A stretch of 64,000 bases of DNA from Patescibacteria group bacterium. GTDB lineage: Bacteria > Patescibacteriota > Minisyncoccia > UBA6257 > Colwellbacteraceae. Both the position numbers and the translations under genes were made by a program. The stretch covers positions 11,748 to 75,747 of the forward strand of contig JAKJEF010000001.1 of NCBI GenBank assembly GCA_022705565.1, read 5' to 3'. Below the pieces are notes generated by a model. That model searched no databases. It saw nothing but the letters and a program-made list of their open reading frames with translations, and was not told the origin of the DNA. Shown here one piece after another: positions 1-64,000 of the stretch (position 1 is its first letter; the number at the start of each line of letters is the position of its first letter).

Positions 1-795
1 GGACTAAAAAAGCTTATTGCTACCAGTTTTTCCGGTTCGCCGATTACCGGTAAACAACTATCAATTCTTGAAATGGAGGGCCTTAAAAACGAGAAAAAGA
101 AGGAGCCGTTAAAAATCGAAATAACCGAAGTGTTGGATAGCGATAAAGACGGCGCGATAAACATTGATGATGTAAAGGAATTATTAAAACGCTGCAAGAA
201 GACCGTTACGCCCCTTAAAGGCGGTGGAGATTTTCGTAGTGAAGAATGTATAGGACTTCTTAAACAAGCCGATATTATTTGTACTAATCCGCCTTTTTCT
301 CTTTTTCGTGAATATGTCGCGCAACTTGTAGAATACAAGAAAAAGTTCCTTATTATCGGCAATGACAACGCTGTAAAATATAAAGAAATATTTCCTCTTA
401 TCGTGGAAAATAGAATTTGGCGCGGTTATACAAGAATCAAAGAGTTTAGAAGACCTAACGGTAGCTTACAAAAGTTTGGTAATGTCGGTTGGTTCACGAA
501 TCTTGATATGGCAAAACGTCACGAAAAAATCACTCTTTACAAAAAATATATAAGAAAAGAATATCCAGAATATGATAATTATGATGCGGTCGAGGTATCA
601 AAGATTTCTGAGATTCCAATGGATTATGATGGCGTGATGGGCGTTCCGATTACATTTATAGATAAATATAACCCAGATCAGTTTGAAATTATTGGTATAT
701 CAAATGGGAATAATCGTGATAAGTATGCAATAGGTAAAATGGTGACCGTAAATAATAAGTCAACCTACGCACGAATTTTAATTAAAAAGAGATAA
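1..795 (+). CDS. N6-adenine DNA methyltransferase, EcoRI-methylase-like; 5' end truncated by window edge
   Basis: Frame 1 is open from nt 1 with no stop before ORF 73..795, so the gene begins upstream of the window. It has motif IV IICTNPPF (NPPF) typical of amino-methyltransferases. Overall it looks like the M.EcoRI family. Confidence 0.6.
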   Translation, partial: GLKKLIATSFSGSPITGKQLSILEMEGLKNEKKKEPLKIEITEVLDSDKDGAINIDDVKELLKRCKKTVTPLKGGGDFRSEECIGLLKQADIICTNPPFSLFREYVAQLVEYKKKFLIIGNDNAVKYKEIFPLIVENRIWRGYTRIKEFRRPNGSLQKFGNVGWFTNLDMAKRHEKITLYKKYIRKEYPEYDNYDAVEVSKISEIPMDYDGVMGVPITFIDKYNPDQFEIIGISNGNNRDKYAIGKMVTVNNKSTYARILIKKR

Positions 796-804
796 TTTTT
801 TAAT

Positions 805-1143
805 ATGGAGTTTCTAAAAAACTTAAAATTAAATAATTGGTGGAGTCTATTAGTATACATTGGATTCTTTGGAATAATTGGCTCGCTTTTTATTAAAACC
901 GATTTTGTAGACTCTAAAAATATTTTTGGAGTTTCTCTGGGCTTTTTATTTATCGGATTATCAACGTTATCTGCGATAAAAACTGCTATTAAATTTAAAG
1001 AAGCGAACGCATATACTGGCGGACCAGCAATACTTTGTTGGCCGATAATAAAACACAATTTCTTTTCGGGATTAATAACTTTAATCGGAGCGACATTAGC
1101 TGTTATTTTTGGAACAAGAACAATTGTTAGTTTATTTTGGTAA
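805..1143 (+). CDS. small integral membrane protein (3 predicted TM helices), unknown function
   Basis: 112-aa ORF, co-oriented with the upstream gene after a 9-nt gap. Hydrophobic segments WWSLLVYIGFFGIIGSLFI, IFGVSLGFLFIGLSTLSAI and GLITLIGATLAVIFG. The antisense ORF 765..1148 is judged spurious. Confidence 0.45.
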   Translation: MEFLKNLKLNNWWSLLVYIGFFGIIGSLFIKTDFVDSKNIFGVSLGFLFIGLSTLSAIKTAIKFKEANAYTGGPAILCWPIIKHNFFSGLITLIGATLAVIFGTRTIVSLFW

Positions 1144-1149
1144 AACAAT

Positions 1150-2241
1150 ATGGAAATTAAATTACATCAAATTCCTATACGCGAGGTAATAGCCGGTTAT
1201 AAGGATAGTCAAGAAGAAGGCGTGACAGCCTATAACGATAAATTAGATATCCGGCCGAAATACCAGCGTGAGTTTGTATATAAAGAAAAGCAACGCAATG
1301 CGGTGATAGAAACAGTCAAACAAGACTTTCCACTGAACGTGATGTATTGGATGATCCGTGAAGACGGCGGCTATGAAGTTCTGGACGGCCAGCAGCGTAC
1401 TATTAGTATCGGCCAATATGTTAACGGTGACTTTTCACTAAACGAAAGGTATTTCCATAACTTAACAAAAGAAGAGCAAGATCAGATTCTGGATTACAAG
1501 TTAATGATTTATTTCTGCGAGGGTACGGATAAAGAGAGGCTGGACTGGTTTAAAATCATTAATACCGTCGGTGAACAATTGACTGAGCAGGAAATCAGGA
1601 ATGCGGTTTATACCGGACCGTGGCTCTCGGACGCTAAATTAAAGTTCTCCAAATCAAATTGTGTGGCGTATTTACTTGCAAACGATGGCGGAAAACTACT
1701 TGAGGGTTCGCCGATTCGACAGGAATATTTAGAAACCGCACTTTCTTGGATTAATAACGGAAAAATCGAAGATTATATGGCTCGTCATCAGCATGATAAA
1801 AATGCCAACGAATTGTGGGAGTATTTCCAAAACGTGATTGAATGGACGCGAAAAACTTTTCCGAATTACCGTCGCGAAATGAGCGGAGTTAATTGGGGTG
1901 ATTTATACAACGAATTTAAGGATAAGAAATTTGACACCAAAAAATTAGAAAAAGAAATAGCCGAGCTTATGGAAGATGAAGATGTTACTAAAAAGTCCGG
2001 TGTTTATCCGTATATTTTAACGAGGAAAGAAAAATATCTTTCAATTCGCACTTTTACCGATAAACAAAAAAGGGAAGCATATGAAAGACAAAATGGTATC
2101 TGTCCGATATGCAGTAAACATTTCGGAATCGAAGAAATGGAAGCCGATCATATCACGCCTTGGAGTAAAGGTGGAAAAACAATCTCAGAGAACTGCCGAA
2201 TGCTCTGCCAGAAAGACAATAGAGAAAAGAGTAATATATAG
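1150..2241 (+). CDS. DUF262 (ParB/Srx-like, GmrSD N-domain) + C-terminal HNH endonuclease
   Basis: N-terminal half carries the DGQQR motif and surrounding pattern of DUF262. C-terminus has CPICSKHF...ADHITPWSKGG...ENCRMLCQKDN, a canonical HNH (His-Me finger) with flanking Cys pairs. Only a 6-nt gap from the upstream TM gene. Confidence 0.75.
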   Translation: MEIKLHQIPIREVIAGYKDSQEEGVTAYNDKLDIRPKYQREFVYKEKQRNAVIETVKQDFPLNVMYWMIREDGGYEVLDGQQRTISIGQYVNGDFSLNERYFHNLTKEEQDQILDYKLMIYFCEGTDKERLDWFKIINTVGEQLTEQEIRNAVYTGPWLSDAKLKFSKSNCVAYLLANDGGKLLEGSPIRQEYLETALSWINNGKIEDYMARHQHDKNANELWEYFQNVIEWTRKTFPNYRREMSGVNWGDLYNEFKDKKFDTKKLEKEIAELMEDEDVTKKSGVYPYILTRKEKYLSIRTFTDKQKREAYERQNGICPICSKHFGIEEMEADHITPWSKGGKTISENCRMLCQKDNREKSNI

Positions 2242-2329
2242 TTTTTAAATTATCCAGTCTAAAATCATCTATCTAGACTGTTGAAGGGCTATTCGGGGTC
2301 GGTTTTGAAATCTGGCTGGCTCGTCTCGG

Positions 2330-2692
2330 TTAGGATTTATGTTTATTATGATCAGATAGTGGCTCGTGTTCTTCGTGTATTATTTCTCCTGTCTGATTAT
2401 CTTTAACTACTTGGTCGTATTTGTTGTTTTCTCGGTCGATTGTTTGTTCTATACTAACGCCTTTAGATAGCTTTTTATCTCCACTCGACTTATATCCAGA
2501 GAATATCTCTTTAACAAATCTTTTAAATCCGGGTCGTTTTTGTTTAATACCTAATGATGTCTGAGTTTTAATAATTGCACGAATTTCTAATTTAATAAAA
2601 TTCGGTGTTTCTTGCTGACAGTTGTCACAAAACTTAGTTTTTTTTACCGATTTACAATTTGCACAGAGCAGTTTTTTATTAAACTCTTCCAT
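2330..2692 (-). CDS. hypothetical zinc-ribbon protein
   Basis: 120-aa ORF with CANCKSVKKTKFCDNCQ (C-x2-C...C-x2-C). The remainder is K/E-rich. Lies in the low-GC block. Confidence 0.4.
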   Translation of the reverse strand: MEEFNKKLLCANCKSVKKTKFCDNCQQETPNFIKLEIRAIIKTQTSLGIKQKRPGFKRFVKEIFSGYKSSGDKKLSKGVSIEQTIDRENNKYDQVVKDNQTGEIIHEEHEPLSDHNKHKS

Positions 2693-2699
2693 TGTATTT

Positions 2700-3269
2700 T
2701 TAAAAGAAAAACTCTTTTCCGATTTGCCATAAATAACGATCTAAATCTTTAGCGTTGAATTCGGTAAGTCCATAGAACTCCTTAAATTTGTTTAATATTT
2801 CGACAAATTTTTCATATTCTTTAATGTCTTTTCTTCTAAATTCATAAAAATCATCTCGCCTGCGGAAGTGCCAAAGCACTTTTTCTATAAAAGAATCATA
2901 GATCGGATAGCGTTCCGGGTAGTGAAAACTACAATACTTTGACGCAAAGGAATAAAATTTCTTATCTCCTCTTGGAGTTTTAACCTTCGCAATCTTATCA
3001 ATAATCCTATAATCACCACGTCTTAGATCTTCGTCGATGTTAAGCTTTAAAATATGTCTTGCAACCATGAACGGATAATAGAGGTTTGTGCTGTAAGCTT
3101 GATTCAAAAAATCAACTTTTATAAGAATATGTTCTATTTTTGTATTCTTGGGATAGGTCTTTTCAAAGAGGAGTCTCAGCGCTTTATCTTGAATAACAAA
3201 GTATTCTGAACGATCCCATTTCGCAAGATAATTCTTTACTATTTGAGATGTGGGCGTGGGTATAGGCAC
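2700..3269 (-). CDS. hypothetical protein (start uncertain)
   Basis: The ORF-track start at 3362 would overlap tRNA-Gln (3328..3401), so I chose an in-frame GTG at 3269, just downstream of a TATAAT-like box. AT-rich. I recognise no domain. Confidence 0.4.
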   Translation of the reverse strand: MPIPTPTSQIVKNYLAKWDRSEYFVIQDKALRLLFEKTYPKNTKIEHILIKVDFLNQAYSTNLYYPFMVARHILKLNIDEDLRRGDYRIIDKIAKVKTPRGDKKFYSFASKYCSFHYPERYPIYDSFIEKVLWHFRRRDDFYEFRRKDIKEYEKFVEILNKFKEFYGLTEFNAKDLDRYLWQIGKEFFF

Positions 3270-3327
3270 AGCTCGATTATAGCATTTTAAGACAACCCGC
3301 CTCGGTCGCGAGAAACTGCGCTCAAAG

Positions 3328-3401
3328 TGGCTGCCGGACCTGGATTCGAACCAAGATACCATGCTCCAGAGGCATGTGTCCTACCATTAGACGATCCGGC
3401 A
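3328..3401 (-). tRNA. tRNA-Gln (anticodon CUG)
   Basis: Reverse complement folds as a cloverleaf. Acceptor stem UGCCGGA/UCCGGCA with U1-A72, G73 and an encoded CCA. D-loop AATGGTA. Anticodon stem CATGC/GCATG with loop CUCUGGA (CUG). T-arm CTTGG-TTCGAAT-CCAGG. Confidence 0.8.
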
Positions 3402-3638
3402 ATACGGATAGATTATAGGCGGAAAATCGATAAAAATAAAGAGGCTTGCCTTTACATGAAGACTGCTTTATAAGTAGATTATTAGGTCCTTTTTGGAGGG
3501 GATACGAAGTGAGAGAAATCCGAACGACGGATATCATGAGGGGGGGCGCCGCAAGATCCCATTACCGTACGTCTTGACGACAAAGACGTAATCGAGCTCG
3601 AATGCCATCACCGTTACAATAACGCGGGCCCAAGCCGG

Positions 3639-3875
3639 GTGATCATCGCAAGCAAAATCGAGATCAAAAACTCCGACGGGTCCTGGAGCCCTTACCCGAG
3701 CGTTACCTGGTTGGACGGAGTAGAAAGCGATGACCAGCTTCAGACAAGAGCGGTTATCCTGTCGCCTTCTGGAAAGGGTTTCGATGTTGTGGAGGGTCTG
3801 CAAGGCGTTCCGGACGGAACTTTGATGTCGGCCGCCGAAAAGGCGGGAGTTCACACCGAATTCATCGACGGATGA
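3639..3875 (+). CDS. small hypothetical protein (78 aa) in a GC-rich islet; could instead be noncoding
   Basis: GTG-initiated ORF with no obvious SD, followed by a strong intrinsic terminator. Local GC is clearly higher than the flanks. The overlapping minus-strand ORF 3534..3920 reads through the terminator and is less plausible. Confidence 0.25.
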   Translation: MIIASKIEIKNSDGSWSPYPSVTWLDGVESDDQLQTRAVILSPSGKGFDVVEGLQGVPDGTLMSAAEKAGVHTEFIDG

Positions 3876-3887
3876 TAAGGTGTAGTC

Positions 3888-3916
3888 AAGCCTGCTCTTC
3901 GGAGTAGGCTTTTTTG
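3888..3916 (+). terminator. rho-independent terminator (UUCG tetraloop hairpin + U tract)
   Basis: AAGCCTGCTC-TTCG-GAGTAGGCTT followed by TTTTT. Confidence 0.55.
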
Positions 3917-3981
3917 ACATTTGGCTTGAAATATGGTCTTATTATAATAAGATCATTAAGAATTGGAGGGAAAGTAGTAAT

Positions 3982-4566
3982 ATGGCTGACGAAGTTTATA
4001 GGCTTTCCGGTTTCTTTATCCCATTCCGGTATCTGCGGAAAGCTCTACTGTGCTGGCTCGATATAAGAGCCAGTTTCAGCGATGTGGCTCGCAAAGAACA
4101 TTGGCTAGACTGGCTGAAGCGTAAGCTTCACCAGTGGTTCATGGTTCAGAAAGTCTTGGAAATGCTAGATGCGGAAGGGAAGTGTGATCCCTTCGCGGTC
4201 AGTGCCGACTTCGACCTCGGGATCACTTTGGAGGAATGCGATAATGTAGTGGTTTTTATCGCTCCCCATTGTTGCGAAAGAATCATCCTGGAGGTTGCTA
4301 GTAAGCTGGACCTCATCTTGACGGTTGACTCTTTCTCCAAAACTTTGGAGAAGGGGACTTCTTTGATGCAGTTATACGAGAACGCCGACTGCGTTCTCGG
4401 CACCGTCGTTGATAGATCTCTGGGCACTTGTACTTGCCAAAGGCTCGCCGGTTTCGATGGAGAGCCGTGGATATTCAGGATCGAAGGTGATCGAGTCTAT
4501 CTTTCCGGTTCTCCGATCGCTAAGACGGCGTTGCAGAACATTTGTCTTGGTCTTTTCTCTTTGTAA
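3982..4566 (+). CDS. hypothetical protein (194 aa)
   Basis: Good SD (GGAGGG 8 nt upstream of ATG) and a terminator downstream. I recognise no family. Confidence 0.6.
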   Translation: MADEVYRLSGFFIPFRYLRKALLCWLDIRASFSDVARKEHWLDWLKRKLHQWFMVQKVLEMLDAEGKCDPFAVSADFDLGITLEECDNVVVFIAPHCCERIILEVASKLDLILTVDSFSKTLEKGTSLMQLYENADCVLGTVVDRSLGTCTCQRLAGFDGEPWIFRIEGDRVYLSGSPIAKTALQNICLGLFSL

Positions 4567-4574
4567 CATAAATT

Positions 4575-4609
4575 GAGGCTTCGCTTTTGGCGGAGCCTCT
4601 TCTGTTTTA
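4575..4609 (+). terminator. hairpin terminator between convergent genes
   Basis: GAGGCTTCGC-TTTTGG-CGGAGCCTC followed by TTCTGTTTT. A-rich on the other side, so it may act in both directions. Confidence 0.5.
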
Positions 4610-4644
4610 TAACCCTACTTTTTTTCCACTCGATCGCGGTAGTT

Positions 4645-5502
4645 TCAGAAGATATCCGTCGCTTTGGGTTTTTCTCCTTCGATCTGGATGATTTCGAGTT
4701 TCAATTTGCCGGTTTCATTGATTTTCGATTTCAAAAGTTTGACGCGTTTTCCGTTCAATATCGTCCAAGCTCCGGGTTCCGGATAAAAAGCCCGGATTTT
4801 ATTATGAATCTTTTTCGCCAACTCCGTATTTCCGGATTTGGCCGAAATTAAATCCTTTTCTTCGATAAAAGCCGATTCTGTTTTAAACTTTTCCGTGAAA
4901 GTCGCTTTGGTTTCGTCTTGGATTTCGGGGGTGATTTTTCCGTCAATAATGTCCGGCAATATTTCGACAAGCATTTTCGAAGAAAGCTCGGCCAGCTTTT
5001 CGGTTAAGGTTTCGCTGTTGTCGTCCGGATCGATCGGAATGGTTTTTTGCCGGAGAACCGGACCGTGATCCATCAAAGCGTCGATCAGGAAAAGCGATAC
5101 CCCGGTTCGGGTTTTGCCCTCTAGAATCGCGCTTTGAATGGGAGAGGCGCCACGAAGCTCCGGAAGTAAGGAGGGGTGAACGCCGACAACGCCCAAGCGG
5201 GGAATATCGATCAATTCTTGGGGCAGGATTTTGGCGTAAGCCGCAACAAGGTAAAAATCCGCCGGAATGGATTTAAGTGTTTCCAAGAACTCTGGTGTGA
5301 TCTTTTCTGGCTGGAGAATTTTAATGTTTTTTCCGGAATCGAGGACGATTTGCTTGGCCGGCGGGGGAGTGATCACGCGCTTCCGGCCAATCGGCTTGTC
5401 TAGACTCGCCACCACCGCTTTGGGAACAAAGCCGGCTTTGACGAGGTTTTTTAGGATAATGGCCGCGAATTCCGGCGTACCGAAGAAAACGAAATTATTC
5501 AT
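4645..5502 (-). CDS. fmt: methionyl-tRNA formyltransferase
   Basis: N-terminus MNNFVFFGTPEFAAIIL (the G-T-P-E-F-A signature) and formyltransferase core HPSLLP. I set the start at the internal ATG (5502) because the ORF-track N-terminal extension would overlap the upstream gene. Confidence 0.9.
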   Translation of the reverse strand: MNNFVFFGTPEFAAIILKNLVKAGFVPKAVVASLDKPIGRKRVITPPPAKQIVLDSGKNIKILQPEKITPEFLETLKSIPADFYLVAAYAKILPQELIDIPRLGVVGVHPSLLPELRGASPIQSAILEGKTRTGVSLFLIDALMDHGPVLRQKTIPIDPDDNSETLTEKLAELSSKMLVEILPDIIDGKITPEIQDETKATFTEKFKTESAFIEEKDLISAKSGNTELAKKIHNKIRAFYPEPGAWTILNGKRVKLLKSKINETGKLKLEIIQIEGEKPKATDIF

Positions 5503-5524
5503 TAAGAAAGAATCGGAAAAATCG

Positions 5525-7732
5525 TCATTCGGATTTCTTGAAGATATTGACGATACTTCCCATAAATTTATCGAGTTTTTCCAAATAGCTTCCTTCCGGC
5601 GGCCCTTCTTCGCGTATGCCGGTACCGAAGACTCTAACAATAGTTTCTTTAATGTCGGAATCGAGGAAACAGGAAGGATCGGGATTCGGAGCATCGTCTC
5701 TATTCCTGCATATCAGGGAATAAGTAGTGGTTCTTTGGGGAGCCACTCTTTCCGAGCTTCGAGAAGATAGGGGATTGTTTCCGGTTCTAGAAGAAGCATC
5801 ACCGGAGACAATGCCCATATTGCAGGAAATAGCGGTAGCAGAGCCTAGATATGGAGCCGAAGAATCCCAGTTAAGGGTAGAATACTTCCTGATCATTATA
5901 TCTTCGGAAGAATAGAGAATTTCCGTAGGAAGGGCGGTAAAGGTGACTTCCGGTTTTCCGACAACTCGGATTTGGGTTTTTCTCGCGCGGGAAGCGGAAC
6001 GGTCGTAGCAGTCGCGATCTTGTCCGATGACATCTCTTTTGCAGTTTTGTCCGTTCGGATCGCAATCGTAAGGTTCTCCGTAAATATCGGTATAAGTGCA
6101 GCATTCGTAATCGAGTTCGCATTGCATTCCGTATTCGGTGGTTCTTCCGGGATTGACGATGTCTTCTCCTCTGGAAGAAGTCTTCGCGGTCCAGTTTCCA
6201 CAAAGAGAATGGCAGGTGATTTCTTCGTTTTCTTTTCTTTCTCCCGAACCGCAGCTTGTGCTCGAAGAAGCTCTCCAAGTGACGGTCGCCTGGTTATCCG
6301 TCGCGGTAACGCATTGGTTCTCGTTGTCTTCGACCGTCAAAGTCAGTCCGGAACCGGTATCGGGCGGAAGAGTGCAGGTTGAGGACCCGGGACGACAGGA
6401 AGGTAAACAAGGACCCAAATCAGCATAACAAGTTCCGTATTTGGCCTTACATTGTTCTTCCGATTCGAATCTCGTGCTCAAGCAACTGTAAATCGGATCG
6501 CAGCGATAGAACTGCGTCAGGCTGCCTTCACATTCTTCTCTCGTTGAATAACATTTCTCGAAAGTTTCTTCGCATTCGTCTTTGTTTACAAAGGAGCCGG
6601 CGGGAACGCAAGAGCCAATATCCGGATTGAAGCGCCAGAACTCGTTTCCGAAAAACTTTCCCGAAGAACAATCCTCGTATTTTTTATCTTTCGGTCCGAA
6701 ACACTCGAATCCAGTTCCGTTTGCGCACTCCAGAGAGCTTGTGTATTTTCCTTTCTGGGGAACAAGGGTTTTATCTTCACAGGTATAGATATCTCTACAA
6801 AGATAAGAACATTCTTCTTTGGTTAAGCCGGCCCACAGGGTTTTATTGTTCACATAAATGCTCGCGAGATTGGGGTCGATACCAAAGTCGCTAAGAGTGC
6901 TGTATTTGCAGTTTTGCGACACATCACAGAAGAAAGGAATAGGATCGGGCGGAGGAGTCGGTTTACAGATACTCGCGCATTCTTCCGGATTAATAACAGC
7001 TCCTTTTTTCCATTCGCTGTGACTTCCGGCCGGGCAGACTCCTTCGGGAGGCGGGTAATTATCATTGGTTTCTCCGTGATAAGGAACCGAAGAGACAGGT
7101 TCCGTTGTGTGGTTGTCACAGCAGCATTTGTAGAAATTACCTGAACCTCCGGTGCAGGATCCGGCCCAAAGACCTTGGTTATCTGCTAAACATTGGTTGG
7201 AAGAACCTTGATCGGTGCACTTGTCGGCAGTGGAGTAAAGACGAGAGGTAATGCGGTAAAGATAAGATCGAATAAATCCCCATGGAGACCTATCAACACA
7301 TTCTTCAATTTGATATTTACTCCACGGAGAAAGCTTATTAGTTGTAGCTAAAGATAAACCCTGTAAAGTTTTTGCCGCTTGACCGCAAGAAATTCCCGGA
7401 CAGCCGTTAGTACTATTGACGCTATACGAAGTAGAACAAGTATTGTATGGATGGCAACCTTCTTGTCCTCCGGAATCTTGCCATAATTTCCATTGTCTTT
7501 GATACCATATTTCTTCTTCCAATGAATCCAATACGTTGCTATCCGATGGAATATATGTTTCCGGAACCTCGTCATAAGAAACACACTCGTCGCCTCGGCA
7601 CAGTCTCCCGTTTATGCATTGAAAATAACTATCTGGAGGGAAGTCTCCTTCCAAACATTGTTCTTGGGCGAAAACCAAATTAAAAGAGAAGGCACCAATA
7701 AGGAAAATTGTTAAAAAGACGAGCTTTTTCAT
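5525..7732 (-). CDS. large secreted cysteine-rich protein (735 aa, signal peptide, about 50 Cys, two Ig-like modules); family not recognised
   Basis: Signal peptide MKKLVFLTIFLIGAFSFNLVFA-QEQC. Cysteines throughout (KCCC, YECC etc). Modules QATVTWRASSSTSCGSG...RTTEYGMQC and STLNWDSS...AISC...RTTTYSLICRN. Paralog at 45009..47258. Confidence 0.85.
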   Translation of the reverse strand: MKKLVFLTIFLIGAFSFNLVFAQEQCLEGDFPPDSYFQCINGRLCRGDECVSYDEVPETYIPSDSNVLDSLEEEIWYQRQWKLWQDSGGQEGCHPYNTCSTSYSVNSTNGCPGISCGQAAKTLQGLSLATTNKLSPWSKYQIEECVDRSPWGFIRSYLYRITSRLYSTADKCTDQGSSNQCLADNQGLWAGSCTGGSGNFYKCCCDNHTTEPVSSVPYHGETNDNYPPPEGVCPAGSHSEWKKGAVINPEECASICKPTPPPDPIPFFCDVSQNCKYSTLSDFGIDPNLASIYVNNKTLWAGLTKEECSYLCRDIYTCEDKTLVPQKGKYTSSLECANGTGFECFGPKDKKYEDCSSGKFFGNEFWRFNPDIGSCVPAGSFVNKDECEETFEKCYSTREECEGSLTQFYRCDPIYSCLSTRFESEEQCKAKYGTCYADLGPCLPSCRPGSSTCTLPPDTGSGLTLTVEDNENQCVTATDNQATVTWRASSSTSCGSGERKENEEITCHSLCGNWTAKTSSRGEDIVNPGRTTEYGMQCELDYECCTYTDIYGEPYDCDPNGQNCKRDVIGQDRDCYDRSASRARKTQIRVVGKPEVTFTALPTEILYSSEDIMIRKYSTLNWDSSAPYLGSATAISCNMGIVSGDASSRTGNNPLSSRSSERVAPQRTTTYSLICRNRDDAPNPDPSCFLDSDIKETIVRVFGTGIREEGPPEGSYLEKLDKFMGSIVNIFKKSE
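7400..7732. repeat. dispersed repeat: 5' coding region of the Cys-rich gene, paralogous to about 46930..47258
   Basis: By-eye alignment of 7561..7660 with 47081..47180 gives roughly 75% nucleotide identity. The encoded N-termini are nearly identical. Confidence 0.55.
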
Positions 7733-7739
7733 TGAAATA

Positions 7740-7745
7740 AGTATA
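7740..7745 (-). promoter_or_regulatory. putative -10 box (TATACT) 7 nt upstream of the Cys-rich gene ATG; leaderless-type start
   Basis: Minus-strand sequence TATACT-TATTTCA-ATG. The identical arrangement (TATAAT-TATTTCA-ATG) precedes the paralog at 47258. No SD is present. Confidence 0.35.
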
Positions 7746-7792
7746 GCATTTTTAAATAAAAAGACCCCCGCTTTTTAGAAAAAAAGCAAGGG

Positions 7793-8479
7793 TCAATAGC
7801 TTAGGGACTGAACAATAGAAATAACGATCGAGTCAAGGAGGTTGATAGCTTCCGGATATACCCCAACCAGAATGACAGCGTCAACTCCTTCTCCCCAGTC
7901 GTTGGTGAGGGGACGACTACCCAAAGTGCCGATTATCGTATTAGCCGGCACTTTAATACTACCAGGAAGTCTTGCGGCTTCATCCTCTGTCTCGATGATA
8001 CTAGCGTTAGCAATCTGTTCGGCTAACTCGCTAGTAAGTTGAACACCAAATAGTGCAAGCTCCCAACCGCTTCCGTAAACAACAAGGCATTCTTCCGAGT
8101 CTGGTTTGTTATCCTTTTCTTCGGGCAGAGCGTCCCAGATACCTTGACACAGAACGACATCAACATTCACCGATACCTCATTTTTCTCGAGCGATCCCTC
8201 CGGCGACTTATAGGTAATAGTGAACGCAAAAGCATTGAGGGGCTTTGCTACAGCCTCTCCTTTCTCGCTGAAGCTCACTAGCTTCAGTTTGGGTTCTGCG
8301 GGTTTCGGATCAACAGAATCAGGCTTCACCGGATCTTCGGGTTTAACCGGATCTTTCGCGGTCGGAGTAACACTAGAAGTTGGTGGAAAGCTCTGAAATA
8401 CCGACAAAACAGCAAAAAGAAAAAACACGATGATCAGAACCAATGCGACAATCCTCGTCCTATTCTTTCTTCCTTTCAC
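7793..8479 (-). CDS. N-terminally membrane-anchored protein (228 aa), partner of the Cys-rich gene
   Basis: GTG start preceded by GAGGAGG. Single TM segment IVALVLIIVFFLFAVLSVF, then a Pro/Lys/Asp-rich linker and a C-terminal domain. Positional analog of 47349..47912. Confidence 0.6.
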   Translation of the reverse strand: MKGRKNRTRIVALVLIIVFFLFAVLSVFQSFPPTSSVTPTAKDPVKPEDPVKPDSVDPKPAEPKLKLVSFSEKGEAVAKPLNAFAFTITYKSPEGSLEKNEVSVNVDVVLCQGIWDALPEEKDNKPDSEECLVVYGSGWELALFGVQLTSELAEQIANASIIETEDEAARLPGSIKVPANTIIGTLGSRPLTNDWGEGVDAVILVGVYPEAINLLDSIVISIVQSLSY

Positions 8480-8583
8480 TTCTCGCTAGCCTCCTCTCTT
8501 CAAGATTGTCTGCAGTTGTGAAATTAACTGCTTATGATTTTTTCATAGCATAAACAGGGAAGATTGTCAAAATATCCGGTTTT

Positions 8584-9042
8584 CTAATCTTTGTGATCGG
8601 CGATCAATGTGCCGTTCAGATGATCGGTTTCGTGCTGGAATATTCTTGCGAGTAATCCCCAGGCTTTGATTTTCAGTTTTTTGCCGTTTTTATCCTGTCC
8701 GACAAGCGTTACTTGGTAAGGTCGTTTGATGCTTTTTTCCATTTCGGGAACGCTCAAGCATCCTTCTTCGCATTCGTCCATTTGCTTCGAAACACTCGTA
8801 ATTTCCGGATTGAAAATAACGTAAAACTTGCCTTCGTTCTGGGCGACGAACATCCGCCAGTCCAAACCGATCTGATTCGCCGAAAGCCCGACGCCTTTGT
8901 TCTCCTGCATCAACTTCCGCATTTTTTTGGCAACTTCGGCAATCTTCTTTTTGTCGGCTTTCTTGAAATCGAAATCCGGCACCCGTCCGTGAAGGATCTT
9001 GGCTTCGGATTTTTTATCTTCTACGGTGACTATCTTCATCAT
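8584..9042 (-). CDS. def: peptide deformylase
   Basis: Motifs GVGLSANQIG, EGCLSVP and QHETDHLNG (the HExxH metal site). Confidence 0.9.
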   Translation of the reverse strand: MMKIVTVEDKKSEAKILHGRVPDFDFKKADKKKIAEVAKKMRKLMQENKGVGLSANQIGLDWRMFVAQNEGKFYVIFNPEITSVSKQMDECEEGCLSVPEMEKSIKRPYQVTLVGQDKNGKKLKIKAWGLLARIFQHETDHLNGTLIADHKD

Positions 9043-9331
9043 CTTTTTCTTTTTGCCAGATGGCCATGAAATAGGCCCCTTTGTTCTTGATGTTCTTTTT
9101 CTCGGCGATCGATTTGGCGAGGCTCAAAAGCCTGTCTTCGTTAAACTCCTTCGCCAATTTGATATATAAGGATTTGTGGGCTCTATCGTCAAGGAGCTCG
9201 GCCATTTCGAGGCCGACCAACTGGTGTCGGGTGTAAACCCGGGATTCTTTGGCCCTTTCCTTTATTTTCCGGAAATAATCCGCGAAATCCCGCTTTTTTT
9301 CCTTTTTCCGGCCGGTTTTCATCGATTCCAT
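9014..9331 (-). CDS. hypothetical protein (105 aa)
   Basis: The ORF overlaps the def start by 29 nt and diverges from thpR with only 15 nt between start codons. No recognised domain. The start may lie further in. Confidence 0.35.
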   Translation of the reverse strand: MESMKTGRKKEKKRDFADYFRKIKERAKESRVYTRHQLVGLEMAELLDDRAHKSLYIKLAKEFNEDRLLSLAKSIAEKKNIKNKGAYFMAIWQKEKDDEDSHRRR

Positions 9332-9333
9332 TA

Positions 9334-9339
9334 TATAAT
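9334..9339 (+). promoter_or_regulatory. putative -10 box (TATAAT) 7 nt upstream of the thpR ATG
   Basis: ccattaTATAATactctcgATG, with no SD. Confidence 0.35.
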
Positions 9340-9346
9340 ACTCTCG

Positions 9347-9910
9347 ATGGATAAAAGAGTCTTCGCGGGAATCAATCTTCCTTTGGAAACAAAAGCAAAA
9401 ATCGAAGCGGCTTTGTTCGAAGCCGAACCTTTATGGAAGGGGATTATAAGCCCGAGAATCCTGGATCGGGAAAACTGGCATATCACTATGGGGTTTTTCG
9501 GGAAGAAAAGCGAGGCGGAGATCGAGCTTATCAAAGAAGCGATCGAAGAAACCGCCTCGGCTTTTCCTTTGCCGGAAATAAAATTAAAAAGAATCGTCTT
9601 TGGTCCGACCAAGGCTCGTGAAGCGAGAATGATCTGGCTCGAAGTCGAATCTAAAGATCTCAAGAATGTCAAAGAATCTTTCGATCGAAATCTCGAAAAA
9701 CGCGGAGTGATTTTGGAAAACAAAAAGTTTTCTCCGCACATCACTTTGGCGAGATTCGAGCCGATAGATTTCGACCGTTTACCACCTCTTAAAAAAGAAG
9801 TCGATCTCGATTTCCGGGCAAAGTCTCTTGATCTTATGGAGTCCGTATTATCGAGCAAAGGATCGACTTATACCTTGATTTCGGAAATAGACTTTGGAGG
9901 GGTAAAATAG
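9347..9910 (+). CDS. thpR: RNA 2',3'-cyclic phosphodiesterase / 2'-5' RNA ligase family (LigT/ThpR)
   Basis: Two H-x-T-x motifs (HITMGFFG and HITLARF). Start set at the internal ATG 9347 (MDKRVFAGINLP); the ORF-track 5' extension is judged non-coding. Confidence 0.8.
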   Translation: MDKRVFAGINLPLETKAKIEAALFEAEPLWKGIISPRILDRENWHITMGFFGKKSEAEIELIKEAIEETASAFPLPEIKLKRIVFGPTKAREARMIWLEVESKDLKNVKESFDRNLEKRGVILENKKFSPHITLARFEPIDFDRLPPLKKEVDLDFRAKSLDLMESVLSSKGSTYTLISEIDFGGVK

Positions 9911-9920
9911 TAAAATCCCT

Positions 9921-11165
9921 ATGATGAACCAGCTGCCGAAAAAGAGAATCCTTATTGTCGTTGTTCTCGCCCTTTTGCTTGCGGTCTCGACCGCCGGCTC
10001 TTTTTATGTCGGCTACCGTAAAGGCCTCGAGGAGACGAAAATCATCGAAATCAAAGGCGTGGCCGACATCAATCCGAACGAGGAGGTTTCGGCCGATTTC
10101 GGGGTATTTTGGCAAGCCTGGGACAAGATAAAATCCAAATACGTCAAAGCCAAAGACATCAAGGACCAGGATCTGGTTTACGGAGCGATCAGCGGCATGC
10201 TCGAAAGTCTCGGCGATCCTTATACCGTTTTCATGAATCCGGAAGAAGCCCAGAAATTCACCGAGGACGTTAACGGCAATTTCGGCGGCATCGGAGCCGA
10301 ACTGGAAAACCAGGGAGATTACGTCGTGGTCGTGGCGCCGCTCAAAGGAACTCCGGCCGAACGGGCCGGAATAAAACCCGGCGACATCATTCTGAAAGCC
10401 GGAGACACGGAATTGACCGATGTCGATGTTTTGGAGGCGGTAAAAGTGATCCGGGGAGAGCCGGGAACAAAAATCATTCTTTCCGTCATGCGCGAAGGAT
10501 TCACCGCACCCAAGGATTTCGAGATCACGAGGGAAATCATCGAGGTTCCGACCCTCGAGTGGTCCTGGCTCGATGATAAGATCGTCCACATCGAACTTTA
10601 CGGATTCAATCAGAACGCACCCGTCGCTTTTTACCGAGCCATCCTCGAGACCGTGCCCCAGGACACCAAGGGAATCGTCCTCGATTTGAGGAACAATCCC
10701 GGCGGATACCTTGATGTCGCCGTAAACATCGCCGGCTGGTTCCTTAAGCCCGGCGAAACCGTCGTCTCCGAGAAATTCGCGAACGGCGATCTCGACGTGC
10801 TGCGGGCTTCGGGAAACGGAGCTCTCCAAAACATGCCGACGATCGTTCTCGTGAACAGCGGTTCGGCTTCGGCTTCGGAGATCCTGGCCGGCGCGCTCCG
10901 CGACAACCGCAACGTTAAAATCGTCGGCGAAAAGACTTTCGGCAAAGGATCGGTGCAGACGATCGAGGACCTGAAGGACGGGTCGGTCCTGAAAGTGACG
11001 ATCGCGAGCTGGGTGACGCCCAAAGGATTGATTTTGAACGGCAACGGCATCGAACCCGATTACGAAGTCAAAATCACCGACGAAGACGCGGAAAACGACC
11101 GCGACCCGCAGCTCGAAAAAGCGCTCGAAATCCTGGAATCGCAAATCACGGCGACAGGAAATTAA
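9921..11165 (+). CDS. carboxyl-terminal processing protease (S41 peptidase with PDZ domain)
   Basis: PDZ region GIKPGDIILKAGDTELTD. S41 core GIVLDLRNNPGGYL...NSGSASASEILAGAL...GEKTFGKGSVQ. N-terminal TM anchor. Confidence 0.85.
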   Translation: MMNQLPKKRILIVVVLALLLAVSTAGSFYVGYRKGLEETKIIEIKGVADINPNEEVSADFGVFWQAWDKIKSKYVKAKDIKDQDLVYGAISGMLESLGDPYTVFMNPEEAQKFTEDVNGNFGGIGAELENQGDYVVVVAPLKGTPAERAGIKPGDIILKAGDTELTDVDVLEAVKVIRGEPGTKIILSVMREGFTAPKDFEITREIIEVPTLEWSWLDDKIVHIELYGFNQNAPVAFYRAILETVPQDTKGIVLDLRNNPGGYLDVAVNIAGWFLKPGETVVSEKFANGDLDVLRASGNGALQNMPTIVLVNSGSASASEILAGALRDNRNVKIVGEKTFGKGSVQTIEDLKDGSVLKVTIASWVTPKGLILNGNGIEPDYEVKITDEDAENDRDPQLEKALEILESQITATGN

Positions 11166-11178
11166 TTTTCAAAAACAA

Positions 11179-11613
11179 ATGAAAGTCATTCTTCTCGAAG
11201 ACATCAAGAATGTCGGCCGCAGGCACGAAGTGAAGAACGTTTCTGACGGCTATGCCCGGAACATGCTTTTTCCGAGGAAAATGGCGGTTTTGGCCACGCC
11301 CGAGGAAATGAGAAAAATAGAAAAAGAAAAACAAACGGCCGAGACCGAGGAAAAGGAATCGATGGCTAAGCTGAAATCCGTCACCGAAGGCGAGCCGATC
11401 AAGTTCTACCTCAAAACCGGTGACAAAGGGGAAATCTACACCTCGATCAAATCAGAGGACATCGAACAAGAACTCCGGAGAAGGGGACTCGGAGAGGTCA
11501 AAGTAAAGCTTCCGAAACCGATAAAAAATCTCGGCCTTTTCGAGGTCGAGATCAATTTGCGGAAAGGGGTCGCCGGAAAAGTTAAGATTTCGGCAGAACC
11601 TTCACCCAAGTAG
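11179..11613 (+). CDS. rplI: 50S ribosomal protein L9
   Basis: [32 protein letters not shown] matches the L9 N-domain. Confidence 0.85.
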
Positions 11614-11863
11614 CGTATCTTATTTTGGAATTGAACCGCGTTTTCTTGCCCTTGGAATACTGGACCACGCCTTCGATTTTGGAATAGAGAGTATCGTCTC
11701 CGGCTCTCAAGACATTGTCTCCGGGAATATAGCGGGTTCCTCTTTGGCGAAGCAAAATCTGACCGGGTTTGACCGGTTCTCCGTGGTTCTTCTTTACTCC
11801 CAATCTTTTAGCCTCGGAATCCCGTCCTAACTTTGTGGATCCGAGGGCTTTTGTATGAGCCAT
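11582..11863 (-). CDS. rpmA: 50S ribosomal protein L27
   Basis: [24 protein letters not shown]...[13 protein letters not shown]. Convergent with rplI; their 3' ends overlap by 32 nt. Confidence 0.9.
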
Positions 11864-11880
11864 AACAAAATAATGATAAT

Positions 11881-12030
11881 ATGAAATTCATGGACCTGTC
11901 AACCGGAAAAACAAGGATTTTCCTCGCTGTCGTCGGGGTTTTGATCCTGAGTTTGGCTTTCGGGTTGGGGTATTTTTCGGGTCAGAGTTTTTGCCGGAAT
12001 CCGATCGTTATCGAAACATGCGCCGATTGA
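11881..12030 (+). CDS. possible small membrane protein (49 aa)
   Basis: Manually found [40 protein letters not shown]..., with its stop overlapping the next gene start. No SD. Weak. Confidence 0.2.
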
Positions 12031-12722
12031 TTTCCGTTTCCACGGGTTGTTTCTACAAACTCGGCGTTTCCAAAGAAGAAATCTTCGGACGCCTCAAGGC
12101 TTTGGACATCGACGGCGTCGAAGTACTTTTCAATAAGCCGCAGGACGTTTTCGATTTTGAAATATCCGAAGATAATTCGGATTTCCTTAGAAGCTTGTCT
12201 TTTGTCACGATCCATGCGCCGGACAACGACTTGGAAAACCCGGCGGCGATCGAGGTTTTAAACCGGTTGGATCATATTTATCGGCTGATCTACGCCAAAA
12301 ACATCGTTTTTCACGTACGCAAAGACGACGACTTGAGTATTTTCTTCAATTACGGCTTTAAAGCATCCATGGAAAATGACGATTGGAGAAAAGAGAAAGA
12401 GACGAATACCGTCCCCAGTATCGAGCGCCTGCTCCGCATTTATCCGCGCCTGGGATTTGTTCTTGATGTCGGACACGCCGATTCGGTCGATCCGGCCGAC
12501 GCCGAAAAATACGCCGATCGTTTTAAAGACAGGATCACGGAGATCCATCTATCCCGTGTCGATAAAGAAAAACGCGAACACGATTTTATGAATCGACACC
12601 GAGAATCGTTGAATAAAAAAGTATTCGAGGCGACGCGAGTGCCGATAATCATCGAAGGAGCGCTTCAGAACGAAAACGTGTCAGCGCTTCAAAAGGAAAT
12701 CGAACTGGCCCGGAAACTTTAG
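12018..12722 (+). CDS. xylose-isomerase-like TIM-barrel protein (sugar phosphate isomerase/epimerase or AP-endonuclease family 2-like)
   Basis: Motifs TIHAPDN, VFHVRKD, LDVGHAD, EIHLSRVD in the spacing of this TIM-barrel superfamily. Start set at the internal ATG ([12 protein letters not shown]). Confidence 0.55.
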   Translation: MRRLISVSTGCFYKLGVSKEEIFGRLKALDIDGVEVLFNKPQDVFDFEISEDNSDFLRSLSFVTIHAPDNDLENPAAIEVLNRLDHIYRLIYAKNIVFHVRKDDDLSIFFNYGFKASMENDDWRKEKETNTVPSIERLLRIYPRLGFVLDVGHADSVDPADAEKYADRFKDRITEIHLSRVDKEKREHDFMNRHRESLNKKVFEATRVPIIIEGALQNENVSALQKEIELARKL

Positions 12723-13477
12723 AGGTATCCGATTTGCTTCAGCCAGTATTCGTTCTCCCATTCCCAGAGTTTTTTGGCTCCGAGGAAGGCTTGATAGTCG
12801 TCGATGAAGTAGGGGAATTCCTGGAGTTCGACTTCGCCTTTGATCTCGGACCATTCGTGCTCGCAGAGATTCGGATTCCGGCCGTTCAGGCCTTTTATTT
12901 TTTCCCGGCCGCCTTTGACGCGCCTGGTAGCTCCGCACTTCGCGCATTTCTGGTTTTGGTCGATCCTCAAGATCCACCTTGTCGAAAGGTCGCGCATTTC
13001 CTTTTGGAGCGGAACGAGATAGGCCGAGGTTTGGAGATTGTAGTCCCGGTAAATGGCCTGGGAAGTTTTGATGTCGAGAACTCCGAATTTGCCGTCGATC
13101 GTCGCCAAAGCGTCGACGGTTCCGGCATAGCGGTCGTCGCGATTGATGACTTTGTGTTCGACCCAGTCGGGGTTGGCCACGATGCGTCGGGATTCGTTGA
13201 ATTTCAAGAAAGCATCGACCGCGGGTTTGACCCGAGGATCCGAAGAAGGGGAGTGCCCGAGCAGGATGTCTTCGATCGCTTCGTGGACCAAGGTGCCTTC
13301 GTCGGCCGATTGCTTTTTGATGGCTTCTCCTTCGTTGAAATTGGCGAGCTCGGCGTAATACCGGTAAAGGGCCGGTTTGGCTTTGATGTTCACGATACTC
13401 GTCACGCGGGGATACCAGACGTCTTCGAGCCCGTAGCCGTTGGCTTCTTTGAATTGATCGATGTTCGAGTAGTACAT
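12719..13477 (-). CDS. PD-(D/E)xK nuclease, RecB/Cas4-like, with C-terminal Cys cluster
   Basis: GTVDALATIDGKFGVLDIKTSQ...NLQTSAY (D...D-x-K-T plus the QxxxY motif). CAKCG...C...H cluster. Confidence 0.5.
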   Translation of the reverse strand: MYYSNIDQFKEANGYGLEDVWYPRVTSIVNIKAKPALYRYYAELANFNEGEAIKKQSADEGTLVHEAIEDILLGHSPSSDPRVKPAVDAFLKFNESRRIVANPDWVEHKVINRDDRYAGTVDALATIDGKFGVLDIKTSQAIYRDYNLQTSAYLVPLQKEMRDLSTRWILRIDQNQKCAKCGATRRVKGGREKIKGLNGRNPNLCEHEWSEIKGEVELQEFPYFIDDYQAFLGAKKLWEWENEYWLKQIGYL

Positions 13478-13481
13478 TCGG

Positions 13482-14831
13482 TTATTTTAATAGTTTGTCC
13501 GTCAAAGTGAAAATATCTCCGGCGCCCATCATCACGACGACGTTGTTTTTCTTGGCTTCTTTTATTTCCTCGAGGGTGATTCTGAGGATCTCGGCTCTTT
13601 CCGGAGAATCGGGAAGATAGCTTATGTCTTTGATCTTGTTAACGTTCGCGACGGCCATGGCCAGGTCTTCCGAAGTAATATTTTGCGACACTTCTTCTCG
13701 GCCGACAACCTGGTAAACGTCGAGAAGAATCAAATGATCCGCCTGGTTAAAAGCTTTGGCAAAGTCCTTGAAAAGCGCTTCCAGGCGTTTGGCCTGGTGC
13801 GGCTGGAAAACGCAGACCAGGTTGGAATCGGGAAATTTTTCCTTGAGCGCCTGGAGCGAGGCTTTGATCTCGGTCGGATGGTGGGCGTAATCGTCGAACA
13901 CCTTGAAACCGGATTTGGTTTCGCCGCGGTATTCGAGCCTCCGCCAGATGCCCTTGAATCCGGAAAGCGCCCGGAAAATAGTTTTCTCGTCTATGCCGAG
14001 GTTCAAAGCCAAAGTCATCGCTCCCAGGGCGTTCGAGACATTGTGCTTTCCCGGAACCCGCAAAAGATCTTTTATTATTTTACGACGCTTGTCTTTGATC
14101 GAATACCAGGCGATGTGGGTGTTTTTGAGCGACGGCAAAATGGAAACCAGATTCTCGTTGTCTTTGTTCAAAACAATGAATCCGTCTTTGTCGGCCTGGT
14201 TCAAAAACTTGATGAAGGATTTTTTGACGGCTCCGAGATCTTTGTAAAAATCCAGATGCTCGAGATCGATGTTCGTGACAAGAGCCGCCCAAGGACGGTA
14301 GTTCCAAAACGAACCGTCGTATTCGTCGGCCTCGACTATAAGGTAATCGCTCTTTCCAAACCTGAAATTGGAACCGTCGATTTTGCTTCCCAAGATCAGA
14401 GTCGGATCGAGTCCGGCTTCGATGAGGATTTTGGCGACCATGGCCGTGGTCGTGCTTTTACCGTGGGCTCCGGCCACGGCGATTGTTTTGTAATCGTTCA
14501 TGACCCGACCCAAAGCTTGGGCGTAGGTCAGAATCTCCATGTTTCTAACCTTGGCTTCTTTTATTTCCGGGTTTTGTGCCGGAATGGCCGCCGAATGGAT
14601 CAAAAGGCTGGCATTTGCCGGAATATTCGAGGATTTATGGCCAATTTTGACCTTGGCGCCTTTTTTAGTCAATCCCTTGAGTATTTGGCTATCTTGGATA
14701 TCCGAGCCGCTTACAGCCCAATTTTGGGCCAAAAACCAGGAAGCGAGGCTGCTCATGCCGATACCGCCGATACCGACGAAGTGGACAGCCTTGTAAGAAT
14801 CGGTTTTCTTGAATTTTGTTTTTTTAGACAC
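13482..14831 (-). CDS. murC: UDP-N-acetylmuramate--L-alanine ligase
   Basis: VHFVGIGGIGMSSLA and Mur ligase core motifs (GAHGKSTTTAM). Confidence 0.9.
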   Translation of the reverse strand: MSKKTKFKKTDSYKAVHFVGIGGIGMSSLASWFLAQNWAVSGSDIQDSQILKGLTKKGAKVKIGHKSSNIPANASLLIHSAAIPAQNPEIKEAKVRNMEILTYAQALGRVMNDYKTIAVAGAHGKSTTTAMVAKILIEAGLDPTLILGSKIDGSNFRFGKSDYLIVEADEYDGSFWNYRPWAALVTNIDLEHLDFYKDLGAVKKSFIKFLNQADKDGFIVLNKDNENLVSILPSLKNTHIAWYSIKDKRRKIIKDLLRVPGKHNVSNALGAMTLALNLGIDEKTIFRALSGFKGIWRRLEYRGETKSGFKVFDDYAHHPTEIKASLQALKEKFPDSNLVCVFQPHQAKRLEALFKDFAKAFNQADHLILLDVYQVVGREEVSQNITSEDLAMAVANVNKIKDISYLPDSPERAEILRITLEEIKEAKKNNVVVMMGAGDIFTLTDKLLK

Positions 14832-15102
14832 GTAAGCTTGAAAGAGGTTATGGCACGGCGTTAGCGACCGTGATAAGAAATATGATTCGTATAAACCAAT
14901 CGGTTGTTTTATAAAAATAAATATAGAGAAGGGCCGAACAAGGGTTTCCCGGAGAAGGACTGTCGTAAAAGGTATATTATGCGACGTATCACCAGACTTA
15001 AAGCTTGCTCTTCCCCGTCATGGCAGCTAACCGGAAAATCAATCCTTATACTTTTGAAAACAACTTATCCATTAGTATACAATCGTCCTTTAAGCTAAGC
15101 AA

Positions 15103-15140
15103 TTTGTTTTTTACCAAAAGCTCCCGGAATGTCGGGAGCT
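15103..15140 (-). terminator. rho-independent terminator
   Basis: Minus strand: AGCTCCCG-ACATTC-CGGGAGCT followed by TTTGGTAAAAAAC. Confidence 0.55.
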
Positions 15141-15168
15141 TGAAAGCAGTCAAGAACCTTCTCCCCTC

Positions 15169-15684
15169 TTATTTGTCGAAGAAGGTGATTTTAATCGCTT
15201 CGAATTCGTCTTTGAACAAAATATCCCGATTGGTTTCTCCCTCGGCAAGACCGACGCTTATGGCCGTACCGGCTTTGATGTTTCTAATATCGTCGGGCGC
15301 CAGGTTTCGTCCATTATTCATAAAAAACACTTCCGCGTTTTCGACAGATATCGTGATAAGTTTGGAGTCGAATGGCGCTTCGGGATATATCTTTAAAACA
15401 TCGGCCCTGAGAACAATCGTTTGTCCGGCGATATCGGGATCGTTGTCGACTATCCCATCGATAACCCCGATCGGGAATGCCGGGTTGGCCACCAGAGTTC
15501 TACCTTGGAATTCAACGGGACTTTCCTGAGAAGAATTGTTATTCAATTCCATTTGATTCTCCTGTTGGAAAAACAAACCTCGTTGACTCTTCAGATTATA
15601 AACAAGAACTCCTACGACCACCGCTATGACCATCGCCGAAACAGCGACAAACGTATAAAATTTTTTGGCCTCACTTTTTTTCAT
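15169..15684 (-). CDS. membrane-anchored hypothetical protein (171 aa)
   Basis: N-terminal TM segment FYTFVAVSAMVIAVVVGVLVY. Terminator immediately downstream. Confidence 0.5.
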   Translation of the reverse strand: MKKSEAKKFYTFVAVSAMVIAVVVGVLVYNLKSQRGLFFQQENQMELNNNSSQESPVEFQGRTLVANPAFPIGVIDGIVDNDPDIAGQTIVLRADVLKIYPEAPFDSKLITISVENAEVFFMNNGRNLAPDDIRNIKAGTAISVGLAEGETNRDILFKDEFEAIKITFFDK

Positions 15685-15758
15685 TTTTTTATTTGAACGA
15701 TTTATTTTTCTTCAATGTTTTTATTGTAGCATTTTTTATAAAATTCCCCCGGGATCGT

Positions 15759-16445
15759 TTATTCGTCCGGGGTCCAGAATCTGTATTTCACGAGAGCCAT
15801 GATCGCCCGTAGGCCGTCGATCGGCCTGATCTTTTTCCCTTGTTCCATTGTCCTTGGCCGATAATTGATCGGCACCTCTATGATACGCGCTCCTTTGATC
15901 GTTGCTTTGGCCGTAACTTCCTCGCAGAATTCGAATCTCGGTTCGTCGAGGGGAATGGATTTGAAAAACTCCGCTTCGAACCCCTTATAACAAGTGTTTA
16001 TGTCGGTGAGTCTTGTGCCGTAGATCATGTTTCCGGTCGCCGTGACCAGCCTTCCGCCGAGATAGAAGGAGAACGAATGCCGGGGATTGTTTTTTAGATT
16101 GCGTGATCCGTAAACGACTTTTTCTTTTTCTTCCAAAATCGGCCCCAAAACCGCGGGATAATCGTTCGGATCGTATTCGAGGTCTCCGTCCTGGATGATG
16201 ACCGCTTTTCCGGCCACGGCCTGTTGGGCGCTCTTGATGGCCGCTCCCTTTCCTTTGTTTTTGTCGTGGACAATCAATGTGAATTCGAATTCATACTTCA
16301 AGCGGCCGAGTTCTTCCGAAGTTCCGTCGGTCGACGCGTCGTCGACGACAATGATCTGTTTTTCGTAGGGCGCCGCCGTTACGGCCCGCAAACAGTTCTC
16401 GATGGTCTCTTTTTCGTTGAATACGGGTATGATGATGGTGATCAT
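15759..16445 (-). CDS. family 2 glycosyltransferase (DPM1-like polyprenol-phosphate sugar synthase type)
   Basis: IIIPVFNEKETI...VVDDASTDGT...DGDLEYDP (GT2 DxD-type core) in a protein of about 228 aa. Confidence 0.8.
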   Translation of the reverse strand: MITIIIPVFNEKETIENCLRAVTAAPYEKQIIVVDDASTDGTSEELGRLKYEFEFTLIVHDKNKGKGAAIKSAQQAVAGKAVIIQDGDLEYDPNDYPAVLGPILEEKEKVVYGSRNLKNNPRHSFSFYLGGRLVTATGNMIYGTRLTDINTCYKGFEAEFFKSIPLDEPRFEFCEEVTAKATIKGARIIEVPINYRPRTMEQGKKIRPIDGLRAIMALVKYRFWTPDE

Positions 16446-17878
16446 GGTTTGAATTGTCCTTTGATTTCGGAGAAAACAAGGGCGACGGCACTCTTCCCGG
16501 CGGAAATTATCCCCTTCGCGCTTGCCCGTCTTATCACTTTAAACACTCTCGGGACATTCAAATAATACCTTAAGTACGATTGGTTTTTTAGCCTCATCGT
16601 TTCTTCCGCTTTCATGGTCGGCAGATCCATCACCGATTTCATCTGTTCGAAATCCACGAATTCGCTCCCCTGCTTTATCCAATTGTTTCGCCTGGCCTCT
16701 TCATAAAGCCTTGATCCGGGAAAAGGAACGGCACAGTAAAACTGCGCGAAATCCGGTTTGGTGCGATCCAACAATTCCCAGGTTTTTTTGACCGATTCTC
16801 TCGTTTCTCCGGGTAGGCCGATAATCACGTGGCTGACGGTCAGAAGCCCCGCTTTTTTGGCGAGGTTGATCGCTTTTTCCGAATCGATAACCGAGGCGCT
16901 TTTCTTCGCCAAATCGAGTATTTTTTGCTCTCCGGACTCGACGCCGAAACTGATCATCCAGCAGCCGGCTTGTTTCATTTTCTCGAAAAGAGGAAGAGAG
17001 GCGGCATCGGTCCGGCTGTTGCAAACCCAATTCACCTTCAATCCCCTATTGATGATCCCGTCGCAGATCTTTTCCGCGAACTCCGGGTTCATGGTGAAAG
17101 ATTCGGTCCAAATAAGAAAATCCTTTATTCCGAATTCGCGGATGTTTCTTTCGATTTCGTCGACTACGCGATCGGGATCGCGGAACCTCGGCTTTTTTCC
17201 GTAATAAGATCCGGCATTGCAGAAAGAACAGTTGTGGGGGCAGCCTCGAGAGGGCGTAATTGTCAGGAACTTCCGCGGAGCCAAATCTTTTCCCGGCATC
17301 AAGTATTTAGAAAGATCGAAAAGATCCCAAGCCGGGAAAGGCATTTTATCGAGGCAATCGGAAAACGCGTTCCCGGAAAAGATGGAAATACTACCATCGG
17401 GGTTCTTTTTCGCGAAACTCGCTCGATCGAGTTCTTCTTCCGATCCGCTTACTATCGATCGACTGATGATTCTTATCGAGTTTTCCGGCTCCCCTATCAC
17501 GGCGATATCCGCTCCCGAATCAAGGCATTCATTCGGCAAAGCCGAAGGATGGGTTCCGAAAACAATCACCGTCGCTTCCGGAAACTTTTTCTTGAAGTCC
17601 CTCGCGAATTCCAGATCGCTTTCTATGGTCGGCGTCGAAGTGTTGACGACGGCGATTCGCGGCGATCCGTTCGATTCGCGGAAAAAAATATCCTTATCCG
17701 TTTCCGAAGCAATACAATCGAAAGCTTTGACTTCGTGTCCGTCTTCGCGAAGAATCGCGGCGATATAAGCCAGGCTGACCGGAGGCCACAAGGAAGACCA
17801 CATATTCTTTTTCTGCGCGCATCTTCCTTCTCTTGTCGTTTTCTCCTTAAACGGCGGATTGATGATCCAGATTTCCAT
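16442..17878 (-). CDS. B12-binding-domain radical SAM protein
   Basis: The N-terminal region resembles a B12-binding domain. CPHNCSFC is the CxxxCxxC radical SAM motif. Confidence 0.8.
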   Translation of the reverse strand: MEIWIINPPFKEKTTREGRCAQKKNMWSSLWPPVSLAYIAAILREDGHEVKAFDCIASETDKDIFFRESNGSPRIAVVNTSTPTIESDLEFARDFKKKFPEATVIVFGTHPSALPNECLDSGADIAVIGEPENSIRIISRSIVSGSEEELDRASFAKKNPDGSISIFSGNAFSDCLDKMPFPAWDLFDLSKYLMPGKDLAPRKFLTITPSRGCPHNCSFCNAGSYYGKKPRFRDPDRVVDEIERNIREFGIKDFLIWTESFTMNPEFAEKICDGIINRGLKVNWVCNSRTDAASLPLFEKMKQAGCWMISFGVESGEQKILDLAKKSASVIDSEKAINLAKKAGLLTVSHVIIGLPGETRESVKKTWELLDRTKPDFAQFYCAVPFPGSRLYEEARRNNWIKQGSEFVDFEQMKSVMDLPTMKAEETMRLKNQSYLRYYLNVPRVFKVIRRASAKGIISAGKSAVALVFSEIKGQFKP

Positions 17879-17885
17879 TTTTCAA

Positions 17886-19601
17886 TTATCTCAATCGATA
17901 TACTTTACTATTTATCAAACCGAGCGGTATTTCTTCGGGGTCGTGGTCTTTGACAAACGCTTCCACTATCGGAACAATGGCGTTCGCGTAATTACTCTCT
18001 TCTTTATCTGCCGACGTAATCAATATTATTTTCTCTCTATCGTTTTCCCATCCGTCCACTTCCATGGTTTTTATCGCCGCTTCCGGATCAGTAGGGGTGC
18101 CGGTATTAACCATATCGGTAAAAGAATAGCTGTTATAACCGTTAAATCTGAAGAAATTAGTCAGATCGCCGTTTTTCGTATAAATCGTGGTTTTGGTTTT
18201 ATCGATTTTATTGCTTGCCACGACAATCCTTCCTTGGTTGAGTACTAATACTAAATCGTGATTGTAAGAGCGCGATGCCTCAGGGACAGTAAAAAACACA
18301 ACATTCACAATATAAGCCGGAAGTATAAGAAGCGGAATAACGGCTAAATAAAGCGGCGCCTTGTCTTGAAGATAGTCGAAAATCGCCGCAAGCCCGGAGC
18401 CAAACATAATGGAAACGAAAGGGAGGATGTAAAAAGCGAACCTTCCTCCCTCTTCGTCGAAAATAACATCAGCCGCCATATAAATGGCCGCAACGCAGCA
18501 AGCGGTAATAATCAAAAACATAAATATTTTCGCGGTTGCGTCTTTTTTGTTTCTTCGTTTTATCGCATAAAGCAATATGCCGATTATGATTACGGCGATA
18601 AATGTTCCCTTTTGCAGGTTGACGATAAATAACAAGAAATTATCAGCGTCTCCCGCCAAATAATCAAAAGATATCCTGCTGTTCAAAAAAGGTCTTAATA
18701 TTTTATCTATGGCGGAAACGGGCCGGTCTCCTTTTTGCGACGGGTATATTCCTATTGTCCCGTTCACATCTTTGAAGTTTCTGTCGGCTTGGTAATATTT
18801 GACTAAGAACGGAATAAAAGAAATTGTAATGGCGATGGCGAAAAGTATCAGTTTAGGGTAGTTGTCTTTTATTTTTTTCTTGATCCGAGGCGTGGATGCG
18901 ATCGTCATGATGCCGGCGACAATAGCCGGAAACACAAGAACGATAAATTCTGGCTTGATTCCGGAAGCGAGGGCCGCGACGAGCCACATGGCAACATGGC
19001 TTGCAAACGATTTTTCTTTTACGGCCACGCTGCCGAAAAAAGCGAAAAGAGCCATAAAAAACACCCCCATTGCCGGATAGCCCATACTGAAACCGGCGAA
19101 TTTAACAACCAACGGCAAAGAAGCATACCCGATGGCGCCAGAAACAGCGGCCACGTTGCTCCTGGAGGCGACATAAGCGGTCAGTCCGACCAAAATTATC
19201 GTCAAAGCCGAGAAAAAAACATTGGCGATAATGGCCGCGTGTTCGGTGATTCCGAAAACAGTCATAAATCCGGCAACGATAAAAGAATATCCGATGCCTT
19301 TCCAGGAATGATTGAAAACTTGTAGATCGCCATCAACAATCTCTCTCGCCTGCTTGATGCCGAACCATTCTTCATCCGACGGGATAAATCCATTTTTGAA
19401 TCCGGGAATCAAAAACAATAAATAAAGAAGAAAGAGTGCGATCAACACCGCTATGGTCCACTTGTTTATTTTATCGAGTGCTTTTCGGAAGTATTTCCAT
19501 CCCCAAAATACAGCTAAAAATATTCCCAAGAAAGACAATCCGGTGATGATAAACATTATCCCGAAAGGATTGTCTATCAATAATTCGAAGATTTGCTTCA
19601 T
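17886..19601 (-). CDS. polytopic membrane glycosyltransferase, GT-C fold (PMT/ArnT-like), copy 1
   Basis: Many TM helices with the N-proximal loop motif PSDEEWF. Soluble C-terminal domain. Tandem paralog of 19598..21262. Confidence 0.5.
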   Translation of the reverse strand: MKQIFELLIDNPFGIMFIITGLSFLGIFLAVFWGWKYFRKALDKINKWTIAVLIALFLLYLLFLIPGFKNGFIPSDEEWFGIKQAREIVDGDLQVFNHSWKGIGYSFIVAGFMTVFGITEHAAIIANVFFSALTIILVGLTAYVASRSNVAAVSGAIGYASLPLVVKFAGFSMGYPAMGVFFMALFAFFGSVAVKEKSFASHVAMWLVAALASGIKPEFIVLVFPAIVAGIMTIASTPRIKKKIKDNYPKLILFAIAITISFIPFLVKYYQADRNFKDVNGTIGIYPSQKGDRPVSAIDKILRPFLNSRISFDYLAGDADNFLLFIVNLQKGTFIAVIIIGILLYAIKRRNKKDATAKIFMFLIITACCVAAIYMAADVIFDEEGGRFAFYILPFVSIMFGSGLAAIFDYLQDKAPLYLAVIPLLILPAYIVNVVFFTVPEASRSYNHDLVLVLNQGRIVVASNKIDKTKTTIYTKNGDLTNFFRFNGYNSYSFTDMVNTGTPTDPEAAIKTMEVDGWENDREKIILITSADKEESNYANAIVPIVEAFVKDHDPEEIPLGLINSKVYRLR

Positions 19602-21262
19602 TTGACCATTCTGTATATCGAGACTCCTATTTTATCGAAAGAGACTATTTTTTCGCCGAAACCGCTGACGGTGTCGCAGATTTTTTTGGTATGTTCGAAG
19701 AAATCGCAACTTGAGGTGTATATAAAATACGAGTTTTCTCCGCAAAAATTCATTTCCGGAGAACAAATGTTCGATCCGTCGGATTTGTCGATTCTGTCAA
19801 ACATGTCGTTCAAGGAAACAAATTTTATGTTTCTGTTTTCGAGAAAGATCAATTGCATCATTTCGTTGTGGTGGCTTGTCATAACGATAGTTGCCGTGTC
19901 CGGAATATGAGATAAAACTCGCCACATGTCTTCAGGGGTCGGTCTTTCGATTCTCCGATAAGCTAAGTTGTTTATCGCCCTCGGAATATAAAAGAGAAGC
20001 ATGATTCCGACGATGATCACGGCAATACTCCCAAGATCGAACTCGTTCACTTTCGTTCTTTTTTTCTTCTTTCTTTTGATCATTATTTCCGCGGGGATAT
20101 TGCGGATGGTTGTTGCCGCGATCGCCGCGGCAATCGTGATATTGGGAATGGCAAAGCGCTGCACGTAATTGGCGCAGTCAGTCATATAAACCAGTGTTGT
20201 CGCCATAAAGGCGACAGTCGCAATAAGGATTCCTTTGTCTTTTTTGAAGATGCCGAAAAATATTCCCAAAATAACGATCAAAGAAATCGGAAGAAGTTCT
20301 TTTCGCGTCCAATAATCGATGACTCGCGGAATGTCGTCCAGAGTATAGGCGATCGAGAATCTCCATCCTCCTATTTTTTTCACGATCCGTTCGAAAGGCC
20401 TAATAATCGAAGAGCCAACCGCTTTCTCTATCTTTTGACTCACCAATCCGACTTGGGCTTCGGAGCCGCAGAATTGGTCGCCTTCTCTCATATTTACAAT
20501 GGTTGTCGTGAGGACAAGTATAAAAATCAAAGCTATAGCCGCGACCAATAAGGATTTTTTATATTCTTTTCTATCGAATCCCATTAAAATCGCGATCCCG
20601 ACTACGGCGAAGAGAACGCCGTATTCTATTTTGGCCGCAAAGGCCATTCCGGCAAAGGTAATCATCCCGAGATAATCAATAAACTTTTTCTCCTTGACGG
20701 CCAAAACCGCGAATAGCGTGAACCCGGAAAGACAAAACGACATCAAGGTCGGATATCCGGAAAATACCGCCGTGCCGTAAAGCCAGGCCGGGTTTAAAGC
20801 CAAAAGCAGTGAGGCAACGATACCCGGCCATGTTTTACCGGATAATTTGGCCGCAAGAATTCCCGTAAGAATAACGGCCGATATCAGAAAAAAAGCGTTT
20901 ATGGTGGCCGGGCCGTTTATTTTTCCGAAAACAGTATTTCCAAACACGAATATCGCCGGGAAGAAGAATCCATGACGCATACGGCCAACAATAGCTTCAC
21001 TGGACGGATCGATTAATTGCTTCGCGAAGTAAGCTTCTTCCCACTCTTCATCGCTCGGATAAAATCCGGTTTTCTGCCCCAGGATATTGGAGAAGACAAG
21101 TAAGAGAACGAATATGAGTAATAAGATCCCCGCTTTTTTCCACCAAGAATCGATCTTTATCCGTTTTCCCAATTTATCGGGAATAAGGGACGAGAGCGAC
21201 GCGAAAGCGACAATAAAAATAGCGGCAGCGGACAAGATAAGAGTTCCGTTGTTGAATATCAT
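19598..21262 (-). CDS. polytopic membrane glycosyltransferase, GT-C fold (PMT/ArnT-like), copy 2
   Basis: Same architecture with loop motif PSDEEWE. Overlaps copy 1 by 4 nt. Confidence 0.5.
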   Translation of the reverse strand: MIFNNGTLILSAAAIFIVAFASLSSLIPDKLGKRIKIDSWWKKAGILLLIFVLLLVFSNILGQKTGFYPSDEEWEEAYFAKQLIDPSSEAIVGRMRHGFFFPAIFVFGNTVFGKINGPATINAFFLISAVILTGILAAKLSGKTWPGIVASLLLALNPAWLYGTAVFSGYPTLMSFCLSGFTLFAVLAVKEKKFIDYLGMITFAGMAFAAKIEYGVLFAVVGIAILMGFDRKEYKKSLLVAAIALIFILVLTTTIVNMREGDQFCGSEAQVGLVSQKIEKAVGSSIIRPFERIVKKIGGWRFSIAYTLDDIPRVIDYWTRKELLPISLIVILGIFFGIFKKDKGILIATVAFMATTLVYMTDCANYVQRFAIPNITIAAAIAATTIRNIPAEIMIKRKKKKRTKVNEFDLGSIAVIIVGIMLLFYIPRAINNLAYRRIERPTPEDMWRVLSHIPDTATIVMTSHHNEMMQLIFLENRNIKFVSLNDMFDRIDKSDGSNICSPEMNFCGENSYFIYTSSCDFFEHTKKICDTVSGFGEKIVSFDKIGVSIYRMVK

Positions 21263-21317
21263 TGAATAAACAAATTATACACTATTCTTTTGAAGAAAGA
21301 CTGCGTTGATAAATAAA

Positions 21318-21345
21318 AAACGACTCTTTCGAGTCTTAAGCTTTA
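21318..21345 (-). terminator. weak hairpin terminator candidate
   Basis: Minus strand: GACTC-GAAA-GAGTC followed by TTTTTTATTT. The stem is only 5 bp. Confidence 0.3.
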
Positions 21346-21367
21346 TAATTCGGTCTCGGACTTTCTG

Positions 21368-21511
21368 TTAAATCCGGCTCAATCCGTTACGGATAAGATT
21401 GGTGATGAAATCCAAGGTGAGCACCAGTATTCTGCCGATCACCTGCGCCAGCGAGACGAATAGCGGTCCGGCGGATTTTATGAGGTTCCAAACTTGTTCG
21501 AAGTATTCCAT
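21368..21511 (-). CDS. possible small hydrophobic protein (47 aa)
   Basis: Manually found ATG ORF MEYFEQVWNLIKSAGPLFVSLAQVIGRILVLTLDF... No good SD. Confidence 0.2.
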   Translation of the reverse strand: MEYFEQVWNLIKSAGPLFVSLAQVIGRILVLTLDFITNLIRNGLSRI

Positions 21512-21575
21512 TTATCCAATCATAGCATTTCTTACGTTATCCAAGAAATCCTCCTGTTTTAACAAATATCGCGTT

Positions 21576-22280
21576 TCATTCAGAAAGAAAATGCTCGTAT
21601 ATTTCTTTTTCGTTTTCCCAGACATTCCACTCCGGATTTTTGTCGAATCGCGTCTGATACTCCAGATAATCGGTGAATCCTTTAACTTTCTCGAGCCAGA
21701 TATAACTGGTGCCCAAAACGCTTCTCGACCATTCATCGTCTTTCAAGATCGTTCCGGCAAAATCCAGCGGTTCGTCGTTTTGACATTCCAATTCGACGAT
21801 GGTGCCGACATTTTCCACATCATCGACAACGATCTCGTCTTCTTGTCCGTTCTTGAATATTTGTCTGGTTTTCGCGAGGATTTGTTCTCCCTGGAATCCG
21901 TTTTCCGAAAGGATTTTCGCAAGACTCTCTCCGTTCGATAACTCCAGACTCTTATCGTCCACGCCAAGTCGTTTGAAAATATAATCGAGTTTGTCGCGAT
22001 CCGCGACCGGCAGACCTCCTTCTATCTCCTCGATATACAAACGATCGTGTTTTTTTGGCAGGCAGAACATTTTCTTGAAAGCGAAAGAATGATCTTTGCC
22101 GTTAACTTGCCTTATCCGAAACGCGGCGGCGGTTTTATACAGTCTCCAATCGAGGGTATCAAAATAATGGTCGCGTTGGGAAATCTCTTTTTCTTTCTCG
22201 AAACCGGATTCTTTTATTCTTCCGATAAACGTCTCAAGCGGAATATGGAGTTCTATCTTGATTTCCCTTTCTCTTGCCAT
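21576..22280 (-). CDS. CYTH-domain protein (CyaB / triphosphate tunnel metalloenzyme family)
   Basis: N-terminal EREIKIEL (ExExK signature). Downstream DHYFDT...FRIRQ pattern. Acidic C-terminal extension. Confidence 0.6.
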   Translation of the reverse strand: MAREREIKIELHIPLETFIGRIKESGFEKEKEISQRDHYFDTLDWRLYKTAAAFRIRQVNGKDHSFAFKKMFCLPKKHDRLYIEEIEGGLPVADRDKLDYIFKRLGVDDKSLELSNGESLAKILSENGFQGEQILAKTRQIFKNGQEDEIVVDDVENVGTIVELECQNDEPLDFAGTILKDDEWSRSVLGTSYIWLEKVKGFTDYLEYQTRFDKNPEWNVWENEKEIYEHFLSE

Positions 22281-22286
22281 CGGCGT

Positions 22287-23525
22287 TTAGAGATAATTGT
22301 TGGGATTCAAGTCCGCGCCGTAGGGAGAAATGCGGCAGGATTTGCTCGCACCCATGTAGAAACTGCTCGAAGCGTAAACGGTAAAGTGGAGATGGGGCCC
22401 GGTCGAATACCCGGTGTTGCCGGCGTAGCCGATCAACTGTCCCCTTTCCACCGTATCTCCGGATTTGACGATGATGCGAGATAGATGTCCGTAAAGCGTG
22501 GTCAGATTGTTATTGTGGGTGATGACGATAAAGCGTCCGTAGGATTGCCGCGGGCAATAGAGATCCAAATCTCCGGTCGCGACCACTTTCCCGTCTTCGG
22601 CCGAGAAAATCGGATCGCCGATATTCAAATCGAAATCGAGCCCGTTGTGGAACTGGTTTTTGTAAGCTTTCAGGGCAAAAGCGGTGCGGCCGTATTGCTG
22701 GACGATCGGCCCGAGGCAAGGCTTCGCCAAAATACCGGATTTCGAAGCCGGTACGGATGACGGATCCAGCTTGGCTTTCAATTCCTGTTCGATCTTTTCC
22801 CTTTCAGCCGCGATTTCGGCTTGTTTCTCCGCGAGCCTGTCGAGATTCTCTTGGTAGATTTTTTCCTGGTTTTTGGATTCGGCAAGAAGTTCTTTTTGGT
22901 AATCTTTTTGGTCTTCAATGATGGCTTTTCTGTTGACCAAGTTGACGTTTTCCGTCTGAATGGCGCGTTTTTTATCGGCCGTCTGTCTAACGTTGTTTTC
23001 GAGATCGTTCGACAGCTTGTTTAAAGAAGATATCTCCACCGAAAGATTCTCTTGTAGATTCGTCAAGCTTTGCATTTCGAGCAGGCTGTCGGCGAGGCTC
23101 ATGGACTTCAAAAAGGTCTGGAGAGTTCCTTCGTTGTCGTTCTTTTGGATTTCGGCCAAAATGAGCCCGATAGCCTTTTTCTTGGCTTCGACATCGACGC
23201 CGATTCCGCCGATCCGGCTGTTCAAATCCTCTATTTCCAAGGTGAGTTTCTGGATATTCAGGGTGCTCGATTTGATGCTCAAATTGAGCTGGTTCAAGGT
23301 ATTTTCCGTGGTTTTCAATTCCTTGTCCAAGCTTTGGCTTTGTTTGGAAATAACGGCCATCTGCGCTTGGGCGCTGCTGATTTCGGCCTGAACGTTTTGG
23401 AGTTCTCTGGTTTTGACATCGATTTGGGATTGGAGCTCGGACGAAGTCGCGGCGTTCGCGGAATATACTAAACCGTAACCAAAAACCAAAGCGAGTAAAA
23501 TCAGAATTGTTTTAAGGTGTTTCAT
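22287..23525 (-). CDS. M23 family metallopeptidase with N-terminal coiled-coil (EnvC-like architecture)
   Basis: Long coiled-coil region, then HNGLDFD...GHLS...GYAGNTGYSTGPHLHF (HxxxD and HxH zinc motifs). Confidence 0.85.
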   Translation of the reverse strand: MKHLKTILILLALVFGYGLVYSANAATSSELQSQIDVKTRELQNVQAEISSAQAQMAVISKQSQSLDKELKTTENTLNQLNLSIKSSTLNIQKLTLEIEDLNSRIGGIGVDVEAKKKAIGLILAEIQKNDNEGTLQTFLKSMSLADSLLEMQSLTNLQENLSVEISSLNKLSNDLENNVRQTADKKRAIQTENVNLVNRKAIIEDQKDYQKELLAESKNQEKIYQENLDRLAEKQAEIAAEREKIEQELKAKLDPSSVPASKSGILAKPCLGPIVQQYGRTAFALKAYKNQFHNGLDFDLNIGDPIFSAEDGKVVATGDLDLYCPRQSYGRFIVITHNNNLTTLYGHLSRIIVKSGDTVERGQLIGYAGNTGYSTGPHLHFTVYASSSFYMGASKSCRISPYGADLNPNNYL

Positions 23526-23531
23526 GAGAGA

Positions 23532-24923
23532 TTATCCGTTCAATTTTCCGACGGCGATTTGGATTCTTCTCAAAGATTCCTCTTTTCCGAGGCCGGACAG
23601 AAGCTCGAACGGCGTGGGGCTGGTTTTGGAGCCGGAAAGGCTGACGCGAAGCGGCCAAAGATAATCCCCTTTTTTGTCGTCCGGCACCAAAGCCGTTATT
23701 TTATCCGTAACGTTTTCCAAATCGAATTCTTTGTCTTCGATGTTTTTAATCTCGGCCGACAGTTTTTCGAGAATATTTTTGGTGTCGCGGTCTTCTCCTT
23801 TCCAGAAAAGCAGATTTCTATCATATTCGGGCAACTTGAAATAAACCATCAAAAGCTCTTTGACGTCTCCGATTTTATCCAAACGCGGTTTGATCGCCCG
23901 GACCATGGCCTGATTTATTTTCCATTCTTCGGGAATATATTTTTCGATTTTAGCGGTAAGATCTTCTTCCGAAAGGCCGGCGATATATTGACGGTTGATC
24001 CAATTAAGTTTTTCGATATCGAACACGGCTCCGGCTTTCTGCACCCGGCTGATATCGAATTCGTTTATCAATTCTTCGCGGGAAAAGATCTCCTGGTTTC
24101 CCTGGGGATGCCAACCGAGAAGAGCCACGAAGTTTATCAAAGCTTCCGGCAGATAGCCGCGTTCGAGATAATCCTTGACCGCCACGTCGCCGTAGCGCTT
24201 CGACATTTTGCTCCGGTCTTTGTTCAAAAGAAGCGGCAGATGGGCGAAAAGTGGAGGCTTGGCGTTCAAAGCATTATAAATAACCAATTGCTTCGGCGTA
24301 TTCGGCAAATGCTCTTCTCCTCTGATGACGTGGGAAATCTTCATGAGAATGTCGTCGATGACGACGCTGAAATTGTAAAGGGGTTCTTTCAGGTTCCTGG
24401 CGATGATCATGTCGCCCATCAAACCGGCGTCGAATTCCACTTCTCCCCTGATCATATCCGTGAAAGAAATCTTTCCTTCGGGAACCCGGAGCCGGATGAC
24501 GTAGGCCTCTCCGGCTTTCACTCTTTTTTCCGCTTCTTCCTTATCGAGGGAAGCGCATTTGCCGCTGTATTTCGGCGCCATTCCTTTTTCCTCCATCGCC
24601 TTTTTTTCCGCCTCCAATTCTTCTTTGGTGCAGAAGCAATAATAAGCCCGATCCTCTTTGATCAGTTTTTGGAGATGATCGGTGTAAAAATCCGTCCGTT
24701 CGGATTGCCGGTACAGTTCGTCCGGCTTAAGGTCGAGAATTTCGAGATTCTTCAGGATGTCCTCCTCGAACTCTTTACGATTCCTTTCCTTGTCAGTGTC
24801 TTCGATGCGCAAGATAAAAACACCCTTGTTTTTTTTGGCGAAAAGCCAGTTGTAAAGGGTGGTCCGGACGCTGCCGATGTGGAAATACCCCGTCGGGCTC
24901 GGGGCCATCCTAACCCTGATCAT
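23532..24923 (-). CDS. gltX: glutamate--tRNA ligase
   Basis: RMAPSPTGYFHIGSVRTTLYNWLFA (HIGH region) and KMSKR. Confidence 0.9.
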   Translation of the reverse strand: MIRVRMAPSPTGYFHIGSVRTTLYNWLFAKKNKGVFILRIEDTDKERNRKEFEEDILKNLEILDLKPDELYRQSERTDFYTDHLQKLIKEDRAYYCFCTKEELEAEKKAMEEKGMAPKYSGKCASLDKEEAEKRVKAGEAYVIRLRVPEGKISFTDMIRGEVEFDAGLMGDMIIARNLKEPLYNFSVVIDDILMKISHVIRGEEHLPNTPKQLVIYNALNAKPPLFAHLPLLLNKDRSKMSKRYGDVAVKDYLERGYLPEALINFVALLGWHPQGNQEIFSREELINEFDISRVQKAGAVFDIEKLNWINRQYIAGLSEEDLTAKIEKYIPEEWKINQAMVRAIKPRLDKIGDVKELLMVYFKLPEYDRNLLFWKGEDRDTKNILEKLSAEIKNIEDKEFDLENVTDKITALVPDDKKGDYLWPLRVSLSGSKTSPTPFELLSGLGKEESLRRIQIAVGKLNG

Positions 24924-26061
24924 TGTCCGCTAATCTTACTATTTCCTGGCCGATAATCAAAGCCGCGTCCCGTTTTCCGAAAAGCCGCGCCTGGGACGCC
25001 ATTTTTTCGCGGAGACCCGGGTTTTCGAGGATATTTTCGATTTTGGAGACGAAGGTTTCGACCGAAAAATCCTTTTCTTCCATAATGTCGCAGGCGCCGG
25101 CCGCGGCGTAGACTCTGGCGTTTTCCGTTTGGTGATTGGCCGCCGCTTCCGGGAGTGGAATGAGCAAAGACGGCTTGCCGAAAGCGGCTATCTCGAAAAG
25201 GGCGCTGCCCGATCTCGAAACAATAAGATCGGCAGCAGTCATGACGTCTTTCAGTTCTGATTTGAAAAACGAAGTGAATCGGTAGCGTTGCTGTTCTTCA
25301 TAGGACAGACTTCCCAAAATCGGCGCCACTTCGGCTTCGTAATCGTCGTAATTGTTCTCGCCCACCTGATGGAGCACCTGGTATTTTTTGACGAGTTGCG
25401 GCAAGGAAAGAAGAACGAAATCGTTGATTCTCGTCGACCCCTGTGATCCGCCCATGACGACGACAAGCGGCAGATTTTTGTCGAATCCGAGAAAGGTTTG
25501 CGTCGAATCCGGAGACATCAAATTAAGGAAAAGCTGTCTTCTTAAAGGATTGCCGGAAAAAACAATCTTCACGGAGTCGACCGGAGAAAAATACGGTATC
25601 GATTCCTTGAAAGCGACGAATATTTTCTCGGCGAATCTCGCCGAAGAAAGAGTAGTCAGGCTCGGCCGGCTGTCGGATTCGTGGATGAAGATCGGGATTC
25701 TGTAAAAGGCCGCGGCGAGAATGACGGCCATCGCTCCGGGTCCGCCTTTCGAGAAAACGACGTCCGGCATGAACCAATAAAGTTTCCAAAGCGCCTGGAG
25801 CAGGCTGAGTCCGAATTTCGGGATATCGATCAGGTTCCTCAAGTCGAAATACCGTCTGATCTTGCTCTCCATGATCGAACTGACGGAAATACCGTTTTCC
25901 TCGAGAGTCGTTCGGTATTGCTTCGGAGACCCGAAATAACGCATCTCGATTTCCAGACGTTTGTTCGCGGCGAGGATTTGCGTTTCCGTGGCCACGGCAA
26001 GGAGCGGATAAACGTGTCCGCCGGTTCCTCCTCCGGCAAAGGCGATTCTCAATTTACGCAT
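24910..26061 (-). CDS. murG: undecaprenyldiphospho-muramoylpentapeptide beta-N-acetylglucosaminyltransferase
   Basis: IAFAGGGTGGHVYPLLAVA and the GT28 C-terminal domain. Confidence 0.9.
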   Translation of the reverse strand: MRKLRIAFAGGGTGGHVYPLLAVATETQILAANKRLEIEMRYFGSPKQYRTTLEENGISVSSIMESKIRRYFDLRNLIDIPKFGLSLLQALWKLYWFMPDVVFSKGGPGAMAVILAAAFYRIPIFIHESDSRPSLTTLSSARFAEKIFVAFKESIPYFSPVDSVKIVFSGNPLRRQLFLNLMSPDSTQTFLGFDKNLPLVVVMGGSQGSTRINDFVLLSLPQLVKKYQVLHQVGENNYDDYEAEVAPILGSLSYEEQQRYRFTSFFKSELKDVMTAADLIVSRSGSALFEIAAFGKPSLLIPLPEAAANHQTENARVYAAAGACDIMEEKDFSVETFVSKIENILENPGLREKMASQARLFGKRDAALIIGQEIVRLADNDQG

Positions 26062-27145
26062 GGCGATAAAAATTAACCATCAATCCGAGCATGGTCATGA
26101 AAACCGTGAGGCTCGTTCCTCCATAACTTATAAACGGCAGCGGAGTTCCGGTCAAAGGAATCATCCCCGAAATGGCGGCCATGTTGACAAAAGCCTGGAT
26201 GCCGATGATCGAGGAAAAACCGATCATGGCGAATTTCCCGAATTTGGTTTTGGTTTCCAAGCTCCCGAAAAATCCGGCGAGTGTTAGGACGAAGAAAAGC
26301 AGGATAAAGAAAACGACGCCGACGAATCCGAATTCCTCGGCGGCGATGGCGAAAATGGAATCGCTGATCGGTTCGGGCAAGCCGATGATTTTCGAGGTCG
26401 AGTTGCCGTAGCCGACTCCGAAGATCCGTCCGGAGCCGATGGCGATCATCGCCTGGTTCACCTGGAACGAGGCTCCCAGAGGATCGGCGTCTTTGTTAAA
26501 AAAAGTGACGAATCGCGCGAGTCTGTAAGGAGTGAAAGCGATCAAGAGCCCGAAGGCGATAAGAGCGAGCATGGTGATGGCCGCGATAAAAGAAAGTTTG
26601 GCGCCGCTCACGAAATAAACGATCAGAGTCGCCGCCATTAAAATCAAAACAATGCTTGTCGCCGGCTGGATGACGAGCAGGAATCCGACCAGTCCGGAAA
26701 TGAGGAGAAACGGCAAAAATCCCTCCCAAACGTCCGTTTTCCGGTCGCGTTTGGCCGAGGCGAGCCAGGAAGAGATATAGATGATAAAAGTTATTTTAAG
26801 AAGTTCCGACGGCTGGATCGAGACTCCTTTGATCTCGAGCCACCTCGAAGAAGTTTTGTCCTGGACTCCGAGAGGCGTGAAAACGAGCACGAGAAGGCAG
26901 ATGTTTAGAATCAAAGCGACCAGAGATATTTTCCTGATGAATTTCGGAGGAGTGAACATGCCGGCGAGAAACCCGCTAAGCCCGGCGGTCAGGCAAAAAA
27001 GGAGCTGGCGTTCGACGAAATAATTCGGATCGTGGAACTGTTTCTTGCCCCAGGGCGAAGAAGCGCTTCCGAGTACGGCAAAGCCGATGACAATTAAAAG
27101 AATGGCGATTCCGAGGATGATGGTGTCAGCGTTTTTTCTTAGCAT
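26054..27145 (-). CDS. ftsW: SEDS family lipid II flippase/peptidoglycan polymerase (FtsW/RodA)
   Basis: Ten or so TM segments. GASFQVNQAMIAIGSGRIFGVGYGNS...SDSIFAIAAEEFGFVG. Confidence 0.85.
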   Translation of the reverse strand: MLRKNADTIILGIAILLIVIGFAVLGSASSPWGKKQFHDPNYFVERQLLFCLTAGLSGFLAGMFTPPKFIRKISLVALILNICLLVLVFTPLGVQDKTSSRWLEIKGVSIQPSELLKITFIIYISSWLASAKRDRKTDVWEGFLPFLLISGLVGFLLVIQPATSIVLILMAATLIVYFVSGAKLSFIAAITMLALIAFGLLIAFTPYRLARFVTFFNKDADPLGASFQVNQAMIAIGSGRIFGVGYGNSTSKIIGLPEPISDSIFAIAAEEFGFVGVVFFILLFFVLTLAGFFGSLETKTKFGKFAMIGFSSIIGIQAFVNMAAISGMIPLTGTPLPFISYGGTSLTVFMTMLGLMVNFYRHA

Positions 27146-28634
27146 CGTGTTTTAATACTTGGCCGGAGGAGGAGTTTTCTATTTCTCCGTTCCGAAGGCA
27201 GACTTTTCCGGAAACGACGACATCTTTGATCTTGTTGTCGCGGATCAAAACCAGATCGGCGACATTTCCTTCTTTGATTGTTCCTCTGTTTTTCAGATTG
27301 AAAATTCTTGCCGGCACCGAAGTGATCTTTTTGACGGCGTCTTCGATCGAAAGGGTTTTCACGGCGATCTCCAGATACTTGGTGAAGGTGTTTCTTGAAC
27401 GCTCGTGGACAAACTTCTCCGAAGAATCAAAGCTCGTCGAATTCGAAGCGATGAGCGATTGGCTGTGGAGCAGGCCTTTTTCGATCAGGCTTTCGTCGAT
27501 ATTTTTGACGCTTACCGAGCCGCGCATTCTGGTAAGCCGCATCAGCTCGAAAACCCCTTCGCGGAGATCGAGTCCCCTCCCTGCGGCGAAATCCGGAATG
27601 GTTTTTCCGATGACGTAGTTGTTTTTCGGAGCTCCGGCGATGATCATCGTTTTCGGATCGATCCCGGCTTTGTCCCAGAAGCCTTGGATTTGTTTGACGT
27701 AACCGGGTTTTTCCAGTTTGGCCAAAGCCTCGTCAGGGTTTTCGGAAAAAAGGTGTTTTGGAAGAAGGTCGCTCAAAAGAACCACGGACGTATCAAAAGG
27801 AAAAATATCGAAATGGATGTCGGCGGCGGCGATATTCTCTCCAATCAGTTTAAGCGCTTTCTCGTATTTTTTGGCCGAGGCGAAATACGGTTCGAAATGA
27901 CTGATGATGGTCGAGACTCCGCTTTGGACGGCCGCGGCCACACTCTCTTCGACGGATTTCAAAAGATCTTCCCCGTAATCCCGGAGGTGGGTCGAATAGA
28001 CTCCGTTTCCGGCTTTGACGACTTTCAAAAGCTCGATGATCTCTTCGTTTTCGATGTCTTTCCCGGGAGCGTATCCGAGACTCGAAGACATTCCGAAAGA
28101 TCCGCCTTCGAGGCTTTGTTCAAGGAGCGTTCCCAAAATCTTCGTTTCTTTTTCGCTTAAGGCTCGCGGTTTTTTAACGATATCCTGACGCATGGTGAGG
28201 TGTCCGGAGAGCGTTCCGAAATTGACGCCGAGGTCCATGCGCTTCAGGCTCGACAAGAATTCTTTGGTTGTCCGCCAGTCGACGTTAAGGCGCTCGCTTT
28301 CCGACCACTCCCGCACCGATTCCATGGAGCCGTAGACAAGCGGAGCGAGCGAGTAGCCGCACATACCTCCGAAAATGGTGGTTACGCCTTGTTTCAGGAA
28401 ATCTTCCTGTCCGGGATTCGAGAAAAGCGTTAAATAGTGGTCGGAGTCGGTGTCGACGTCGATGAATCCGGGCGCGACGTAAGATCCGAGACCGTCGATA
28501 ACGGTTTCCGCCGGTCTTGCCCCCCGAAAATCGCCGATGGCCGAAATCTTGTCCTTCAAAACGAGAATATCCGCCTTTCGCGGCGGATTGCCGTTGCCGT
28601 CGAGGATGTTCGCGCCTTTGATCAGGATGCTCAT
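27126..28634 (-). CDS. amidohydrolase-family protein (D-aminoacylase-like) occupying the usual murD position
   Basis: The fold pattern resembles N-acyl-D-amino-acid deacylase / amidohydrolase 3. The metal-site motif reads PGFIDVDTDSDHY rather than the usual ...HxH. It is not a Mur ligase. Confidence 0.6.
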   Translation of the reverse strand: MSILIKGANILDGNGNPPRKADILVLKDKISAIGDFRGARPAETVIDGLGSYVAPGFIDVDTDSDHYLTLFSNPGQEDFLKQGVTTIFGGMCGYSLAPLVYGSMESVREWSESERLNVDWRTTKEFLSSLKRMDLGVNFGTLSGHLTMRQDIVKKPRALSEKETKILGTLLEQSLEGGSFGMSSSLGYAPGKDIENEEIIELLKVVKAGNGVYSTHLRDYGEDLLKSVEESVAAAVQSGVSTIISHFEPYFASAKKYEKALKLIGENIAAADIHFDIFPFDTSVVLLSDLLPKHLFSENPDEALAKLEKPGYVKQIQGFWDKAGIDPKTMIIAGAPKNNYVIGKTIPDFAAGRGLDLREGVFELMRLTRMRGSVSVKNIDESLIEKGLLHSQSLIASNSTSFDSSEKFVHERSRNTFTKYLEIAVKTLSIEDAVKKITSVPARIFNLKNRGTIKEGNVADLVLIRDNKIKDVVVSGKVCLRNGEIENSSSGQVLKHDAKKKR

Positions 28635-28655
28635 GATTTAATTATAGCGCGTCCG

Positions 28656-29738
28656 TCAGATTAACCCGAAAAGATAGAACACGAAGAGGATCACTCCGAG
28701 TCCGACGCCGATGAATCCGATGATCCAGAAACGCATGGTGATTTGCGCCTCGGGCATGCCCACGGCTTCGAAATGGTGATGAATCGGAGTGGAAAGAAAT
28801 ATTTTCCGGTGGAAAAACTTCTTGCTTATCGTCTGGACGATCACCGATAAGGTTTCGAGAACCAAGGGCAAAGCGATGATCGGCAAAAACAGAGCCGAAT
28901 CGGTCTGCATGGCGATCACTCCCATGGTGATGCCCAAGGCCATGGAGCCGGTATCTCCCATGAAGAATTTCGCCGGATTGATGTTGTTCCATAAGAAAGC
29001 GAGAAGCGACCCGATGATGGCGCCGATCATCACCGCCAGGTTGTAGCGGCGAATAAGGAAAGCGACCACCATCAGTCCCCCGAAAATAAACAAAGAAACT
29101 CCGCCGAGAAGTCCGTCGAGGCCGTCGGTCAAATCGGCCGAAAAAGCGCTCGCCACGACAACCAGCATGAATATCGGAATATACCAAAGTCCGACGTCGA
29201 AATTCCCGAAGAAAGGAATGCGAAGGATACAGGCGTTTTCCACGTTGTCGAGACAGCCGAGCTTGGAATAGAACCACCAGGCGCCGATCGCGGCCACCAA
29301 ACAGTACATGACGAATTTGTGTTTGGTCGTCATTCCTCCGCCATTCGGACCGATGCGAAGCGCCCCCAGAAGATCGTCGATGAATCCGAGACTGGCGGCG
29401 ATGAACATGGCGGCGAGCGGTAAATAGGTTTCGGCGCGGTTCACGAAATTCAAATAAGCGAAAAACCCGTCGAAGAAATGGTTGAGAAGGGCGAAGAGAA
29501 TGGCGAGGCCCAAAACCGAAGCCCAGATCAGAATGCCGCCCATGGTCGGCGTTCCTTCTTTCTTGGCGTGAAGTTTGGCGAAAATCGGAGCCGATTCGGC
29601 CGAGCGGATTTGTTTTTTGATGCCGAATTTTTTCAGGAATTTGAAAAGCGGCGGCGTAAGCAAAAGGGCGGCCACGAAAGCGATGATGGTGACGCCCAAA
29701 ACGCGAACCGCCTGTATCCTAATTACTTCTGGAAGCAT
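28656..29738 (-). CDS. mraY: phospho-N-acetylmuramoyl-pentapeptide transferase
   Basis: NPAKFFMGDTGSMALG and polytopic TM topology. Confidence 0.9.
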   Translation of the reverse strand: MLPEVIRIQAVRVLGVTIIAFVAALLLTPPLFKFLKKFGIKKQIRSAESAPIFAKLHAKKEGTPTMGGILIWASVLGLAILFALLNHFFDGFFAYLNFVNRAETYLPLAAMFIAASLGFIDDLLGALRIGPNGGGMTTKHKFVMYCLVAAIGAWWFYSKLGCLDNVENACILRIPFFGNFDVGLWYIPIFMLVVVASAFSADLTDGLDGLLGGVSLFIFGGLMVVAFLIRRYNLAVMIGAIIGSLLAFLWNNINPAKFFMGDTGSMALGITMGVIAMQTDSALFLPIIALPLVLETLSVIVQTISKKFFHRKIFLSTPIHHHFEAVGMPEAQITMRFWIIGFIGVGLGVILFVFYLFGLI

Positions 29739-30636
29739 CGGTGACGAAGTTTAATATTTTTTCGCTTTCCTCGAATCGGCTCTCGGTTCCGAGAACGAGG
29801 ATCAAGATTGGATGGTTTTCGACGGAGAATATGGAAATCAGATTACCTTGGGCCGAGGCCGTGAATCCGGTTTTGCCGCCCAAGAAGTCCGGTCGTCCGG
29901 CGAACTGGTGCGTGGCCGAGATCTCTTTCATCTGTCCGCTTTTGATTTCGGTGATCGTTCCTTTCGGATCGCGGTTGATCGTAAAAACGCGACGATGGTT
30001 TTCCCAAATATATTGTACTAGCTTCACGAGATCGTCGCCAGACGTCCGGCTCGATTCGGAAAGCCCGGAGGCGTCGGTAAAATTGGTGTCCGTCAGCCCG
30101 ATATCTTTGGCTTTCTCGTTCATCATCTCCACGAATCGTCCTTCCGGAGAATGCTTCTCAAAAGAGTAAGCCGCCTTGTTCGACGAGGACATGAGCATGA
30201 TTTTTTCGAGGTCTCCGACGCTGTAGGCTTCTCCGGGTAAAATAACTCCGTCTTCCGGCCCGGTCCAAGGAATATTGATCGTCTCTCCGGGATCAAGGAA
30301 TTCCTCGATGACGACGGCCGCCATCAGTTTGGTCAAAGACGCCGCAGGCCAATTCTGTCCCCCGTTGTAATTCAAAAGATTCCTTTTAGTTTGAAGATCA
30401 ACGACTTCGGCCGCCACCGCGTTCAGTTTTTCGTTCAAGACGAGCGCCTGCGGAAGTTCGGCCCGATCTTGGACTTCGGAGTAACCGATGGCTTGTCCCG
30501 AAAGCTTGCCGCTGTCCCCGAAAACCGCTTTTCCGGACAAAAGCCGTTGATTCATTAAAGTGAGCAGCAAGGCCGCGGCGAGCAGGATAAAGAAATGCGG
30601 CTTAATCCCCTGATTCGTTTCTGTTTTCTTTTTCAT
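29719..30636 (-). CDS. serine-type D-Ala-D-Ala carboxypeptidase (S11, low-MW PBP)
   Basis: Motifs ASLTKLM (SxxK), SSN and GGKTGFT. N-terminal signal/anchor. Confidence 0.8.
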   Translation of the reverse strand: MKKKTETNQGIKPHFFILLAAALLLTLMNQRLLSGKAVFGDSGKLSGQAIGYSEVQDRAELPQALVLNEKLNAVAAEVVDLQTKRNLLNYNGGQNWPAASLTKLMAAVVIEEFLDPGETINIPWTGPEDGVILPGEAYSVGDLEKIMLMSSSNKAAYSFEKHSPEGRFVEMMNEKAKDIGLTDTNFTDASGLSESSRTSGDDLVKLVQYIWENHRRVFTINRDPKGTITEIKSGQMKEISATHQFAGRPDFLGGKTGFTASAQGNLISIFSVENHPILILVLGTESRFEESEKILNFVTDASRSN

Positions 30637-31171
30637 TGAAAATTTTGCTGATTTCCCGATAACGTTCGTATTCCGGCAATTCCGATTCTTCGGAAACGCC
30701 GAGCTGCTTCAAAGCGTCGAATGACAACCGGTAATCGAAAGAAGAAAGCCTTCTCGCGCTCGGACTTCGTTCGACAAGCCCGCGCACCATCAAGCTTCGC
30801 AGGATAAAGCTCGAATTGACTCCTCTCACGTAATCGATTTCCGGCCGCGAAATCGGTCCGAGATAAGCGACAATGGATAAAGTTTCCTGCGCCGCCGGAG
30901 TCAAATCTTCCTTGATCTCGGCTTTGACTATTTCTTCGATTATTTTCCCGAAAACCGGTTTGGTGACGAGCTGTATTTTGTCGTCGGACTCGATCAAAAC
31001 AAGTCCGGATTCTTCGGAGTCCAAACGGGATTTCAGACGATCGATCGCCTTTCTTGTTTCCGATTCTTCGGCTCGGATCATTTTCGCGAGATTCGCTACT
31101 TTCACCGGCTCTCCGTAGACGAAAAGACAAGCTTCGATTTTCGCTTCCAATTGTTTTTCGGTTTCAGGCAT
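30602..31171 (-). CDS. scpB: segregation and condensation protein B
   Basis: Two winged-helix repeats (EACLFVYGEPVKVANLAKMI; ETLSIVAYLGPISRPEIDYVRGV). Confidence 0.8.
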   Translation of the reverse strand: MPETEKQLEAKIEACLFVYGEPVKVANLAKMIRAEESETRKAIDRLKSRLDSEESGLVLIESDDKIQLVTKPVFGKIIEEIVKAEIKEDLTPAAQETLSIVAYLGPISRPEIDYVRGVNSSFILRSLMVRGLVERSPSARRLSSFDYRLSFDALKQLGVSEESELPEYERYREISKIFNEKENRNESGD

Positions 31172-31895
31172 GCGGCGAAATGATTATTTCTTCGAATTGT
31201 CCGGATTGTTCGATCTTGATGGCGTTGTCTTTCAGCAAATGGAGAAGGGCCAGGAAAAGAATGACGATTTCTTGACGCTCTTTGTCTTTGCTCAACTCCT
31301 TGAACCCGAAAGTGGCTCCCTTGATGCGGCCGATGAGGTTTGCCACGTATTCTTCGAAATTGATTATCTTGTGTTCGACGTATTCTTTCTTCTCGGCCGC
31401 GAATATATTATAAAGCCCGCCAAAAGCTTTGGCTACGAGTTCTTTGGAAAAATTGGCCGGCGGATAAAAAACAACAAATCTGGAGCCGGCGGCAAAATCC
31501 CGAGAAAACGATCTTTTCTCCGACTTCCAAAAAACGGCTACGTTTTTTTCCGCGGATTTGAGTTCCTTGTAAAGCTTGAGTCGTTCTTCGAGATCGACGA
31601 TGCTTTCCTCTTCTTCGGTCGTCAGTTCCAGATTCGGGATCAGGCTTTTCGATTTGATAAGCAAAAGCCTGGCGGCCACGGAAACGAAATCGGCCAGGAC
31701 TTTCGGTTCGGCTTCGCCCATTTTATGCACGTAATCCAAAAATTCTCCGGTGATTTCCGCGAGGCTCAATTCGGTGATCTCGAGCTTGCGTTCTTCGATG
31801 AGTTCCAGGAGCTTCTGCAACGGACCGGAGAATCTTTCGGTGCTGATTTCGAAAGGCATTTTACGAATTATAACCCCGAAACCTTGCCCCGCCAA
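31164..31895 (-). CDS. scpA: segregation and condensation protein A
   Basis: FEISTERFSGPLQKLLELIEERKLEITELSLAEIT matches the ScpA N-domain. Directly upstream of scpB. Confidence 0.8.
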   Translation of the reverse strand: MAGQGFGVIIRKMPFEISTERFSGPLQKLLELIEERKLEITELSLAEITGEFLDYVHKMGEAEPKVLADFVSVAARLLLIKSKSLIPNLELTTEEEESIVDLEERLKLYKELKSAEKNVAVFWKSEKRSFSRDFAAGSRFVVFYPPANFSKELVAKAFGGLYNIFAAEKKEYVEHKIINFEEYVANLIGRIKGATFGFKELSKDKERQEIVILFLALLHLLKDNAIKIEQSGQFEEIIISPHA

Positions 31896-31902
31896 AAACG
31901 CT

Positions 31903-32226
31903 TCAGAATCCGGCTTCCTTTATTTCGATCAGGATTTCTTGCGGCAGCGGCTCTCCGGGTTTGGTTGTTCCCGGATATTTCCAGGCGGAAATGACTTTCC
32001 TGATTTTTTCTCCGGATCGGGATTCGTCTTTGATCATCGTCCAGATCTCGTAAGGATGCTTTTTGCTGCCGGAGGATTGCATCACGGCCGCGGTATTTTC
32101 GGCGATCCCCTTTTCGATTCTTTGTGGATGGTTTATGACGCGTTTGACGCGGTACTCGGAAAGGCCGTAAAAACGCATTTTCGCGTTCGCGTGAGCTGTC
32201 CAAACCAGTTTTTTCCGGCCGAGCAT
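31903..32226 (-). CDS. hypothetical protein (107 aa)
   Basis: Tight fit between flanking genes (3-nt and 8-nt gaps). I recognise no domain. Confidence 0.5.
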   Translation of the reverse strand: MLGRKKLVWTAHANAKMRFYGLSEYRVKRVINHPQRIEKGIAENTAAVMQSSGSKKHPYEIWTMIKDESRSGEKIRKVISAWKYPGTTKPGEPLPQEILIEIKEAGF

Positions 32227-32228
32227 GT

Positions 32229-33446
32229 TTATCCCGGAAGCAAAGCGCCCTTGGTATAGACGTTATTCGGATTCCAAAGCATCCAGCCGGCCGTCGGGTC
32301 TATCTCTTCGACCGCCTGGATCTCTTTTCTCACCATGACGGCGTCATAGGTCGCGCCCATATTGAAGTCCTGCAGCCAAAGACGAAGCTTGGGTTTATTC
32401 TCCATGCCTTGTTCCTCGAGCTTATGGAGTCTTGCCATGGCCGTAGCCATGGTATTTCTTACCACTTCGTAAGGATGTTCGGCCGGATTCTTGAATCCCA
32501 TGAAATTCGCGGCATAGTGCGATGGATAAGCCATGGGCGAAACCGCGTCGAAATAAGGCAAGGCGTCCTCGAGCACTTGGCCGATACCGAGATCGTCGTT
32601 CACGATTCCCGCCAGCCCGAAAAGATCGGCCGAGATCGGTGTTTCCGGAAGACTGTTTCTCGTGTATTCAAAAAACTTTCTCATGGTGAAGTGCTTCGGG
32701 CTCGTCATGTCGTAAACCGGAAAAACCATATCGGCGATGTCGCCGTCCGAAGGAAAGCGGATGTAATCGAAATTGATTTCGTCGAATCCCCGATTGGCCG
32801 CGTCTTTGGCGATCGCCAGATTGTAATCCCAGACTTCCAGCGAAGCCGGGTCTGTCCAGGCCAGATTTTTGCGGTCAAACCAGGTGGTTCCGGTCGATTT
32901 GCTTTGGACCGCCAAATCAGGCCTGTTCTTGGCCAAAATCGGGTCCTGGAACACGGCGATACGGGCAATGACGTAAATACCCTGGTCATGCAATTTCTTT
33001 ATCAGGGAGTTGATTTTGGGGATTTTGATGTCTTTGGCCTTGTATTTGTTGACGAGTGGATCGCCTATGTCGTAAGCGACGTAACCGGAATAATCCTTGA
33101 TGTCGATGACAATGGCGTTCAGTTCCGTGGTTTTGATGAGGTCGATGAAATAATCGATTTTTTTGGCCGAGCCGGCTGACCAGGCGGTCGAGTAAACCGC
33201 TTTGACAGCTGTCGGTTTTTCCGCAAGGGGTTGTTGGTTTTCTATGTCGTTCTTCGATCCGATGACCGCCTGTTGTTCTTCCCCGATCGTTATCAGTTTT
33301 CCGATGATACCCGAAACTCCGGCCGGTTTTTCCGGTTCGTTCGCCGCCCCAACACCGACTCTAAAAGTGTAAGTCGTGTTCAAAAACAAAAAAGCCCCCG
33401 CGGTCAAGGCTCCCAAAAAGATTATGAAAAGGATTTTTCTCATCAA
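32229..33446 (-). CDS. secreted putative glycoside-hydrolase-like TIM-barrel protein
   Basis: Signal/anchor MMRKILFIIFLGALTAGAFLF. The DEINFDYIRFP segment resembles GH-like (DUF4015-type) hydrolases. Weak assignment. Confidence 0.45.
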   Translation of the reverse strand: MMRKILFIIFLGALTAGAFLFLNTTYTFRVGVGAANEPEKPAGVSGIIGKLITIGEEQQAVIGSKNDIENQQPLAEKPTAVKAVYSTAWSAGSAKKIDYFIDLIKTTELNAIVIDIKDYSGYVAYDIGDPLVNKYKAKDIKIPKINSLIKKLHDQGIYVIARIAVFQDPILAKNRPDLAVQSKSTGTTWFDRKNLAWTDPASLEVWDYNLAIAKDAANRGFDEINFDYIRFPSDGDIADMVFPVYDMTSPKHFTMRKFFEYTRNSLPETPISADLFGLAGIVNDDLGIGQVLEDALPYFDAVSPMAYPSHYAANFMGFKNPAEHPYEVVRNTMATAMARLHKLEEQGMENKPKLRLWLQDFNMGATYDAVMVRKEIQAVEEIDPTAGWMLWNPNNVYTKGALLPG

Positions 33447-33488
33447 ACTCCGGCTTTTGAAGCGTTTTTATTCTAATCCATTTTCACC

Positions 33489-33494
33489 TATAAT
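33489..33494 (+). promoter_or_regulatory. putative -10 box (TATAAT) 6 nt upstream of the dnaX ATG
   Basis: ttttcaccTATAATaaaagcATG, with no SD. Confidence 0.35.
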
Positions 33495-33500
33495 AAAAGC

Positions 33501-34604
33501 ATGTCTCTCGCCATTTACCGCAAATACCGCCCGAAAACCTTAACCGATGTTTTGGGCCAGGAATCAGTGACCGAAGTCCTTAAGAATGCCGCCAAACAGG
33601 ACAAGTTGAGTCACGCCTATCTTTTTTACGGACCCCGCGGATCCGGCAAAACCACGGCCGCGAGAATCCTCGCCAAAATCGTGAACTGCGAAACCAGAAT
33701 GAATGATCCGAAATTCCGGGAACTCGGAGAACCTTGCAATCGTTGCCGGCCTTGCTTGGAAATCGACGAAGGCCGAGCCTTGGACGTCATCGAGATCGAC
33801 GCCGCTTCGAACCGCGGCATCGAAGAAATCCGGAATCTCAAAGAAGGCATTAAGCTTTCCCCGGCTTCCTACCGCCGGAAGGTATTCATCATCGACGAGG
33901 TTCATCAACTAACCAAAGAAGCTTTCAACGCACTTTTAAAGACTTTGGAAGAGCCGCCGGAGCACGCCATATTTATTTTGGCGACGACCGAATACGAAAA
34001 ACTTCCGGCGACGATCATTTCCCGGACCCAACGTTTCAATTTCCGAAGATTGTCCGTGAAAACGATCCTCGGAAAACTTCAGACGATCGTCAAAGAAGAA
34101 AAACTGAAAATAAGCGACGACGCTCTGGAACTCGTGGCCGTGGCCGCCGAAGGAAGCTTCAGGGACGCGGAATCTTTACTCGACCAGATAATTTCTCTCG
34201 GAGAAGCGGCTGATCTGGAATCCGTCGAAAGCTTGCTCGGAAAAGTCGGTTTCACCAAGACCGCCGATCTGGCCGAGGAACTCATTAAGAAAGATTTGGA
34301 GAAATCTTTGAAAACTCTATCAGACATAAACGAGGCCGGATACAACCTGGTGGAACTGAATCACGATTTGATCCATTATCTTCGCCGCGTACTCGTGCTT
34401 CATTTCAATCCGGATATGAAAAACGTTTTCGAGTCTGAACTGACACCCGACGAACTCGAAACTTTAATAAAACAATCCAAAGAAGCCGATCCGGAAAAAC
34501 TGACCGCCATGCTGAAATCTCTGATCCGCGCCTACAGCGAAATGCGTTACTCGCCTTTTGCCATCGTTCCTTTGGAAATGGCGATTATCGAGAATTTAAA
34601 ATAA
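33501..34604 (+). CDS. dnaX: DNA polymerase III subunit gamma/tau (short form)
   Basis: GPRGSGKTTAARILAK (Walker A), zinc module CETRMNDPKFRELGEPCNRCRPC, DEVHQL, and sensor motifs. Confidence 0.9.
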   Translation: MSLAIYRKYRPKTLTDVLGQESVTEVLKNAAKQDKLSHAYLFYGPRGSGKTTAARILAKIVNCETRMNDPKFRELGEPCNRCRPCLEIDEGRALDVIEIDAASNRGIEEIRNLKEGIKLSPASYRRKVFIIDEVHQLTKEAFNALLKTLEEPPEHAIFILATTEYEKLPATIISRTQRFNFRRLSVKTILGKLQTIVKEEKLKISDDALELVAVAAEGSFRDAESLLDQIISLGEAADLESVESLLGKVGFTKTADLAEELIKKDLEKSLKTLSDINEAGYNLVELNHDLIHYLRRVLVLHFNPDMKNVFESELTPDELETLIKQSKEADPEKLTAMLKSLIRAYSEMRYSPFAIVPLEMAIIENLK

Positions 34605-35402
34605 ATGGACAAAGCAAGCGGTTTCCTACTCGGTTTTATGCCGAGTTTTAACAGCGATCTTTTGGAACAAATAGAATTCGCGAAGCGACATTTTGATTTT
34701 TTGGAATTGACTTTACCTTATAATCTTCGGCCGTGGTCGCCCGAATATATCGAATCTGTCAGAAAATCTTTGGGAAAGTTTTCTCTTGTCGGGCATCTCC
34801 ATTGGGATATCGATTTGACGGCTTTGGATGGAGAAAAGAATGCGAAGGAAGGCCTTCAATTATTTAGAAAACTAGGAACATCCAAAGTAATTATTCATCC
34901 GTCTTTCCCTGAAAATGTTGGCATTGATGAAGCTCTCCGAAAAAATATGGAAGCCTTAAAAGCGCTCACCGATTTCTGCGATCCGTTAAACATCGATCTT
35001 CTGGCGGAGAATGGAGATCCAACCATTCCGGATATTGTCGAAAAACTCCGATATCTTACCGATCAGATTCCCAACTTAAATATAGCTTTGGATATCGGTC
35101 ATGCCGTAAATAATTGGAGAAAATTCGCCGAAGTTCTCCAAGATAAAACCAAACATCTTCATTTGCATTATAGCGACGGTGTGGACGATCACCTGCCTTT
35201 TCCCGACAACATCATTTTAAAAGAAATTGTGGATTTTTGGGGAAATAAAAATATGACGGCGACTTTGGAGATCTTTAGAAAAAAACACGGCGGGACTTTA
35301 GAGGAAATCGAGGGATCAAAAAGAGAAAAAATTTTATTAAAACAAATTGAAATGGCAAGAAAAAGGCGCTTCGACGTCCTAATATTAAACAAACACTTTT
35401 GA
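34605..35402 (+). CDS. xylose-isomerase-like TIM-barrel protein (endonuclease IV-like motifs), paralog of 12018..12722
   Basis: Motifs VIIHPSF, LLAENGD, ALDIGHA and HLHLHYSDG, similar to LLENTAG, CFDTCHA and HLHLNDS of Nfo. Start overlaps the dnaX stop. Confidence 0.55.
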   Translation: MDKASGFLLGFMPSFNSDLLEQIEFAKRHFDFLELTLPYNLRPWSPEYIESVRKSLGKFSLVGHLHWDIDLTALDGEKNAKEGLQLFRKLGTSKVIIHPSFPENVGIDEALRKNMEALKALTDFCDPLNIDLLAENGDPTIPDIVEKLRYLTDQIPNLNIALDIGHAVNNWRKFAEVLQDKTKHLHLHYSDGVDDHLPFPDNIILKEIVDFWGNKNMTATLEIFRKKHGGTLEEIEGSKREKILLKQIEMARKRRFDVLILNKHF

Positions 35403-35416
35403 GGCTGAAAATCAAG

Positions 35417-35995
35417 CTACTTGATAAACGGATTTTTCATGTCGAATAAAAGACGAGGGGTATGGCTATTGATGACATCGGTCGAAAATCCGTATTTTTC
35501 GCTGTATAGAACATCGATCGAACAGAATTTGGCTCTGGAATAATCAAAACCCAAAATCGAAGCGATTTCCTTGACCGTTTCTTCCGATGCTCCCTCGATT
35601 TCGCAAAAAGGTTCGAGAAACGGCCATTCGTCGATGGTGATTTCCGCTTCTTTCAAAGCCCATAATTCCCTTTTGGACTCCTGGAATCCTTTTTCCACGC
35701 AGCCGATGGATATCAAAAACTCTGCGGCTTTTTCAAAATCATTGACGTTAAAGAATATTTCTTTCTGATTAGTAATATTCGTGCCGTCGATGACTTTTAA
35801 GCCCATTGTTATTTTGTCGACTTCGTCTCTCAGCCTGATCCAACCGCCGGGAATCTCGTGACCAGACGGCAAATGAAAAACCTTTCTTTTTTGCAAGAAT
35901 TCCGACCGTAAAAGCTTGGCTTCGACTTTAATCAATCGATCGCGGAATTCGGTCTTATCGATATTCGGGAAAGTCGCTTCGTATTCGATAGTCAT
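35417..35995 (-). CDS. CYTH-like domain protein (second copy, divergent)
   Basis: N-terminal TIEYEATF (ExE) and WIRLRDE...ITMGLK pattern, parallel to 21576..22280. The signature lysine is absent. Confidence 0.4.
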   Translation of the reverse strand: MTIEYEATFPNIDKTEFRDRLIKVEAKLLRSEFLQKRKVFHLPSGHEIPGGWIRLRDEVDKITMGLKVIDGTNITNQKEIFFNVNDFEKAAEFLISIGCVEKGFQESKRELWALKEAEITIDEWPFLEPFCEIEGASEETVKEIASILGFDYSRAKFCSIDVLYSEKYGFSTDVINSHTPRLLFDMKNPFIK

Positions 35996-36142
35996 AACGC
36001 CATAATAACATAAACATTATAGCTGATTGAGAAATAAAAATGATTACCCTGGAGTGTTAAGAATTAAGGTTAAAAAACCCTAGATTAAACCGTAAAATTG
36101 CAGGACTTATTAAGGCTATGATAGAGTATTTTCAGTAATTAT

Positions 36143-36213
36143 TGCGGGGTGGTGCAATGGTAACACGCCTGCCTTTGAAGCAGGAACTCTAGGTTCGATT
36201 CCTAGCCCCGCAG
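36143..36213 (+). tRNA. tRNA-Gln (anticodon UUG)
   Basis: Acceptor stem UGCGGGG/CCCCGCA with U1-A72 and G73. D-loop AATGGTAA. Anticodon stem CCTGC/GCAGG with loop CUUUGAA (UUG). T-arm CTAGG-TTCGATT-CCTAG. CCA is not encoded. Confidence 0.75.
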
Positions 36214-36225
36214 CAAAACAGATCC

Positions 36226-36260
36226 ATAATAAGATAATTATGCTATAATTATCTTATTAT
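36226..36260. repeat. perfect 16-bp inverted repeat (AT-only arms, 3-nt spacer) immediately 3' of tRNA-Gln
   Basis: ATAATAAGATAATTAT-gct-ATAATTATCTTATTAT. It contains a TATAAT hexamer. Confidence 0.7.
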
Positions 36261-36285
36261 AAACCAATCAAATTAATTCATTATT

Positions 36286-36630
36286 ATGAAGACTTTTATA
36301 AATTGGGTTATATCGGCTGTCGCCATTATAATAGCAGCCTATGTTTTGCCCGGAGTGAACGTTGACGGCTTTTTGGCCGCGCTCGTTCTCGCGGTTGTGC
36401 TCGGAGCGATCAATGCTTTCATCAAGCCGATAATCCTCTTTCTCACTTTTCCGATCAATATCGTAACTCTCGGGCTTTTTACCTTGGTTATTAACGCCGC
36501 ACTCGTCATTCTCGCTTCCTACATTGTTCCGGGATTCAGCGTCGCCAGTTTCTGGTGGGCGATGCTGTTCAGCATTGTTTTGTCTTTTGTGACAACCGTT
36601 TTCTCGTCGTTTGGCACAGACAATAAGTAA
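36286..36630 (+). CDS. phage holin family protein (PF04020 / YvlD-like 4-TM membrane protein)
   Basis: MKTFINWVISAVAIIIAAYVLPGVNVDGFLAALVLAVVLGAINAFIKPIILFLTFPINIVTLGLFTLVINA... The whole protein has the architecture of the phage holin 4_2 family. Confidence 0.6.
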   Translation: MKTFINWVISAVAIIIAAYVLPGVNVDGFLAALVLAVVLGAINAFIKPIILFLTFPINIVTLGLFTLVINAALVILASYIVPGFSVASFWWAMLFSIVLSFVTTVFSSFGTDNK

Positions 36631-36816
36631 TTAATATAGAAAGACTCCTCGTAAGGAGGAGTCATACATTTTGCGGGTAAGCATTCATCAACGCCGCTCT
36701 GGGCGATGAATTGAACCCCAGGCTTTTGGCGGTGATCATGCCGTGCAAACCGTTCTCTATGAAGAATCTGAATCCGATTCCGGAGGACCACGGAGTGAGA
36801 CCGGCATATTCTTCGA

Positions 36817-37950
36817 TTACCCACCTCGTGGCGCGGGCGGCGAGTTCCAATCCGGCGGGACCGACCCATTTTTATCCTTGCTTTGGAAGTCCCATTCCTG
36901 AAACTTACCTGGATAGGCCAGTTCGAGCAGTCTCTTCGGAGAATTACCGAACTGGCTGATCAGGCCTCTTAATCCGTTATCGTCGAAATCGCTTCGTCTT
37001 ATCTTGACGCCTATTCGCCTTCTCCAGATTTCCTTCTCGTCCAAGTTCGGGATATCGAATCCCAAAACTTCTTCGACAAGCCATTTTGTCGCGGCGATCG
37101 CACGATCGTCGCTCTCGAACCAATACTTCGGAGTGGTCGCCATTTCCCACGGATGAAATCTCCCGGGAAAAACGGCATCGAGAAAAAGAAATGGGCTTGA
37201 GCCGTACATGGTCTGTAACGGAAAAGACAGCCCGTGATCGACGATAAAATCGTGATTCACGACCAACGGATAGTCTCTCTCTCCGTATCCCGAAGACAAG
37301 AGTATCTCTCTCAGCTCCTCTACGGCCTTCCTTTTGCCTCGTTCTCCTTTCCAATAATTATTCGGCCTCTTCTTCATGTCCTTCGCCTTGAGTTCCGGAT
37401 AAGCATAACGCAAGGCGCGGTAAGGAGAGTTATTAAAGAAAACCCAAAGATAACGGGAAAGTCCATACTTCACAAAAGTGCCGTAGTTTATCTTTTTCGG
37501 AGCTTGCTCCGTCCGAATACCGAGAAGCTCCATCAGGCACCAGACCACTCCCCGTATCGCTCTTTTTGCCTTTGTCTTCAAAGCGGCAGTTTTGACGATA
37601 TCCAGCGTTTCAAGGGTAATCGCCCCTCCCTTATCGGGTATAAAATCATACCGGGTGCGATCATCGTCATCGTCGATTTTCGCGTCAAGAGATGTCGTCT
37701 GACGCAAATTGATCCTCTTTGCCGCTTTGGTTTTCCCGAATTCGGTACGGAAAAGGTTGGCGAGCGAAACGGCTATATAGCCCTTCATTGCGGCGAATGT
37801 TCCTTTCTTCTCCGACAATATCTCCCAGACTTTAATCCTTCCGATCTGAAGGAGATCTTCGTAGTCATAACCGTCTATATTGTCGAATCTACGAGCCGTT
37901 ATCTCGATTATACTTTCCGCTTCGGAAAGAAGCGATTCCCAATCTTCCAT
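36817..37950 (-). CDS. protein with sigma-70 region-2-like N-terminus and three tandem about 40-aa repeats; unknown function
   Basis: N-terminus YEDLLQIGRIKVWEILSEKKGTFAAMKGYIAVSLANLFR resembles sigma region 2. Repeats NSPYRALRYAYPELKAKD, SSPFLFLDAVFPGRFHPWEM and NSPKRLLELAYPGKFQEWDF. Confidence 0.5.
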   Translation of the reverse strand: MEDWESLLSEAESIIEITARRFDNIDGYDYEDLLQIGRIKVWEILSEKKGTFAAMKGYIAVSLANLFRTEFGKTKAAKRINLRQTTSLDAKIDDDDDRTRYDFIPDKGGAITLETLDIVKTAALKTKAKRAIRGVVWCLMELLGIRTEQAPKKINYGTFVKYGLSRYLWVFFNNSPYRALRYAYPELKAKDMKKRPNNYWKGERGKRKAVEELREILLSSGYGERDYPLVVNHDFIVDHGLSFPLQTMYGSSPFLFLDAVFPGRFHPWEMATTPKYWFESDDRAIAATKWLVEEVLGFDIPNLDEKEIWRRRIGVKIRRSDFDDNGLRGLISQFGNSPKRLLELAYPGKFQEWDFQSKDKNGSVPPDWNSPPAPRGG

Positions 37951-38073
37951 AGATATTCTCCTTTCAAGGAACTGGTCGAATGTTATCTTTTATCAAAACC
38001 GAGGTCAAACGATTATGCTATACTGAATCAGCAGCAATCTTTCCGTTGCCAAAGGTCGTAAATTATTTTCACA

Positions 38074-38355
38074 ATGACTAAAGAAGTTGTAAAAAGGCAC
38101 GGTGGGACCGAAAAGTTCGACAAGGATAAATTGAAAAAAGCCATCAAGGCGGCGGCCGAGGAAGCCGGTTTGATGGGAGAAAAACTGAAAGAAGTGGTTG
38201 ATGAAACTCTTGACGAAGTTATGGATTTCTTGAGCGACAAAGAAAGGGTGCACGCGGCTGCCATCCGCGATGCCGTTTTAATGCATCTCGACAAAACCGA
38301 GGCCGCCGTCGCCAAAGCCTGGCGCAAACACGAAAGCGAACACAAAGGAAGATAA
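38074..38355 (+). CDS. stand-alone ATP-cone domain protein (93 aa)
   Basis: MTKEVVKRHGGTEKFDKDKLKKAIKAAAEEAGL matches the ATP-cone N-terminal pattern (V.KR.G..E.F...KI...I). Confidence 0.5.
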   Translation: MTKEVVKRHGGTEKFDKDKLKKAIKAAAEEAGLMGEKLKEVVDETLDEVMDFLSDKERVHAAAIRDAVLMHLDKTEAAVAKAWRKHESEHKGR

Positions 38356-38376
38356 ACCCTTTGATTTAAGATAAAA

Positions 38377-38406
38377 AACAGCCGTTCTCTTTCGAGGGCG
38401 GCTGTT
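38377..38406 (-). terminator. hairpin terminator (U-tract on minus strand)
   Basis: AACAGCCGCCCTC-GAAA-GAGAACGGCTGTT followed by TTTTTATCTT on the minus strand. Confidence 0.45.
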
Positions 38407-39610
38407 ACGCGTCGTAAACGAGCAAAGGGATTTGCGTATCCGATATCTTTCTTTTTTCTTCAGGATACAGTTCTCCATTTCCGTCTCGCGTCAAAAAAGG
38501 CATGAGTGATTGGAATGGATTCTCTTTCGAAATTATCGGTCTCTGGCTTTCGGATCGCTTTAACCGGACAACCGGCACAAGCTTGCCGAATCGGTAATTC
38601 GGCTCCGACGGGAAAATTCGCTCACAAAGACTGCTCAACGGACAGAGTTCGCAAGGGCCTTGATCTTTCACCTCTCCCCAAAGGTCAAGAGTCTTTTCCA
38701 GATCTTCCGGGTCGAGTAAGAGAGAATGATTTCTCGACACTATTGCTTGAGGAGATTTGGAGCAGAAATTTCTGGAGAAAACCCATAATCCCGGATTGAT
38801 CTCCAGGTGCGAGTATCCGTATTCCTGTATTTTCTCCAAGGACCACCAGGCTATACTGTCGACCAACCAGCGCCTAACAGCAATACTCGGCCGGCCGAGA
38901 AGCTCTTTGGCCAATTGCGGATATTCCTTCGCGGTTTTAGTACCAAAGATCTCCTTTGTTATCGGCGTTTCGAGATTGCCGGTTTTCACCACCCCGGTCG
39001 ACATCAATAGCCTCGCGGCGTGGAAGTCTATCGGCAAAGGGACGGCCCCAAATCTTGAAACCAATCCCTGTTCTTGAAGCCAGATCACGAACAGGGAGAA
39101 AATCTTCAACTGGATGCCATAGAGCCGCCCGTCGATGCGGTCAAAAGCCTCTCTGAAGCTATCCGCATCCACTAAGTTCAAAGCGCTTCCGTTGAATTCG
39201 TCGACCAGAAGTTTTGAATTGACCAGCCAGGATTTGACGAATTCTCCAATCTTGTAATTGAAGACTGTCTCGGTCCTGATGGCTTGGTAAATCTCGGCTT
39301 CGGTCATTTTCACGACTTCTCTCGGATCAAACAAATCCGGTCTCCTCGCATAAATGCGGTGGATTCCGTTGGACGGAGTGTCGCTAATCACTCCGCCCCG
39401 CTGAAAAATAGCGAGGATGATCAGAAAGTTCGCCTTCTCTTCGGGACTCGCATTTTCTGAGAGCGGCATGCGTTCTTGGGGAAGCTTGATATGGGGCCGG
39501 ACCACGGACCAAAAATTCGTTATTATTCTAAAGACTTGCTCTGCCCGCTCATCGTCGAACTCGACGACTTTGGGTTCTTTCTTGGGTTTTTGGGCTTTGG
39601 TAGCTTCCAA
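38405..39610 (-). CDS. hypothetical protein (401 aa) with C-terminal Cys cluster
   Basis: No confident family. GPCELCPLSSLCE cluster. Possibly HhH/glycosylase-like, but not supported. Confidence 0.45.
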   Translation of the reverse strand: MEATKAQKPKKEPKVVEFDDERAEQVFRIITNFWSVVRPHIKLPQERMPLSENASPEEKANFLIILAIFQRGGVISDTPSNGIHRIYARRPDLFDPREVVKMTEAEIYQAIRTETVFNYKIGEFVKSWLVNSKLLVDEFNGSALNLVDADSFREAFDRIDGRLYGIQLKIFSLFVIWLQEQGLVSRFGAVPLPIDFHAARLLMSTGVVKTGNLETPITKEIFGTKTAKEYPQLAKELLGRPSIAVRRWLVDSIAWWSLEKIQEYGYSHLEINPGLWVFSRNFCSKSPQAIVSRNHSLLLDPEDLEKTLDLWGEVKDQGPCELCPLSSLCERIFPSEPNYRFGKLVPVVRLKRSESQRPIISKENPFQSLMPFLTRDGNGELYPEEKRKISDTQIPLLVYDA

Positions 39611-39737
39611 GCTATCCCTCCTTTCTATTCAAGTAGTAAAGTTCTAGTGCTTTGGCAAGCTTGTTATTTTAGGCATAAAAAGCCTTACCGGTCAACAAAA
39701 AGCCCCGGTTGTGCTTACACAAGCCGGGGGGACAATG

Positions 39738-40421
39738 TCATGAAACGGGTAGAAATGCGAGCGCCGATCCAAAGTACGTGCAAAAGAATGAAGTCTCCAG
39801 CAGGTCCTCCTGGTAGAACGCAACATAACGACCTCGCTCAAGATGGAATTCGGGGACGTACAGAATTTCGTCACCTTGTTCTCGATCCCCGCAACAAAGG
39901 ATAGTATACATACCCTGTTGCTCCGAAAAATATTCCGGATACAGGGCAAGGATGGCGGCGCCCACCTCGAATGCGCCCAAGCCGAAAGCGTTGGTCGGAC
40001 AATGCAAGCGCGTATAGCGGGCGTTGCGGGAGCGATAAGTGAGGAAATTCACCGCGGCGATCAAGATATCGTGCCCTTTTTGCTGCTCTGTTAACAATTG
40101 GAATCTGTCCGCCGCCCACTTATGCCGATAGAGCTTGTGACCTTTGAATCCGCGGCTATCCTTCTTATCGCCGTAGTTATCGTAGAAGGAGAGTCCGCCT
40201 TTTTCCGCTTTCTGCCTCAGAAGCTCGATTACCCTCTTCACCGCTTTGGTGTAATTGCCGGCGATTGCCTGCCACCTGGGAAAAGCGACCCAGAGATCGG
40301 CGTATTCCGGTAAGGGTTGTAAAGTGATACTCTCATCAAACGTTGCCTCCTTGAGCTTCGGGAAAAAACTGCGCAAGACTTCCACCTGTTTCTCGACAGC
40401 AAAATCGTTGGCGGCTTTCAT
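39738..40421 (-). CDS. hypothetical protein
   Basis: Start moved to the internal ATG (MKAANDF) with AGGAAG SD. The ORF-track start at 40517 lies inside the rnpB terminator hairpin. Confidence 0.45.
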   Translation of the reverse strand: MKAANDFAVEKQVEVLRSFFPKLKEATFDESITLQPLPEYADLWVAFPRWQAIAGNYTKAVKRVIELLRQKAEKGGLSFYDNYGDKKDSRGFKGHKLYRHKWAADRFQLLTEQQKGHDILIAAVNFLTYRSRNARYTRLHCPTNAFGLGAFEVGAAILALYPEYFSEQQGMYTILCCGDREQGDEILYVPEFHLERGRYVAFYQEDLLETSFFCTYFGSALAFLPVS

Positions 40422-40499
40422 CACCCATCTTCCTTTCAAGGATCTAAACTTATTACCTCTATAACAGATACGAATCTGCTTGTAAAATATCGAAATAAA

Positions 40500-40529
40500 A
40501 ACCCCTCCCCGGTTCATCGGGGAGGGGTT
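40500..40529 (-). terminator. rho-independent terminator of rnpB
   Basis: Minus strand: AACCCCUCCCCG-AUGAAC-CGGGGAGGGGUU followed by UUUAUUU. Confidence 0.7.
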
Positions 40530-40857
40530 GGCAATCCATAAGCCGGATTCTGTTTGGACGATTATTTATCTAGGCCCTCGATCGCTCTCGGGCTCAAGCG
40601 ACTCTCCCCATTCGGGGCGCGGTCTTGCACTCCACAAGGATTTAGCCGTTTCACTTCCGTCTTTTTATCCCTATAACGGAATTAGACCATCGAGCTTGGG
40701 ATTGGGTCTTCCCTCGCCTTTCGGCTTGGGACGTCACTGCTCGCACCTCTTGCCTTACGGCAGCCAGCTTTTAACTGGTGTGTTTCCGCCTTATCAGCGG
40801 AAAGAGTCCGGACTTTCCTCTCTGTTTGTTGAAACAGAGCAATCGTCTGAATTACCG
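40530..40857 (-). ncRNA. rnpB: RNase P RNA, bacterial type A (compact, about 330 nt)
   Basis: Minus-strand transcript contains GAGGAAAGUCCGGACUC (P4 5' strand consensus GAGGAAAGUCCGGGCUC), a GUGAAA GNRA loop region, CCUAGAUAAAUAAUCGUCCAAACAGAAUCCGGCUUAU (compare E. coli ...CCUAGAUGAAUGACUGUCCACGACAGAACCCGGCUUAU) and P1 pairing GGUAAUUC/GGAUUGCC. Confidence 0.85.
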
Positions 40858-40862
40858 ATCAG

Positions 40863-40891
40863 AATATAGCACAAATCGGGCTTTCGGTCAA
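40863..40891 (-). promoter_or_regulatory. sigma-70-type promoter of rnpB
   Basis: Minus strand TTGACC, 17 nt, TATATT. The predicted start 6-7 nt downstream coincides with the P1 5' end. Confidence 0.55.
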
Positions 40892-40895
40892 CCCA

Positions 40896-41300
40896 TCATT
40901 TGCTATCCAAAGCCAGATTCACCAGATAATCGGCTCTTTTGTTCTCTTCTCTCGGAACATGACGAAACTCCACCTTCTTGAAATCCTGTTTCAGGTTCCA
41001 AACATCGATGAATAAGGGTTGAAGATCAGAATTCATTATCTTGTATTCGCCATTCACTTGTTTAATCACCAATTCGCTGTCCATCCGTATTTCGAGGACG
41101 GTCTCTTTAGCTTTAGCCTTGCCCAAAATCTGCTTGGCTTTTTTCATGGCGAAAACCAGGCTCGTCCATTCGGCCACGTTGTTCGTTGTTCGGCCGATTT
41201 TTTCGGCGTACTCTTTGAGCCCGACAACCGCGCCGATGGCGGCTGGTCCGGGGTTTCCCCGACTTCCTCCATCGCAATTGATGATCAGTTTGTTTTCCAT
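40896..41300 (-). CDS. rnhA: ribonuclease HI
   Basis: INCDGGSRGNPGPAAIG, NNVAEW, MDSELVIKQ, REENKRADYLVN (the DEDD catalytic residues in context). Confidence 0.85.
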   Translation of the reverse strand: MENKLIINCDGGSRGNPGPAAIGAVVGLKEYAEKIGRTTNNVAEWTSLVFAMKKAKQILGKAKAKETVLEIRMDSELVIKQVNGEYKIMNSDLQPLFIDVWNLKQDFKKVEFRHVPREENKRADYLVNLALDSK

Positions 41301-42118
41301 GGGAATTGATTGTTTGCGGATTTGAATCCGAATCCGGCGGCGTGCTTGTGGCCTCCTCCGCCGTAACGCTTGGCGAGTTCCGAAACGTCGGTCTGTCCGA
41401 TCGACCGCAAGGAAACAAAAATCTTTTTGTTTTTATTTGACCAAATAATGGCCACCCGGCCTTCTTTCGAGGCCAATCGGTTGCCGATCTGCGAAGCGAG
41501 TATCGGAGAATTGACGACCATGGCTTTTTTGCCCTCGAAAACAGCCGGAACAGCCGCGTCGCTCAATTCCTTGACCGTTTGTTCCTGGTAGCGGAGTATG
41601 GCCGCTCCTTCCTTGAGAAATGCCGAGCGCTTTTTGGGATTTTGGAAATCCCGGATCAATTTGTCCCAAAGCTTGAAATCTTGTTCGTGCGATTCGAGCC
41701 AAGCCACGGCTTCTTTGGTGTCTTTTATCTTGAATTTCCAAAGATCGACGTCTTCGATTCTTCTCAGAAGCTCGGGCGTCGGTTTTTTCGGATTCAGGTG
41801 ATTCCAGGTGAGCACCGCAGCAGAGTGTTTGATGTCGAAAACCGACTCTTCGGCGAATTTAATCGCCTGTTTTTGGCTTTGATGGTGATCGATGGCCGTT
41901 ATTTTATATTTCGAAGCCAGGGTTTTCATGATTTCCGCAAGAAAACCGAAATCCACCATGTAAACCTCCGAAGCGGATTTCAAGATGGCCGGCGGAGGAA
42001 CCTGATATTCCATGGGCCAATAGATCGCCCGATCCTTGAACTTTTTCCATAAAACCCAGGCGGCGCCAAACCCATCGCTGCAACCTTTATGATACAAAAC
42101 TACGATTTTTTTGTTCAT
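41285..42118 (-). CDS. DHH/DHHA1 phosphoesterase (NrnA-like nanoRNase / pAp phosphatase)
   Basis: HKGCSDGFGAAW, AIDHHQ (DHH motif), GGGHKHAAG (DHHA1 GGGH motif). Confidence 0.75.
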   Translation of the reverse strand: MNKKIVVLYHKGCSDGFGAAWVLWKKFKDRAIYWPMEYQVPPPAILKSASEVYMVDFGFLAEIMKTLASKYKITAIDHHQSQKQAIKFAEESVFDIKHSAAVLTWNHLNPKKPTPELLRRIEDVDLWKFKIKDTKEAVAWLESHEQDFKLWDKLIRDFQNPKKRSAFLKEGAAILRYQEQTVKELSDAAVPAVFEGKKAMVVNSPILASQIGNRLASKEGRVAIIWSNKNKKIFVSLRSIGQTDVSELAKRYGGGGHKHAAGFGFKSANNQFPWKTN

Positions 42119-43182
42119 GATTGTTTTCGATTGACGATTTCTATTCCCGGAAGCCGTTGGCCGGCCAGATATTCGAGCATGGCTCCGCCGCCCGTCGAAA
42201 GAAAACCGTTTTTCTTCCGGAAACCATGCTTCAATGCCAAAGCCGTGGTGTCGCCTCCGCCGATCACCGCCCGACCCTTGGTTTTGGCGATTGCTTTCAG
42301 AACCGCGATCGAACCTTTGGCGAATTTGGAATCTTCGACATATCCGAGCGGTCCGGCCCAGATAACGGTTCGTGCTTTCAAAATAATGTCTCGATATATT
42401 TTTTCCGTTTTCGGACCGATGTCGAGTATTTCGCCGCCGCGTTCGCGGTAATCCGCGGGAATGACGATTTTTCCGGATTTCAAGAATTTCCGGGCTTTTT
42501 GAACCATGTTATTTTCGACGAGAGATTTTTTGACCGGAATCCCGGCGGCTTTAAGAAAAGTGTTGGCCACACCGCCTCCGGTAATCACGTATTCGGCTTG
42601 GCCGATGAATTTTTCGATAACTCCGAGTTTATCCGAAATCTTGGCGCCGCCGACGATCAAAACCAAAGGTTTTTCGGGATTTTCCCGGATCGCGTCGAGA
42701 TGCTTTATCTCGGACTTCACGATCCCGCCCAAAACAGACTTCTTGGCGAAATCGACAATACCGTAAATCGAAGCATTTTTCCGATGACTCGAAGCGAAGT
42801 CATCGTTTATAAAAATGTCTCCCAGAGAAGCCAAGGATTTGGCGAGTTTAGAATCGTTTTCGGTTTCACCTTTCAGGAAACGCAGATTCTCGAGCATAAA
42901 AACCCGCTCGGAAGACGAGTTTATCTCCCGGATAATTTTCTCAAAATCGATTTTCTCGAAAAACACGATCTTTTTCCGAATCCCGGATTCCAGAAATTCT
43001 TTTGACGGTTTCAGACTGAGCTTTTTATCCGGCTTCGCGGGACGGTCGCGGTGGCTCAAAATCACGATTTTTTCGTAGCGCTTGAGAAGCTTTTTGATTT
43101 CTTCTGTGGCCAGCCGCAAACGTAAAGAATGCTTGAATTCGTCCGGTTCGATATCGAGATTGATCCGCAAAATCGCGATCAT
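42115..43182 (-). CDS. pgk: phosphoglycerate kinase (short form)
   Basis: LENLRFLKGETENDSKLAKSLASLGDIFINDDFASSHRKNAS, and GGGDTT-equivalent region IGGGDTTALA. Confidence 0.85.
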   Translation of the reverse strand: MIAILRINLDIEPDEFKHSLRLRLATEEIKKLLKRYEKIVILSHRDRPAKPDKKLSLKPSKEFLESGIRKKIVFFEKIDFEKIIREINSSSERVFMLENLRFLKGETENDSKLAKSLASLGDIFINDDFASSHRKNASIYGIVDFAKKSVLGGIVKSEIKHLDAIRENPEKPLVLIVGGAKISDKLGVIEKFIGQAEYVITGGGVANTFLKAAGIPVKKSLVENNMVQKARKFLKSGKIVIPADYRERGGEILDIGPKTEKIYRDIILKARTVIWAGPLGYVEDSKFAKGSIAVLKAIAKTKGRAVIGGGDTTALALKHGFRKKNGFLSTGGGAMLEYLAGQRLPGIEIVNRKQS

Positions 43183-43188
43183 GGGTTA

Positions 43189-43194
43189 ATTATA
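43189..43194 (-). promoter_or_regulatory. putative -10 box (TATAAT) 6 nt upstream of the pgk ATG
   Basis: Minus strand GGATTATAATTAACCC-ATG, with no SD. Confidence 0.3.
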
Positions 43195-43221
43195 ATCCAA
43201 AAACCCGTCAATGACGAAACC

Positions 43222-43258
43222 GACAAAAAATCCCGCCTCAATAATAAAAGGCGGGATT
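43222..43258 (-). terminator. rho-independent terminator downstream of the SIMPL-domain gene
   Basis: Minus strand AATCCCGCC-(12-nt loop)-GGCGGGATT followed by TTTTTGTCGG. Confidence 0.55.
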
Positions 43259-43428
43259 CCAAATAGTCTTTCGGGCGCACCGGCGTAAAGCCTATGCACT
43301 CGCTAGCCATATGATACTCTCTTTTTCCCCGAATGTCAATAGCTTTCTCTTATCTGAAGGCGAGCGGAACGAGAAAAGCGATGACAATGAAGACGGTGAC
43401 TATTTTGTTGAAGATATTCTTGCTTCTC

Positions 43429-44205
43429 TTACTTAATTTCATATATTACGGTGACGTAAACAGTGATTTCTTCAGATCCGGGCTCGATTGTCGGCACTGG
43501 AGCCGGCACGACTCCCGCGCCCATAGCCGCTGTTTTCTCCAAGGAATAATCGTAGCGGATATAATTATTGGTGCTCTCGCTGAAACCGACCACCTTACCC
43601 AAAGAAACGCGATTCATCGAAGCCATGGCTTTGGCTTTCTCGAAAGCTTTGTCAAAGGCTTCTTTTCTCGTATCGGCCAGGAATTTGTCCGGATCTTCGA
43701 TGCTGAACCTGACGGAGCTGATTTCGTTAACCCCGAGTCCCGGAAGACCGGCGACGATTTCCGCGATTTTCGAGAGATCGCGGATCTTGATGATGATCGT
43801 CTGGGTCAAAGTATAGCCGCTGATATAGGTCGTCCTATTTATCCGGTCGTATTCGTATTTGGGCTGGAGATTATAATTGGAAGTCTTCACATCCTTGGCT
43901 TCGATTCCCTTTCCTTTGACGTACTGGATGGCGGCGTTCATCTTGGTCGTATTCTCGATTTGAAGCGTTGTCGGATTGGCTCCTTCGGTGATGACCGAGA
44001 AAGAAACCTCCGCCAGATCAGGGGCGATGGCCACTTTGCTGTCGGCGCTCACGGTGACGGTTCTCGCCGGCGTCAGGCTTTTGCCCCATTCGGTCAAGGC
44101 GAAAACTCCGGCGAAGATAAGAATCACCAGAGACAAGCTCAAGATCATCTTGACCTTGTAATTTTTATAGTAAGCTTTGTCTTTATCTGCTGTTTTTGTA
44201 TCCAT
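43429..44205 (-). CDS. SIMPL-domain (DUF541) membrane-anchored periplasmic protein
   Basis: N-terminal TM anchor, then the two-lobed SIMPL pattern (AEVSFSVITEGANPTT...; SGYTLTQTIIIKIRDL...GVNEISSVRFSIEDPD). Confidence 0.75.
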   Translation of the reverse strand: MDTKTADKDKAYYKNYKVKMILSLSLVILIFAGVFALTEWGKSLTPARTVTVSADSKVAIAPDLAEVSFSVITEGANPTTLQIENTTKMNAAIQYVKGKGIEAKDVKTSNYNLQPKYEYDRINRTTYISGYTLTQTIIIKIRDLSKIAEIVAGLPGLGVNEISSVRFSIEDPDKFLADTRKEAFDKAFEKAKAMASMNRVSLGKVVGFSESTNNYIRYDYSLEKTAAMGAGVVPAPVPTIEPGSEEITVYVTVIYEIK

Positions 44206-44207
44206 AT

Positions 44208-44957
44208 TTATATTTTAGCATTTTTAACAAGCTTTGCGAATTCCCCGGGATCGATGCTTGCCCGGCCGGCCAAAACTCCGTCGATCGGTTTTTGGGCGAA
44301 GATCTCGCGGATATTCGAGCCGTCGACCGATCCCCCATAAAGAACTTTTGGTTTCGGGAGACCGAAGAACTCCTTGAGGGTCGATTTCATGTGGTTTATG
44401 AGTTCGGCACTGCTCTCCGGATCGTCGGCCTCTTCCGCTCCGACGGCCCAAACCGGTTCGTAAACAAAAACGATTTTCGATATAAGGCTGTGTTCTGTGC
44501 CGGCGATGATCTGCCGCAGCTGATCCTTGAGATAGATTTTGACGAGATCCAATCCTTTCCGTCTGATGGCCGTCGATTCGCCGACGCAAAGAATAGGTCT
44601 TATTCCAGCTTCGAAACATTTCTGAATTTTCTTGGCGATGATCTCTTCGTTCTCAAAAAAATATTCCCGGCGCTCGGAATGACCCACTATCGCGTATTTC
44701 ACTCCCAAGGAATAGAGCATTTTCGCGGAGAACTCTCCGGTCAAAGCCCCGTTTTCGGCCCAAGAGACGTTCTGGCCGGCCAGATACTTGGCGCGTTTTT
44801 TGAAGGCCGCATCGCCGAGATACGGCGTTGGCACGGCTGCCAGAAAATCGATCGATTTATTTTTGGATATTACCGTAAGAGATCGGCTGAGCAAAGACCT
44901 GGCCTCCGCAATCGTCTCCGGATTCATCTTCCAATTGGCGACAATCAGTTTTTTCAT
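44208..44957 (-). CDS. tpiA: triose-phosphate isomerase
   Basis: VANWKMN start, IAYEPVWAIG-type motif EPVWAVGA, GGSV. Confidence 0.9.
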   Translation of the reverse strand: MKKLIVANWKMNPETIAEARSLLSRSLTVISKNKSIDFLAAVPTPYLGDAAFKKRAKYLAGQNVSWAENGALTGEFSAKMLYSLGVKYAIVGHSERREYFFENEEIIAKKIQKCFEAGIRPILCVGESTAIRRKGLDLVKIYLKDQLRQIIAGTEHSLISKIVFVYEPVWAVGAEEADDPESSAELINHMKSTLKEFFGLPKPKVLYGGSVDGSNIREIFAQKPIDGVLAGRASIDPGEFAKLVKNAKI

Positions 44958-45008
44958 AATGTTAAGTATAACAAAAATCCCGCCTTTCGCGGGATTCGAA
45001 TGTTTCCC

Positions 45009-47258
45009 CTATTCCGGAAGATCCAAAAACCCGTTAATGATTTGACCGATCTTTTTACCGAATCCTTCGAGATAGGTCTGCGGCCCCGGTTCTTCTATGC
45101 CCGCTCCGAATACCCTGACGGTCGCGTTTTCCGTTTCCGAATCCGAATAGCAAGTTTCCGGCTCTTCGTCGTCGCTGTTCCGGCATTGAAGCGTATAAAT
45201 GGTGGTTCTCGAAGGAGACACCGTGCGGGAACCGCTTTGGTTCAAACCAGCCGCCTCCGAAGTTCCGTCGTCCCTAATGACGGCACAGGAAGTCGTTATC
45301 GGAAAATCGAATTGATTCTCTAAAGAAGTCCAACTAAGAGTCGAGAACTTATTGTATCCGGATTCAGCCACTCTGTTTTCGGCGGTATAGAGAATATCCA
45401 CTGGATCGGCGGTGAAGCTTTGGATAACGGGTTTAGGGACCACTCGTATCGATGTTTTGGCGATTCCCGTGGAAGCAGCGTGTTCGTCGTCGCAAATAGT
45501 GATGGCGCGGGTGCAGGTTTCGCAAACTCTTTCTTGTTCTTCTCCGACGCAATTGCAACTGTAGTCCTCGTCTTCTTCCCAACAGCACCTATAGGCGGCC
45601 CGGGTGCAGGAAATGCCGTATTCGGTGGTTCTATCCGCAGAAACCGCGACGCTGCCGCTTTCGACGCTCGGAGACGGCATATTGCAACTGACACAGGAGA
45701 ACCTGTTGTTGGAAGGCTCCTCGCCTTCGCCGCAGCTGTTACCGATACCTATTTCCCAAGAGAGCGTCGACTGGTAATTTAGAGATCTTATGGGAACGCA
45801 TTGCGGATCGGCTTCGAGAGAGACCGCAATATCGTCTCCGGAGCCTGTTTCCGGAAGATTGCAGGAAATTACCCCAGAAGTTCTGCAGGCGGAAGAACAA
45901 GATCCGAAATCCGAATAGCAAACCTTTTCTTCGTCGCCTTGCTCGCATTCTTCTCCCGATAGATAATTCCCGCTCGAGCATCCGCCTGCGGGATTGCACC
46001 AATAATATTGACCAAGGCCTTCCGGAGGGCACTCGGCTTCACAGTCGTTGCTCACGCGATAGCATTTTCCATGCATGGTGTTTTCGCAGGATTCCGAATC
46101 GGAAAAAGTCTGGGAAGTTTTGCTGCAGTCATACGAAGGAGCGGCACAGTAATAATAGGCGGATTGGCCCGGCGAGATTCCTTCGGCGAGACATTGTTCA
46201 TAGATAAGATCTTCTTTTTTGAAACAATACACTCCTTCGCCGACGAGGCAGTCGTCGTGGTTCGTATATTTTCCCTTGACCGAAACCGGAACCGAATCTT
46301 TGCAGACATAAAGATCGCCGCAAAGATAATTACATTCCGGTTTCGTCAATCCGGACTTCAAGACTCCGTTATGCTCGAAAGTGGTGGCAAGATGCGGAGA
46401 AATCCCGAGTGCCTCCAAAGTCTCGTGTCTACAATTTTGCGTAAGATCGCAAAAAAGAGGAGGGTCGACCGGAAGGGTCGGCTTGCAGATATTTTGGCAT
46501 TCGCTCGGATCGATCGAAGCTCCGGATCTCCATTTGACCGAACTTCCGGCCGGACAAGCTCCTTCCAAGGGTGGATAGCTGTCATTCGTTTCTCCGTAAT
46601 ACGAAACCGAAGAAACAGATTCCATTGTTTGATTGTGGCAGCAGCATTTATAGAAATCCCCGACACTTCCTTCGCATGAACCGGTCCAAAGGCCTTTGTT
46701 CTCTTCGCCAGCAAGACATTGATTGGAAGAATCTATATTAGTGCATTTGTCGGTAGTGGAATAGAGACGAGAAGTGATACGGTAAAGATAATAAGATACG
46801 GGACGAAAAAATGTGTCGTTTCCTATAAACGAAGATTTGCACTCCTCGATTTGATATTTACCCCAAGGATTCAAGTTGGCGGTCGACAGACCCAACTCGC
46901 TTGATTTTTGGCCGCAAGAAGACCCCGGACATCCATTGGTGCTGTCTACGCTATACGATGTTGAGCAAGTGGTATAGGGATGACAGCCTGTCTGCCCTCC
47001 GGTATCTTGCCACAGCGTCCACTGCCTTTTATACCATATTTCTTCTTCTTGCGAATCGAGCACCTGATCTGAAGGAAGGTATGTTCTCGGAACTTCGTCA
47101 TAGGAAACGCATTCGTTTCCTTGGCAGATTTGACCGTTCACGCATTGGAAATAGCTGTCCGGAGGAAAATCTCCTTCAAAGCATTGGGCTTTAGCGGTGC
47201 GGAAGCTTATCAAAAAAAATCCAGATATCAAAAAGGTGAAAAAGAGAATCTTTTTCAT
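45009..47258 (-). CDS. large secreted cysteine-rich protein (749 aa), paralog of 5525..7732
   Basis: Signal peptide MKKILFFTFLISGFFLISFRTAKA-QCFEGDFPPDSYFQC. Shared motifs with copy 1 (YLYRITSRLYSTTDKCT; STLSWEIGIGNSCGEG...RTTEYGISC; STLSWTS...TTSCAV...RTTIYTLQCRN; RVFGAGIEEPGP). Confidence 0.85.
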   Translation of the reverse strand: MKKILFFTFLISGFFLISFRTAKAQCFEGDFPPDSYFQCVNGQICQGNECVSYDEVPRTYLPSDQVLDSQEEEIWYKRQWTLWQDTGGQTGCHPYTTCSTSYSVDSTNGCPGSSCGQKSSELGLSTANLNPWGKYQIEECKSSFIGNDTFFRPVSYYLYRITSRLYSTTDKCTNIDSSNQCLAGEENKGLWTGSCEGSVGDFYKCCCHNQTMESVSSVSYYGETNDSYPPLEGACPAGSSVKWRSGASIDPSECQNICKPTLPVDPPLFCDLTQNCRHETLEALGISPHLATTFEHNGVLKSGLTKPECNYLCGDLYVCKDSVPVSVKGKYTNHDDCLVGEGVYCFKKEDLIYEQCLAEGISPGQSAYYYCAAPSYDCSKTSQTFSDSESCENTMHGKCYRVSNDCEAECPPEGLGQYYWCNPAGGCSSGNYLSGEECEQGDEEKVCYSDFGSCSSACRTSGVISCNLPETGSGDDIAVSLEADPQCVPIRSLNYQSTLSWEIGIGNSCGEGEEPSNNRFSCVSCNMPSPSVESGSVAVSADRTTEYGISCTRAAYRCCWEEDEDYSCNCVGEEQERVCETCTRAITICDDEHAASTGIAKTSIRVVPKPVIQSFTADPVDILYTAENRVAESGYNKFSTLSWTSLENQFDFPITTSCAVIRDDGTSEAAGLNQSGSRTVSPSRTTIYTLQCRNSDDEEPETCYSDSETENATVRVFGAGIEEPGPQTYLEGFGKKIGQIINGFLDLPE
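46930..47258. repeat. dispersed repeat partner of about 7400..7732
   Basis: See 7400..7732. Confidence 0.55.
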
Positions 47259-47265
47259 TGAAATA

Positions 47266-47271
47266 ATTATA
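47266..47271 (-). promoter_or_regulatory. putative -10 box (TATAAT) 7 nt upstream of the ATG of Cys-rich gene copy 2
   Basis: Minus strand TATAAT-TATTTCA-ATG, identical spacing and spacer to copy 1. Confidence 0.35.
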
Positions 47272-47348
47272 TCATAGACAAACGATAACCCTCGTTTTCA
47301 AAGAAATAAGGATTATCAAAAAAAGATTGGGGTAAAGTTTTGACGAGC

Positions 47349-47912
47349 TTAAAGCCCCAATTTGTCTTTAATGTAAAGATTGGTATTCGAATAAACCGTG
47401 CCCGGGAACAGGGCTTGGTTCTCGATACTCACGATCAGGTTATAATCTCCGAAAACATCAACCGTGTTTTCCGAAACATATCCCAAAAGATCCCCTGTCT
47501 GCACTTCGGGGTTTTGATTCGCATCGGATAAAGGATTCGCGATAACGTTGACGGTAATGAGGCCGGAGGTCGAATTCGGGATGACAAAATGACGCAGTAA
47601 AATACCGGAATAAGGACTGTTGGGATTGGTCGGGTTATCCATGAATATCGGCGTTGCCGATCCGTCCGTCGGAGCGAAAACCGGCGCTCCCGCCGGAATC
47701 TTAAATCCCAGAATCGGATCCCTCGCTTCTTCAAAATAAATAAACTTGGCCGTGGAGCAGTATCTTTCTTCGACCAACAAGCAGGTTCCCGGCTTCGACA
47801 TTCCCGAAGAAAAGAGCCTGAACGAAGTGAATAACCCTTCTCTCCAGGCGACGAAAATACCGACCGCGAGAACAAGGAGAACGATTAGAATTATTTTTAA
47901 GGATTTGGACAT
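47349..47912 (-). CDS. N-terminally membrane-anchored protein (about 187 aa), partner of Cys-rich gene copy 2
   Basis: Start set at the internal ATG (MSKSLKIILIVLLVLAVGIFVA), 32 nt after the mrdA stop. Single TM anchor then extracytoplasmic domain. Positional analog of 7793..8479. Confidence 0.5.
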   Translation of the reverse strand: MSKSLKIILIVLLVLAVGIFVAWREGLFTSFRLFSSGMSKPGTCLLVEERYCSTAKFIYFEEARDPILGFKIPAGAPVFAPTDGSATPIFMDNPTNPNSPYSGILLRHFVIPNSTSGLITVNVIANPLSDANQNPEVQTGDLLGYVSENTVDVFGDYNLIVSIENQALFPGTVYSNTNLYIKDKLGL

Positions 47913-47943
47913 AATAATTTCAGTATAACATATAACGTCCTGA

Positions 47944-49839
47944 TCATTCCGCTGAAACGTCTCCCGTTGCCGAGTCCACGGACCTTCCCACCCGGTTCTT
48001 ATAATACCAATCGAGCACATCGCGGCCTATCGGAACGGCGTTCGTCGTGCTGGTTTTGGCATTTTCCGCGAGCACCAAAACGCAGATCGACGGATAGTCC
48101 TCGATCGGTATCGGCCCGCAGCCGACAAAAATGGCGTTAATTTTCTTGTTGTCCAAAACCGAGGCGCTTCCGGTTTTGGCGACGCTCTTGTAATCGAGAT
48201 CCGCCAAACTGGTGCAGGTGCCGTAAGATTTGTAAATCGCGTCCGACATTCCTTTCAATGTTGTCTGCATTTCCGGCTCGAGATAAGAAATATCGCGGAC
48301 TATCTCCGGCTCGCTTCCGGCAACGATATGCGGTTTGTAGACCAAGCCGTTGTTAACGATCGCGGCGTAGGCCCGGATAAGCTCGAGAAGACTGATTTTC
48401 AAGTCTCCGTGTCCGATGGAAACCTGGTAAGTGTCTCCCAATCTCCAGGCGATGCCGGTTCTTTCTTTCTGGGTCGAAGGAGAAGGAATGAATCCGGTCG
48501 CCTCTCCCGGAATCTCCACGCCGGTTTTCTCGTTGAATCCGAAAAGCTTCAAATATTTCTCGATCAAAGGCATACCCAGTCCCTTGAAATCGGTTTCGCC
48601 CTGGATCAAATCTTCATTATACGGCAAGCCGCCTCCCACGGCGTAGAAAAAAATGTTGCTCGAGCGTGCGATAGCGGCATAAAGATCGACCCAACCGTGC
48701 GGCTTCCAATCCGGAAAAAGGGTCGGCTGATCCGGATAATACGGATTCGGCACCTCGAGCACTCCCGAAGAATAAACAAGATCGCTCGGTTTGATGACTC
48801 CTTCTTTCAGGGCGGCGACGGACAAGAAAGGTTTCACGGTCGAAGCCGGGCTGTATTTTCCCATGACCGGCCGGTTGAGGATCGGACTCTTCGGATCGTT
48901 CAAGAGATTGGGTATTTCGTCGAGGGTGAAGCTCGGATAGCTGATGAGGCTCAAGATCTCGCCGGTTTTCGGATCAAAGGCGATGCCGGCGCCTCCTTCC
49001 CGAAGATCCAAATCATTGATTCCTTTTTCGAGCCGCCAGTAAAAATATTCCTGAAGCTCGGCGTCGATCGTCGTTTTGAGGTCGTTTCCGATTTTCGGCT
49101 CGGTCAAAGATTTTTCTTCCAAAGATTCTCCTTTGACGTTACGCCTGACGATCGTTCGGCCGTTCACTCCCCGCAGGCTTTCGTCGAAGGCCGCTTCGAG
49201 TCCGGTCTTTCCGACGGTGTCGCTTCCCGTAAGGCCGCGTTTCTTGATGTCGTCGGCCGTCACGAGACCGGTGTAGCCCACCACGTGGGCAAAAGACTCG
49301 TCGAATTCCCTTTTGAAATCGTCGGCCACGAAAAGCGAATTCAAGCCCATAGCTTTCAGATCTATGGCCTCAGAATTGGAAATGTCTTTTTTGATCAAAA
49401 CCGTATCCGTCTCCTGAAGATTGCTCTGATTCAATATGGAAAAAAGCTTGTTTTGGTCGACGCCGAGCTTGGCCAAGGCTTCAAGCACCGGAGACATTTC
49501 GTTTTGCTTGACGAGCTCGGCCGGCCGCAGATAAACGCTAAGTATCGGTGTGTTTTCCACGATCGGTTTTCCGTAGCGGTCGAAGATGATCCCCCTTGGC
49601 GCCGATTCGATAATCACTTTGTTGATGTTCGCATCCGCGCGTTCGGCGTAGGCCTTGTTTTTGACGATACTCAAAAATCCGGTCCGAAAGAAAACCAGAC
49701 CTCCGATCGCGGCCGCCACCAGACCAAGTCCCAGGAATATCCGCCTATCCAAATCTTTTTCGGTCACGGAAAAACCCCTCGAGGATTCGGTGTCCAGGGT
49801 GACTTCGTCAAAATTGATTTCGTGAAATCCTTTTTTCAT
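47944..49839 (-). CDS. mrdA: penicillin-binding protein 2 (peptidoglycan D,D-transpeptidase)
   Basis: Motifs STVKPF (SxxK), RSSN (SxN), AKTGSAS (KTG). N-terminal TM anchor. Sits in the mreBCD context. Confidence 0.85.
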   Translation of the reverse strand: MKKGFHEINFDEVTLDTESSRGFSVTEKDLDRRIFLGLGLVAAAIGGLVFFRTGFLSIVKNKAYAERADANINKVIIESAPRGIIFDRYGKPIVENTPILSVYLRPAELVKQNEMSPVLEALAKLGVDQNKLFSILNQSNLQETDTVLIKKDISNSEAIDLKAMGLNSLFVADDFKREFDESFAHVVGYTGLVTADDIKKRGLTGSDTVGKTGLEAAFDESLRGVNGRTIVRRNVKGESLEEKSLTEPKIGNDLKTTIDAELQEYFYWRLEKGINDLDLREGGAGIAFDPKTGEILSLISYPSFTLDEIPNLLNDPKSPILNRPVMGKYSPASTVKPFLSVAALKEGVIKPSDLVYSSGVLEVPNPYYPDQPTLFPDWKPHGWVDLYAAIARSSNIFFYAVGGGLPYNEDLIQGETDFKGLGMPLIEKYLKLFGFNEKTGVEIPGEATGFIPSPSTQKERTGIAWRLGDTYQVSIGHGDLKISLLELIRAYAAIVNNGLVYKPHIVAGSEPEIVRDISYLEPEMQTTLKGMSDAIYKSYGTCTSLADLDYKSVAKTGSASVLDNKKINAIFVGCGPIPIEDYPSICVLVLAENAKTSTTNAVPIGRDVLDWYYKNRVGRSVDSATGDVSAE

Positions 49840-49840
49840 T

Positions 49841-50122
49841 TCAAATGGAAATCAAAATATTAAAAACCACTTCCGAAGCGAGAATGGCGATAACAAAGCC
49901 GAAGCTTATCTTCTTCCGCAGAAAATCCCCGAGCCAGCTTCCGAAGGCGGCCGACAGAATGAAAAATAGCAGAGTCATGTCGAATCCCGGATAGAATTTC
50001 ACGAAAAACCCGGCGATCGAGAATATCAGAATCCTCTGCCACCAGTTCCTGAAAAAAAAGCTCGTGGCGACGACAAAGCCGAGGAGAAGGTTGCCGAAGC
50101 TAATCAACGATGACCACGACAT
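49841..50122 (-). CDS. mreD: rod shape-determining protein MreD (small polytopic membrane protein)
   Basis: 93-aa hydrophobic protein between mreC and mrdA. The call rests on position and topology. Confidence 0.5.
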   Translation of the reverse strand: MSWSSLISFGNLLLGFVVATSFFFRNWWQRILIFSIAGFFVKFYPGFDMTLLFFILSAAFGSWLGDFLRKKISFGFVIAILASEVVFNILISI

Positions 50123-50759
50123 TGCGGAGGTTTTTGAGTTCGTAGGTCGGTTGAAGCCGGGCTTCTTTGAGTGGAGAGCCGGAAGTAATATTCACGGCTT
50201 TGCCTAAAACAAGGCCGTAGGGAAGATTCTTGTCCGCCGTGAAAACCATGTCTTCTTCCTTGGCCGGGCTTTTGGCATCGATCAGGCTCAATTTGGCGGT
50301 CAGTCCGCCATCGTAAAAAGCGTCGGTCTCCGATTCGCCGATCCGGACCGGGGTTTTGAAATCCTTGTCGAAAATGGTCTGGACCACGGCCGAATTCGGA
50401 TAAACCCGTTTCACCCGGCCGACCATTATTTTATTCTCAACGACCACAGCCATACCTTCTTCCACCCCAGAACCCGAACCTTTATTGATGACGATTTCCG
50501 AACGATTGGCAAAAGGATAGAGTGAATAGACCTTGGCCGCCACTTTTTGGCCTTCGGTTTCTTTGTTTCCGATTTTCAGATTCAAAAGCTGGGCTTCGAG
50601 TTCCAAATTCTTGATTTTCAAGTTGTCGATTTCACTCCCGGATTCCATGGCGAAAGACAAGAGTTGGTGGCGCCAAGAAAGAACGTTCTCTCCGCCGCAC
50701 ACAAGATACGTTCCGATAATTAATGCCGTAAATAAAAGCAGCCGATTGTTCTTCCGCAT
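50100..50759 (-). CDS. mreC: rod shape-determining protein MreC
   Basis: N-terminal anchor, coiled-coil, beta domains (GLVLGKAVNITSG). Adjacent to mreB. Confidence 0.75.
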   Translation of the reverse strand: MRKNNRLLLFTALIIGTYLVCGGENVLSWRHQLLSFAMESGSEIDNLKIKNLELEAQLLNLKIGNKETEGQKVAAKVYSLYPFANRSEIVINKGSGSGVEEGMAVVVENKIMVGRVKRVYPNSAVVQTIFDKDFKTPVRIGESETDAFYDGGLTAKLSLIDAKSPAKEEDMVFTADKNLPYGLVLGKAVNITSGSPLKEARLQPTYELKNLRNVVVIVD

Positions 50760-50774
50760 GACTCTTATATTGTA

Positions 50775-51818
50775 CTATATTTTGATCTCGCGAGGCTTGG
50801 CCTGGCTGTCGAGAATCTTTTCGTAGCGGCCGAAGTCTTCGATGATCATGCCGACTCCCCTGATGACGCAAGTCAAAGGGTCGTCGATCAAAGTGGCTTG
50901 GCTCGCGATTTCCTTCGAAAGATACTGGTCGAATCCGCGCAGCATGCTTCCGCCGCCGCAGATATAAACTCCCCTCTCGAGGATATCGCCGACGAGTTCC
51001 GGCGGCGCTTCCTCGATCAGGCTTTTCGAGGCCTCGGCAATGGTTTTCAAAGATCTCGAAATGGCCATTCTCACGTGCGAATTTTTGATGACCGCCTCTT
51101 TCGGAAGGCCGGTCGAAAGATCCCGTCCATGGACGGTCATTTCGAGTTTTTCGTCGAGCGGAATGGCCGAACCGATGGAGATCTTCAAGTCTTCGGCCGT
51201 GGGTTCGCCGATGGCCAACTTGAATTCGTCTCTGACGAATCTAATGATGTCTTCGTTCAGTTTGTCTCCGGCGGTTTTCAGGCTGTTCGAAATCACCGTG
51301 CCGCCGATCGAAATGATGGCGATTTCCGTGGTGCCGCCGCCGACGTCGACGATCATGTTGGCGGTCGGATCCTCCACTGGCAGACGCGCGCCCAAAGCAG
51401 CGGCGATCGGTTCCTCGATCAGATAAACTTTGGAGACGCCGGCGGAAAGAGCCGCGTCTTCCACGGATTTCCTTTCGACTTCGGTCAAATGGGTCGGCAC
51501 GCCAAGCACGGCCAATCCGTAGCGATTGAAAATGCCTTCGCTCAAGTTCCGAAGATGATATTTGATGACCTCTTCGGTCATCTCGAAATCGGAGATGACT
51601 CCTCCGGTCAAAGGTTTGATGACATCAATGTGCTGGGGCGTCCGGTCGAGCATTTTCTTGGCTTCGTTGCCGATAGCCACGATCTGGCCGGTTTTATTGT
51701 TGACCGCCACGATGGTCGGTTCGTTCACCAAAAGCCCCTTGTTTTTGAGATAGATTAAAGTGTTGGTCGTTCCGAGGTCGATGCCGACATCTTTGCTAAA
51801 TTTTCCGAAGATATTCAT
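50775..51818 (-). CDS. mreB: rod shape-determining actin-like protein MreB
   Basis: GIDLGTTNTLIY, EPTIVAV, ASPA/actin fold motifs throughout. Confidence 0.9.
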   Translation of the reverse strand: MNIFGKFSKDVGIDLGTTNTLIYLKNKGLLVNEPTIVAVNNKTGQIVAIGNEAKKMLDRTPQHIDVIKPLTGGVISDFEMTEEVIKYHLRNLSEGIFNRYGLAVLGVPTHLTEVERKSVEDAALSAGVSKVYLIEEPIAAALGARLPVEDPTANMIVDVGGGTTEIAIISIGGTVISNSLKTAGDKLNEDIIRFVRDEFKLAIGEPTAEDLKISIGSAIPLDEKLEMTVHGRDLSTGLPKEAVIKNSHVRMAISRSLKTIAEASKSLIEEAPPELVGDILERGVYICGGGSMLRGFDQYLSKEIASQATLIDDPLTCVIRGVGMIIEDFGRYEKILDSQAKPREIKI

Positions 51819-53010
51819 AGTTCACCAGTGTTGTTTTCTTATCAGTCCTTTTCTTCAATTCTATTTTCTTGCCGGTTTTCTCGCTCACGATGAGCCGATA
51901 CGGAATGCCTATCAAGTCGGCGTCGGCGAGTTTTTCTCCCGGAGAAACGTCGCGGTCGTCGTAAAGAACTTCCAGGCCGTCTTCAAGCATCCGCTTGTAG
52001 ATTTTCGCGGCCGATCCTTTTTTGAACTCTAAAAGATGGAATTTGTAGGGAGCGACTTCTTCGGGCCAGATAAGGCCTTTTTCGTCATTCGAGGTGTCGG
52101 CGATCGTTCCCATCACCCTGTTCAAACCGATACCGTAGCAGCCCATTTGAACCTCTATTTCCCGGCCACTTTTGTCTTTATACCGCAATTCAAAGGGCTT
52201 TGAAAACTTGACACCGAGCTTGAAAATATTGCCGACTTCGATGGATTTTTTCTTGGAAAATTCGCGGCCTCCGCAGATCGGACATTCCCGCTGTTCGGCG
52301 ATGATTTCCTCGTTTACGGCCACCCGGCATTTTTCGCAGACATAGATCGTGTCTTCTCCGGATTCGGAAAGGGTTTGGAACTCATGAGAATATTTGGAAA
52401 ATGTTCCGCCCGAAGCCCAGGTGAAATAAGTGATCTTTCCCAAACCAACCCGCTTCCAAATCTTCATATAGGTCTTCGACACCTTATCGTAATACCGGTC
52501 GAGGTCGGCCGCATCCGCATGGAAAGAATAAAGGTCTTTCATGAAGAATTCCCGTCCGCGGAGCAATCCGGCTTTGGCTCTTTTCTCGTCGCGGAACTTG
52601 TTTTGTATCTGGAAAACCGCTTTCGGCAGATCACGGTAGGAAACGATATGTTTTTTGGCGATCGGAGTCAGTTCTTCTTCATGGGTCGGCGCCAAGGCGT
52701 AATCGATTTCCGAAATTTGGCTTTTTATCTTGAAAAGCGCGTCGAAATCTAGCCAGCGCCCGGTCGTTTCCCAGTTGGCTTTGGGCTGGAGCGAAGTCAT
52801 CAGTATTTCTTCGGCTCCGATCGATGTCATTTCCTCACGGATAATCTCTTCCAATTTCCTGAAAACGCGAAGTCCCAAAGGAAGAAAGGCGTAGGCTCCG
52901 GCCATCACTTTGTAAATAAAACCTCCCCTTATCAAAAGGGAGGCGTTTTTCGATTCCTCGTCCTTCGGTGCTTCTCTCAAAGTCTTCGTGAAAAGTTCGC
53001 TTTGTTTCAT
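51796..53010 (-). CDS. proS: proline--tRNA ligase (short, no INS editing domain)
   Basis: The N-terminus aligns with E. coli ProRS (LFTKTLREAPKD...LLIRGGFIYKVMAGAYAFLPLGLRV). Class II motif LRGREFFMKDLYSFH. C-terminal anticodon-binding domain. Confidence 0.8.
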   Translation of the reverse strand: MKQSELFTKTLREAPKDEESKNASLLIRGGFIYKVMAGAYAFLPLGLRVFRKLEEIIREEMTSIGAEEILMTSLQPKANWETTGRWLDFDALFKIKSQISEIDYALAPTHEEELTPIAKKHIVSYRDLPKAVFQIQNKFRDEKRAKAGLLRGREFFMKDLYSFHADAADLDRYYDKVSKTYMKIWKRVGLGKITYFTWASGGTFSKYSHEFQTLSESGEDTIYVCEKCRVAVNEEIIAEQRECPICGGREFSKKKSIEVGNIFKLGVKFSKPFELRYKDKSGREIEVQMGCYGIGLNRVMGTIADTSNDEKGLIWPEEVAPYKFHLLEFKKGSAAKIYKRMLEDGLEVLYDDRDVSPGEKLADADLIGIPYRLIVSEKTGKKIELKKRTDKKTTLVNYEYLRKI

Positions 53011-54014
53011 TTCAAGAATAATTTACTTATGTCTCTTATGTTAACAACTATCATCAGAAACAGCAAAATCAAATATCCCGCCAAATTGACGGTCGAAGCG
53101 ATCTTGGCGTTGGCCGGTTTGCCGCGGATTTTTTCGTAAACAAGGAAAGCGATGTTGCCGCCGTCCAAAGCCGGAATGGGCAGAAGATTAACCACCGTGA
53201 AATTCAAGGAAACCATCCCGAGGAGCTGGAGCACGTAAGGAAGACCCAATTTGTTCGCCGTATGGATGGCGCCGATCACTCCGACCACTCCGCTCACTTC
53301 GGAAAGACTTCCGCGGATCCGGAAAAAGCTCGCCAGTCTCCGGATAATCAGACCGATGATCTCGAAGCACGACAAAAATCCCTGTTTTATGCTTCCGAAA
53401 AACCCGAGCCGGCTGATGCCCGGTTCGGTCACTTCGGCGCCGATACGGCCGGTCTCGGCCGAAACCAAAGACATGGGAGTGACGCTCACCTTGATTCTCT
53501 CGTTATCGCGGCTCAATTCCAAAGCCAAAGGCTGGCCTTCGTGGTTTTTGACGGCTTCGAGAAAAGCGTCCAGATCGGAAAAACCCAGAATCTGGTCTCC
53601 GCTTTTGATTCCGGCCGATTCCGCCGGACTGTTCGGAAGAACGTTCGTGATGTAAAGAGCCTGCGGAATGCCGACCATGAAAAGAACGGAAAAGGCGGCC
53701 CAGGCGATCAAAAAGTTCATGACGATTCCTCCGAGAAGCGTAAGCAGTCTTTTCACGAAAGAAGCGTTGTTGAATCCCCTTCCCGGCTCGCCCGCTTTCC
53801 CTTGTTCGATTTCGACAAATCCGCCGAAAGGTAAGGCGTTCAAACTGTATTCGGTCTCGCCGATTTTTTTGGAGAAAAGACGTGGCTTGTATCCGAAACC
53901 GAATTCGTTGACCTTCATGCCGCTAAGCTTCGCCACCAGAAAATGTCCGAACTCGTGGCCGGCGACAATCACGGCTACAAAAAAAATAATCAATATGATT
54001 TCAATGGCGAGCAT
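53007..54014 (-). CDS. rseP: RIP metalloprotease RseP (site-2 protease, M50) with PDZ domain
   Basis: AGHEFGHFLVAKL (HExxH) in TM1, internal PDZ, C-terminal LDGG motif. Confidence 0.85.
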   Translation of the reverse strand: MLAIEIILIIFFVAVIVAGHEFGHFLVAKLSGMKVNEFGFGYKPRLFSKKIGETEYSLNALPFGGFVEIEQGKAGEPGRGFNNASFVKRLLTLLGGIVMNFLIAWAAFSVLFMVGIPQALYITNVLPNSPAESAGIKSGDQILGFSDLDAFLEAVKNHEGQPLALELSRDNERIKVSVTPMSLVSAETGRIGAEVTEPGISRLGFFGSIKQGFLSCFEIIGLIIRRLASFFRIRGSLSEVSGVVGVIGAIHTANKLGLPYVLQLLGMVSLNFTVVNLLPIPALDGGNIAFLVYEKIRGKPANAKIASTVNLAGYLILLFLMIVVNIRDISKLFLK

Positions 54015-54019
54015 GGATG

Positions 54020-54550
54020 TTATTCGTCGATCTCCCCGAGTTTTTCTTTGATTAGACGGTCGACTTCTTCGTTGAACTTGTCGACTCTTTTCTGCAACTC
54101 GTCCTTTTGCTTGAATTTTTGGTCTTCGGGAAAAGTGTTGATTATCTTTTGCGCTTTGTCTCTTTCGAGACGCATTTTTATCCGGTTTTCCTCGGCCAAT
54201 GATTTGACGAGTTTGGCGAGCTCTTCGCGCCGTTCTTCGGTGAGGCTCGGAAGAGCCACCCTGATGACAGCGCTGTCAGCGGAAACGCTCAATCCGGAAT
54301 TGTTCTGGTTGATGGCTTTTTCTATATTCGAGAGAATACTCTTATCCCAAGGGGAAATGATAAGCTCCCTTGGAGGAACGATATTGATGGTGGCGAGCTG
54401 GTTTATGGTCATGACGTCGCCGTAAGCTTCAACTTTGACGTCTTCGACCAAGGCTGGATTCGGCCGATTGGATCTGATCTTCTGCATTTCGGATTTAAGA
54501 AAAGCGAGGATATTCTCCGAAGACGATTGGAAATCTTTTATCGGGTCCAT
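54020..54550 (-). CDS. frr: ribosome recycling factor
   Basis: Typical RRF length and motifs (RSNRPNPALVEDVKVEAYGD...). Confidence 0.9.
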   Translation of the reverse strand: MDPIKDFQSSSENILAFLKSEMQKIRSNRPNPALVEDVKVEAYGDVMTINQLATINIVPPRELIISPWDKSILSNIEKAINQNNSGLSVSADSAVIRVALPSLTEERREELAKLVKSLAEENRIKMRLERDKAQKIINTFPEDQKFKQKDELQKRVDKFNEEVDRLIKEKLGEIDE

Positions 54551-55290
54551 GATGCGGCTTGAAGCTGAAGTTTTTTGTTGGTATTGAACTGTTCGATGAA
54601 ATAAAGCCGGTGGACGAGCGCCCGGATTTTTCCGTTGTTTTTCATTTTGTCTTTGTATAATTTCATGATTTCGGATTTGACGAAAGCGCGGTAGTCGGCC
54701 AAAGATTCAAGCTCCTCGGGCACCGTGAAGTTTTTCTCGGCGATCCGCAAAGCCAATCCCGGACGGCCGAAAGAGCTTTCGGCCGCGGCCTTGGCGACAA
54801 CAGAAGAAATTCCCTTTTCTTTTTCGAGCCAAGCCGAGATTTCATCGGCTTTGACGCGGCTGAAATAAATCTTTCTGAAGCGCGAAACAAGCGTCGGCAG
54901 AAGGGTGTCTGGATTTCTCACGATCATCACGATAAGCGATTTTTCCGGCGGCTCTTCGGCGATTTTCAAGAGGGCGTTTTCGGCCTGGTTGGTCAACGAC
55001 TCCGCTTCATCTATTATAACCGATCTCGCTCCGGAGTTCACCGGTTTTTCCGAGAGGAATCGTTTCAACCTTCTTACGGCGTCGATGCCGATCGAGTCTT
55101 TTTCGTCCGGCTTCACGATAAGAAGTTCGGTCAAGGTCCGGGAATCGGGCTCGAGGCGTTTGGCGATCGATTCGGCGAAAGAGAACTTTCCCGTCTCGGA
55201 TTCTCCGAAAAAGATGTAACTTCCCGAGAGTTCTCCCGCTTTCACGAGCCTGTCGAAAAACTTCTGCTGGCGTTCGTGGCCGATGATCAT
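54538..55290 (-). CDS. holB: DNA polymerase III delta' subunit-like AAA+ protein
   Basis: GSYIFFGESETGKFSFAESIAKRL (degenerate P-loop), IDEAESLT, ALLKIAEEPP, and the SRF motif. Confidence 0.65.
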   Translation of the reverse strand: MIIGHERQQKFFDRLVKAGELSGSYIFFGESETGKFSFAESIAKRLEPDSRTLTELLIVKPDEKDSIGIDAVRRLKRFLSEKPVNSGARSVIIDEAESLTNQAENALLKIAEEPPEKSLIVMIVRNPDTLLPTLVSRFRKIYFSRVKADEISAWLEKEKGISSVVAKAAAESSFGRPGLALRIAEKNFTVPEELESLADYRAFVKSEIMKLYKDKMKNNGKIRALVHRLYFIEQFNTNKKLQLQAASWTR

Positions 55291-56304
55291 CTAGGCGGTC
55301 TTGTTGAGTAAAGTCTTCTTGTAGGTTTCGAGATGATTCAGGATCATTCCCGATCCCTTGGCGACGCACAAGATGGCGTCCTCGGCGATATAGGATTCGA
55401 CGCCCAATATCCGCGTCAAAAACTGGTCGATGTTCCGCAGATCGGCGCCGCCGCCGGAGATGATAATGCCTTTTTCCATGATGTCCGCCACCAATTCCGG
55501 CGGAGTTTCGTTGAAAACATTCTGCACCGAGCCGGCGATTTCAAGCAGGAGCGGATTCAAAGCTTCGGCGATTTCGTTCGAATTGACGACCACGTCTTTC
55601 GGAAGCCCGGAAACCAGATCTCGGCCGCGGATCTCGAACTCCAAACGGGTGTTTTTGATGGGAACGGCCGATCCGACCGCGATTTTGGCCGCCTCGGCCG
55701 TCTGTTCTCCGATGGCCAAAGAATATTTCTTTTTGATGAAATCGATGATGGCCTGATCGAATTTGTTTCCGGCGATCCGGAGGCTAGACCAGCAGACAAT
55801 GCTTCCCAAAGAAATGACCGCCACTTCGCTTGTTCCTCCGCCGATGTTGACAGTCATGTTTCCCGAAGAAGAATTAATCGGAATTCCGGCTCCGAGAGCG
55901 GCGAGAAGGGGTTCCCTCACCACATAGGCGTTTTTGGCTCCGGCTTCGATGGCCGCGTTGATCACCGCCCGGCGTTCGGTCGGCGTGATTCCGGCCGGCA
56001 CCGAGATAACGACATCCGGTTTCACCAAATTGAAAGATCCGATCGCCTGGTTGATGAAATACTTAAGCATCGCCCTCGTAATGTAATAATCGGCAATGAC
56101 TCCGTCTTTCAAGGGCCTGTAGGCGGCGATATCTCCAGGGGTACGGCCGATCATTTCCTTGGCTTCCTTACCCACGGCTAGAACCTTGTTTTCCGGCAAG
56201 CTTAAAGCGACGATGGTCGGCTCGTTGATGGCAAAACCCTTTCCTGGAACAAAAACCACGGTATTCGTGGTTCCCAAATCTATCCCTATCTGCCTGGTTA
56301 ACAT
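55291..56304 (-). CDS. second MreB/Mbl-type actin-like protein
   Basis: IGIDLGTTNTVVFV...EPTIVAL and full actin-fold motifs. Clearly distinct from mreB at 50775..51818. Confidence 0.8.
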   Translation of the reverse strand: MLTRQIGIDLGTTNTVVFVPGKGFAINEPTIVALSLPENKVLAVGKEAKEMIGRTPGDIAAYRPLKDGVIADYYITRAMLKYFINQAIGSFNLVKPDVVISVPAGITPTERRAVINAAIEAGAKNAYVVREPLLAALGAGIPINSSSGNMTVNIGGGTSEVAVISLGSIVCWSSLRIAGNKFDQAIIDFIKKKYSLAIGEQTAEAAKIAVGSAVPIKNTRLEFEIRGRDLVSGLPKDVVVNSNEIAEALNPLLLEIAGSVQNVFNETPPELVADIMEKGIIISGGGADLRNIDQFLTRILGVESYIAEDAILCVAKGSGMILNHLETYKKTLLNKTA

Positions 56305-56366
56305 AGAACCATATTAGCTTAAGAAGATTCGGCTGTCTATCGGATGGCCGAGGAAAACGGTTATTT

Positions 56367-57146
56367 TCAAGTGAGTATTTTCGGGCCGGATTTCAAAATA
56401 ACGATGGTATGCTCGAATTGAGCCGCCAATCCTCCGCGCTTTAGCCGATAACTCCCGTCCGGAGCGGCTGCGATCTCCGGATAGCCGATGCAAAACATCG
56501 GCTCCAATGCCAAAACCATACCTTCTTTGAGAATAAGTCCGCTTCCGGGATCTCCGTAATTCTCGATCATCGGATCTTCGTGCGGCGCGAATCCCACTCC
56601 GTGTCCGCCCAATCCCTCAACAACGTTGAATCCGTAACGCAAAGCGGTTTTTTCGATAACCGAACCGATGTCTCCGAGGGTCCGGCCGGGTTTGGCGATC
56701 TTAATGGCGCGCATCAAAGCCTCTTCGGTCGCTCTGACGAGCAATTTGGTTTTCGGAGAGGACTTGCCAGCGATCACGGTAACAGCCGCATCCGTGAAAT
56801 AGCCGTTCAAGTTAATGCCGAGGTCGAGCTTCACTAAATCACCTGACTTGATGATGTAATCGTTCGGCACTCCGTGAACCACGGTCTCGTTTACGGAAAC
56901 GCAAACGCTTGCCGGAAAAGCCCTGATCGCTCCTTCGGGCCGGTAATTCAAGAAAGAAGGTTTGGCTTTGGCCGAGGCGATCAGTTCCCGGGAAAGGAGA
57001 TCGATCTCTTTTGTTTTCACGCCGGGCTTGACCGAAGATCTCAAACGCGCCAAAACCGCCCTCAAAATCCTGCCGGATTTGGCGAGTTCCTCGATATCCT
57101 CTTTGTCTTTAAGCCTGATTTTCAAAACCTTGCTATAGGCGGCCAA
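56367..57146 (-). CDS. map: type I methionine aminopeptidase
   Basis: VVHGVPNDYIIKSGDLVKLDLG...GHGVGFAPHEDP (metal ligands in context). Confidence 0.9.
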   Translation of the reverse strand: MAAYSKVLKIRLKDKEDIEELAKSGRILRAVLARLRSSVKPGVKTKEIDLLSRELIASAKAKPSFLNYRPEGAIRAFPASVCVSVNETVVHGVPNDYIIKSGDLVKLDLGINLNGYFTDAAVTVIAGKSSPKTKLLVRATEEALMRAIKIAKPGRTLGDIGSVIEKTALRYGFNVVEGLGGHGVGFAPHEDPMIENYGDPGSGLILKEGMVLALEPMFCIGYPEIAAAPDGSYRLKRGGLAAQFEHTIVILKSGPKILT

Positions 57147-57777
57147 CCGCGATCTCCACTCCCAATTTCGAAAGCGCCGCGGCGATATCCTTCCAAACTT
57201 TTTCCCGTTTCGGTTTGCCGTCGATTTGAACGACTTTTATGCCGGCTTTTTTGAAGCCTTGGATAACCGGATAGCTCAATTTTTTGTAATTCTCGTATCT
57301 CACGCGGATGATCTTGGCTTCGTCGAGCCCGGGCCGGCCGCGCTTCACGTTTCTTTTGACCGATTCGGAAACCGGAACATTGATCTGAAGGACGATGATG
57401 TTTTCCTTTCCGTAAAGTTTTTCCACGACTTTCAGGAGCCCTGTTCGCTTTTTGTTCCCGAAAATCTCGAGCACGGTGCGGAAAGAACCGCTGTAAATGA
57501 TTCCCTTTCCTTGCTTCCAAAGTTTCTTGGTCGCGGGAATGGTCAGCCGGTCGATCACCCAAAGAGGATCGACAAGCTCGCCGGAGAAAAAAGCTTTTCT
57601 CGCGGCTTCGATACCCGGAAAATCGTCGTATTTTTTCGACCGCACCATTTTTTCTATCTCGGTTCCGCCGTCGAACAAAGCGAATCCTTTGGTCGCTTTT
57701 TTAATGAAAGCCGCCTGAGTCCCTTTTCCCGAGCCCGGAGGCCCGAACAAAATAATGACTTTGGGCTGTTTTTTCAT
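57133..57777 (-). CDS. adk: adenylate kinase family protein (divergent)
   Basis: P-loop IILFGPPGSGKGTQAA and its position directly after secY. The LID/NMP regions are divergent. Confidence 0.55.
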   Translation of the reverse strand: MKKQPKVIILFGPPGSGKGTQAAFIKKATKGFALFDGGTEIEKMVRSKKYDDFPGIEAARKAFFSGELVDPLWVIDRLTIPATKKLWKQGKGIIYSGSFRTVLEIFGNKKRTGLLKVVEKLYGKENIIVLQINVPVSESVKRNVKRGRPGLDEAKIIRVRYENYKKLSYPVIQGFKKAGIKVVQIDGKPKREKVWKDIAAALSKLGVEIAVGRL

Positions 57778-59111
57778 TAGGCGATTTCGTATTCCCTGAT
57801 CTTCAGCTCCGAATCTATCTGTTTGGCGGTCTCGAGAGCCACGGAAACGACGATCAAAAGACCGGTGCCGCCGATCGTCATGTTGGCGACCTTGGTGATC
57901 CCTTGGACGATCGAAGGAAGAACGGCGATGATGCCGAGGAAGAGTGCTCCGAACAAAGTCAGTTTGGCGATGATCGAGTTCAGGTATTCGGCGGTGGAAG
58001 CACCCGGCCTGATGCCCTGGATAAACCCTCCGTTCCTTTGGAGATTTTTGGCTATTTCATTCGGCTCGAAAACGATGAAGGTGTAAAAATAAGTGAAGGC
58101 GAAAACCATGACAAAATAAAGGAGGCCGTTCCAAAGTGGATTGGCGAGAGTGGCTTCGATGAAATCGGCTACCTTTATCGCCCAGCCCGCGTCCAAAGAC
58201 CTAAGTCCCAGTCCGAGATACTGCGGCAACATCAATATGGAAATGGCGAAGATGATCGGAATAACTCCGGCTTGGTTCACCCTCAAAGGAAGATAAGTGG
58301 TCGATCCCCCGAAAACCCGGTTGCCCCGCACTCTTTTGGCGTAAGCCACCGGTATTTTCCGTTCGCCTTCGTTCACCAAAACGACTCCGGCGACGACAAC
58401 CAAGGCCAAAGCCAAAAGAATCAGAATCTTATCAATGCCTATGCCGAGAAAACTGCCGGTCGACTGATATCGGCCGATCATCATCAGAACCTGTCCGATG
58501 ACGGAACGCGGCAAGCCGCTAACGATTCCGGCGACGATAATCAGGGAAACTCCGTCTCCCAATTTCTGTTCGCTGATCATCTCTCCGATCCAGATCATGA
58601 TGAGCGATCCGGCGACGATAAAAAGCAGATTCAAAGCCAGGGCCGGCAATTCCATGGGAGCGATGATACCGCCGCCCTGGGCCGAAAGATATTTGAGAAA
58701 AGCGAATCCCTGGACCAAAGCCAGCGGAACCGTGAGATAACGGCCGAGCCGCTGGAACTTGGCCCGTCCGATGGCTCCGTTTTCGTAATAATATTCCTTG
58801 AGCTTCGGGAAAATCATAGTAAGGAGCTGAAGAATGATGGTGGCGGTGATATAGGGGCTCACTCCGAGCATGCCGATCGACAGTTTGTCCAAAGCACCTC
58901 CGGAAATAAGATTCAAATACCCGAAAATATTCCCAAAGAGAGCGCGGTTGACCGCTCCTTCCTCAGCCAGACCGGCTTTGTATTCAGTAATATCAACCGC
59001 CGGAATTGGAAGCATGACGATGATTCTCGTCGCCACGAGTAACAAAATCACCATAAGGAACCGGCGGCGGAGCTCCGGCACTTTCAGAAACTGAACGAAT
59101 TTATTTAGCAT
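57777..59111 (-). CDS. secY: preprotein translocase subunit SecY
   Basis: 10-TM topology. Conserved N-terminus ELRRRFLMVILLLVATRIIVMLPIPAVD and C-terminal motifs. Confidence 0.9.
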   Translation of the reverse strand: MLNKFVQFLKVPELRRRFLMVILLLVATRIIVMLPIPAVDITEYKAGLAEEGAVNRALFGNIFGYLNLISGGALDKLSIGMLGVSPYITATIILQLLTMIFPKLKEYYYENGAIGRAKFQRLGRYLTVPLALVQGFAFLKYLSAQGGGIIAPMELPALALNLLFIVAGSLIMIWIGEMISEQKLGDGVSLIIVAGIVSGLPRSVIGQVLMMIGRYQSTGSFLGIGIDKILILLALALVVVAGVVLVNEGERKIPVAYAKRVRGNRVFGGSTTYLPLRVNQAGVIPIIFAISILMLPQYLGLGLRSLDAGWAIKVADFIEATLANPLWNGLLYFVMVFAFTYFYTFIVFEPNEIAKNLQRNGGFIQGIRPGASTAEYLNSIIAKLTLFGALFLGIIAVLPSIVQGITKVANMTIGGTGLLIVVSVALETAKQIDSELKIREYEIA

Positions 59112-59295
59112 CGTGTTTGCCGCGAAGTTTTGGCAACCTTTGGATAAAGTCGCGTTCGGCCGGACGAATCTTGTGACCGGCTCTCGATTTCTGGCCTTTC
59201 TGTCCCCGGCCTCCGGTTTTACCCCGTTTTCCTCCGCGTCCGATTCTCTTTTTCTCCGGATTCTCGTGGGTTGTTCGCAAAAGATGTAATTGCAT
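59101..59295 (-). CDS. rplO: 50S ribosomal protein L15, unusually short (64 aa; N-terminal region only)
   Basis: GRGGKRGKTGGRGQKGQKSRAGHK matches the L15 Gly-rich N-region. The stop overlaps the secY start (ATGCTAAATAA). Confidence 0.6.
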   Translation of the reverse strand: MQLHLLRTTHENPEKKRIGRGGKRGKTGGRGQKGQKSRAGHKIRPAERDFIQRLPKLRGKHDAK

Positions 59296-59298
59296 GGA

Positions 59299-59769
59299 TT
59301 AAGAAGAAACTTTGACGGTTTTTATTTTTTTCAAAGCGGCGATGGTCGCCATGGCGGTCGTCAATTTATTCTTGGTGCTGCCAAGAGACTTCGCGGAAAT
59401 GTCCTTGATGCCCGAGAGAAGTAAAACCGTTCGGACCGCGCCTCCGGCCAAAAGTCCGTGTCCGGGCTTGGCCGGCTTGAGAAGCACTTCGGCGGCGCTC
59501 GCTTTGGCCTTCACTTCGTGTGGAATGGTACCGCCTTGAATTTTAACGCGGAAAAGATTCTTTTTGGCCGCGGTCCTGGCTTTTTGCACGGCCTGCTGAA
59601 CATCCAATCCTTTGGCCACACCGAGTCCGACAGACCCTTTGCCGTCGCCGACAACAACCGTTGCCCTGAATCTGAATCTCTTGCCTCCGGCGACTACCCT
59701 TGTCACGCGGCGCAGATCAAGCACCTGATCCTCGAATTCGTCCCTGATTGTTCTTCTGTAACCGTTCAT
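59299..59769 (-). CDS. rpsE: 30S ribosomal protein S5
   Basis: VTRVVAGGKRFRFRATVVVGDGKGSVGLGVAK. Only a 3-nt gap to rplO, so no rpmD is present. Confidence 0.9.
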   Translation of the reverse strand: MNGYRRTIRDEFEDQVLDLRRVTRVVAGGKRFRFRATVVVGDGKGSVGLGVAKGLDVQQAVQKARTAAKKNLFRVKIQGGTIPHEVKAKASAAEVLLKPAKPGHGLLAGGAVRTVLLLSGIKDISAKSLGSTKNKLTTAMATIAALKKIKTVKVSS

Positions 59770-59773
59770 TGTT

Positions 59774-60103
59774 TTATATTTCGGCGACCTGCTTCACCCG
59801 GCCGTGATATTTGTAAGCTCCCCTGTCGAAAACCATTTTGGAAACGCCTATTTTTTTGGCTTTCTCGGCTATCAACTCTCCGAGCTTCATAGCTCTTTCC
59901 GATTTGGTTCCTTTAAAATCCAATTCTTTGGTCGAAGCCGAAACCAAAGTGACGCCTTTGACGTCGTCGATCGCCTGCAGAAAAATGTTCCGGTTTCCTC
60001 TTTTGACCGACAAACGCGGCATCGAGGCCGTCCCCCTGATCTTACTCCGGGTTCTCGCCTGCCTTCTCGTTACTCTTTGGTTTTGAAGTTTGACTGGTTT
60101 CAT
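59774..60103 (-). CDS. rplR: 50S ribosomal protein L18
   Basis: PRLSVKRGNRNIFLQAIDD...MVFDRGAYKYHGRVKQVAE. Confidence 0.85.
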   Translation of the reverse strand: MKPVKLQNQRVTRRQARTRSKIRGTASMPRLSVKRGNRNIFLQAIDDVKGVTLVSASTKELDFKGTKSERAMKLGELIAEKAKKIGVSKMVFDRGAYKYHGRVKQVAEI

Positions 60104-60111
60104 TTGGATGA

Positions 60112-60666
60112 TTAAGCGGCTTTGGCGGTCGTACCCGCGACTTTCTTGCCCGCCTTTCTTCTCACGACTTCGTCGACGTACATCACGCCTTTGCCGAGAT
60201 AAGGTTCGGGTTTCTTGAACGAACGGATTTTAGCCGCGGTTTCTCCGACCAAGAACTTATCGGCTCCGGCGACGGTGATGATGTTTTTGTCGACGGACGC
60301 CTTGATTCCTTTCGGCAGCGCCAAGACAATCGGATGGGAAAAACCGAGATTCAAAACCAGGTTTTCTCCGTCAACCGACGCCTTGAATCCGATACCTTCG
60401 ATTTTTAAAGCCTTGGAAAAATCTTTGGCCGCTCCGGATACGGCGTTCGCGGTCAAAGCCCGCATCGTGCCCCAGTTGGCTCGGGTTTTGTCGGAACGAT
60501 CCGTCGCCGTAAAAACAATCTCGTCTTCCTTGATTTCGGCCGCGACTCCCGGAAGCATTTTCACCTCGAGGTCGGCGTTCGGCCCGGAAAGCTTCAAAAC
60601 GCCGTCTCCCATGGAAGCTTTCACTCCTTCGATCATCTTCACCGGTTGTTTTCCGATCTTAGACAT
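60112..60666 (-). CDS. rplF: 50S ribosomal protein L6
   Basis: MSKIGKQPVKMIEGVKASM...; start set at MSKIG. Confidence 0.85.
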   Translation of the reverse strand: MSKIGKQPVKMIEGVKASMGDGVLKLSGPNADLEVKMLPGVAAEIKEDEIVFTATDRSDKTRANWGTMRALTANAVSGAAKDFSKALKIEGIGFKASVDGENLVLNLGFSHPIVLALPKGIKASVDKNIITVAGADKFLVGETAAKIRSFKKPEPYLGKGVMYVDEVVRRKAGKKVAGTTAKAA

Positions 60667-60671
60667 GTTGA

Positions 60672-61052
60672 TTACCAAATTTCGAATAAAATCTCTCCGC
60701 CGACTTTTTGCTTTCTCGCTTCAGCGTCGTTCAAAATCCCTTTCGGGGTCGAGAAAAAATAATTGCCGTATCCCTGGTGGGAAGGCCTGATTTCCTTGTA
60801 TCCGCGATAAAGCCTTCTCGAAGGCTTGCTCCAAAGTTTGATCTCGGAGAAAACCGGATTGCCTTTGTCTTCCTTGAGTTCGATGGCAATGACTTTTTTC
60901 AGGCTCCTTCCTTTTTTCTCGACGGAAGCGAGATAGCCGGCTCTGACCAAAGCTTCGAGAACCGCCATGTCCATTTTCGAAAAAGGAACCTTCAAAGATT
61001 TTTTTCCGGCGAGCTTCGCGTTTTTGATTTTTACGAGAGTCTGTATATACAT
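60672..61052 (-). CDS. rpsH: 30S ribosomal protein S8
   Basis: PSRRLYRGYKEI...GGEILFEIW. Confidence 0.9.
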   Translation of the reverse strand: MYIQTLVKIKNAKLAGKKSLKVPFSKMDMAVLEALVRAGYLASVEKKGRSLKKVIAIELKEDKGNPVFSEIKLWSKPSRRLYRGYKEIRPSHQGYGNYFFSTPKGILNDAEARKQKVGGEILFEIW

Positions 61053-61053
61053 T

Positions 61054-61239
61054 TTACCAAGACGCTTTTCTCACTCCCGGAATCTGGCCTTTGGAAGCCA
61101 TTTCGCGGAAACAAATCCGGCAAAGCCCGAAATCGCGCAGATATCCGTGCTTGCGGCCGCAGCGAAAACACCGCCTGACTTCGCGGGTGCTGAATTTCGG
61201 CTTTTTGCACGCTCTGGCTATGACTGATTCTTTGGCCAT
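61054..61239 (-). CDS. rpsZ: 30S ribosomal protein S14, zinc-binding type Z (61 aa)
   Basis: [20 protein letters not shown]. Confidence 0.85.
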
Positions 61240-61248
61240 TTTCTTATT

Positions 61249-61794
61249 TTACTTTGCTAATGGTATCCCTTGTGACCTATAAAAATCAATAGCTTTTTCC
61301 TTATTTTTCAGGCGGCTGACGAGCGTCACTTCGATGCCGAAATTGACGCGGCTCGTTTCCGGGTTTATTTCGGGAAAAACCAACTGGTCCCTGAACCCGA
61401 AAGACAAATTGCCGTTTTGGTCGATGCTCTTCGGGCTCAATCCCCTGAAGTCTCTCACCCGCGGCAAGACGACGTTCACCACCCTCGAAAGGAAATCGTT
61501 CATCCTTTTTCCCCTCAAAACCGCTTTCAGGCCGACGACTTCTCCTTGGCGAACCTTGAATCCGGCGATGGATTTTTTCGCTTTGGTGATCGCCGGTTTC
61601 TGTCCGGTGATGGCGGCGAATTCCTTCATGATCTCCGGCAAAGCTTTTTCCTCGAACTGCGGGCTCGCAAGCCTCAATTTGCCGACGCCGGCGGAGACGA
61701 TGATTTTTTCTAAATAGTCGCTTTGCATTTTTTGCAGTATCTTATTTTTTTGTCTTTCTCGATCCGGTATCCGACCCGGCTCTTCTTTCCGCAT
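61249..61794 (-). CDS. rplE: 50S ribosomal protein L5 (start uncertain; overlaps rplX 3' end)
   Basis: LEKIIVSAGVGK...PEIMKEFAAITGQKP... Either the 61794 or the 61728 start overlaps the rplX coding region (by 85 or 19 nt). Confidence 0.8.
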   Translation of the reverse strand: MRKEEPGRIPDRERQKNKILQKMQSDYLEKIIVSAGVGKLRLASPQFEEKALPEIMKEFAAITGQKPAITKAKKSIAGFKVRQGEVVGLKAVLRGKRMNDFLSRVVNVVLPRVRDFRGLSPKSIDQNGNLSFGFRDQLVFPEINPETSRVNFGIEVTLVSRLKNKEKAIDFYRSQGIPLAK

Positions 61795-62015
61795 TTAGGA
61801 CAGACGAGCATGGCGTTCGAGATATCGATCGGCCTCGAAATCGTGACAAACTGGCCTTTCTCGCCTTCTTTTTTCGGTTTGACCGCTTTCTTGTACTGGT
61901 TGATTCCGGAAACGACGATTCTCTCGAGTTTGGAATCGACTTTGAGGACCTTGCCGGATTTGCCGGCATCCTTTCCCTTAAGTATGTAAACGTTGTCGTT
62001 TTTCTTGATGTTCAT
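61710..62015 (-). CDS. rplX: 50S ribosomal protein L24 with a C-terminal C4 zinc-ribbon-like motif
   Basis: KOW region ILKGKDAGKSGKV. The C-terminus reads CPKCGKKSRVGYRIEKDKKIRYCKKC where E. coli has [26 protein letters not shown]. Confidence 0.85.
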   Translation of the reverse strand: MNIKKNDNVYILKGKDAGKSGKVLKVDSKLERIVVSGINQYKKAVKPKKEGEKGQFVTISRPIDISNAMLVCPKCGKKSRVGYRIEKDKKIRYCKKCKATI

Positions 62016-62019
62016 GGTC

Positions 62020-62388
62020 TTAAACTATTTCCTGGGCCAGAGAAACGATTTTCTCGAATCCTTTTTCCTTAAGCTCCCTCGGGATCGGTCCGAAGATTCT
62101 CGTTCCCAAAGGCTCTTTTTTGACGCTCACGATCACCGCCGAGTTGTCGTCGAAACGGACATAGAGTCCGCCTTTCCTTCTCAAAGCGTTTTTGGTGCGG
62201 ACGATGACGGCTTTGACGATATCCTTTTTCTTGATGTTCTTGCGGGGTTCGACGGTCTGCACCGAAGCGACGATGATGTCGCCGATCTTGGCGTAACGCT
62301 TGCGGCTTCCGCCCAAAACCCGAAAACACCGGATGGTCTTCGCTCCGGAATTGTCCGCCACTTTCAAAATGGATCTTTCCTGAATCAT
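62020..62388 (-). CDS. rplN: 50S ribosomal protein L14
   Basis: [17 protein letters not shown]... Confidence 0.9.
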
Positions 62389-62389
62389 A

Positions 62390-62653
62390 TTAGTCTTTTT
62401 TGGAAACGACTTTCCAATGTTTTTCTTTGGAAAGGGGTATGGTCTCTTCGATCACGACCTTGTCTCCGATCTTGTAAAGGCCGTCTTCGGCCTCGGCCTT
62501 GAAACGGCTGTTTTTGGTGTAATATTTCTGGTATTTCGGATTTTTGCGGGTATGGGCCACCTCGACCACCACGGTCTTTTTCATTTTGTCCGAAACGACG
62601 ACTCCCGCGAATCTGCGGCGAGAACTGATTTTTTGAATGTTGTTTTCTTCCAT
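62390..62653 (-). CDS. rpsQ: 30S ribosomal protein S17
   Basis: [21 protein letters not shown]. Only 10 nt from the rplP stop, so no rpmC lies between them. Confidence 0.9.
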
Positions 62654-62663
62654 GTTTTTAAAA

Positions 62664-63077
62664 TTAGGATTTTTTGATGATTCTCGTCTTGAACGGAAGC
62701 TTGAATCCGGCGAGCTTCAAGGCGCGTTCGGCCGTTGCCTCGCTCACTCCGTCCATCTCGAAAATCACTCTTCCGGGTTTGACCGAAAAAACATAATGGT
62801 CGACATTTCCCTTGCCTCCGCCCATGGTCACCTCCGGAGGCCTTTGGGTGACGGGTTTGTCCGGAAAAACCCGGATCCATATCTTTCCTTCCCTTTTGAT
62901 GAAATTGGTCAAAGTCTTTCTCGCCGCTTCGATCTGTTTGGAATTCAGATATTTGGCTTCCAAGGCTTGCAGCCCAAAACTCCCGTGGCTCAAAGTCAGG
63001 CCGCGGGTCTCGGCCTGCCGCTTCCGCGACCGGCCTTTCTGCCATTTGCGATGTTTTACTTTTTTGGGAATAAGCAT
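62664..63077 (-). CDS. rplP: 50S ribosomal protein L16
   Basis: MLIPKKVKHRKWQKGR... Confidence 0.9.
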   Translation of the reverse strand: MLIPKKVKHRKWQKGRSRKRQAETRGLTLSHGSFGLQALEAKYLNSKQIEAARKTLTNFIKREGKIWIRVFPDKPVTQRPPEVTMGGGKGNVDHYVFSVKPGRVIFEMDGVSEATAERALKLAGFKLPFKTRIIKKS

Positions 63078-63096
63078 GGAAGTTCAGATGGGTATT

Positions 63097-63777
63097 TTAG
63101 CCGGATTTTTCGTCGTTAGTAAAGACTTCTCCTTTGTAAATCCAGACTTTGATGCCGACCGCTCCGTAGGTGGCGAAGGCGGTGGCTTCGGCGTAATCGA
63201 TGTCGGCTCTCAAGCTCGATAGCGGCAAACTGCCCCTGGTCAGCCATTCGCGGCGGGAAATCTCCGCTCCGTCCAAACGGCCGGAAAGCTTGATTTTCAC
63301 GCCCTTGACCTCTCTGTGGTTCATCACGTCCTCGATGGCTTTCTTGATCGTCGGTCTGAAGCGGAATCTTTTTTCCAAATCGTTCGCGATATTCTGGGCG
63401 ACCACCTGGGCCGAAACGTCTCCCCGGCCGAGCTCCATCACGGTCAAGCTGATTTCCGTCGCCGGAAGCTTGCTCCGTTTGTGGAGTTTGGCTATCTCCC
63501 TGTTCAAAAGCTTGGTGATGTCTTCGATGCCTTTGCCGCCCCGTCCGATGATGATTCCCGGCCGGCTGGCTTTGATGATAATGCGGCAAGAGCTGGCTGT
63601 TCTTTCTATTTCGATCGAAGCGATACCGGCTTCTTTCAATTTCTTGTTGATCAATTTCCGGATCAGGCTGTCTTCCTCGAGAACGAATTTCCGGTTTTTG
63701 GGGTCGGCAAACCAGCGAGAATCCCAATTCTTCAGAACGCCCAGTCGGAAAGATGTCGGTTTTATTTTTTGTGACAT
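63097..63777 (-). CDS. rpsC: 30S ribosomal protein S3
   Basis: MSQKIKPTSFRLGVLKNWDSRWFA, KH domain, GRLDGAEISR. Confidence 0.9.
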   Translation of the reverse strand: MSQKIKPTSFRLGVLKNWDSRWFADPKNRKFVLEEDSLIRKLINKKLKEAGIASIEIERTASSCRIIIKASRPGIIIGRGGKGIEDITKLLNREIAKLHKRSKLPATEISLTVMELGRGDVSAQVVAQNIANDLEKRFRFRPTIKKAIEDVMNHREVKGVKIKLSGRLDGAEISRREWLTRGSLPLSSLRADIDYAEATAFATYGAVGIKVWIYKGEVFTNDEKSG

Positions 63778-63782
63778 GTTTT

Positions 63783-64000
63783 TTATATGGATTTCCTTCT
63801 AAAGACGCGCCTCACGAGTCCGCCTTTGTCTTTCGGCTCTTCGAGACCGGTGCTCTTTTCCTCCAATTCGACTTTCGGCTTTTCGGATTTCGGTTTCTTT
63901 TCGGTCTTCGGTTTTTTCGACGTTTCTTTGGAAGTTTTTTCCGGGAAAACGAATTTGGAAACTTTGACTTTTTCGGATTCTTCGAGCTTCAAGAAAACAT
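63783..64000 (-). CDS. partial CDS (3' part; runs off the window end) with a K/E-rich tail; possibly the L22 C-terminal extension
   Basis: The frame is open to nt 64000, and operon position predicts rplV. The visible 70 aa are low-complexity K/E/P-rich, so the identity is unconfirmed. Confidence 0.3.
   Translation of the reverse strand, partial: VFLKLEESEKVKVSKFVFPEKTSKETSKKPKTEKKPKSEKPKVELEEKSTGLEEPKDKGGLVRRVFRRKSI

Follow-up and report, generated by a model that had tools for sequence, protein, structure and literature searches.

Which gene occupies the interval 40422..40895 of the 64-kb window (the whole stretch of patescibacterial DNA analysed here), an interval that the public gene calls of six assemblies leave empty, and which architecture does its product have? 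The original prediction was an RNase P RNA gene (rnpB) on the minus strand, compact as expected for reduced genomes, with overlapping open reading frames that are artefacts. Our analysis identifies the locus as an ordinary housekeeping rnpB gene that leaves the known function of RNase P unchanged. The outer helices of its product follow a layout common to many ultra-small, uncultured bacteria of the Candidate Phyla Radiation (CPR) and not the textbook layout, and its specialist interest is modest and lies in a lineage-specific specificity domain (S-domain).

Results

The Rfam search proposed with the original prediction returned a full-length match to RF00010 (bacterial RNase P class A, model positions 1–367) at 40858..40524 on the minus strand, with an E-value of 7.6e-32, far outside chance, and a score of 107.3 bits, 7 bits above the gathering score of 100. 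RF00010 was also the top scorer among the RNase P models of Rfam clan CL00002. The conserved regions CR-I to CR-V are all intact, including GAGGAAAGUCC and ACAGAAnCCGGCUUA, and invariant across the relatives described below. Based on the RF00010 envelope and covariation across the whole fold, the gene was placed at 40524..40858 (−), within which the molecule bounded by P1 (40856..40530) measures 327 nt, giving a length of 327–335 nt for the window RNA. The Rfam match, the covariation, the conservation of promoter and terminator in a second species and the public gene calls all bear out the predicted identity and strand. We put at about 96% the probability that 40858..40524 (−) encodes a bacterial RNase P catalytic RNA of CPR layout, with its own sigma-70-type promoter and an intrinsic terminator adjoining P1.

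A promoter scan recovered the predicted TTGACC-17-TATATT element at 40891..40863 (−), consisting of a −35 hexamer (TTGACC, 40886..40891) and a −10 hexamer (TATATT, 40863..40868) extended by an upstream TG, with 10 of 12 positions matching. The 800-nt region scanned contains three promoter-like sites, where shuffled sequence would be expected to give 0.9. In L093, a 93.5%-identical species, both hexamers are identical and conserved in position, although the flank 5' of the −35 hexamer cannot be aligned. Transcription is predicted to start ~7 nt downstream of the −10 hexamer, on or beside G 40856, where P1 begins. At the other end, the predicted GC-rich terminator (40491..40529, −) begins directly after P1 and consists of a 12-pair hairpin with nine G-C pairs (40529..40500) followed by the U-tract TTTATTT; L093 carries a hairpin of different sequence and a U-tract at the same place.

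The three ORFs named as artefacts (40528..40869, 40778..40981 and the N-terminal extension of 39738..40517) are all present in the mechanical ORF list. Since the public calls leave the gap empty, these overlapping ORFs are indeed artefacts; neither the 113-aa nor the 67-aa ORF has a Pfam match, and the downstream gene starts at 40421 in the public calls, encoding 227 rather than 259 aa. For annotation, a housekeeping gene missed by ORF-based tracks is thereby filled in and three spurious ORF features are removed.

BLAST similarity of the window RNA was confined to CPR metagenome-assembled genomes, and its nearest named relatives are all CPR bacteria; the CPR assignment rests on this RNA similarity to named genomes. 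We collected 75 distinct relatives, nearly all metagenomic, with the same layout; they were gathered with patterns that fixed CAGUGACG and GUGAAACGGCUAAAUCCUUAC, so the sample is biased toward the S-domain type of the window and silent on CPR lineages with other motifs. Within a large clade of CPR (Patescibacteria) bacteria, this is the usual layout. Five of ten related loci tested scored below the RF00010 threshold, including the closest relative (96.8 bits), so CPR genomes can wrongly appear to be without an RNase P RNA; the threshold falls in the middle of the clade's score range. This is in line with the CPR RNase P RNAs described by Lui, Nielsen and Arkin 2021 (PMC8172020), which are reported as diverged, often below Rfam thresholds and without P13/P14/P16/P17, the CCA-binding motif being missing in 23 of 35; scores around or below threshold and the loss of the same elements also mark the clade of the window. 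In section 10 and the figure legends of that paper, neither the P5.1-position hairpin nor the arrangement of three hairpins nor the loop–loop pairing described below is mentioned.

The catalytic domain follows the family core. P1 is formed by GGUAAUUC (40856..40849) and GGAUUGCC (40537..40530), complementary as predicted, with eight pairs, two of them G-U and four showing compensatory change. The P2 5' strand GACGAUU (40841..40847) pairs with 40563..40557 (6/7 pairs compensatory), and P3 is the hairpin CUCUGUUU-CAAC-AAACAGAG at 40820..40839 (6/8). The predicted P4 segment was found as conserved region I, GAGGAAAGUCCGGACUC, at 40820..40804 (−), comprising the 5' strands of P4 (40815..40808, with a bulged U at 40812) and P5 (40807..40804). 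The two predicted 3' segments, CCUAGAUAAAUAAUCGUCC and ACAGAAUCCGGCUUAU, lie in the 3' part of the RNA, the latter being conserved region V (40538..40553) and containing the P4 3' strand (40546..40540). P4 has seven of seven pairs in all sequences and is invariant in all relatives.

The interval 40600..40636 holds the 3' strands of P7 and P5, J5/15 (GCAAG) and P15, a closed 25-nt hairpin (GAC-CGCG-CCCC-GAAU-GGGG-AGA-GUC, 40624..40600) in which 17 nt stand for the 44-nt P16/P17 segment of the Rfam model. Neither P16/P17 nor P6 was found in the Rfam alignment and fold, and P19 is absent. The L15 GGU is also missing: AGA stands on the 3' side of the internal loop in P15, and no GGU occurs within 14 nt of J15/18. 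P18 had been listed, together with P13 and P14, as a helix that might be missing; it is present at 40575..40592 (CCC-GA-GA-GCGA-UC-GA-GGG, a GNRA loop), is 97.8% paired and has compensatory changes in three of five pairs, whereas canonical P13/P14 are indeed absent.

Between P5 and P7, where type A RNAs have J5/7 and a P6 strand, the window RNA carries a hairpin (UUUCCGC-UGAUAAG-GCGGAAA, 40783..40803) that is an insertion relative to the Rfam model and occupies the P5.1 position. Across the window and its 75 relatives, a hairpin of 12–79 nt and unrelated sequence occurs at this place (73 distinct hairpin sequences), with at least four pairs in 74 of 76; the other two had been wrongly cut by the script. 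Shuffling sequence by sequence, a test that is weak for short stems, gave significance at 5% for 49 of 76; the case for this hairpin is instead that it recurs in the sequences examined although its sequence is unrelated from one to the next. It is absent from the non-CPR RNAs with the same J11/12. In place of P6/P16/P17, the window RNA thus has the closed P15 hairpin together with this element.

Compensatory changes, present in P1, P2, P3, P7, P8, P9 and P15, extend over the whole fold. Across nine full-length relatives, 93.3% of cells were paired, compared with 36–45% for slid controls, 58 of 93 pairs showed compensatory change, and none of 500 shuffles did as well; since the aligned sequences here and below are kin, such shuffle controls overstate significance.

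The S-domain departs further from the textbook. Its 5' part (40751..40782) comprises the P7 5' strand (40782..40779), the P8 hairpin (40778..40764) and the P9 hairpin with a GUAA loop (40762..40751), with compensatory changes in 3/4, 3/4 and 4/4 pairs, respectively. The 5' strands of P10 and P11 and J11/12 (conserved region II, ending in GAGGUGCGAGCAGUGACG; 40732..40749) are invariant in the relatives. Pairing of P10 and P11 is consistent and likewise invariant. Between J11/12 (CAGUGACG) and J12/13 (GUGAAAC) stand three hairpins, not one: H1 (UCCC AA GCC GAAA GGC GA GGGA, 40710..40731; 9/9 pair columns compensatory), H2 (AGACC ... GGUCU, 40684..40709, loop AUCCC at 40702..40698; 3/5 pairs compensatory, 96.8% paired) and H3 (UUCCGU ... 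ACGGAA, 40655..40681, loop GGGAU at 40671..40667; 6/6 pairs compensatory, 100% paired). By the Rfam alignment and the relatives, the interval 40637..40654 then holds J12/13 (GUGAAA, conserved region III), the P11 3' strand CGGC, UAAAU and the P10 3' strand CCU. The predicted GUGAAA motif is real (40654..40649), but it is the joining strand J12/13 and not a hairpin loop. As no helix separates GUGAAA from the P11 3' strand, canonical P13/P14 are absent, and the P13/P14 positions of the Rfam model stay unaligned.

Across 19 distinct S-domain sequences, 96.3% was paired and 21 of 31 pairs showed compensatory change. In minimum free energy (MFE) folds, all but one of the 76 sequences have three or more hairpins between J11/12 and J12/13, a few having more than three or branched ones. 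In the same alignment, the helix joining the loops of H2 (AUCCC) and H3 (GGGAU) was 95.8% paired; it rests on two covarying positions (CG:13/UA:6 at one pair, CG:17/UA:1/UG:1 at another), and the A-U pair at its outer end fails to form in three of the 19. These compensatory changes indicate that the two loops probably pair as a 4–5 bp kissing interaction in the subgroup of the window. Two further candidates from a single-sequence MFE fold, one a long P11/P12-like stem (CGAGC/GCUCG) and the other inside H3 (AUUCC/GGGAU), were rejected (70.5% paired across the 19 sequences, 394 of 500 shuffles as good). Searched in isolation against Rfam, where the type B model might have fitted them better, the S-domains of the window (40628..40752) and of the Nomurabacteria relative L058 (4330..4420) gave no RNase P match.

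Going by what is known of the family, the catalytic domain (P1–P5, P15, P18, the P4 pseudoknot and J5/15) would form the active site for cutting off the 5' leader from pre-tRNA, and the S-domain (the P7–P12 region) would read the T-loop/D-loop corner of the tRNA through the conserved J11/12–J12/13 module. The three hairpins may buttress this module, where type A uses P13/P14 and type B uses P10.1, with two of them presumably tied by loop–loop pairing in the subgroup of the window. A small RnpA protein would be expected as a helper; a crude six-frame motif search found neither rnpA nor rpmH in the 64 kb, and rnpA may lie elsewhere in the genome.

Discussion

Type A RNase P RNAs are defined by P6, P16 and P17, a stacked P13/P14 between J12/13 and the P11 3' strand, a GGU in L15 and the absence of P5.1, P10.1, P15.1 and P15.2 (PMC7191817, PMC1874661). 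In common with class A (RF00010, prototype E. coli M1 RNA), the window RNA has all five conserved regions, the P4 pseudoknot, P1–P3, P5, P7–P11, P15 and P18, as well as GNRA loops on P18 and L9. It differs in having no P6/P16/P17, L15 GGU, P19 or canonical P13/P14 (GUGAAA runs directly into CGGC-UAAAU-CCU) and in adding one hairpin between P5 and P7 and two between J11/12 and J12/13; P10.1, P15.1 and P15.2 are absent, but the P5.1 position is occupied.

Of the type B architecture (Bacillus type, RF00011; P5.1, P10.1, P15.1 and P15.2, with no P6/P16/P17), the window RNA matches no more than the P5.1-position hairpin and the lack of P6/P16/P17, and the lack of P13/P14 is a further likeness to the class (PMC7191817, PMC1874661). 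P10.1 is absent since P9 runs directly into P10, and P15.1 and P15.2 since P15 runs directly into J15/18; without P15.1, there can be no L5.1–L15.1 contact, which is what defines P5.1's role in type B (PMC5066622). The P4 of the window RNA is also type A-like (GUCCGG), and RF00010 outscores the other clan models. In B. subtilis, J11/12 (ACAGUGACG) and J12/13 (GUGGAAC) around P12 resemble those of the window RNA. CAGUGACG was rejected as a mark of a type B-like S-domain, because Chloroflexota, Omnitrophota and Planctomycetia have the same motif in type A RNAs without P13/P14. A search for a type B reference in viral_contigs with GAGGAAAGTCCATGCTC gave no matches at first and later two fortuitous ones, neither of them an RNase P RNA. 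Of the elements that distinguish type C (Thermomicrobium/Sphaerobacter; P6/P16/P17 with P10.1 and P15.2; PMC7191817), none is present.

We consider, at somewhat below even odds, that a large part of CPR RNase P RNAs may form a distinct, unnamed architectural class: a type A core without P6/P16/P17 and the CCA-binding GGU, a P5.1-position hairpin that lacks the partner it has in type B, and a tRNA-recognition module buttressed in a third way, by two extra J11/12 hairpins beside P12 instead of P13/P14 or P10.1. A kissing helix would lock these hairpins in the subgroup of the window, and GNRA tetraloops would replace the lock in other subgroups. The clade is a natural experiment in interchangeable peripheral elements scaffolding a conserved tRNA-recognition module.

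A competing reading of the S-domain takes H1 as P12 and makes H2 and H3 genuine homologues of P13 and P14 in type A RNAs, just the GUGAAA strand having moved, or a look-alike having arisen, 3' of them. The three hairpins do follow the order P12-P13-P14, and H1 stands directly after J11/12 as P12 does. L13 and L14 of type A carry GNRA-type tetraloops, and so do H2 and H3 in many relatives. In the Rfam type A consensus, however, GUGAAA lies between P12 and P13, whereas here it follows all three hairpins and adjoins the P11 3' strand. Type A RNAs that lack P13/P14, from Chloroflexota (Limnocylindria), Omnitrophota and Planctomycetia, agree with the window RNA in J11/12 (CAGUGACG) and in a J12/13 (GUGAAACG) that directly adjoins the P11 3' strand, and read CAGUGACG-A(U)A-[one hairpin]-GUGAAACG; L058 reads CAGUGACG-AA-[one hairpin]-GUGAAACGG. 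These non-CPR RNAs and L058 suggest that H3, beside GUGAAA, is P12, and that H1 and H2 are an insertion into J11/12. On balance, homology of H2/H3 with P13/P14 appears unlikely, if still a serious contender.

Considerably less probable is the original reading of a plain minimised type A RNA, with peripheral helices lost by genome reduction and nothing added. RF00010 is its best-scoring model, the helices listed above (P6/P16/P17, P19, canonical P13/P14) are indeed missing, and 327–335 nt is compact. This RNA has, on the other hand, gained hairpins, one of them covarying in the P5–P7 junction and two in the S-domain, and retains a covarying P18. The non-CPR RNAs lacking P13/P14 differ from it in having a single hairpin (P12) between the junction strands against its three, a hairpin-free canonical J5/7 (CACAGGGCA) and, for the most part, a GGGUA motif in L15. 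The length between the P4 strands ranges from 229 to 448 nt in relatives of the same layout (282 nt in the window), which shows that minimisation is not uniform across the clade. The covariation of the S-domain and of the whole fold and the non-CPR comparison already contradict pure reduction.

That the locus is a decayed or non-functional rnpB copy, with the true RNase P elsewhere (a second rnpB or a protein-only HARP), is highly improbable: the score near the Rfam threshold and the failure of the crude motif search to find rnpA in the window speak for it, but scores this low are typical throughout the clade (as PMC8172020 also reports), P4 and every conserved region are intact, the differences from other species are overwhelmingly compensatory substitutions, and promoter and terminator are conserved.

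Finally, a CCA is encoded in only 11 of 45 tRNA genes on these loci. The absence of the L15 GGU, the partner of the tRNA 3'-CCA, fits with tRNA genes that mostly lack an encoded CCA, and the clade is a natural experiment in an enzyme working without the L15–CCA contact.

Identification of the rnpB gene and its relatives

Searching the full window with Rfam models returned a single ribozyme, a match to the RNase P RNA model RNaseP_bact_a (RF00010) at 40858..40524 (-), which covered model positions 1-367 and scored 107.3 bits (E = 7.6e-32) against a gathering score of 100 bits. At permissive thresholds RF00010 was still the top model of the RNase P clan, with two lower-scoring clan models suppressed. 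The motifs quoted in the original prediction were all located on the minus strand within 40400..41000: GAGGAAAGUCCGGACUC at 40820..40804, CCUAGAUAAAUAAUCGUCC and ACAGAAUCCGGCUUAU in the 3' part of the RNA, GUGAAA at 40654..40649, and the P1 strands GGUAAUUC (40856..40849) and GGAUUGCC (40537..40530), which form eight pairs, two of them G-U, as had been proposed. Together with the covariation of the fold (below), the RF00010 match establishes that the minus-strand RNA belongs to bacterial RNase P RNA and that its gene is an ordinary, essential RNA gene, which had been called correctly.

Scanning a genome collection for GAGGAAAGTCCGGRCTC-N48-78-CAGTGACG yielded 96 loci. By BLAST against these, the window RNA was similar only to its closest species-level relative, locus L093 (93.5% RNA identity; deposited under the name 'bacterium'), and to named MAGs, all from groups of the Candidate Phyla Radiation (CPR): Saccharibacteria, Harrisonbacteria, Nomurabacteria, Liptonbacteria and Minisyncoccia. 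Judged by this similarity of the RNA, the source organism is probably a member of the CPR (Patescibacteria). One outlier (L097) aside, RF00010 scores of ten related loci ranged from 84.8 to 110.2 bits, and five of the ten fell at 84.8-96.8 bits (L026, L035, L067, L073 and L093 itself, 96.8 bits at 5933-6277). The 100-bit cut thus splits the clade, and default annotation would report such genomes as being without rnpB, which is a practical point for annotation. These low scores agree with what the accessible part of Lui et al. 2021 (PMC8172020) describes, namely RNase P RNA found in 10 of 35 closed CPR genomes only after thresholds had been lowered; our full-text literature searches returned no other paper joining RNase P RNA with CPR lineage names.

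Two contigs of public MAGs appear to have been mis-binned. The outlier L097 ('Candidatus Saccharimonadales') has at 1478-1763 an RNase P RNA of 286 nt that scores 220.9 bits and shares the 235-nt core length of Limnocylindria (Chloroflexota) loci. On L087 ('Bathyarchaeia archaeon') lies the 5' half of an RNase P RNA that is bacterial and resembles those of Chloroflexota.

A conserved core with missing peripheral elements

The structure was drawn by hand and then scored on alignments of relatives. Across nine full-length sequences, 93.3% of cells were standard-paired, compared with 36-45% when partners were slid; 58 of 93 pairs showed compensatory change, and none of 500 shuffles matched the observed paired cells, compensatory pairs or covariation score. 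Such changes occurred in P1 (4/8 pairs), P2 (6/7), P3 (6/8), P7 (3/4), P8 (3/4), P9 (4/4), P15 (5/7) and P18 (3/5), with P4, P10 and P11 invariant in the alignment, consistent with pairing and offering no variation to score. By analogy with the family, the RNA would be the catalytic subunit of RNase P, with an active site formed by the P4/J5/15 region, a J11/12-J12/13 module that would read the T-loop, and an RnpA protein expected to assist leader binding; the elements that this mechanism requires are intact and subject to selection on structure.

The original prediction had pointed to P13, P14 and P18 as the helices to look for as missing, and this was correct for two of them. GUGAAA and the P11 3' strand have no helix between them, which means that canonical P13 and P14 are absent; P18 is present at 40592..40575 (-) with a GCGA loop. 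L9 is GUAA, and GNRA loops are usual at both L9 and L18 in type A RNAs. A contact of L18 with P8 is described in PMC8457005. P19 is absent, and P15 (40624..40600, -) is a closed 25-nt hairpin, the 44-nt P16/P17 segment of the Rfam model being cut to 17 nt, so that P16, P17 and the P6 pseudoknot are missing. The available text of PMC8172020 likewise describes frequent loss of P13, P14, P16 and P17 among CPR RNase P RNAs, with the CCA-binding motif lost in 23 of 35. In the window RNA, the P15 internal loop has AGA on its 3' side and the L15 region contains no GGU; the RNA therefore lacks the motif for pairing with the tRNA 3'-CCA. This fits with tRNA genes that mostly do not encode CCA (encoded in only 11 of 45 in the related CPR loci examined). 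The window itself holds two tRNA-Gln genes (3328-3401, -; 36143-36214, +), of which the CUG gene encodes 3'-CCA and the UUG gene does not (discriminator G, then CAA).

Many relatives have an extra hairpin, absent from the window RNA, at the P19 position between the P2 3' strand and ACAGAA (L067, L104, L117, L123, L137, L142, L171, L197, L201 and L215), and in some P15 or P18 is enlarged by long insertions, which the window RNA likewise lacks. The clade shows peripheral expansion as well as reduction.

Lineage-specific hairpins and architecture class

Between P5 and P7, the hairpin UUUCCGCUGAUAAGGCGGAAA (40803..40783, -) is treated by Rfam as an insertion. A metagenome scan with S-domain motifs only (CAGTGACG-N55-85-GTGAAACGGCTAAATCCTTAC) found at least 120 loci, and the matches listed, pooled with the CPR genome loci, gave a set of 75 distinct full-length relatives. 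Among the matches listed, all 75 relatives possess this hairpin (span 12-79 nt), with 73 different sequences in the 76 examined, window included, and a mean folding energy of -9.4 kcal/mol versus -4.2 for shuffles. In contrast, non-CPR RNAs with CAGUGACG (Chloroflexota, Omnitrophota, Planctomycetia and Armatimonadetes) have an ordinary J5/7 (CACAGGGCA) and no such hairpin. It sits at the position of P5.1 in type B, whose partner P15.1 is absent here.

The S-domain differs from these non-CPR RNAs as well: they have one hairpin between J11/12 and J12/13, whereas the window RNA has three between J11/12 (AGCAGUGACG) and J12/13 (GUGAAAC), all on the minus strand: H1 (40731..40710) with a GAAA loop, H2 (40709..40684) with AUCCC in its loop (40702..40698), and H3 (40681..40655) with GGGAU (40671..40667). 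Of the 76 sequences examined among the matches listed, 75 have at least three hairpins here, the exception being a Nomurabacteria locus (L058) with a single hairpin. Across the window's subgroup (19 distinct sequences), the H1-H3 stems were 92-100% paired, with compensatory pairs in H1 (9/9), H2 (3/5) and H3 (6/6).

The H2 and H3 loops are themselves complementary, AUCCC and GGGAU forming five pairs that are 95.8% paired across the 19 sequences. One C-G pair is replaced by U-A in 6 of the 19, and another becomes U-A once and U-G once. Because membership of the subgroup was decided solely on the H3 loop motif, the corresponding change in the H2 loop is no product of that selection. For two rival S-domain pairings, the result was no better than for shuffles. 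We consider a kissing-loop tertiary contact in this subgroup likely, with a probability of roughly three in four. In other subgroups H3 bears GNRA tetraloops in place of the kissing motif, which looks like a swap of interchangeable peripheral contacts, as RNase P RNAs typically undergo in evolution. Such a lineage-specific S-domain with its kissing loop is of modest specialist interest.

As for which hairpin is P12, the Rfam type A order is J11/12, P12, GUGAAA, P13, P14 and P11 3', and in the window RNA GUGAAA comes after all three hairpins. Non-CPR RNAs without P13/P14 read CAGUGACG-A(U)A-[hairpin]-G-GUGAAACG, L058 reads CAGUGACG-AA-[hairpin]-GUGAAACGG, and the window RNA reads CAGUGACG-[H1][H2]-AA-[H3]-GUGAAACGG. 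The simplest reading of these arrangements, and the one we lean towards, is that H3 is P12 and H1 plus H2 an insertion into J11/12. That H1 is instead P12, with H2 and H3 as displaced analogues of P13 and P14, would suit the place of H1 next to CAGUGACG; it would set both analogues ahead of GUGAAA and leave the AA before H3 and the GUGAAACGG after it, both shared with the single hairpin of L058, flanking a hairpin other than P12, and is the less likely of the two readings.

By structural definitions (PMC1874661, PMC7191817) the window RNA is outside canonical type A, type B and type C. Unlike type A, it lacks P6/P16/P17, canonical P13/P14 and the GGU motif and carries a hairpin at the P5.1 position; the P10.1, P15.1 and P15.2 of type B are absent, as are all defining elements of type C. 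The scaffolding round the tRNA-recognition module differs from that of type A (P13/P14) as well as from that of type B (P10.1), and the RNA belongs with the 'diverged CPR forms' named in the accessible part of PMC8172020. Its compactness had been ascribed to genome reduction, which is only part of the explanation; with hairpins gained, the RNA is remodelled and not merely shrunk.

Transcription signals and genomic context

The proposed promoter and terminator were both recovered by consensus scans: TTGACC-17-TATATT with a TG extension at 40891..40863 (-), and, at 40529..40500 (-), a hairpin of 12 pairs, nine of them GC, with a U-tract after it. In L093 both hexamers and the spacer are identical, the region directly 5' of the -35 being unalignable, and a hairpin of different sequence with a U-tract occupies the same terminator position. 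Judging from the -10 hexamer, transcription likely starts at or next to the first P1 base (~40856). The terminator begins directly after P1, and the mature 3' end is likewise predicted from sequence.

The overlapping ORFs had been regarded as artefacts, and public gene calls concur. Identical copies of the RNase H-like protein encoded directly upstream (40896..41300, -) occur on 14 public contigs, the longest being JAKQSW010000001.1 (MAG GCA_029569665.1); on these contigs 40422-40895 is free of called genes, and the downstream gene (227 aa) starts at 40421, not 40517. The 113-aa and 67-aa plus-strand ORFs had no Pfam match.

The RNase H-like gene (134 aa, RVT_3/RNase_H domains) ends 5 nt before the -35 hexamer, and a DHH/DHHA1 phosphoesterase gene (41285-42118, -) runs 16 nt into its start; PGK and a TIM gene follow further upstream with the same orientation. 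Downstream, the 227-aa (39738-40421, -) and 401-aa (38405-39610, -) genes have no Pfam match, and their order is repeated on several independent assemblies carrying the identical RNase H-like protein. At 38074-38355 (+), on the strand opposite to its neighbours, lies a gene for a 93-aa protein with an ATP-cone domain only (precomputed Pfam match, public contig). GC content is 0.377 in window positions 1-4000 versus 0.45-0.51 across the remainder, and this segment may be foreign or otherwise atypical DNA.

Follow-up and report, generated by a model that had tools for sequence, protein, structure and literature searches.

The window analysed here, a stretch of 64,000 nt from a tiny uncultured Patescibacteria group bacterium (Candidatus Colwellbacteria), carries at two sites a gene for a large cysteine-rich protein, each with a gene for a small membrane-anchored protein immediately upstream. 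Site A lies between mrdA and tpiA and site B between def and fmt. The features of both sites are as follows, with Type 1 and Type 2 designating the two families of small proteins.

Site A:
47944..49839, minus strand: PBP2 (mrdA; Pfam PBP_dimer and Transpeptidase), last gene of the mreB-mreC-mreD-mrdA cluster (Pfam MreC and MreB matches), upstream of Type 1
47349..47912, minus strand: Type 1 partner, 187 aa, bitopic, with an N-in TM helix at residues 3-24; the start is the ATG at 47912, not 48020
47266..47274, minus strand: extended -10 element TGaTATAAT, ending 7 nt before the copy A ATG, with no SD
45009..47258, minus strand: cysteine-rich secreted protein, copy A, 749 aa with 54 Cys (7.2%)
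44975..44997, minus strand: intrinsic-terminator-like hairpin (9 pairs and a T run) directly 3′ of the copy A stop
44208..44957, minus strand: triosephosphate isomerase (tpiA; Pfam TIM, E 1.9e-63), downstream of copy A

Site B:
8584..9042, minus strand: peptide deformylase (def; Pfam Pep_deformylase), upstream of Type 2 and copy B
7793..8479, minus strand: Type 2 partner, 228 aa, GTG start with an SD
7763..7794, minus strand: terminator-like hairpin (14 pairs and a T run), located past the Type 2 stop and ahead of the copy B promoter
7740..7748, minus strand: extended -10 element TGcTATACT, 7 nt before the copy B ATG
5525..7732, minus strand: cysteine-rich secreted protein, copy B, 735 aa with 50 Cys (6.8%), between def and fmt
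4645..5502, minus strand: methionyl-tRNA formyltransferase (fmt; Pfam Formyl_trans_N/C)

Both large reading frames lie where the preliminary description had placed them, on the minus strand, and its view of them as paralogs holds over the whole length, with 350/766 identities (46%, E = 0) in BLASTP. Indeed, the homology is not confined to the signal peptide, and neither copy is a pseudogene, since both frames are uninterrupted, keep all family-invariant residues and show an overall dN/dS of ~0.25. Every motif quoted earlier was found in both copies and aligned, and the divergence reported for the central region is borne out (25-43% amino acid identity at residues 355-590 versus 61-80% at residues 1-235). 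However, the first 110 residues, described as nearly identical, share 62% identity at residues 1-60 and 80% at residues 61-120. The conservation noted for the 5′ coding regions was recovered at the DNA level (47275-46432 versus 7749-6909, 68.9% identity over 868 nt), with 68-73% nucleotide identity in the N-terminal coding region and a longest exact match of 18 nt; this short match, together with a third-position identity of 0.49, rules out gene conversion as the source of the N-terminal similarity in this genome. With a pS of 0.68, synonymous sites between the copies are saturated, so the duplication is old. Per-region dN/dS, which had been proposed as a check, stayed below 1 in every computable 60-codon window (dN > dS in none, highest ratio 0.76), dS being saturated in three windows; the saturation of dS limits what these ratios can tell. 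In a NJ tree, each paralog groups with a closer homolog from another genome. Taken at the level of sequence, these values point to an ancient duplication maintained under purifying selection.

The suggested duplication with divergence of an extracellular cysteine-rich protein is therefore real: the protein is predicted to be Sec-exported, its middle region varies across the family, and related genomes, when their loci are compared, are not alike in the number of copies or in how these are arranged. The further suggestion that the pair resembles variable surface or host-interaction families stands in part. Such a family would diversify rapidly under diversifying selection and recombination, and several observations agree with it, namely the variable middle region, the gain and loss of domains across the family (fn3, Ig repeats and CPNxxGxQ repeats, with the YYxC module missing in P0003), one 105-nt identical patch that gene conversion has left in the paralogs of a JPAS MAG, the contigs of several assemblies that break at the cysteine-rich or partner genes, and the three tandem Type 2 genes of locus L002. 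However, tblastn found two copies only in the 64-kb window, and this, together with the lack of any window with dN > dS, means that the features expected of a rapidly diversifying antigen family are missing. The saturated synonymous sites, the grouping of each paralog with a homolog elsewhere and the shortness of the longest identical stretch also weigh against this reading, as do the promoter regions, in which nothing like the repeats or invertible elements of phase variation was seen, and we consider it unlikely.

The domain plan of copy A, which copy B shares, reads as follows.

Residues 1-24: signal peptide
Residues ~90-262: family hallmark domain, within the cysteine-rich N-terminal region
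Residues 316-458: three YYxC disulfide modules
Residues ~466-570 and ~610-720: two Ig/PKD-like beta-sandwiches with a cysteine-rich insert between them
Residues E723-x-x-P726 and 730-745: conserved tail motif and amphipathic helix

The disulfides in this plan are assumed from the even cysteine counts. The tandem beta-sandwich fold of Ig/PKD/FN3-like proteins was recognised in the cysteine-rich protein, and the copy A model matched generic Ig, FN3 and PKD folds only. Note that the AF2 model, built from a 6-sequence alignment, left the N-terminal 312 residues unfolded (pLDDT 22-55), so the fold searches are silent on that part. Neither copy, nor Type 1 or Type 2, gave anything significant against Pfam, NCBIfam, PHROGs and PADLOC, and the family and hallmark-domain profiles had no match among PDB sequences. 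In addition, the family comprises ~30 clusters (at 50% identity) in 1.84 billion representatives, and a broad-alignment profile search of a 5.8-billion-protein set re-found only six close homologs. The protein is thus, as far as its sequence allows, a predicted secreted member of an undescribed and rare family that matched nothing in Pfam, NCBIfam, PADLOC, PHROGs or PDB sequences. Its domain plan is clear. Its hallmark domain keeps six invariant residues (S167, D170, K171, K204, D226 and E232), and none of the hydrolase families in Pfam, NCBIfam or the PDB is similar to it. The invariant D, K, K, D and E could mark an enzyme equally well as an adhesin-like module.

The upstream neighbour of copy A had been described as again a single-pass, N-anchored protein like that of copy B; the topology is right, but the two do not appear to belong to the same family, as 47349..47912 and 7793..8479 have no detectable similarity in BLASTP (E 7.6). 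Profile comparison of Type 1 with Type 2 by hhalign gave E 0.11, and another run E 0.004 with a probability of 8.5% over 31 columns at the equivalent second hybrid motif, so that no significant relation between the two emerged. Type 1 has an extracytoplasmic ectodomain with the M23 beta-barrel and its duplicated hybrid-motif fold, while the HxxxD and HxH zinc ligands are missing: there is a single, non-conserved His (H106), and across the family no within-domain His column exceeds 9/34 sequences. Having lost its zinc ligands, the LytM domain cannot be a peptidase, and Type 1 is a degenerate, non-catalytic LytM (M23-fold) protein. This family is also rare (35 clusters at 90% identity). Type 2 combines an N-terminal TM helix, a Pro-rich linker and a C-terminal domain with the motif VPAxTxIGTxG...PLxNDWGEG; it had no match in Pfam, the PDB, NCBIfam or PHROGs, and in a metagenome scan its profile found the same organism and one short contig only.

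Degenerate LytM factors are known to work by binding partners: EnvC and NlpD are amidase activators, SpoIIQ is the bitopic partner of SpoIIIAH, and DipM and Csd2 belong to the same group. Type 1 resembles EnvC, NlpD, SpoIIQ and DipM in having a LytM fold whose catalytic metal ligands are lost, and SpoIIQ in particular in being bitopic, its LytM domain lying outside the cytoplasm behind an N-terminal TM helix. In contrast to EnvC/SpoIIQ-type proteins, its similarity lies under every curated threshold (13.2 bits against Pfam PF01551, cut-off 28.7); all three close members gave sub-threshold matches only (best E 0.041), and PDB sequence profiles gave only hints (EIIA-Glc, E 0.26; M23, E 1.4). It also differs in having no coiled-coil or LysM domain, in that partner binding is putative, and in its genomic partner, which is the orphan cysteine-rich protein and not an amidase, SpoIIIAH, FtsEX or M23.

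Comparison with relatives changes the picture of a two-gene cassette repeated twice, since the small genes upstream of the two copies belong to different families that stand side by side in relatives. Loci L002 and L001 have the order mrdA, Type 1, Type 2 (one to three genes), cysteine-rich gene and tpiA; the three Type 2 genes of L002 stand in tandem, and in L001, a closely related assembly, a run of N falls at that place. At L003, in an unrelated context, and at L007 + L004 of the JPAS MAG, the cysteine-rich gene again occurs together with Type 1 and Type 2; L006 of the same MAG has Type 2 and the cysteine-rich gene. In the distant loci L008/L016 and L015 (~25-30% identity), two Type 1 genes accompany the cysteine-rich gene, the small proteins of L008 matching the Type 1 profile with an hhalign probability of 92% (E 5.5e-7), and L010 has a C-terminal fragment of Type 1 directly upstream of the cysteine-rich gene. 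These arrangements, Type 1 and Type 2 in relatives and two Type 1 genes in distant ones, indicate that the conserved unit is one or more small anchored proteins plus the cysteine-rich protein. The ancestral unit appears to have been Type 1, Type 2 and the cysteine-rich gene, of which each site in the present genome retains a different small partner; the cassette is thus better seen as such a unit partitioned over two sites.

As had been noted, conservation between the copies includes the 12 nt ahead of the ATG (tgaTATAATtatttcaATG in A and tgcTATACTtatttcaATG in B), and the same extended -10 arrangement occurs at L002, at L003 and at many other genes of the window. This 12-mer is, from its sequence and spacing, a generic extended -10 predicted to yield a leaderless mRNA and not a paralog-specific element; its conservation is explained as that of an ordinary leaderless promoter. 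Upstream of Type 2 we found TTGACA-17-TATGAA and GAGAGGAGG. Because terminator-like hairpins precede the promoters of copy B, L002 and L003, these cysteine-rich genes are transcribed separately from the small genes; upstream of copy A no terminator-like hairpin was detected.

Such separate transcription bears on the idea that the neighbourhood is a coincidence, Type 1 being an accessory LytM factor of the elongasome and the cysteine-rich protein an unrelated neighbour. The promoter that each cysteine-rich gene has of its own, the three hairpins and the fact that sites A and B each miss one of the two small partners would all fit with it. Nevertheless, the adjacency has been kept at ~25-30% identity of the cysteine-rich protein and in at least five unrelated contexts, while both families are rare, and a chance association is thus very unlikely.

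The position of Type 1 directly after mreB-mreC-mreD-mrdA, found in the window, in L001/L002 and in L007, also raises a possible though unlikely alternative, cell-wall remodelling, in which the degenerate LytM protein would activate or regulate a wall enzyme, by analogy with EnvC/NlpD for amidases and DipM for autolysins. The enzyme would be the orphan N-terminal domain of the cysteine-rich protein, whose six invariant residues could suit such a role, and its target would be either the cell's own peptidoglycan alongside the elongasome or the cell wall of a host. However, the module also occurs apart from any elongasome gene (L003, L006, L008/L016, L015 and site B), the hallmark domain resembles no hydrolase family in the three databases searched, and a Cys content of ~7% with an Ig/PKD stalk is more typical of structural or adhesive ectodomains. 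Apart from this, the adjacency to mreBCD-mrdA in three genomes is a hint at a cell-wall role and not at adhesion.

Across the cysteine-rich family, conservation is highest at the C-terminus. The tail V-x-V-[FY]..E..P and the helix that follows are kept family-wide, with E723 and P726 invariant and G738 conserved in at least 90%. With a median muH of 2.0, a value attained in 0.7% of shuffles, the helix is amphipathic; it is no TM segment, the highest 18-mer KD among family tails being 1.12. Polymorphic toxins carry a variable toxin domain at their C-terminus and are followed by a cognate immunity gene downstream. A module of this kind, with the cysteine-rich protein as secreted toxin and the small anchored proteins as immunity factors, could account for the tandem small genes beside the large secreted protein in L002, but the conserved C-terminus is the reverse of what is expected, the small genes lie upstream while tpiA and fmt lie downstream, and no toxin or immunity match was found in PADLOC, PHROGs or Pfam. 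We regard this reading as extremely improbable and, given the conserved C-terminus and the lack of a PADLOC match, rejected both it and a defence-system role.

The same tail bears on how the protein is held. Its signal peptides end in AKA|QC and FAQEQC, in which Q and not G, A or S precedes the Cys, which rules out a lipobox (L-[AS]-[GA]-C) for copies A and B. The sequences end in ...GFLDLPE and ...IFKKSE, and a sortase signal (an LPXTG-like motif followed by a TM segment and a basic tail) was likewise rejected from the C-terminal sequences, as was a C-terminal TM or exosortase-type sorting signal from the KD maximum. A cysteine-rich protein with no lipobox, LPXTG-type signal or TM segment is probably held at the surface by contact with one or several membrane-anchored partners. 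Low-molecular-weight PBPs such as E. coli PBP5/PBP6 are anchored to the membrane through a C-terminal amphipathic helix, and the cysteine-rich protein is like them in being secreted, without a TM or lipid anchor, and ending in a short amphipathic helix; the proteins are not homologous, and only the cysteine-rich helix follows a conserved E-x-x-P. The presence of this helix after the strict E-x-x-P, together with the co-occurrence of a protein with a LytM groove, suggests docking rather than, or besides, membrane binding. The tail could also anchor the protein directly, in-plane, on the membrane.

Altogether, we propose, at about even odds (a probability of roughly 0.5), that the cysteine-rich protein and the small anchored proteins form a surface-tethered, adhesin-like module, a function that we infer from these features. 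The exported protein would be kept on the surface by contact with its membrane-anchored partner or partners, most likely through docking of the conserved C-terminal helix in the degenerate LytM groove of Type 1. This docking is modelled on EnvC, in which an amphipathic helix of the partner amidase is bound in the degenerate LytM groove (PMC10268282). The contact between Type 1 and the cysteine-rich protein is putative and is suggested by the conserved adjacency of their genes. The partners would cross the wall with their Pro-rich linkers, while the Ig/PKD domains and the variable middle would push the N-terminal hallmark domain outward as an adhesin-like binding head, by which the cell would attach to other cells or to surfaces. 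The module is split in this genome, with Type 1 and copy A at site A and Type 2 and copy B at site B, each cysteine-rich gene having its own extended -10 positioned for a leaderless mRNA. Since site B has no Type 1 gene, the Type 1 groove cannot be the sole tether, except in the case that the one Type 1 protein holds both copies. As part of the same proposal, the module would be specific to Patescibacteria and present here in two ancient paralogous copies.

A more elaborate reading, which we find distinctly unlikely, is that the LytM and cysteine-rich proteins together make up a trans-envelope junction of the SpoIIQ kind. In it, a ring or stalk of LytM proteins would sit at the membrane, and the exported protein, fixed through its C-terminal helix, would extend across the wall as far as another cell; such a structure would serve attachment or exchange and be peculiar to episymbiotic Patescibacteria. 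In another version, the LytM protein would activate, where the cells touch, a novel wall-active enzyme residing in the orphan N-terminal domain.

The surface-tethered, adhesin-like module matters because Patescibacteria (CPR) are believed to lead a life attached to other cells while, to our knowledge, their surface-contact molecules are largely unknown beyond type IV pili. The conserved genomic partner offers a testable pairing of LytM groove and C-terminal helix, which, if true, could represent a new use of LytM outside cell division and sporulation. Known adhesins with Ig/PKD/FN3 domains differ from the present protein, in which the sandwiches are C-terminal by the presumed anchor, heavily disulfide-bonded (as assumed above) and without a known adhesin head domain; the likeness to intimin D0-D1, RbmA and PECAM-1 is one of generic fold only (8-15% identity, query-normalised TM-score at most 0.16). 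Large cysteine-rich exported proteins of CPR bacteria (Peribacteria), with a mean of 1,655 aa and in a 14-gene cluster, have been proposed as strain-variable attachment proteins (Anantharaman et al. 2016, PMC4736985). Compared by description only, copies A and B share with them the signal peptide, the ~7% Cys, the lack of annotation, the multi-copy and strain-variable occurrence, the CPR host and the proposed attachment, but they are smaller (735-749 aa) and are single genes paired with small anchored partners. A few literature searches (Patescibacteria/CPR with cysteine-rich, and Colwellbacteria) returned this general Peribacteria observation only and no LytM-like pairing. Concerning the downstream borders, the fmt ATG lies 22 nt past the copy B stop with neither terminator nor promoter in between, and at site A the hairpin 3′ of copy A is followed by TATACT and then by the tpiA ATG at 44957.

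The preliminary description had placed two paralogous genes for Cys-rich secreted proteins in the window, and both ORFs were indeed found, copy A between mrdA and tpiA (site A) and copy B between def and fmt (site B), each following a gene for a small N-anchored membrane protein (Type 1 and Type 2, respectively):

45009-47258, minus strand, copy A, Cys-rich secreted protein (ORF of 749 aa)
47349-47912, minus strand, Type 1 protein (187 aa)
5525-7732, minus strand, copy B, Cys-rich secreted protein (ORF of 735 aa)
7793-8479, minus strand, Type 2 protein (228 aa)

The BLASTP alignment of the two copies runs over their full length (46% identity, 350 of 766 positions, E = 0), and their similarity is thus not limited to the signal peptide. 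In a codon-aware comparison, amino acid identity was 62% over residues 1-60, 80% over residues 61-120 and 56-71% up to residue 294, but 25-43% over residues 355-590; overall, pS was saturated (0.68, dS about 1.8) with a dN of 0.45, and none of the 60-codon windows displayed dN > dS. The DNA-level alignment was limited to 47275-46432 versus 7749-6909 (68.9% over 868 nt), with a longest exact match of 18 nt. Since amino acid identity is moderate, pS saturated and the longest match so short, calling the N-termini 'nearly identical' was an overstatement, and their similarity reflects purifying selection rather than recent copying. Neither copy is a pseudogene, since both ORFs are intact, their Cys counts are even (54 in copy A, 50 in copy B) and every family-invariant residue is retained. 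These were the only two Cys-rich copies in the window (64 kb searched, the contig spanning at least 179 kb). In an NJ tree, copy A grouped with three family proteins, P0002 (73%), P0003 and P0006, whereas copy B fell with P0007 (69%), which suggests that the duplication is older than this genome, although P0002 and P0007 share odd first residues and may be chimeric or mis-called. Indeed, their first 35 residues are identical (MPEYSLKTPICPPSLINTNYFYYIKSRLYSNADKC), but beyond these P0002 is of the A-type clade and P0007 of the B-type clade; the pattern could stem from recombination, from chimeric contigs or from starts that were mis-called. The paralogy itself is ordinary, and the interesting part is the gene module and the testable docking hypothesis.

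The upstream neighbour of copy A had been described as again a single-pass, N-anchored protein; this topology is all that the two neighbours have in common, and Type 1 and Type 2 are different proteins (BLASTP E 7.6; profile-profile E 0.11, or E 0.004 at 8.5% probability with deeper profiles). The mechanical ORF 47349-48020 (223 aa) overlaps the end of mrdA, and homologs place the true Type 1 start at the ATG at 47912; a Candidatus Colwellbacteria protein is annotated with the identical 187 aa. The AF2 model of Type 1 (34-sequence alignment; pLDDT 80.6, pTM 0.67) comprises a TM helix (3-24) that a short disordered stretch links to a beta domain (56-165). Its match to Pfam M23 is sub-threshold (13.2 bits, cut-off 28.7), as are the PDB profile matches to EIIA-Glc and M23, which are only hints. 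No His is conserved in the 34-sequence alignment, the window protein having a single, non-conserved one, and the HxxxD/HxH zinc site is missing. Type 1 is a degenerate, non-catalytic LytM protein: it has the fold of degenerate LytM factors and lacks the M23 catalytic residues, a loss that is part of the definition of this class, with partner binding as a candidate function. In Type 2, a TM helix is combined with a Pro-rich linker and a domain in which the motifs VPAGTxIGTVG and PLxNDWGEG occur; Type 2 gave no match in any of the libraries searched. Note that an activated-sludge metagenome contig (L017, ENA UPXM01021088, 3406-4089) contains a Type 2 gene whose product is 100% identical to that of the window, which puts this organism, or a strain very close to it, in wastewater sludge.

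The Cys-rich family has very few members: six clusters in a set of 5.8 billion proteins and, when 1.84 billion representatives were scanned exhaustively with HMMER, 30 proteins at E <= 1e-3 (seven below 1e-30). Two Patescibacteria MAGs (L001 and L002) carry mreB, mreC, mreD, PBP2, Type 1, Type 2 and the Cys-rich gene; tpiA and SIMPL come next, in an order and on strands that are not the same in the two assemblies. L002 has Type 2 three times in tandem (5893-7945, period about 719 nt), and a run of N occupies this place in L001 (6612-7328), a closely related assembly with an identical Cys-rich protein; the tandem copy number is variable or unresolved. In the closest relative, MAG JPAS_metabat.84, two contig ends (L007 and L004) carry opposite ends of a single gene, with an overlap of 46 identical residues that corresponds roughly to the assembler k of 141; once joined, they give mreBCD, PBP2, Type 1, Type 2, a Cys-rich gene (product 73% identical to copy A) and tpiA. 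Compared with this arrangement, site A of the window, with a gap of only 90 nt between Type 1 and copy A, has lost Type 2. The second JPAS site (L006) consists of an ABC-F ATPase, Type 2 and a Cys-rich gene, and at site B of the window, Type 2 and copy B are inserted between def and fmt. In another relative (L003), Type 1, Type 2 and the Cys-rich gene have ribosomal protein L21 and recR as neighbours and are far removed from any elongasome gene. The main rival reading, a LytM-activated wall-active enzyme tied to the elongasome, would fit the position after mrdA in three genomes, but many loci are devoid of elongasome genes, and we consider it unlikely.

The Cys-rich proteins of distant members are 24-28% identical to copy A. 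In L008/L016 and L015, a tandem pair of genes for small anchored proteins lies immediately 5' of the Cys-rich gene; these small proteins fit the Type 1 profile (hhalign: probability 92%, E 5.5e-7), and in L010 a Type 1 C-terminal fragment immediately precedes the Cys-rich gene. Most distant loci are short contigs and homologs are few. The deeply conserved unit is therefore the Type 1-like anchored protein(s) together with the Cys-rich protein; that they are coincidental neighbours is less likely. No description of a degenerate LytM anchor paired with a Cys-rich exported protein was found in the Patescibacteria/CPR literature searched. Ham1p-like NTP pyrophosphatase genes also occur near distant members on two unrelated contigs (L009, 2485-3629; L016, 527-1081), L009 additionally carrying a Peptidase_C39-like gene.

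The two JPAS paralogs (L006, 8001-8690; L007, 8001-8651) share a 105-nt exact match and 75% nucleotide identity in the N-terminal region, more than any pair from different genomes measured there (58-70%), pointing to a gene-conversion patch. Six short-read contigs from several assemblies (L004, L006, L007, L014, L015 and L017) end within a Cys-rich gene or shortly ahead of one, as might be expected from repeats or strain heterogeneity at those loci, and copy numbers in MAGs are likely underestimated.

The Cys-rich protein had no match in Pfam, NCBIfam, PHROG, PADLOC or PDB sequences; it can be placed among the Cys-rich exported proteins of CPR bacteria, a class that is loosely defined, and belongs to no described family. 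Its AF2 model (six sequences) had an overall pLDDT of 55.6, with residues 313-720 scoring 55-88 and residues 1-312 unreliable. The reliably modelled part of copy A contains three small alpha/beta disulfide modules:

45885-46313, minus strand, three YYxC modules of ~45 aa with six Cys each (copy A residues 316-458; also in P0012-P0014; no Pfam model)

Their pattern (Y-Y-x-C-x5-6-C-x10-12-C-x7-8-C-Y-x5-C-x3-C) recurs in distant members, and the predicted units stand in tandem in two or three copies, one being absent in P0003. The orphan N-terminal hallmark domain displays the motifs S167-x-x-D-K-C, G-x-C, Y-K-x-C-C and P-x-E-G-x-C, and across 20 diverse members 10 Cys as well as D170, L190, K204, P610, P682, T686, Y688, N694, V716, E723 and P726 are invariant. 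The C-terminal tail, V-x-V-[FY]-x2-3-[IL]-x-E-x1-3-P followed by a helix, is kept throughout the family; this tail is amphipathic (median muH 2.0, a value that a median 0.7% of shuffles reach) and, with a highest 18-mer KD of 1.12, too polar for a TM segment. A lipobox, LPXTG motif or TM anchor was absent from the sequence.

We take as established the Sec-type signal peptide of the Cys-rich protein, the N-in/TM/ectodomain topology of the partners (from sequence), the conserved gene adjacency, the amphipathic tail and the LytM fold without metal ligands in Type 1. On these grounds, we propose, with a probability of about one half, that the exported Cys-rich protein would be kept at the surface by its anchored partner(s), most plausibly with its C-terminal helix docked in the degenerate LytM groove, while the Ig/PKD domains and the variable middle may form a stalk presenting the N-terminal domain. 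By analogy, the hydrophobic face of the AmiB interaction helix lies in the EnvC LytM groove (PMC10268282), and SpoIIQ is a bitopic LytM protein pairing with a partner across an intermembrane space (PMC4982068). A role in attachment would agree with what has been proposed for the large Cys-rich proteins that Peribacteria export (PMC4736985). The preliminary suggestion of a variable surface or host-interaction family, in its strong 'variable antigen' form, is rated less likely than both surface tethering and the wall-active enzyme, and a toxin-immunity relationship is also a less likely explanation.

An extended -10 element ends 7 nt 5' of the start codon, without Shine-Dalgarno (SD) sequence, in copy A (tgaTATAATtatttcaATG), copy B (tgcTATACTtatttcaATG) and the Cys-rich genes of L002 (tgcTATAATttattcaATG) and L003 (tgaTATAATcaattcaATG), a geometry expected of leaderless mRNA. 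A TATAAT-like box 6-7 nt 5' of the ATG, likewise without SD, was also observed at many genes, for example at the starts 9347(+), 28634(-), 33501(+), 35995(-), 43182(-, pgk) and 56304(-), and SD-like motifs are few among window genes. It thus seems that leaderless mRNAs are frequent in this Colwellbacteria genome, and the conserved 12-mer noted upstream of the ATG is an ordinary promoter feature of it. Two terminator-like hairpins were detected by sequence scan:

44997-44975, minus strand, terminator-like hairpin after the copy A stop
7794-7763, minus strand, terminator-like hairpin between Type 2 and the copy B promoter

Each Cys-rich gene therefore has its own promoter. Type 2 and copy B come between def and fmt, two genes that are usually adjacent. 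The fmt ATG (5502) follows the copy B stop after only 22 nt, and since no terminator or promoter was found between them (window 5480-5560), transcription of fmt may now start at the copy B promoter. Type 2 differs from the Cys-rich genes in having a TTGACA-17-TATGAA promoter, a long leader, an SD (GAGAGGAGG) and a GTG start (window 8460-8600). For Type 1, TGtTATACT lies 9 nt upstream of the ATG (47912), within and just past the mrdA stop.

The first 4000 nt of the window have a low GC content (0.36-0.39 versus about 0.49 elsewhere) and carry, in addition to unannotated ORFs:

73-795, EcoRI-like adenine methyltransferase
1150-2241, GmrSD_N + HNH endonuclease
3328-3401, tRNA-Gln(ctg)

This region is probably a restriction/defence islet adjoining the tRNA gene.

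Follow-up and report, generated by a model that had tools for sequence, protein, structure and literature searches.

Background

Absence of the large-subunit protein uL30 is a textbook trait of bacteria of the Candidate Phyla Radiation (CPR). In the 50S structures of Ban et al. (2000) and Harms et al. (2001), uL15 reportedly combines a globular domain at the subunit surface with a long N-terminal extension that is buried in 23S rRNA.

The closest described system is the one surveyed by Tsurumaki, Saito, Tomita & Kanai (2022, RNA 28:1041; PMC9297842), whose main text reports that CPR bacteria have no uL30, that this brings the genes of uS5 and uL15 into close proximity, and that some CPR uL15 proteins are "significantly smaller", being devoid of the carboxy-terminal region. 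The short form is dealt with there in one sentence and a supplementary figure; the main text names no lineages with a short uL15, nor does it say how much is lost, how often this happened independently, what selection acts on the remnant or whether there is a link to uL29 loss. The uL30-less ribosome of CPR bacteria, or Patescibacteria, is credited in the same text to Brown et al. (2015, as cited in PMC9297842). A second point of comparison is provided by the ribosomes of tiny-genome symbionts, which have lost surface proteins of the large subunit, including uL29 and uL30, and in which uL15 is among the nine ribosomal proteins never lost (Nikolaeva et al. 2021; PMC7782861). In Escherichia coli, knock-outs of uL15, uL29 and uL30 are individually viable (Shoji 2011, as cited in PMC7782861). 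In the T. thermophilus 50S subunit, uL15 makes three protein contacts, with uL4, bL21 and bL35, all of them through an unstructured "segment" comprising residues 8-63 (Poirot & Timsit; PMC4881015). Our literature search found no cryo-EM structure of a CPR ribosome; a review of 50S extensions (PMC2672003) does not mention L15, PMC4014445 holds nothing on the dispensability of rplO, and PMC12641178 mentions neither uL15 nor uL29.

The locus analysed here lies in a stretch of 64 kb, referred to below as the window. It resembles the loci with short uL15 of Tsurumaki et al. in that the host is a CPR bacterium, the carboxy-terminal region is missing, and the uS5 and uL15 genes are adjacent for want of uL30; the absence of rpmD is that of the uL30-less CPR ribosome at large, to which the clade of the window adds the absence of rpmC (uL29) from the operon. 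As in the tiny-genome symbionts, uL29 and uL30 are missing, in this case from the operon and the 64-kb window, and uL15 is kept, but here it is cut down to its extension. Absence of uL30 together with a carboxy-terminally shortened uL15 in CPR bacteria was already published in 2022, and in itself the present finding is mostly ordinary and carries little weight; its added value is modest and evolutionary. Beyond the main text of Tsurumaki et al., our analysis points to an extension-only remnant of 61-65 aa, purifying selection on this remnant, weak conservation of the C-domain before its loss, recurrence of the loss, and co-loss of uL29.

Organisation of the rplO locus

The region flagged in an earlier note on this DNA is located on the minus strand, within a canonical spc-type ribosomal operon with the gene order rpsC, rplP, rpsQ, rplN, rplX, rplE, rpsN, rpsH, rplF, rplR, rpsE, rplO, secY, adk, map (Table 1). 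That note, whose description of the sequence is accurate in every detail, had placed the rpsE stop and the rplO start 3 nt apart and had given rplO 64 codons, with its TAA embedded in the start of secY. On reading the sequence, we found the spacer to be TCC and the 64-codon ORF (MQLHLLRTTHENPEKKRIGRGGKRGKTGGRGQKGQKSRAGHKIRPAERDFIQRLPKLRGKHDAK) to run from an ATG at 59295 to a TAA at 59103-59101, its product ending in ...QRLPKLRGKHDAK; the TAA lies inside ATGCTAAATAA, and the ATG of secY is at 59111. Because secY overlaps the end of rplO and has a normal SecY N-terminus, no space is left for an L15 C-domain. The ORF occupies the operon position of full-length uL15, upstream of secY, and the slot between rpsE (or rpmD, where present) and secY is likewise filled in ~70 related loci.

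Table 1. Features of the operon discussed in the text, with their positions in the window
Feature	Position	Strand	Basis
rplP (uL16), 137 aa	62664..63077	-	Pfam Ribosomal_L16, E=1.5e-43
rplP-rpsQ spacer, 10 nt; rpmC (uL29) missing from its usual slot	62654..62663	-	sequence
rpsQ (uS17), 87 aa	62390..62653	-	Pfam Ribosomal_S17, E=7e-25
rpsE (uS5), 156 aa	59299..59769	-	Pfam Ribosomal_S5 N- and C-terminal domains, E=1e-23 and 2.5e-21; TAA 59301-59299
Spacer between rpsE stop and rplO ATG, 3 nt (TCC)	59296..59298	-	sequence read; too small for rpmD (uL30)
rplO, 64-aa uL15, matching the N-terminal Gly/Arg/Lys-rich extension only	59101..59295	-	TIGR01071, PDB uL15, lineage HMM
Overlap of rplO 3' end and secY start, 11 nt, ATGCTAAATAA	59101..59111	-	sequence
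secY, complete, 444 aa	57777..59111	-	Pfam SecY, E=6e-94, profile positions 1-305 of 306

The genes rpsE and rplO have no rpmD between them, and an L30 HMM constructed from the fetched relatives detected nothing in the 64-kb window (best E=0.26). L30 was present in none of the patescibacterial loci fetched and in four non-CPR loci of the same scan. Hence L30 is indeed not encoded at this locus, and the view that its absence is a CPR hallmark agrees both with these L30-less patescibacterial loci and with the main text of Tsurumaki et al. (2022; PMC9297842).

Identity of the 64-residue protein

The NCBIfam model TIGR01071 (rplO_bact) matches the 64-aa ORF over profile positions 2-62 of 144 (E=7e-7), with a score of 29.1 bits that does not reach the curated family cut-off of 77.95, and a Pfam scan of the ORF returned no match at E<=0.01, Ribosomal_L27A included; both outcomes are attributable to the truncation. 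In view of the missing Pfam match, the ORF was identified by means of NCBIfam, the sequences in the PDB and an HMM of the lineage. Among the solved uL15 chains, 38 distinct ones match at E<=0.01, always over their first ~63 residues, while the lineage profile, derived from 90 full-length relatives, matches the ORF over positions 1-61 of 141 (E=1e-29). The homology falls in the N-terminal extension of uL15, in the region of the GRG...GRG.KGQK.R motif, and the ORF ends at position 61 of the 141, as expected from the earlier claim that this L15 is devoid of roughly its C-terminal half. Judged by these matches, the rplO product corresponds to the N-terminal part of uL15 alone. The same 64-aa protein has already been deposited under the annotation "uL15 family ribosomal protein".

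Compared with full-length bacterial uL15 (RplO; TIGR01071, PF00828; ~140-150 aa), the homologous part is the N-terminal Gly/Arg/Lys-rich extension, residues 1-56 of the short protein aligning to residues 1-63 of solved uL15. Relative to the latter, the "FEGGQ" loop is shorter by ~4 residues and the first Gly-rich loop by ~2; at least the larger of these deletions ("FEGGQ") is common to full-length Parcubacteria uL15. The short protein lacks the ~80 C-terminal residues that make up the globular surface domain; the carboxy-terminal region present in non-CPR uL15 is absent. Measured against a normal L15, ~57% of the length is gone, and nothing is left of the part that would ordinarily fold into the globular domain. 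Of the 64 residues, 20 are Lys or Arg and 10 are Gly, for a net charge of ~+15 and a hydrophobic share of 20%. AlphaFold2, run with a 52-sequence alignment, modelled the protein mostly as coil with two short helices (pLDDT 60, pTM 0.21), and no autonomous fold is predicted.

Unlike full-length uL15, the short form falls below the curated family cut-offs. This is a warning for annotation and for the use of marker genes: as it fails the cut-offs of both Pfam and NCBIfam, a short uL15 may be taken for "missing" when completeness is estimated or concatenated-marker phylogenies are built.

Tests for a sequencing or assembly error

A universal protein of half length in a single window is the classic symptom of an error, in which a frameshift or premature stop introduced by sequencing or assembly would have cut short a normal rplO. 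The earlier note had allowed for such a case, with the C-domain continued in an adjacent frame. A C-domain HMM run against all six-frame segments of >=15 aa in the 64-kb window yielded noise only (best E=0.23), and no adjacent or distant frame there continues the domain; moreover, secY begins 11 nt before the rplO stop and leaves no sequence for it. The exact 64-aa protein is present on at least 15 contigs, and the 471-nt rpsE-rplO-secY junction is byte-identical in loci of four independent assemblies (NCBI GCA_029569665.1, JGI 3300010346, JGI 3300010365 and ENA ERZ772708) that derive from different samples. Finally, the short form is shared, with differing stop codons, by ten species-level relatives and by dozens of protein clusters. 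The chance of an error behind the short rplO is negligible, and this explanation is refuted by the present results. Reassignment or readthrough of the stop codon was also considered and rejected: the short ORFs of the relatives end in TAA, TAG or TGA, and what follows downstream is secY, in another frame.

Distribution and phylogeny of short uL15

A word-index search of 5.8 billion proteins listed 160 matches at E<=0.001, all of them 59-106 aa long, and every match above ~73% identity was short. These matches share residues 1-59, up to LPKLRG, after which two kinds of ending occur: "minimal" forms stop within a few residues (59-65 aa; 24/120 among the matches listed), and "tailed" forms carry a variable Lys/Arg-rich low-complexity tail. 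In a few entries a normal C-domain does begin, and these are partial proteins at contig ends. In an exhaustive HMMER search of 1.84 billion representatives, most of the representatives listed as nearest outside the clade measured ~130-150 aa and shared 60-70% identity over residues 1-60.

These searches bear on a further explanation, that the gene is split or duplicated, the missing part being supplied by a C-domain gene or a full-length rplO at another place in the genome. The 64 kb examined are a small part of the genome, and a word-index query with the C-domain of L007, the closest relative of full length, was uninformative, retrieving just 2 candidates, neither of which scored. Against a split gene, the C-domain HMM matches nothing in the 64-kb window, and none of the 5.8 billion proteins is both full-length and more than ~73% identical to the N-terminus; the other predicted proteins of this MAG are probably in that set, as NCBI is among the listed sources of P0001. 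In addition, the C-domain is weakly conserved even where it is present, and Tsurumaki et al., in the part of their whole-genome survey that concerns short uL15, take the short proteins as the uL15 of those genomes. We regard a split or duplicated gene as very unlikely and retain the reading that the short ORF is the uL15 gene of this organism.

A sample unbiased by L15 length was drawn from GTDB species genomes, the adjacently encoded S5 protein serving as query. Measurement of the rpsE-secY slot in 80 loci gave an L15 of 55-78 aa in 9 patescibacterial genomes and of 128-195 aa in the others. An apparently short L15 in the Mycoplasma loci L077 and L078 reflected a code-4 genome translated with table 11, and these were excluded. 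Trees were built by neighbour-joining with 100 bootstraps from eight concatenated linked proteins (L14, L24, L5, S8, L6, L18, S5 and SecY; ~1400 columns), rather than by whole-genome maximum likelihood, with loci of the Liptonbacteria, Tagabacteria and GW2011_GWB1_45_7 types added. Short L15 proteins occupied four separate positions: (i) clade A, with 100% bootstrap support, is composed of ten species-level genomes labelled Colwellbacteria/Liptonbacteria (the window, L001, L002, L004, L009, L014, L023, L081, L091 and L092), in all of which L15 has 61-65 aa, so that the short form is lineage-wide, a point that the earlier note had asked to be checked; (ii) the neighbouring clade B (L085, L057 and L008; 97% support) has tailed L15 of 76-82 aa, while its sister L007 (84% support) still has an L15 of 128 aa; (iii) L083, a Tagabacteria-type genome with a 67-aa L15, is placed at 100% support among genomes whose L15 is full-length; and (iv) L064, with a 55-aa L15, is likewise nested, again at 100% support, among genomes of that kind. 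Given that a lost domain cannot be regained, these placements would mean that the C-domain disappeared independently at least four times in the Parcubacteria. The window itself trees inside Parcubacteria loci, the source names of its relatives are Colwellbacteria, Parcubacteria or Patescibacteria, and uL30 is absent; by these sequence criteria the organism is a CPR bacterium of the Parcubacteria/Colwellbacteria type.

The two parts of the protein differ in conservation among the 90 full-length relatives. For the N part, mean pairwise identity is 60% and 19/59 columns are >=90% conserved, as against 26% and 1/81 columns for the C part. From this low conservation, the C-domain appears to have been weakly constrained already before it was lost, which fits its repeated loss.

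Selection and probable function of the retained extension

For pairs of clade members with unsaturated dS, the Nei-Gojobori dN/dS ranges from 0.03 to 0.13, synonymous sites being near saturation, and twelve columns of the short L15, mostly G/R/K, are invariant. By this measure rplO is under strong purifying selection. With no remnant in another frame, agreement between assemblies and selection that is not relaxed, sequencing error, assembly artefact and pseudogene are excluded. The corresponding explanation in its wider form, that the ORF is a decaying remnant or is kept only for coupling to secY, uL15 function being lost, could appeal to the fact that uL15 is deletable in E. coli, to the overlap with the secY start, and to the 55-aa version of L064, in which the KGQKSR motif is removed by an internal deletion. 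It is at odds not only with the dN/dS values but also with the invariant G/R/K motif positions, which are those conserved in full-length uL15 and would be needless for mere coupling, and with the maintenance of the short form throughout a deep clade whose synonymous sites are saturated. We consider it highly improbable.

Accounting for all these data, we hold it very probable that the window carries the spc operon of a CPR bacterium of the Parcubacteria (Colwellbacteria/Liptonbacteria type) that has no uL30, and that its 64-aa, extension-only uL15 is functional, most likely in the 50S subunit. The uL15 gene would have lost the part encoding the globular C-terminal domain at the surface, a domain that appears to be dispensable now, and the retained peptide would be the conserved, highly basic N-terminal extension, still functional. 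The contacts of uL15 with uL4, bL21 and bL35 are all made by residues 8-63, that is, by its N-terminal part, and so correspond to the stretch retained in the 64-aa protein. By analogy with T. thermophilus, the peptide may keep the rRNA and protein contacts of uL15 and with them its structural and assembly work, stitching rRNA together and taking part in the protein network. An Rfam scan of the 64-kb window found no rRNA.

The deletion would also have placed the stop codon of rplO on the start of secY, and secY is probably translated by coupling as a consequence. In all clade-A relatives inspected, the secY ATG lies within the last rplO codons, and this conserved overlap of stop and start suggests that translation of secY is likely coupled to that of rplO.

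A broader reading is that Parcubacteria have shed the globular domain of uL15 at least four times, that the extension, kept under strong purifying selection, is the indispensable part rather than the folded domain, and that the two lineages without uL29 in the operon, the clade of the window being one, may possess an undescribed, further-minimised 50S subunit, without uL30 and uL29 and with an extension-only uL15; on this we are evenly balanced between acceptance and doubt. These genomes represent a natural deletion experiment, in which a universal ribosomal protein can apparently work as a fold-less, highly basic peptide of 61-65 residues. This bears on which parts of ribosomal proteins are ancient or essential, and on designs for minimal ribosomes.

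uL29 in the operon

In addition to the empty slot between rplP and rpsQ (Table 1), an L29 HMM from 52 relatives detected nothing in the 64-kb window (best E=1.9). In 8/8 clade-A genomes for which upstream sequence is available, the slot is devoid of rpmC and the spacer measures -8 to +35 nt, and L064, whose L15 is independently truncated, has no L29 in the slot either (57-nt spacer). L29 is kept in the tailed lineages and in the Tagabacteria-type genome. Among the 46 full-length-L15 loci with usable upstream data, it is present in all but one, L062, a non-CPR member of the Dehalococcoidia. As the events are few and no structural contact between the two proteins is known, any link between L15 truncation and L29 loss amounts to no more than a hint that both follow a common trend towards reduction. 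Loss of uL29 is described as lineage-specific by Tsurumaki et al. (2022; PMC9297842), whose main text names only some Peregrinibacteria.

Counted over the four L15 truncation events, loss of L29 coincides with two.

Absence of uL29 at the rplP-rpsQ junction

The spacer between rplP and rpsQ in the window is just 10 nt long, so the position normally taken by rpmC (uL29) is empty, and an L29 HMM search of the whole 64 kb window gave no match. The gene was likewise missing at this position in all eight clade A relatives (genomes sharing the 61-65-aa L15) for which upstream data were available, as well as in L064, the Parcubacteria locus whose L15 is independently truncated. In the main text of Tsurumaki et al. 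(2022; PMC9297842), some Peregrinibacteria are the only ones named for uL29 loss. Two other loci leave no space for L29, with apparent rplP/rpsQ overlaps of -19 nt in L062 (Dehalococcoidia UBA4060) and -10 nt in L075 (Magasanikiibacteriota), and neither was matched by the L29 HMM. L062 carries a full-length L15 and L30; the L075 contig stops short of L15.

Features in the window and in locus L064
Feature	Location	Strand	Remarks
mreB, holB-like DNA polymerase III delta' gene, frr	window 54020-57146	minus	after secY-adk-map
rplP-rpsQ spacer, 10 nt	window 62654-62663	minus	rplP 62664-63077, rpsQ 62390-62653
uL22 gene	window 63783-64000	minus	runs past window end
Bacterial RNase P RNA class A, 335 nt	window 40524-40858	minus	Rfam
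Truncated L15, 55 aa	L064:4464-4631		Parcubacteria group bacterium Greene0416_39

Reduction of L15 and its annotation

In the alignment with solved bacterial uL15, the conserved 'GFEGGQ' loop of the window's short L15 is shorter by approximately 4 residues, and its first Gly-rich loop by approximately 2. The 'GFEGGQ' loop is also about 4 residues short in full-length L15 from Parcubacteria (L003, L005, L006 and L007); the agreement between short and full-length forms covers at least this larger gap. The loss of loop residues represents an earlier and distinct shortening of the L15 extension. The L064 protein combines its independent truncation with an internal deletion, the conserved KGQKSR motif being gone (GWGIKKRGTSQPRIRE), and may, in this single genome, be further decayed than the clade A proteins.

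The window uL15 (59101-59295) had no match in a Pfam scan and scored under the NCBIfam cut-off, and therefore represents an annotation pitfall: marker-gene pipelines, whether for completeness or phylogeny, could count uL15 as absent from these genomes.

Other features of the window

Past secY-adk-map, the operon continues with mreB, the holB-like gene and then frr, and the usual infA-rpmJ-rpsM-rpsK-rpsD-rpoA-rplQ block is not present there; gene order after secY-adk-map is the same in the relative L091. uL22, called as 173 aa in identical relatives versus a typical length of ~110 aa, bears a Lys/Glu-rich, low-complexity C-terminal extension of ~60 aa (...KETSKKPKTEKKPKSEKPKVELEEKSTGLEEPKDK...). 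The RNase P RNA scored 107.3 bits, barely over the Rfam gathering threshold of 100 bits; this low score, together with the length of the RNA, would fit a reduced RNase P RNA of the CPR type.
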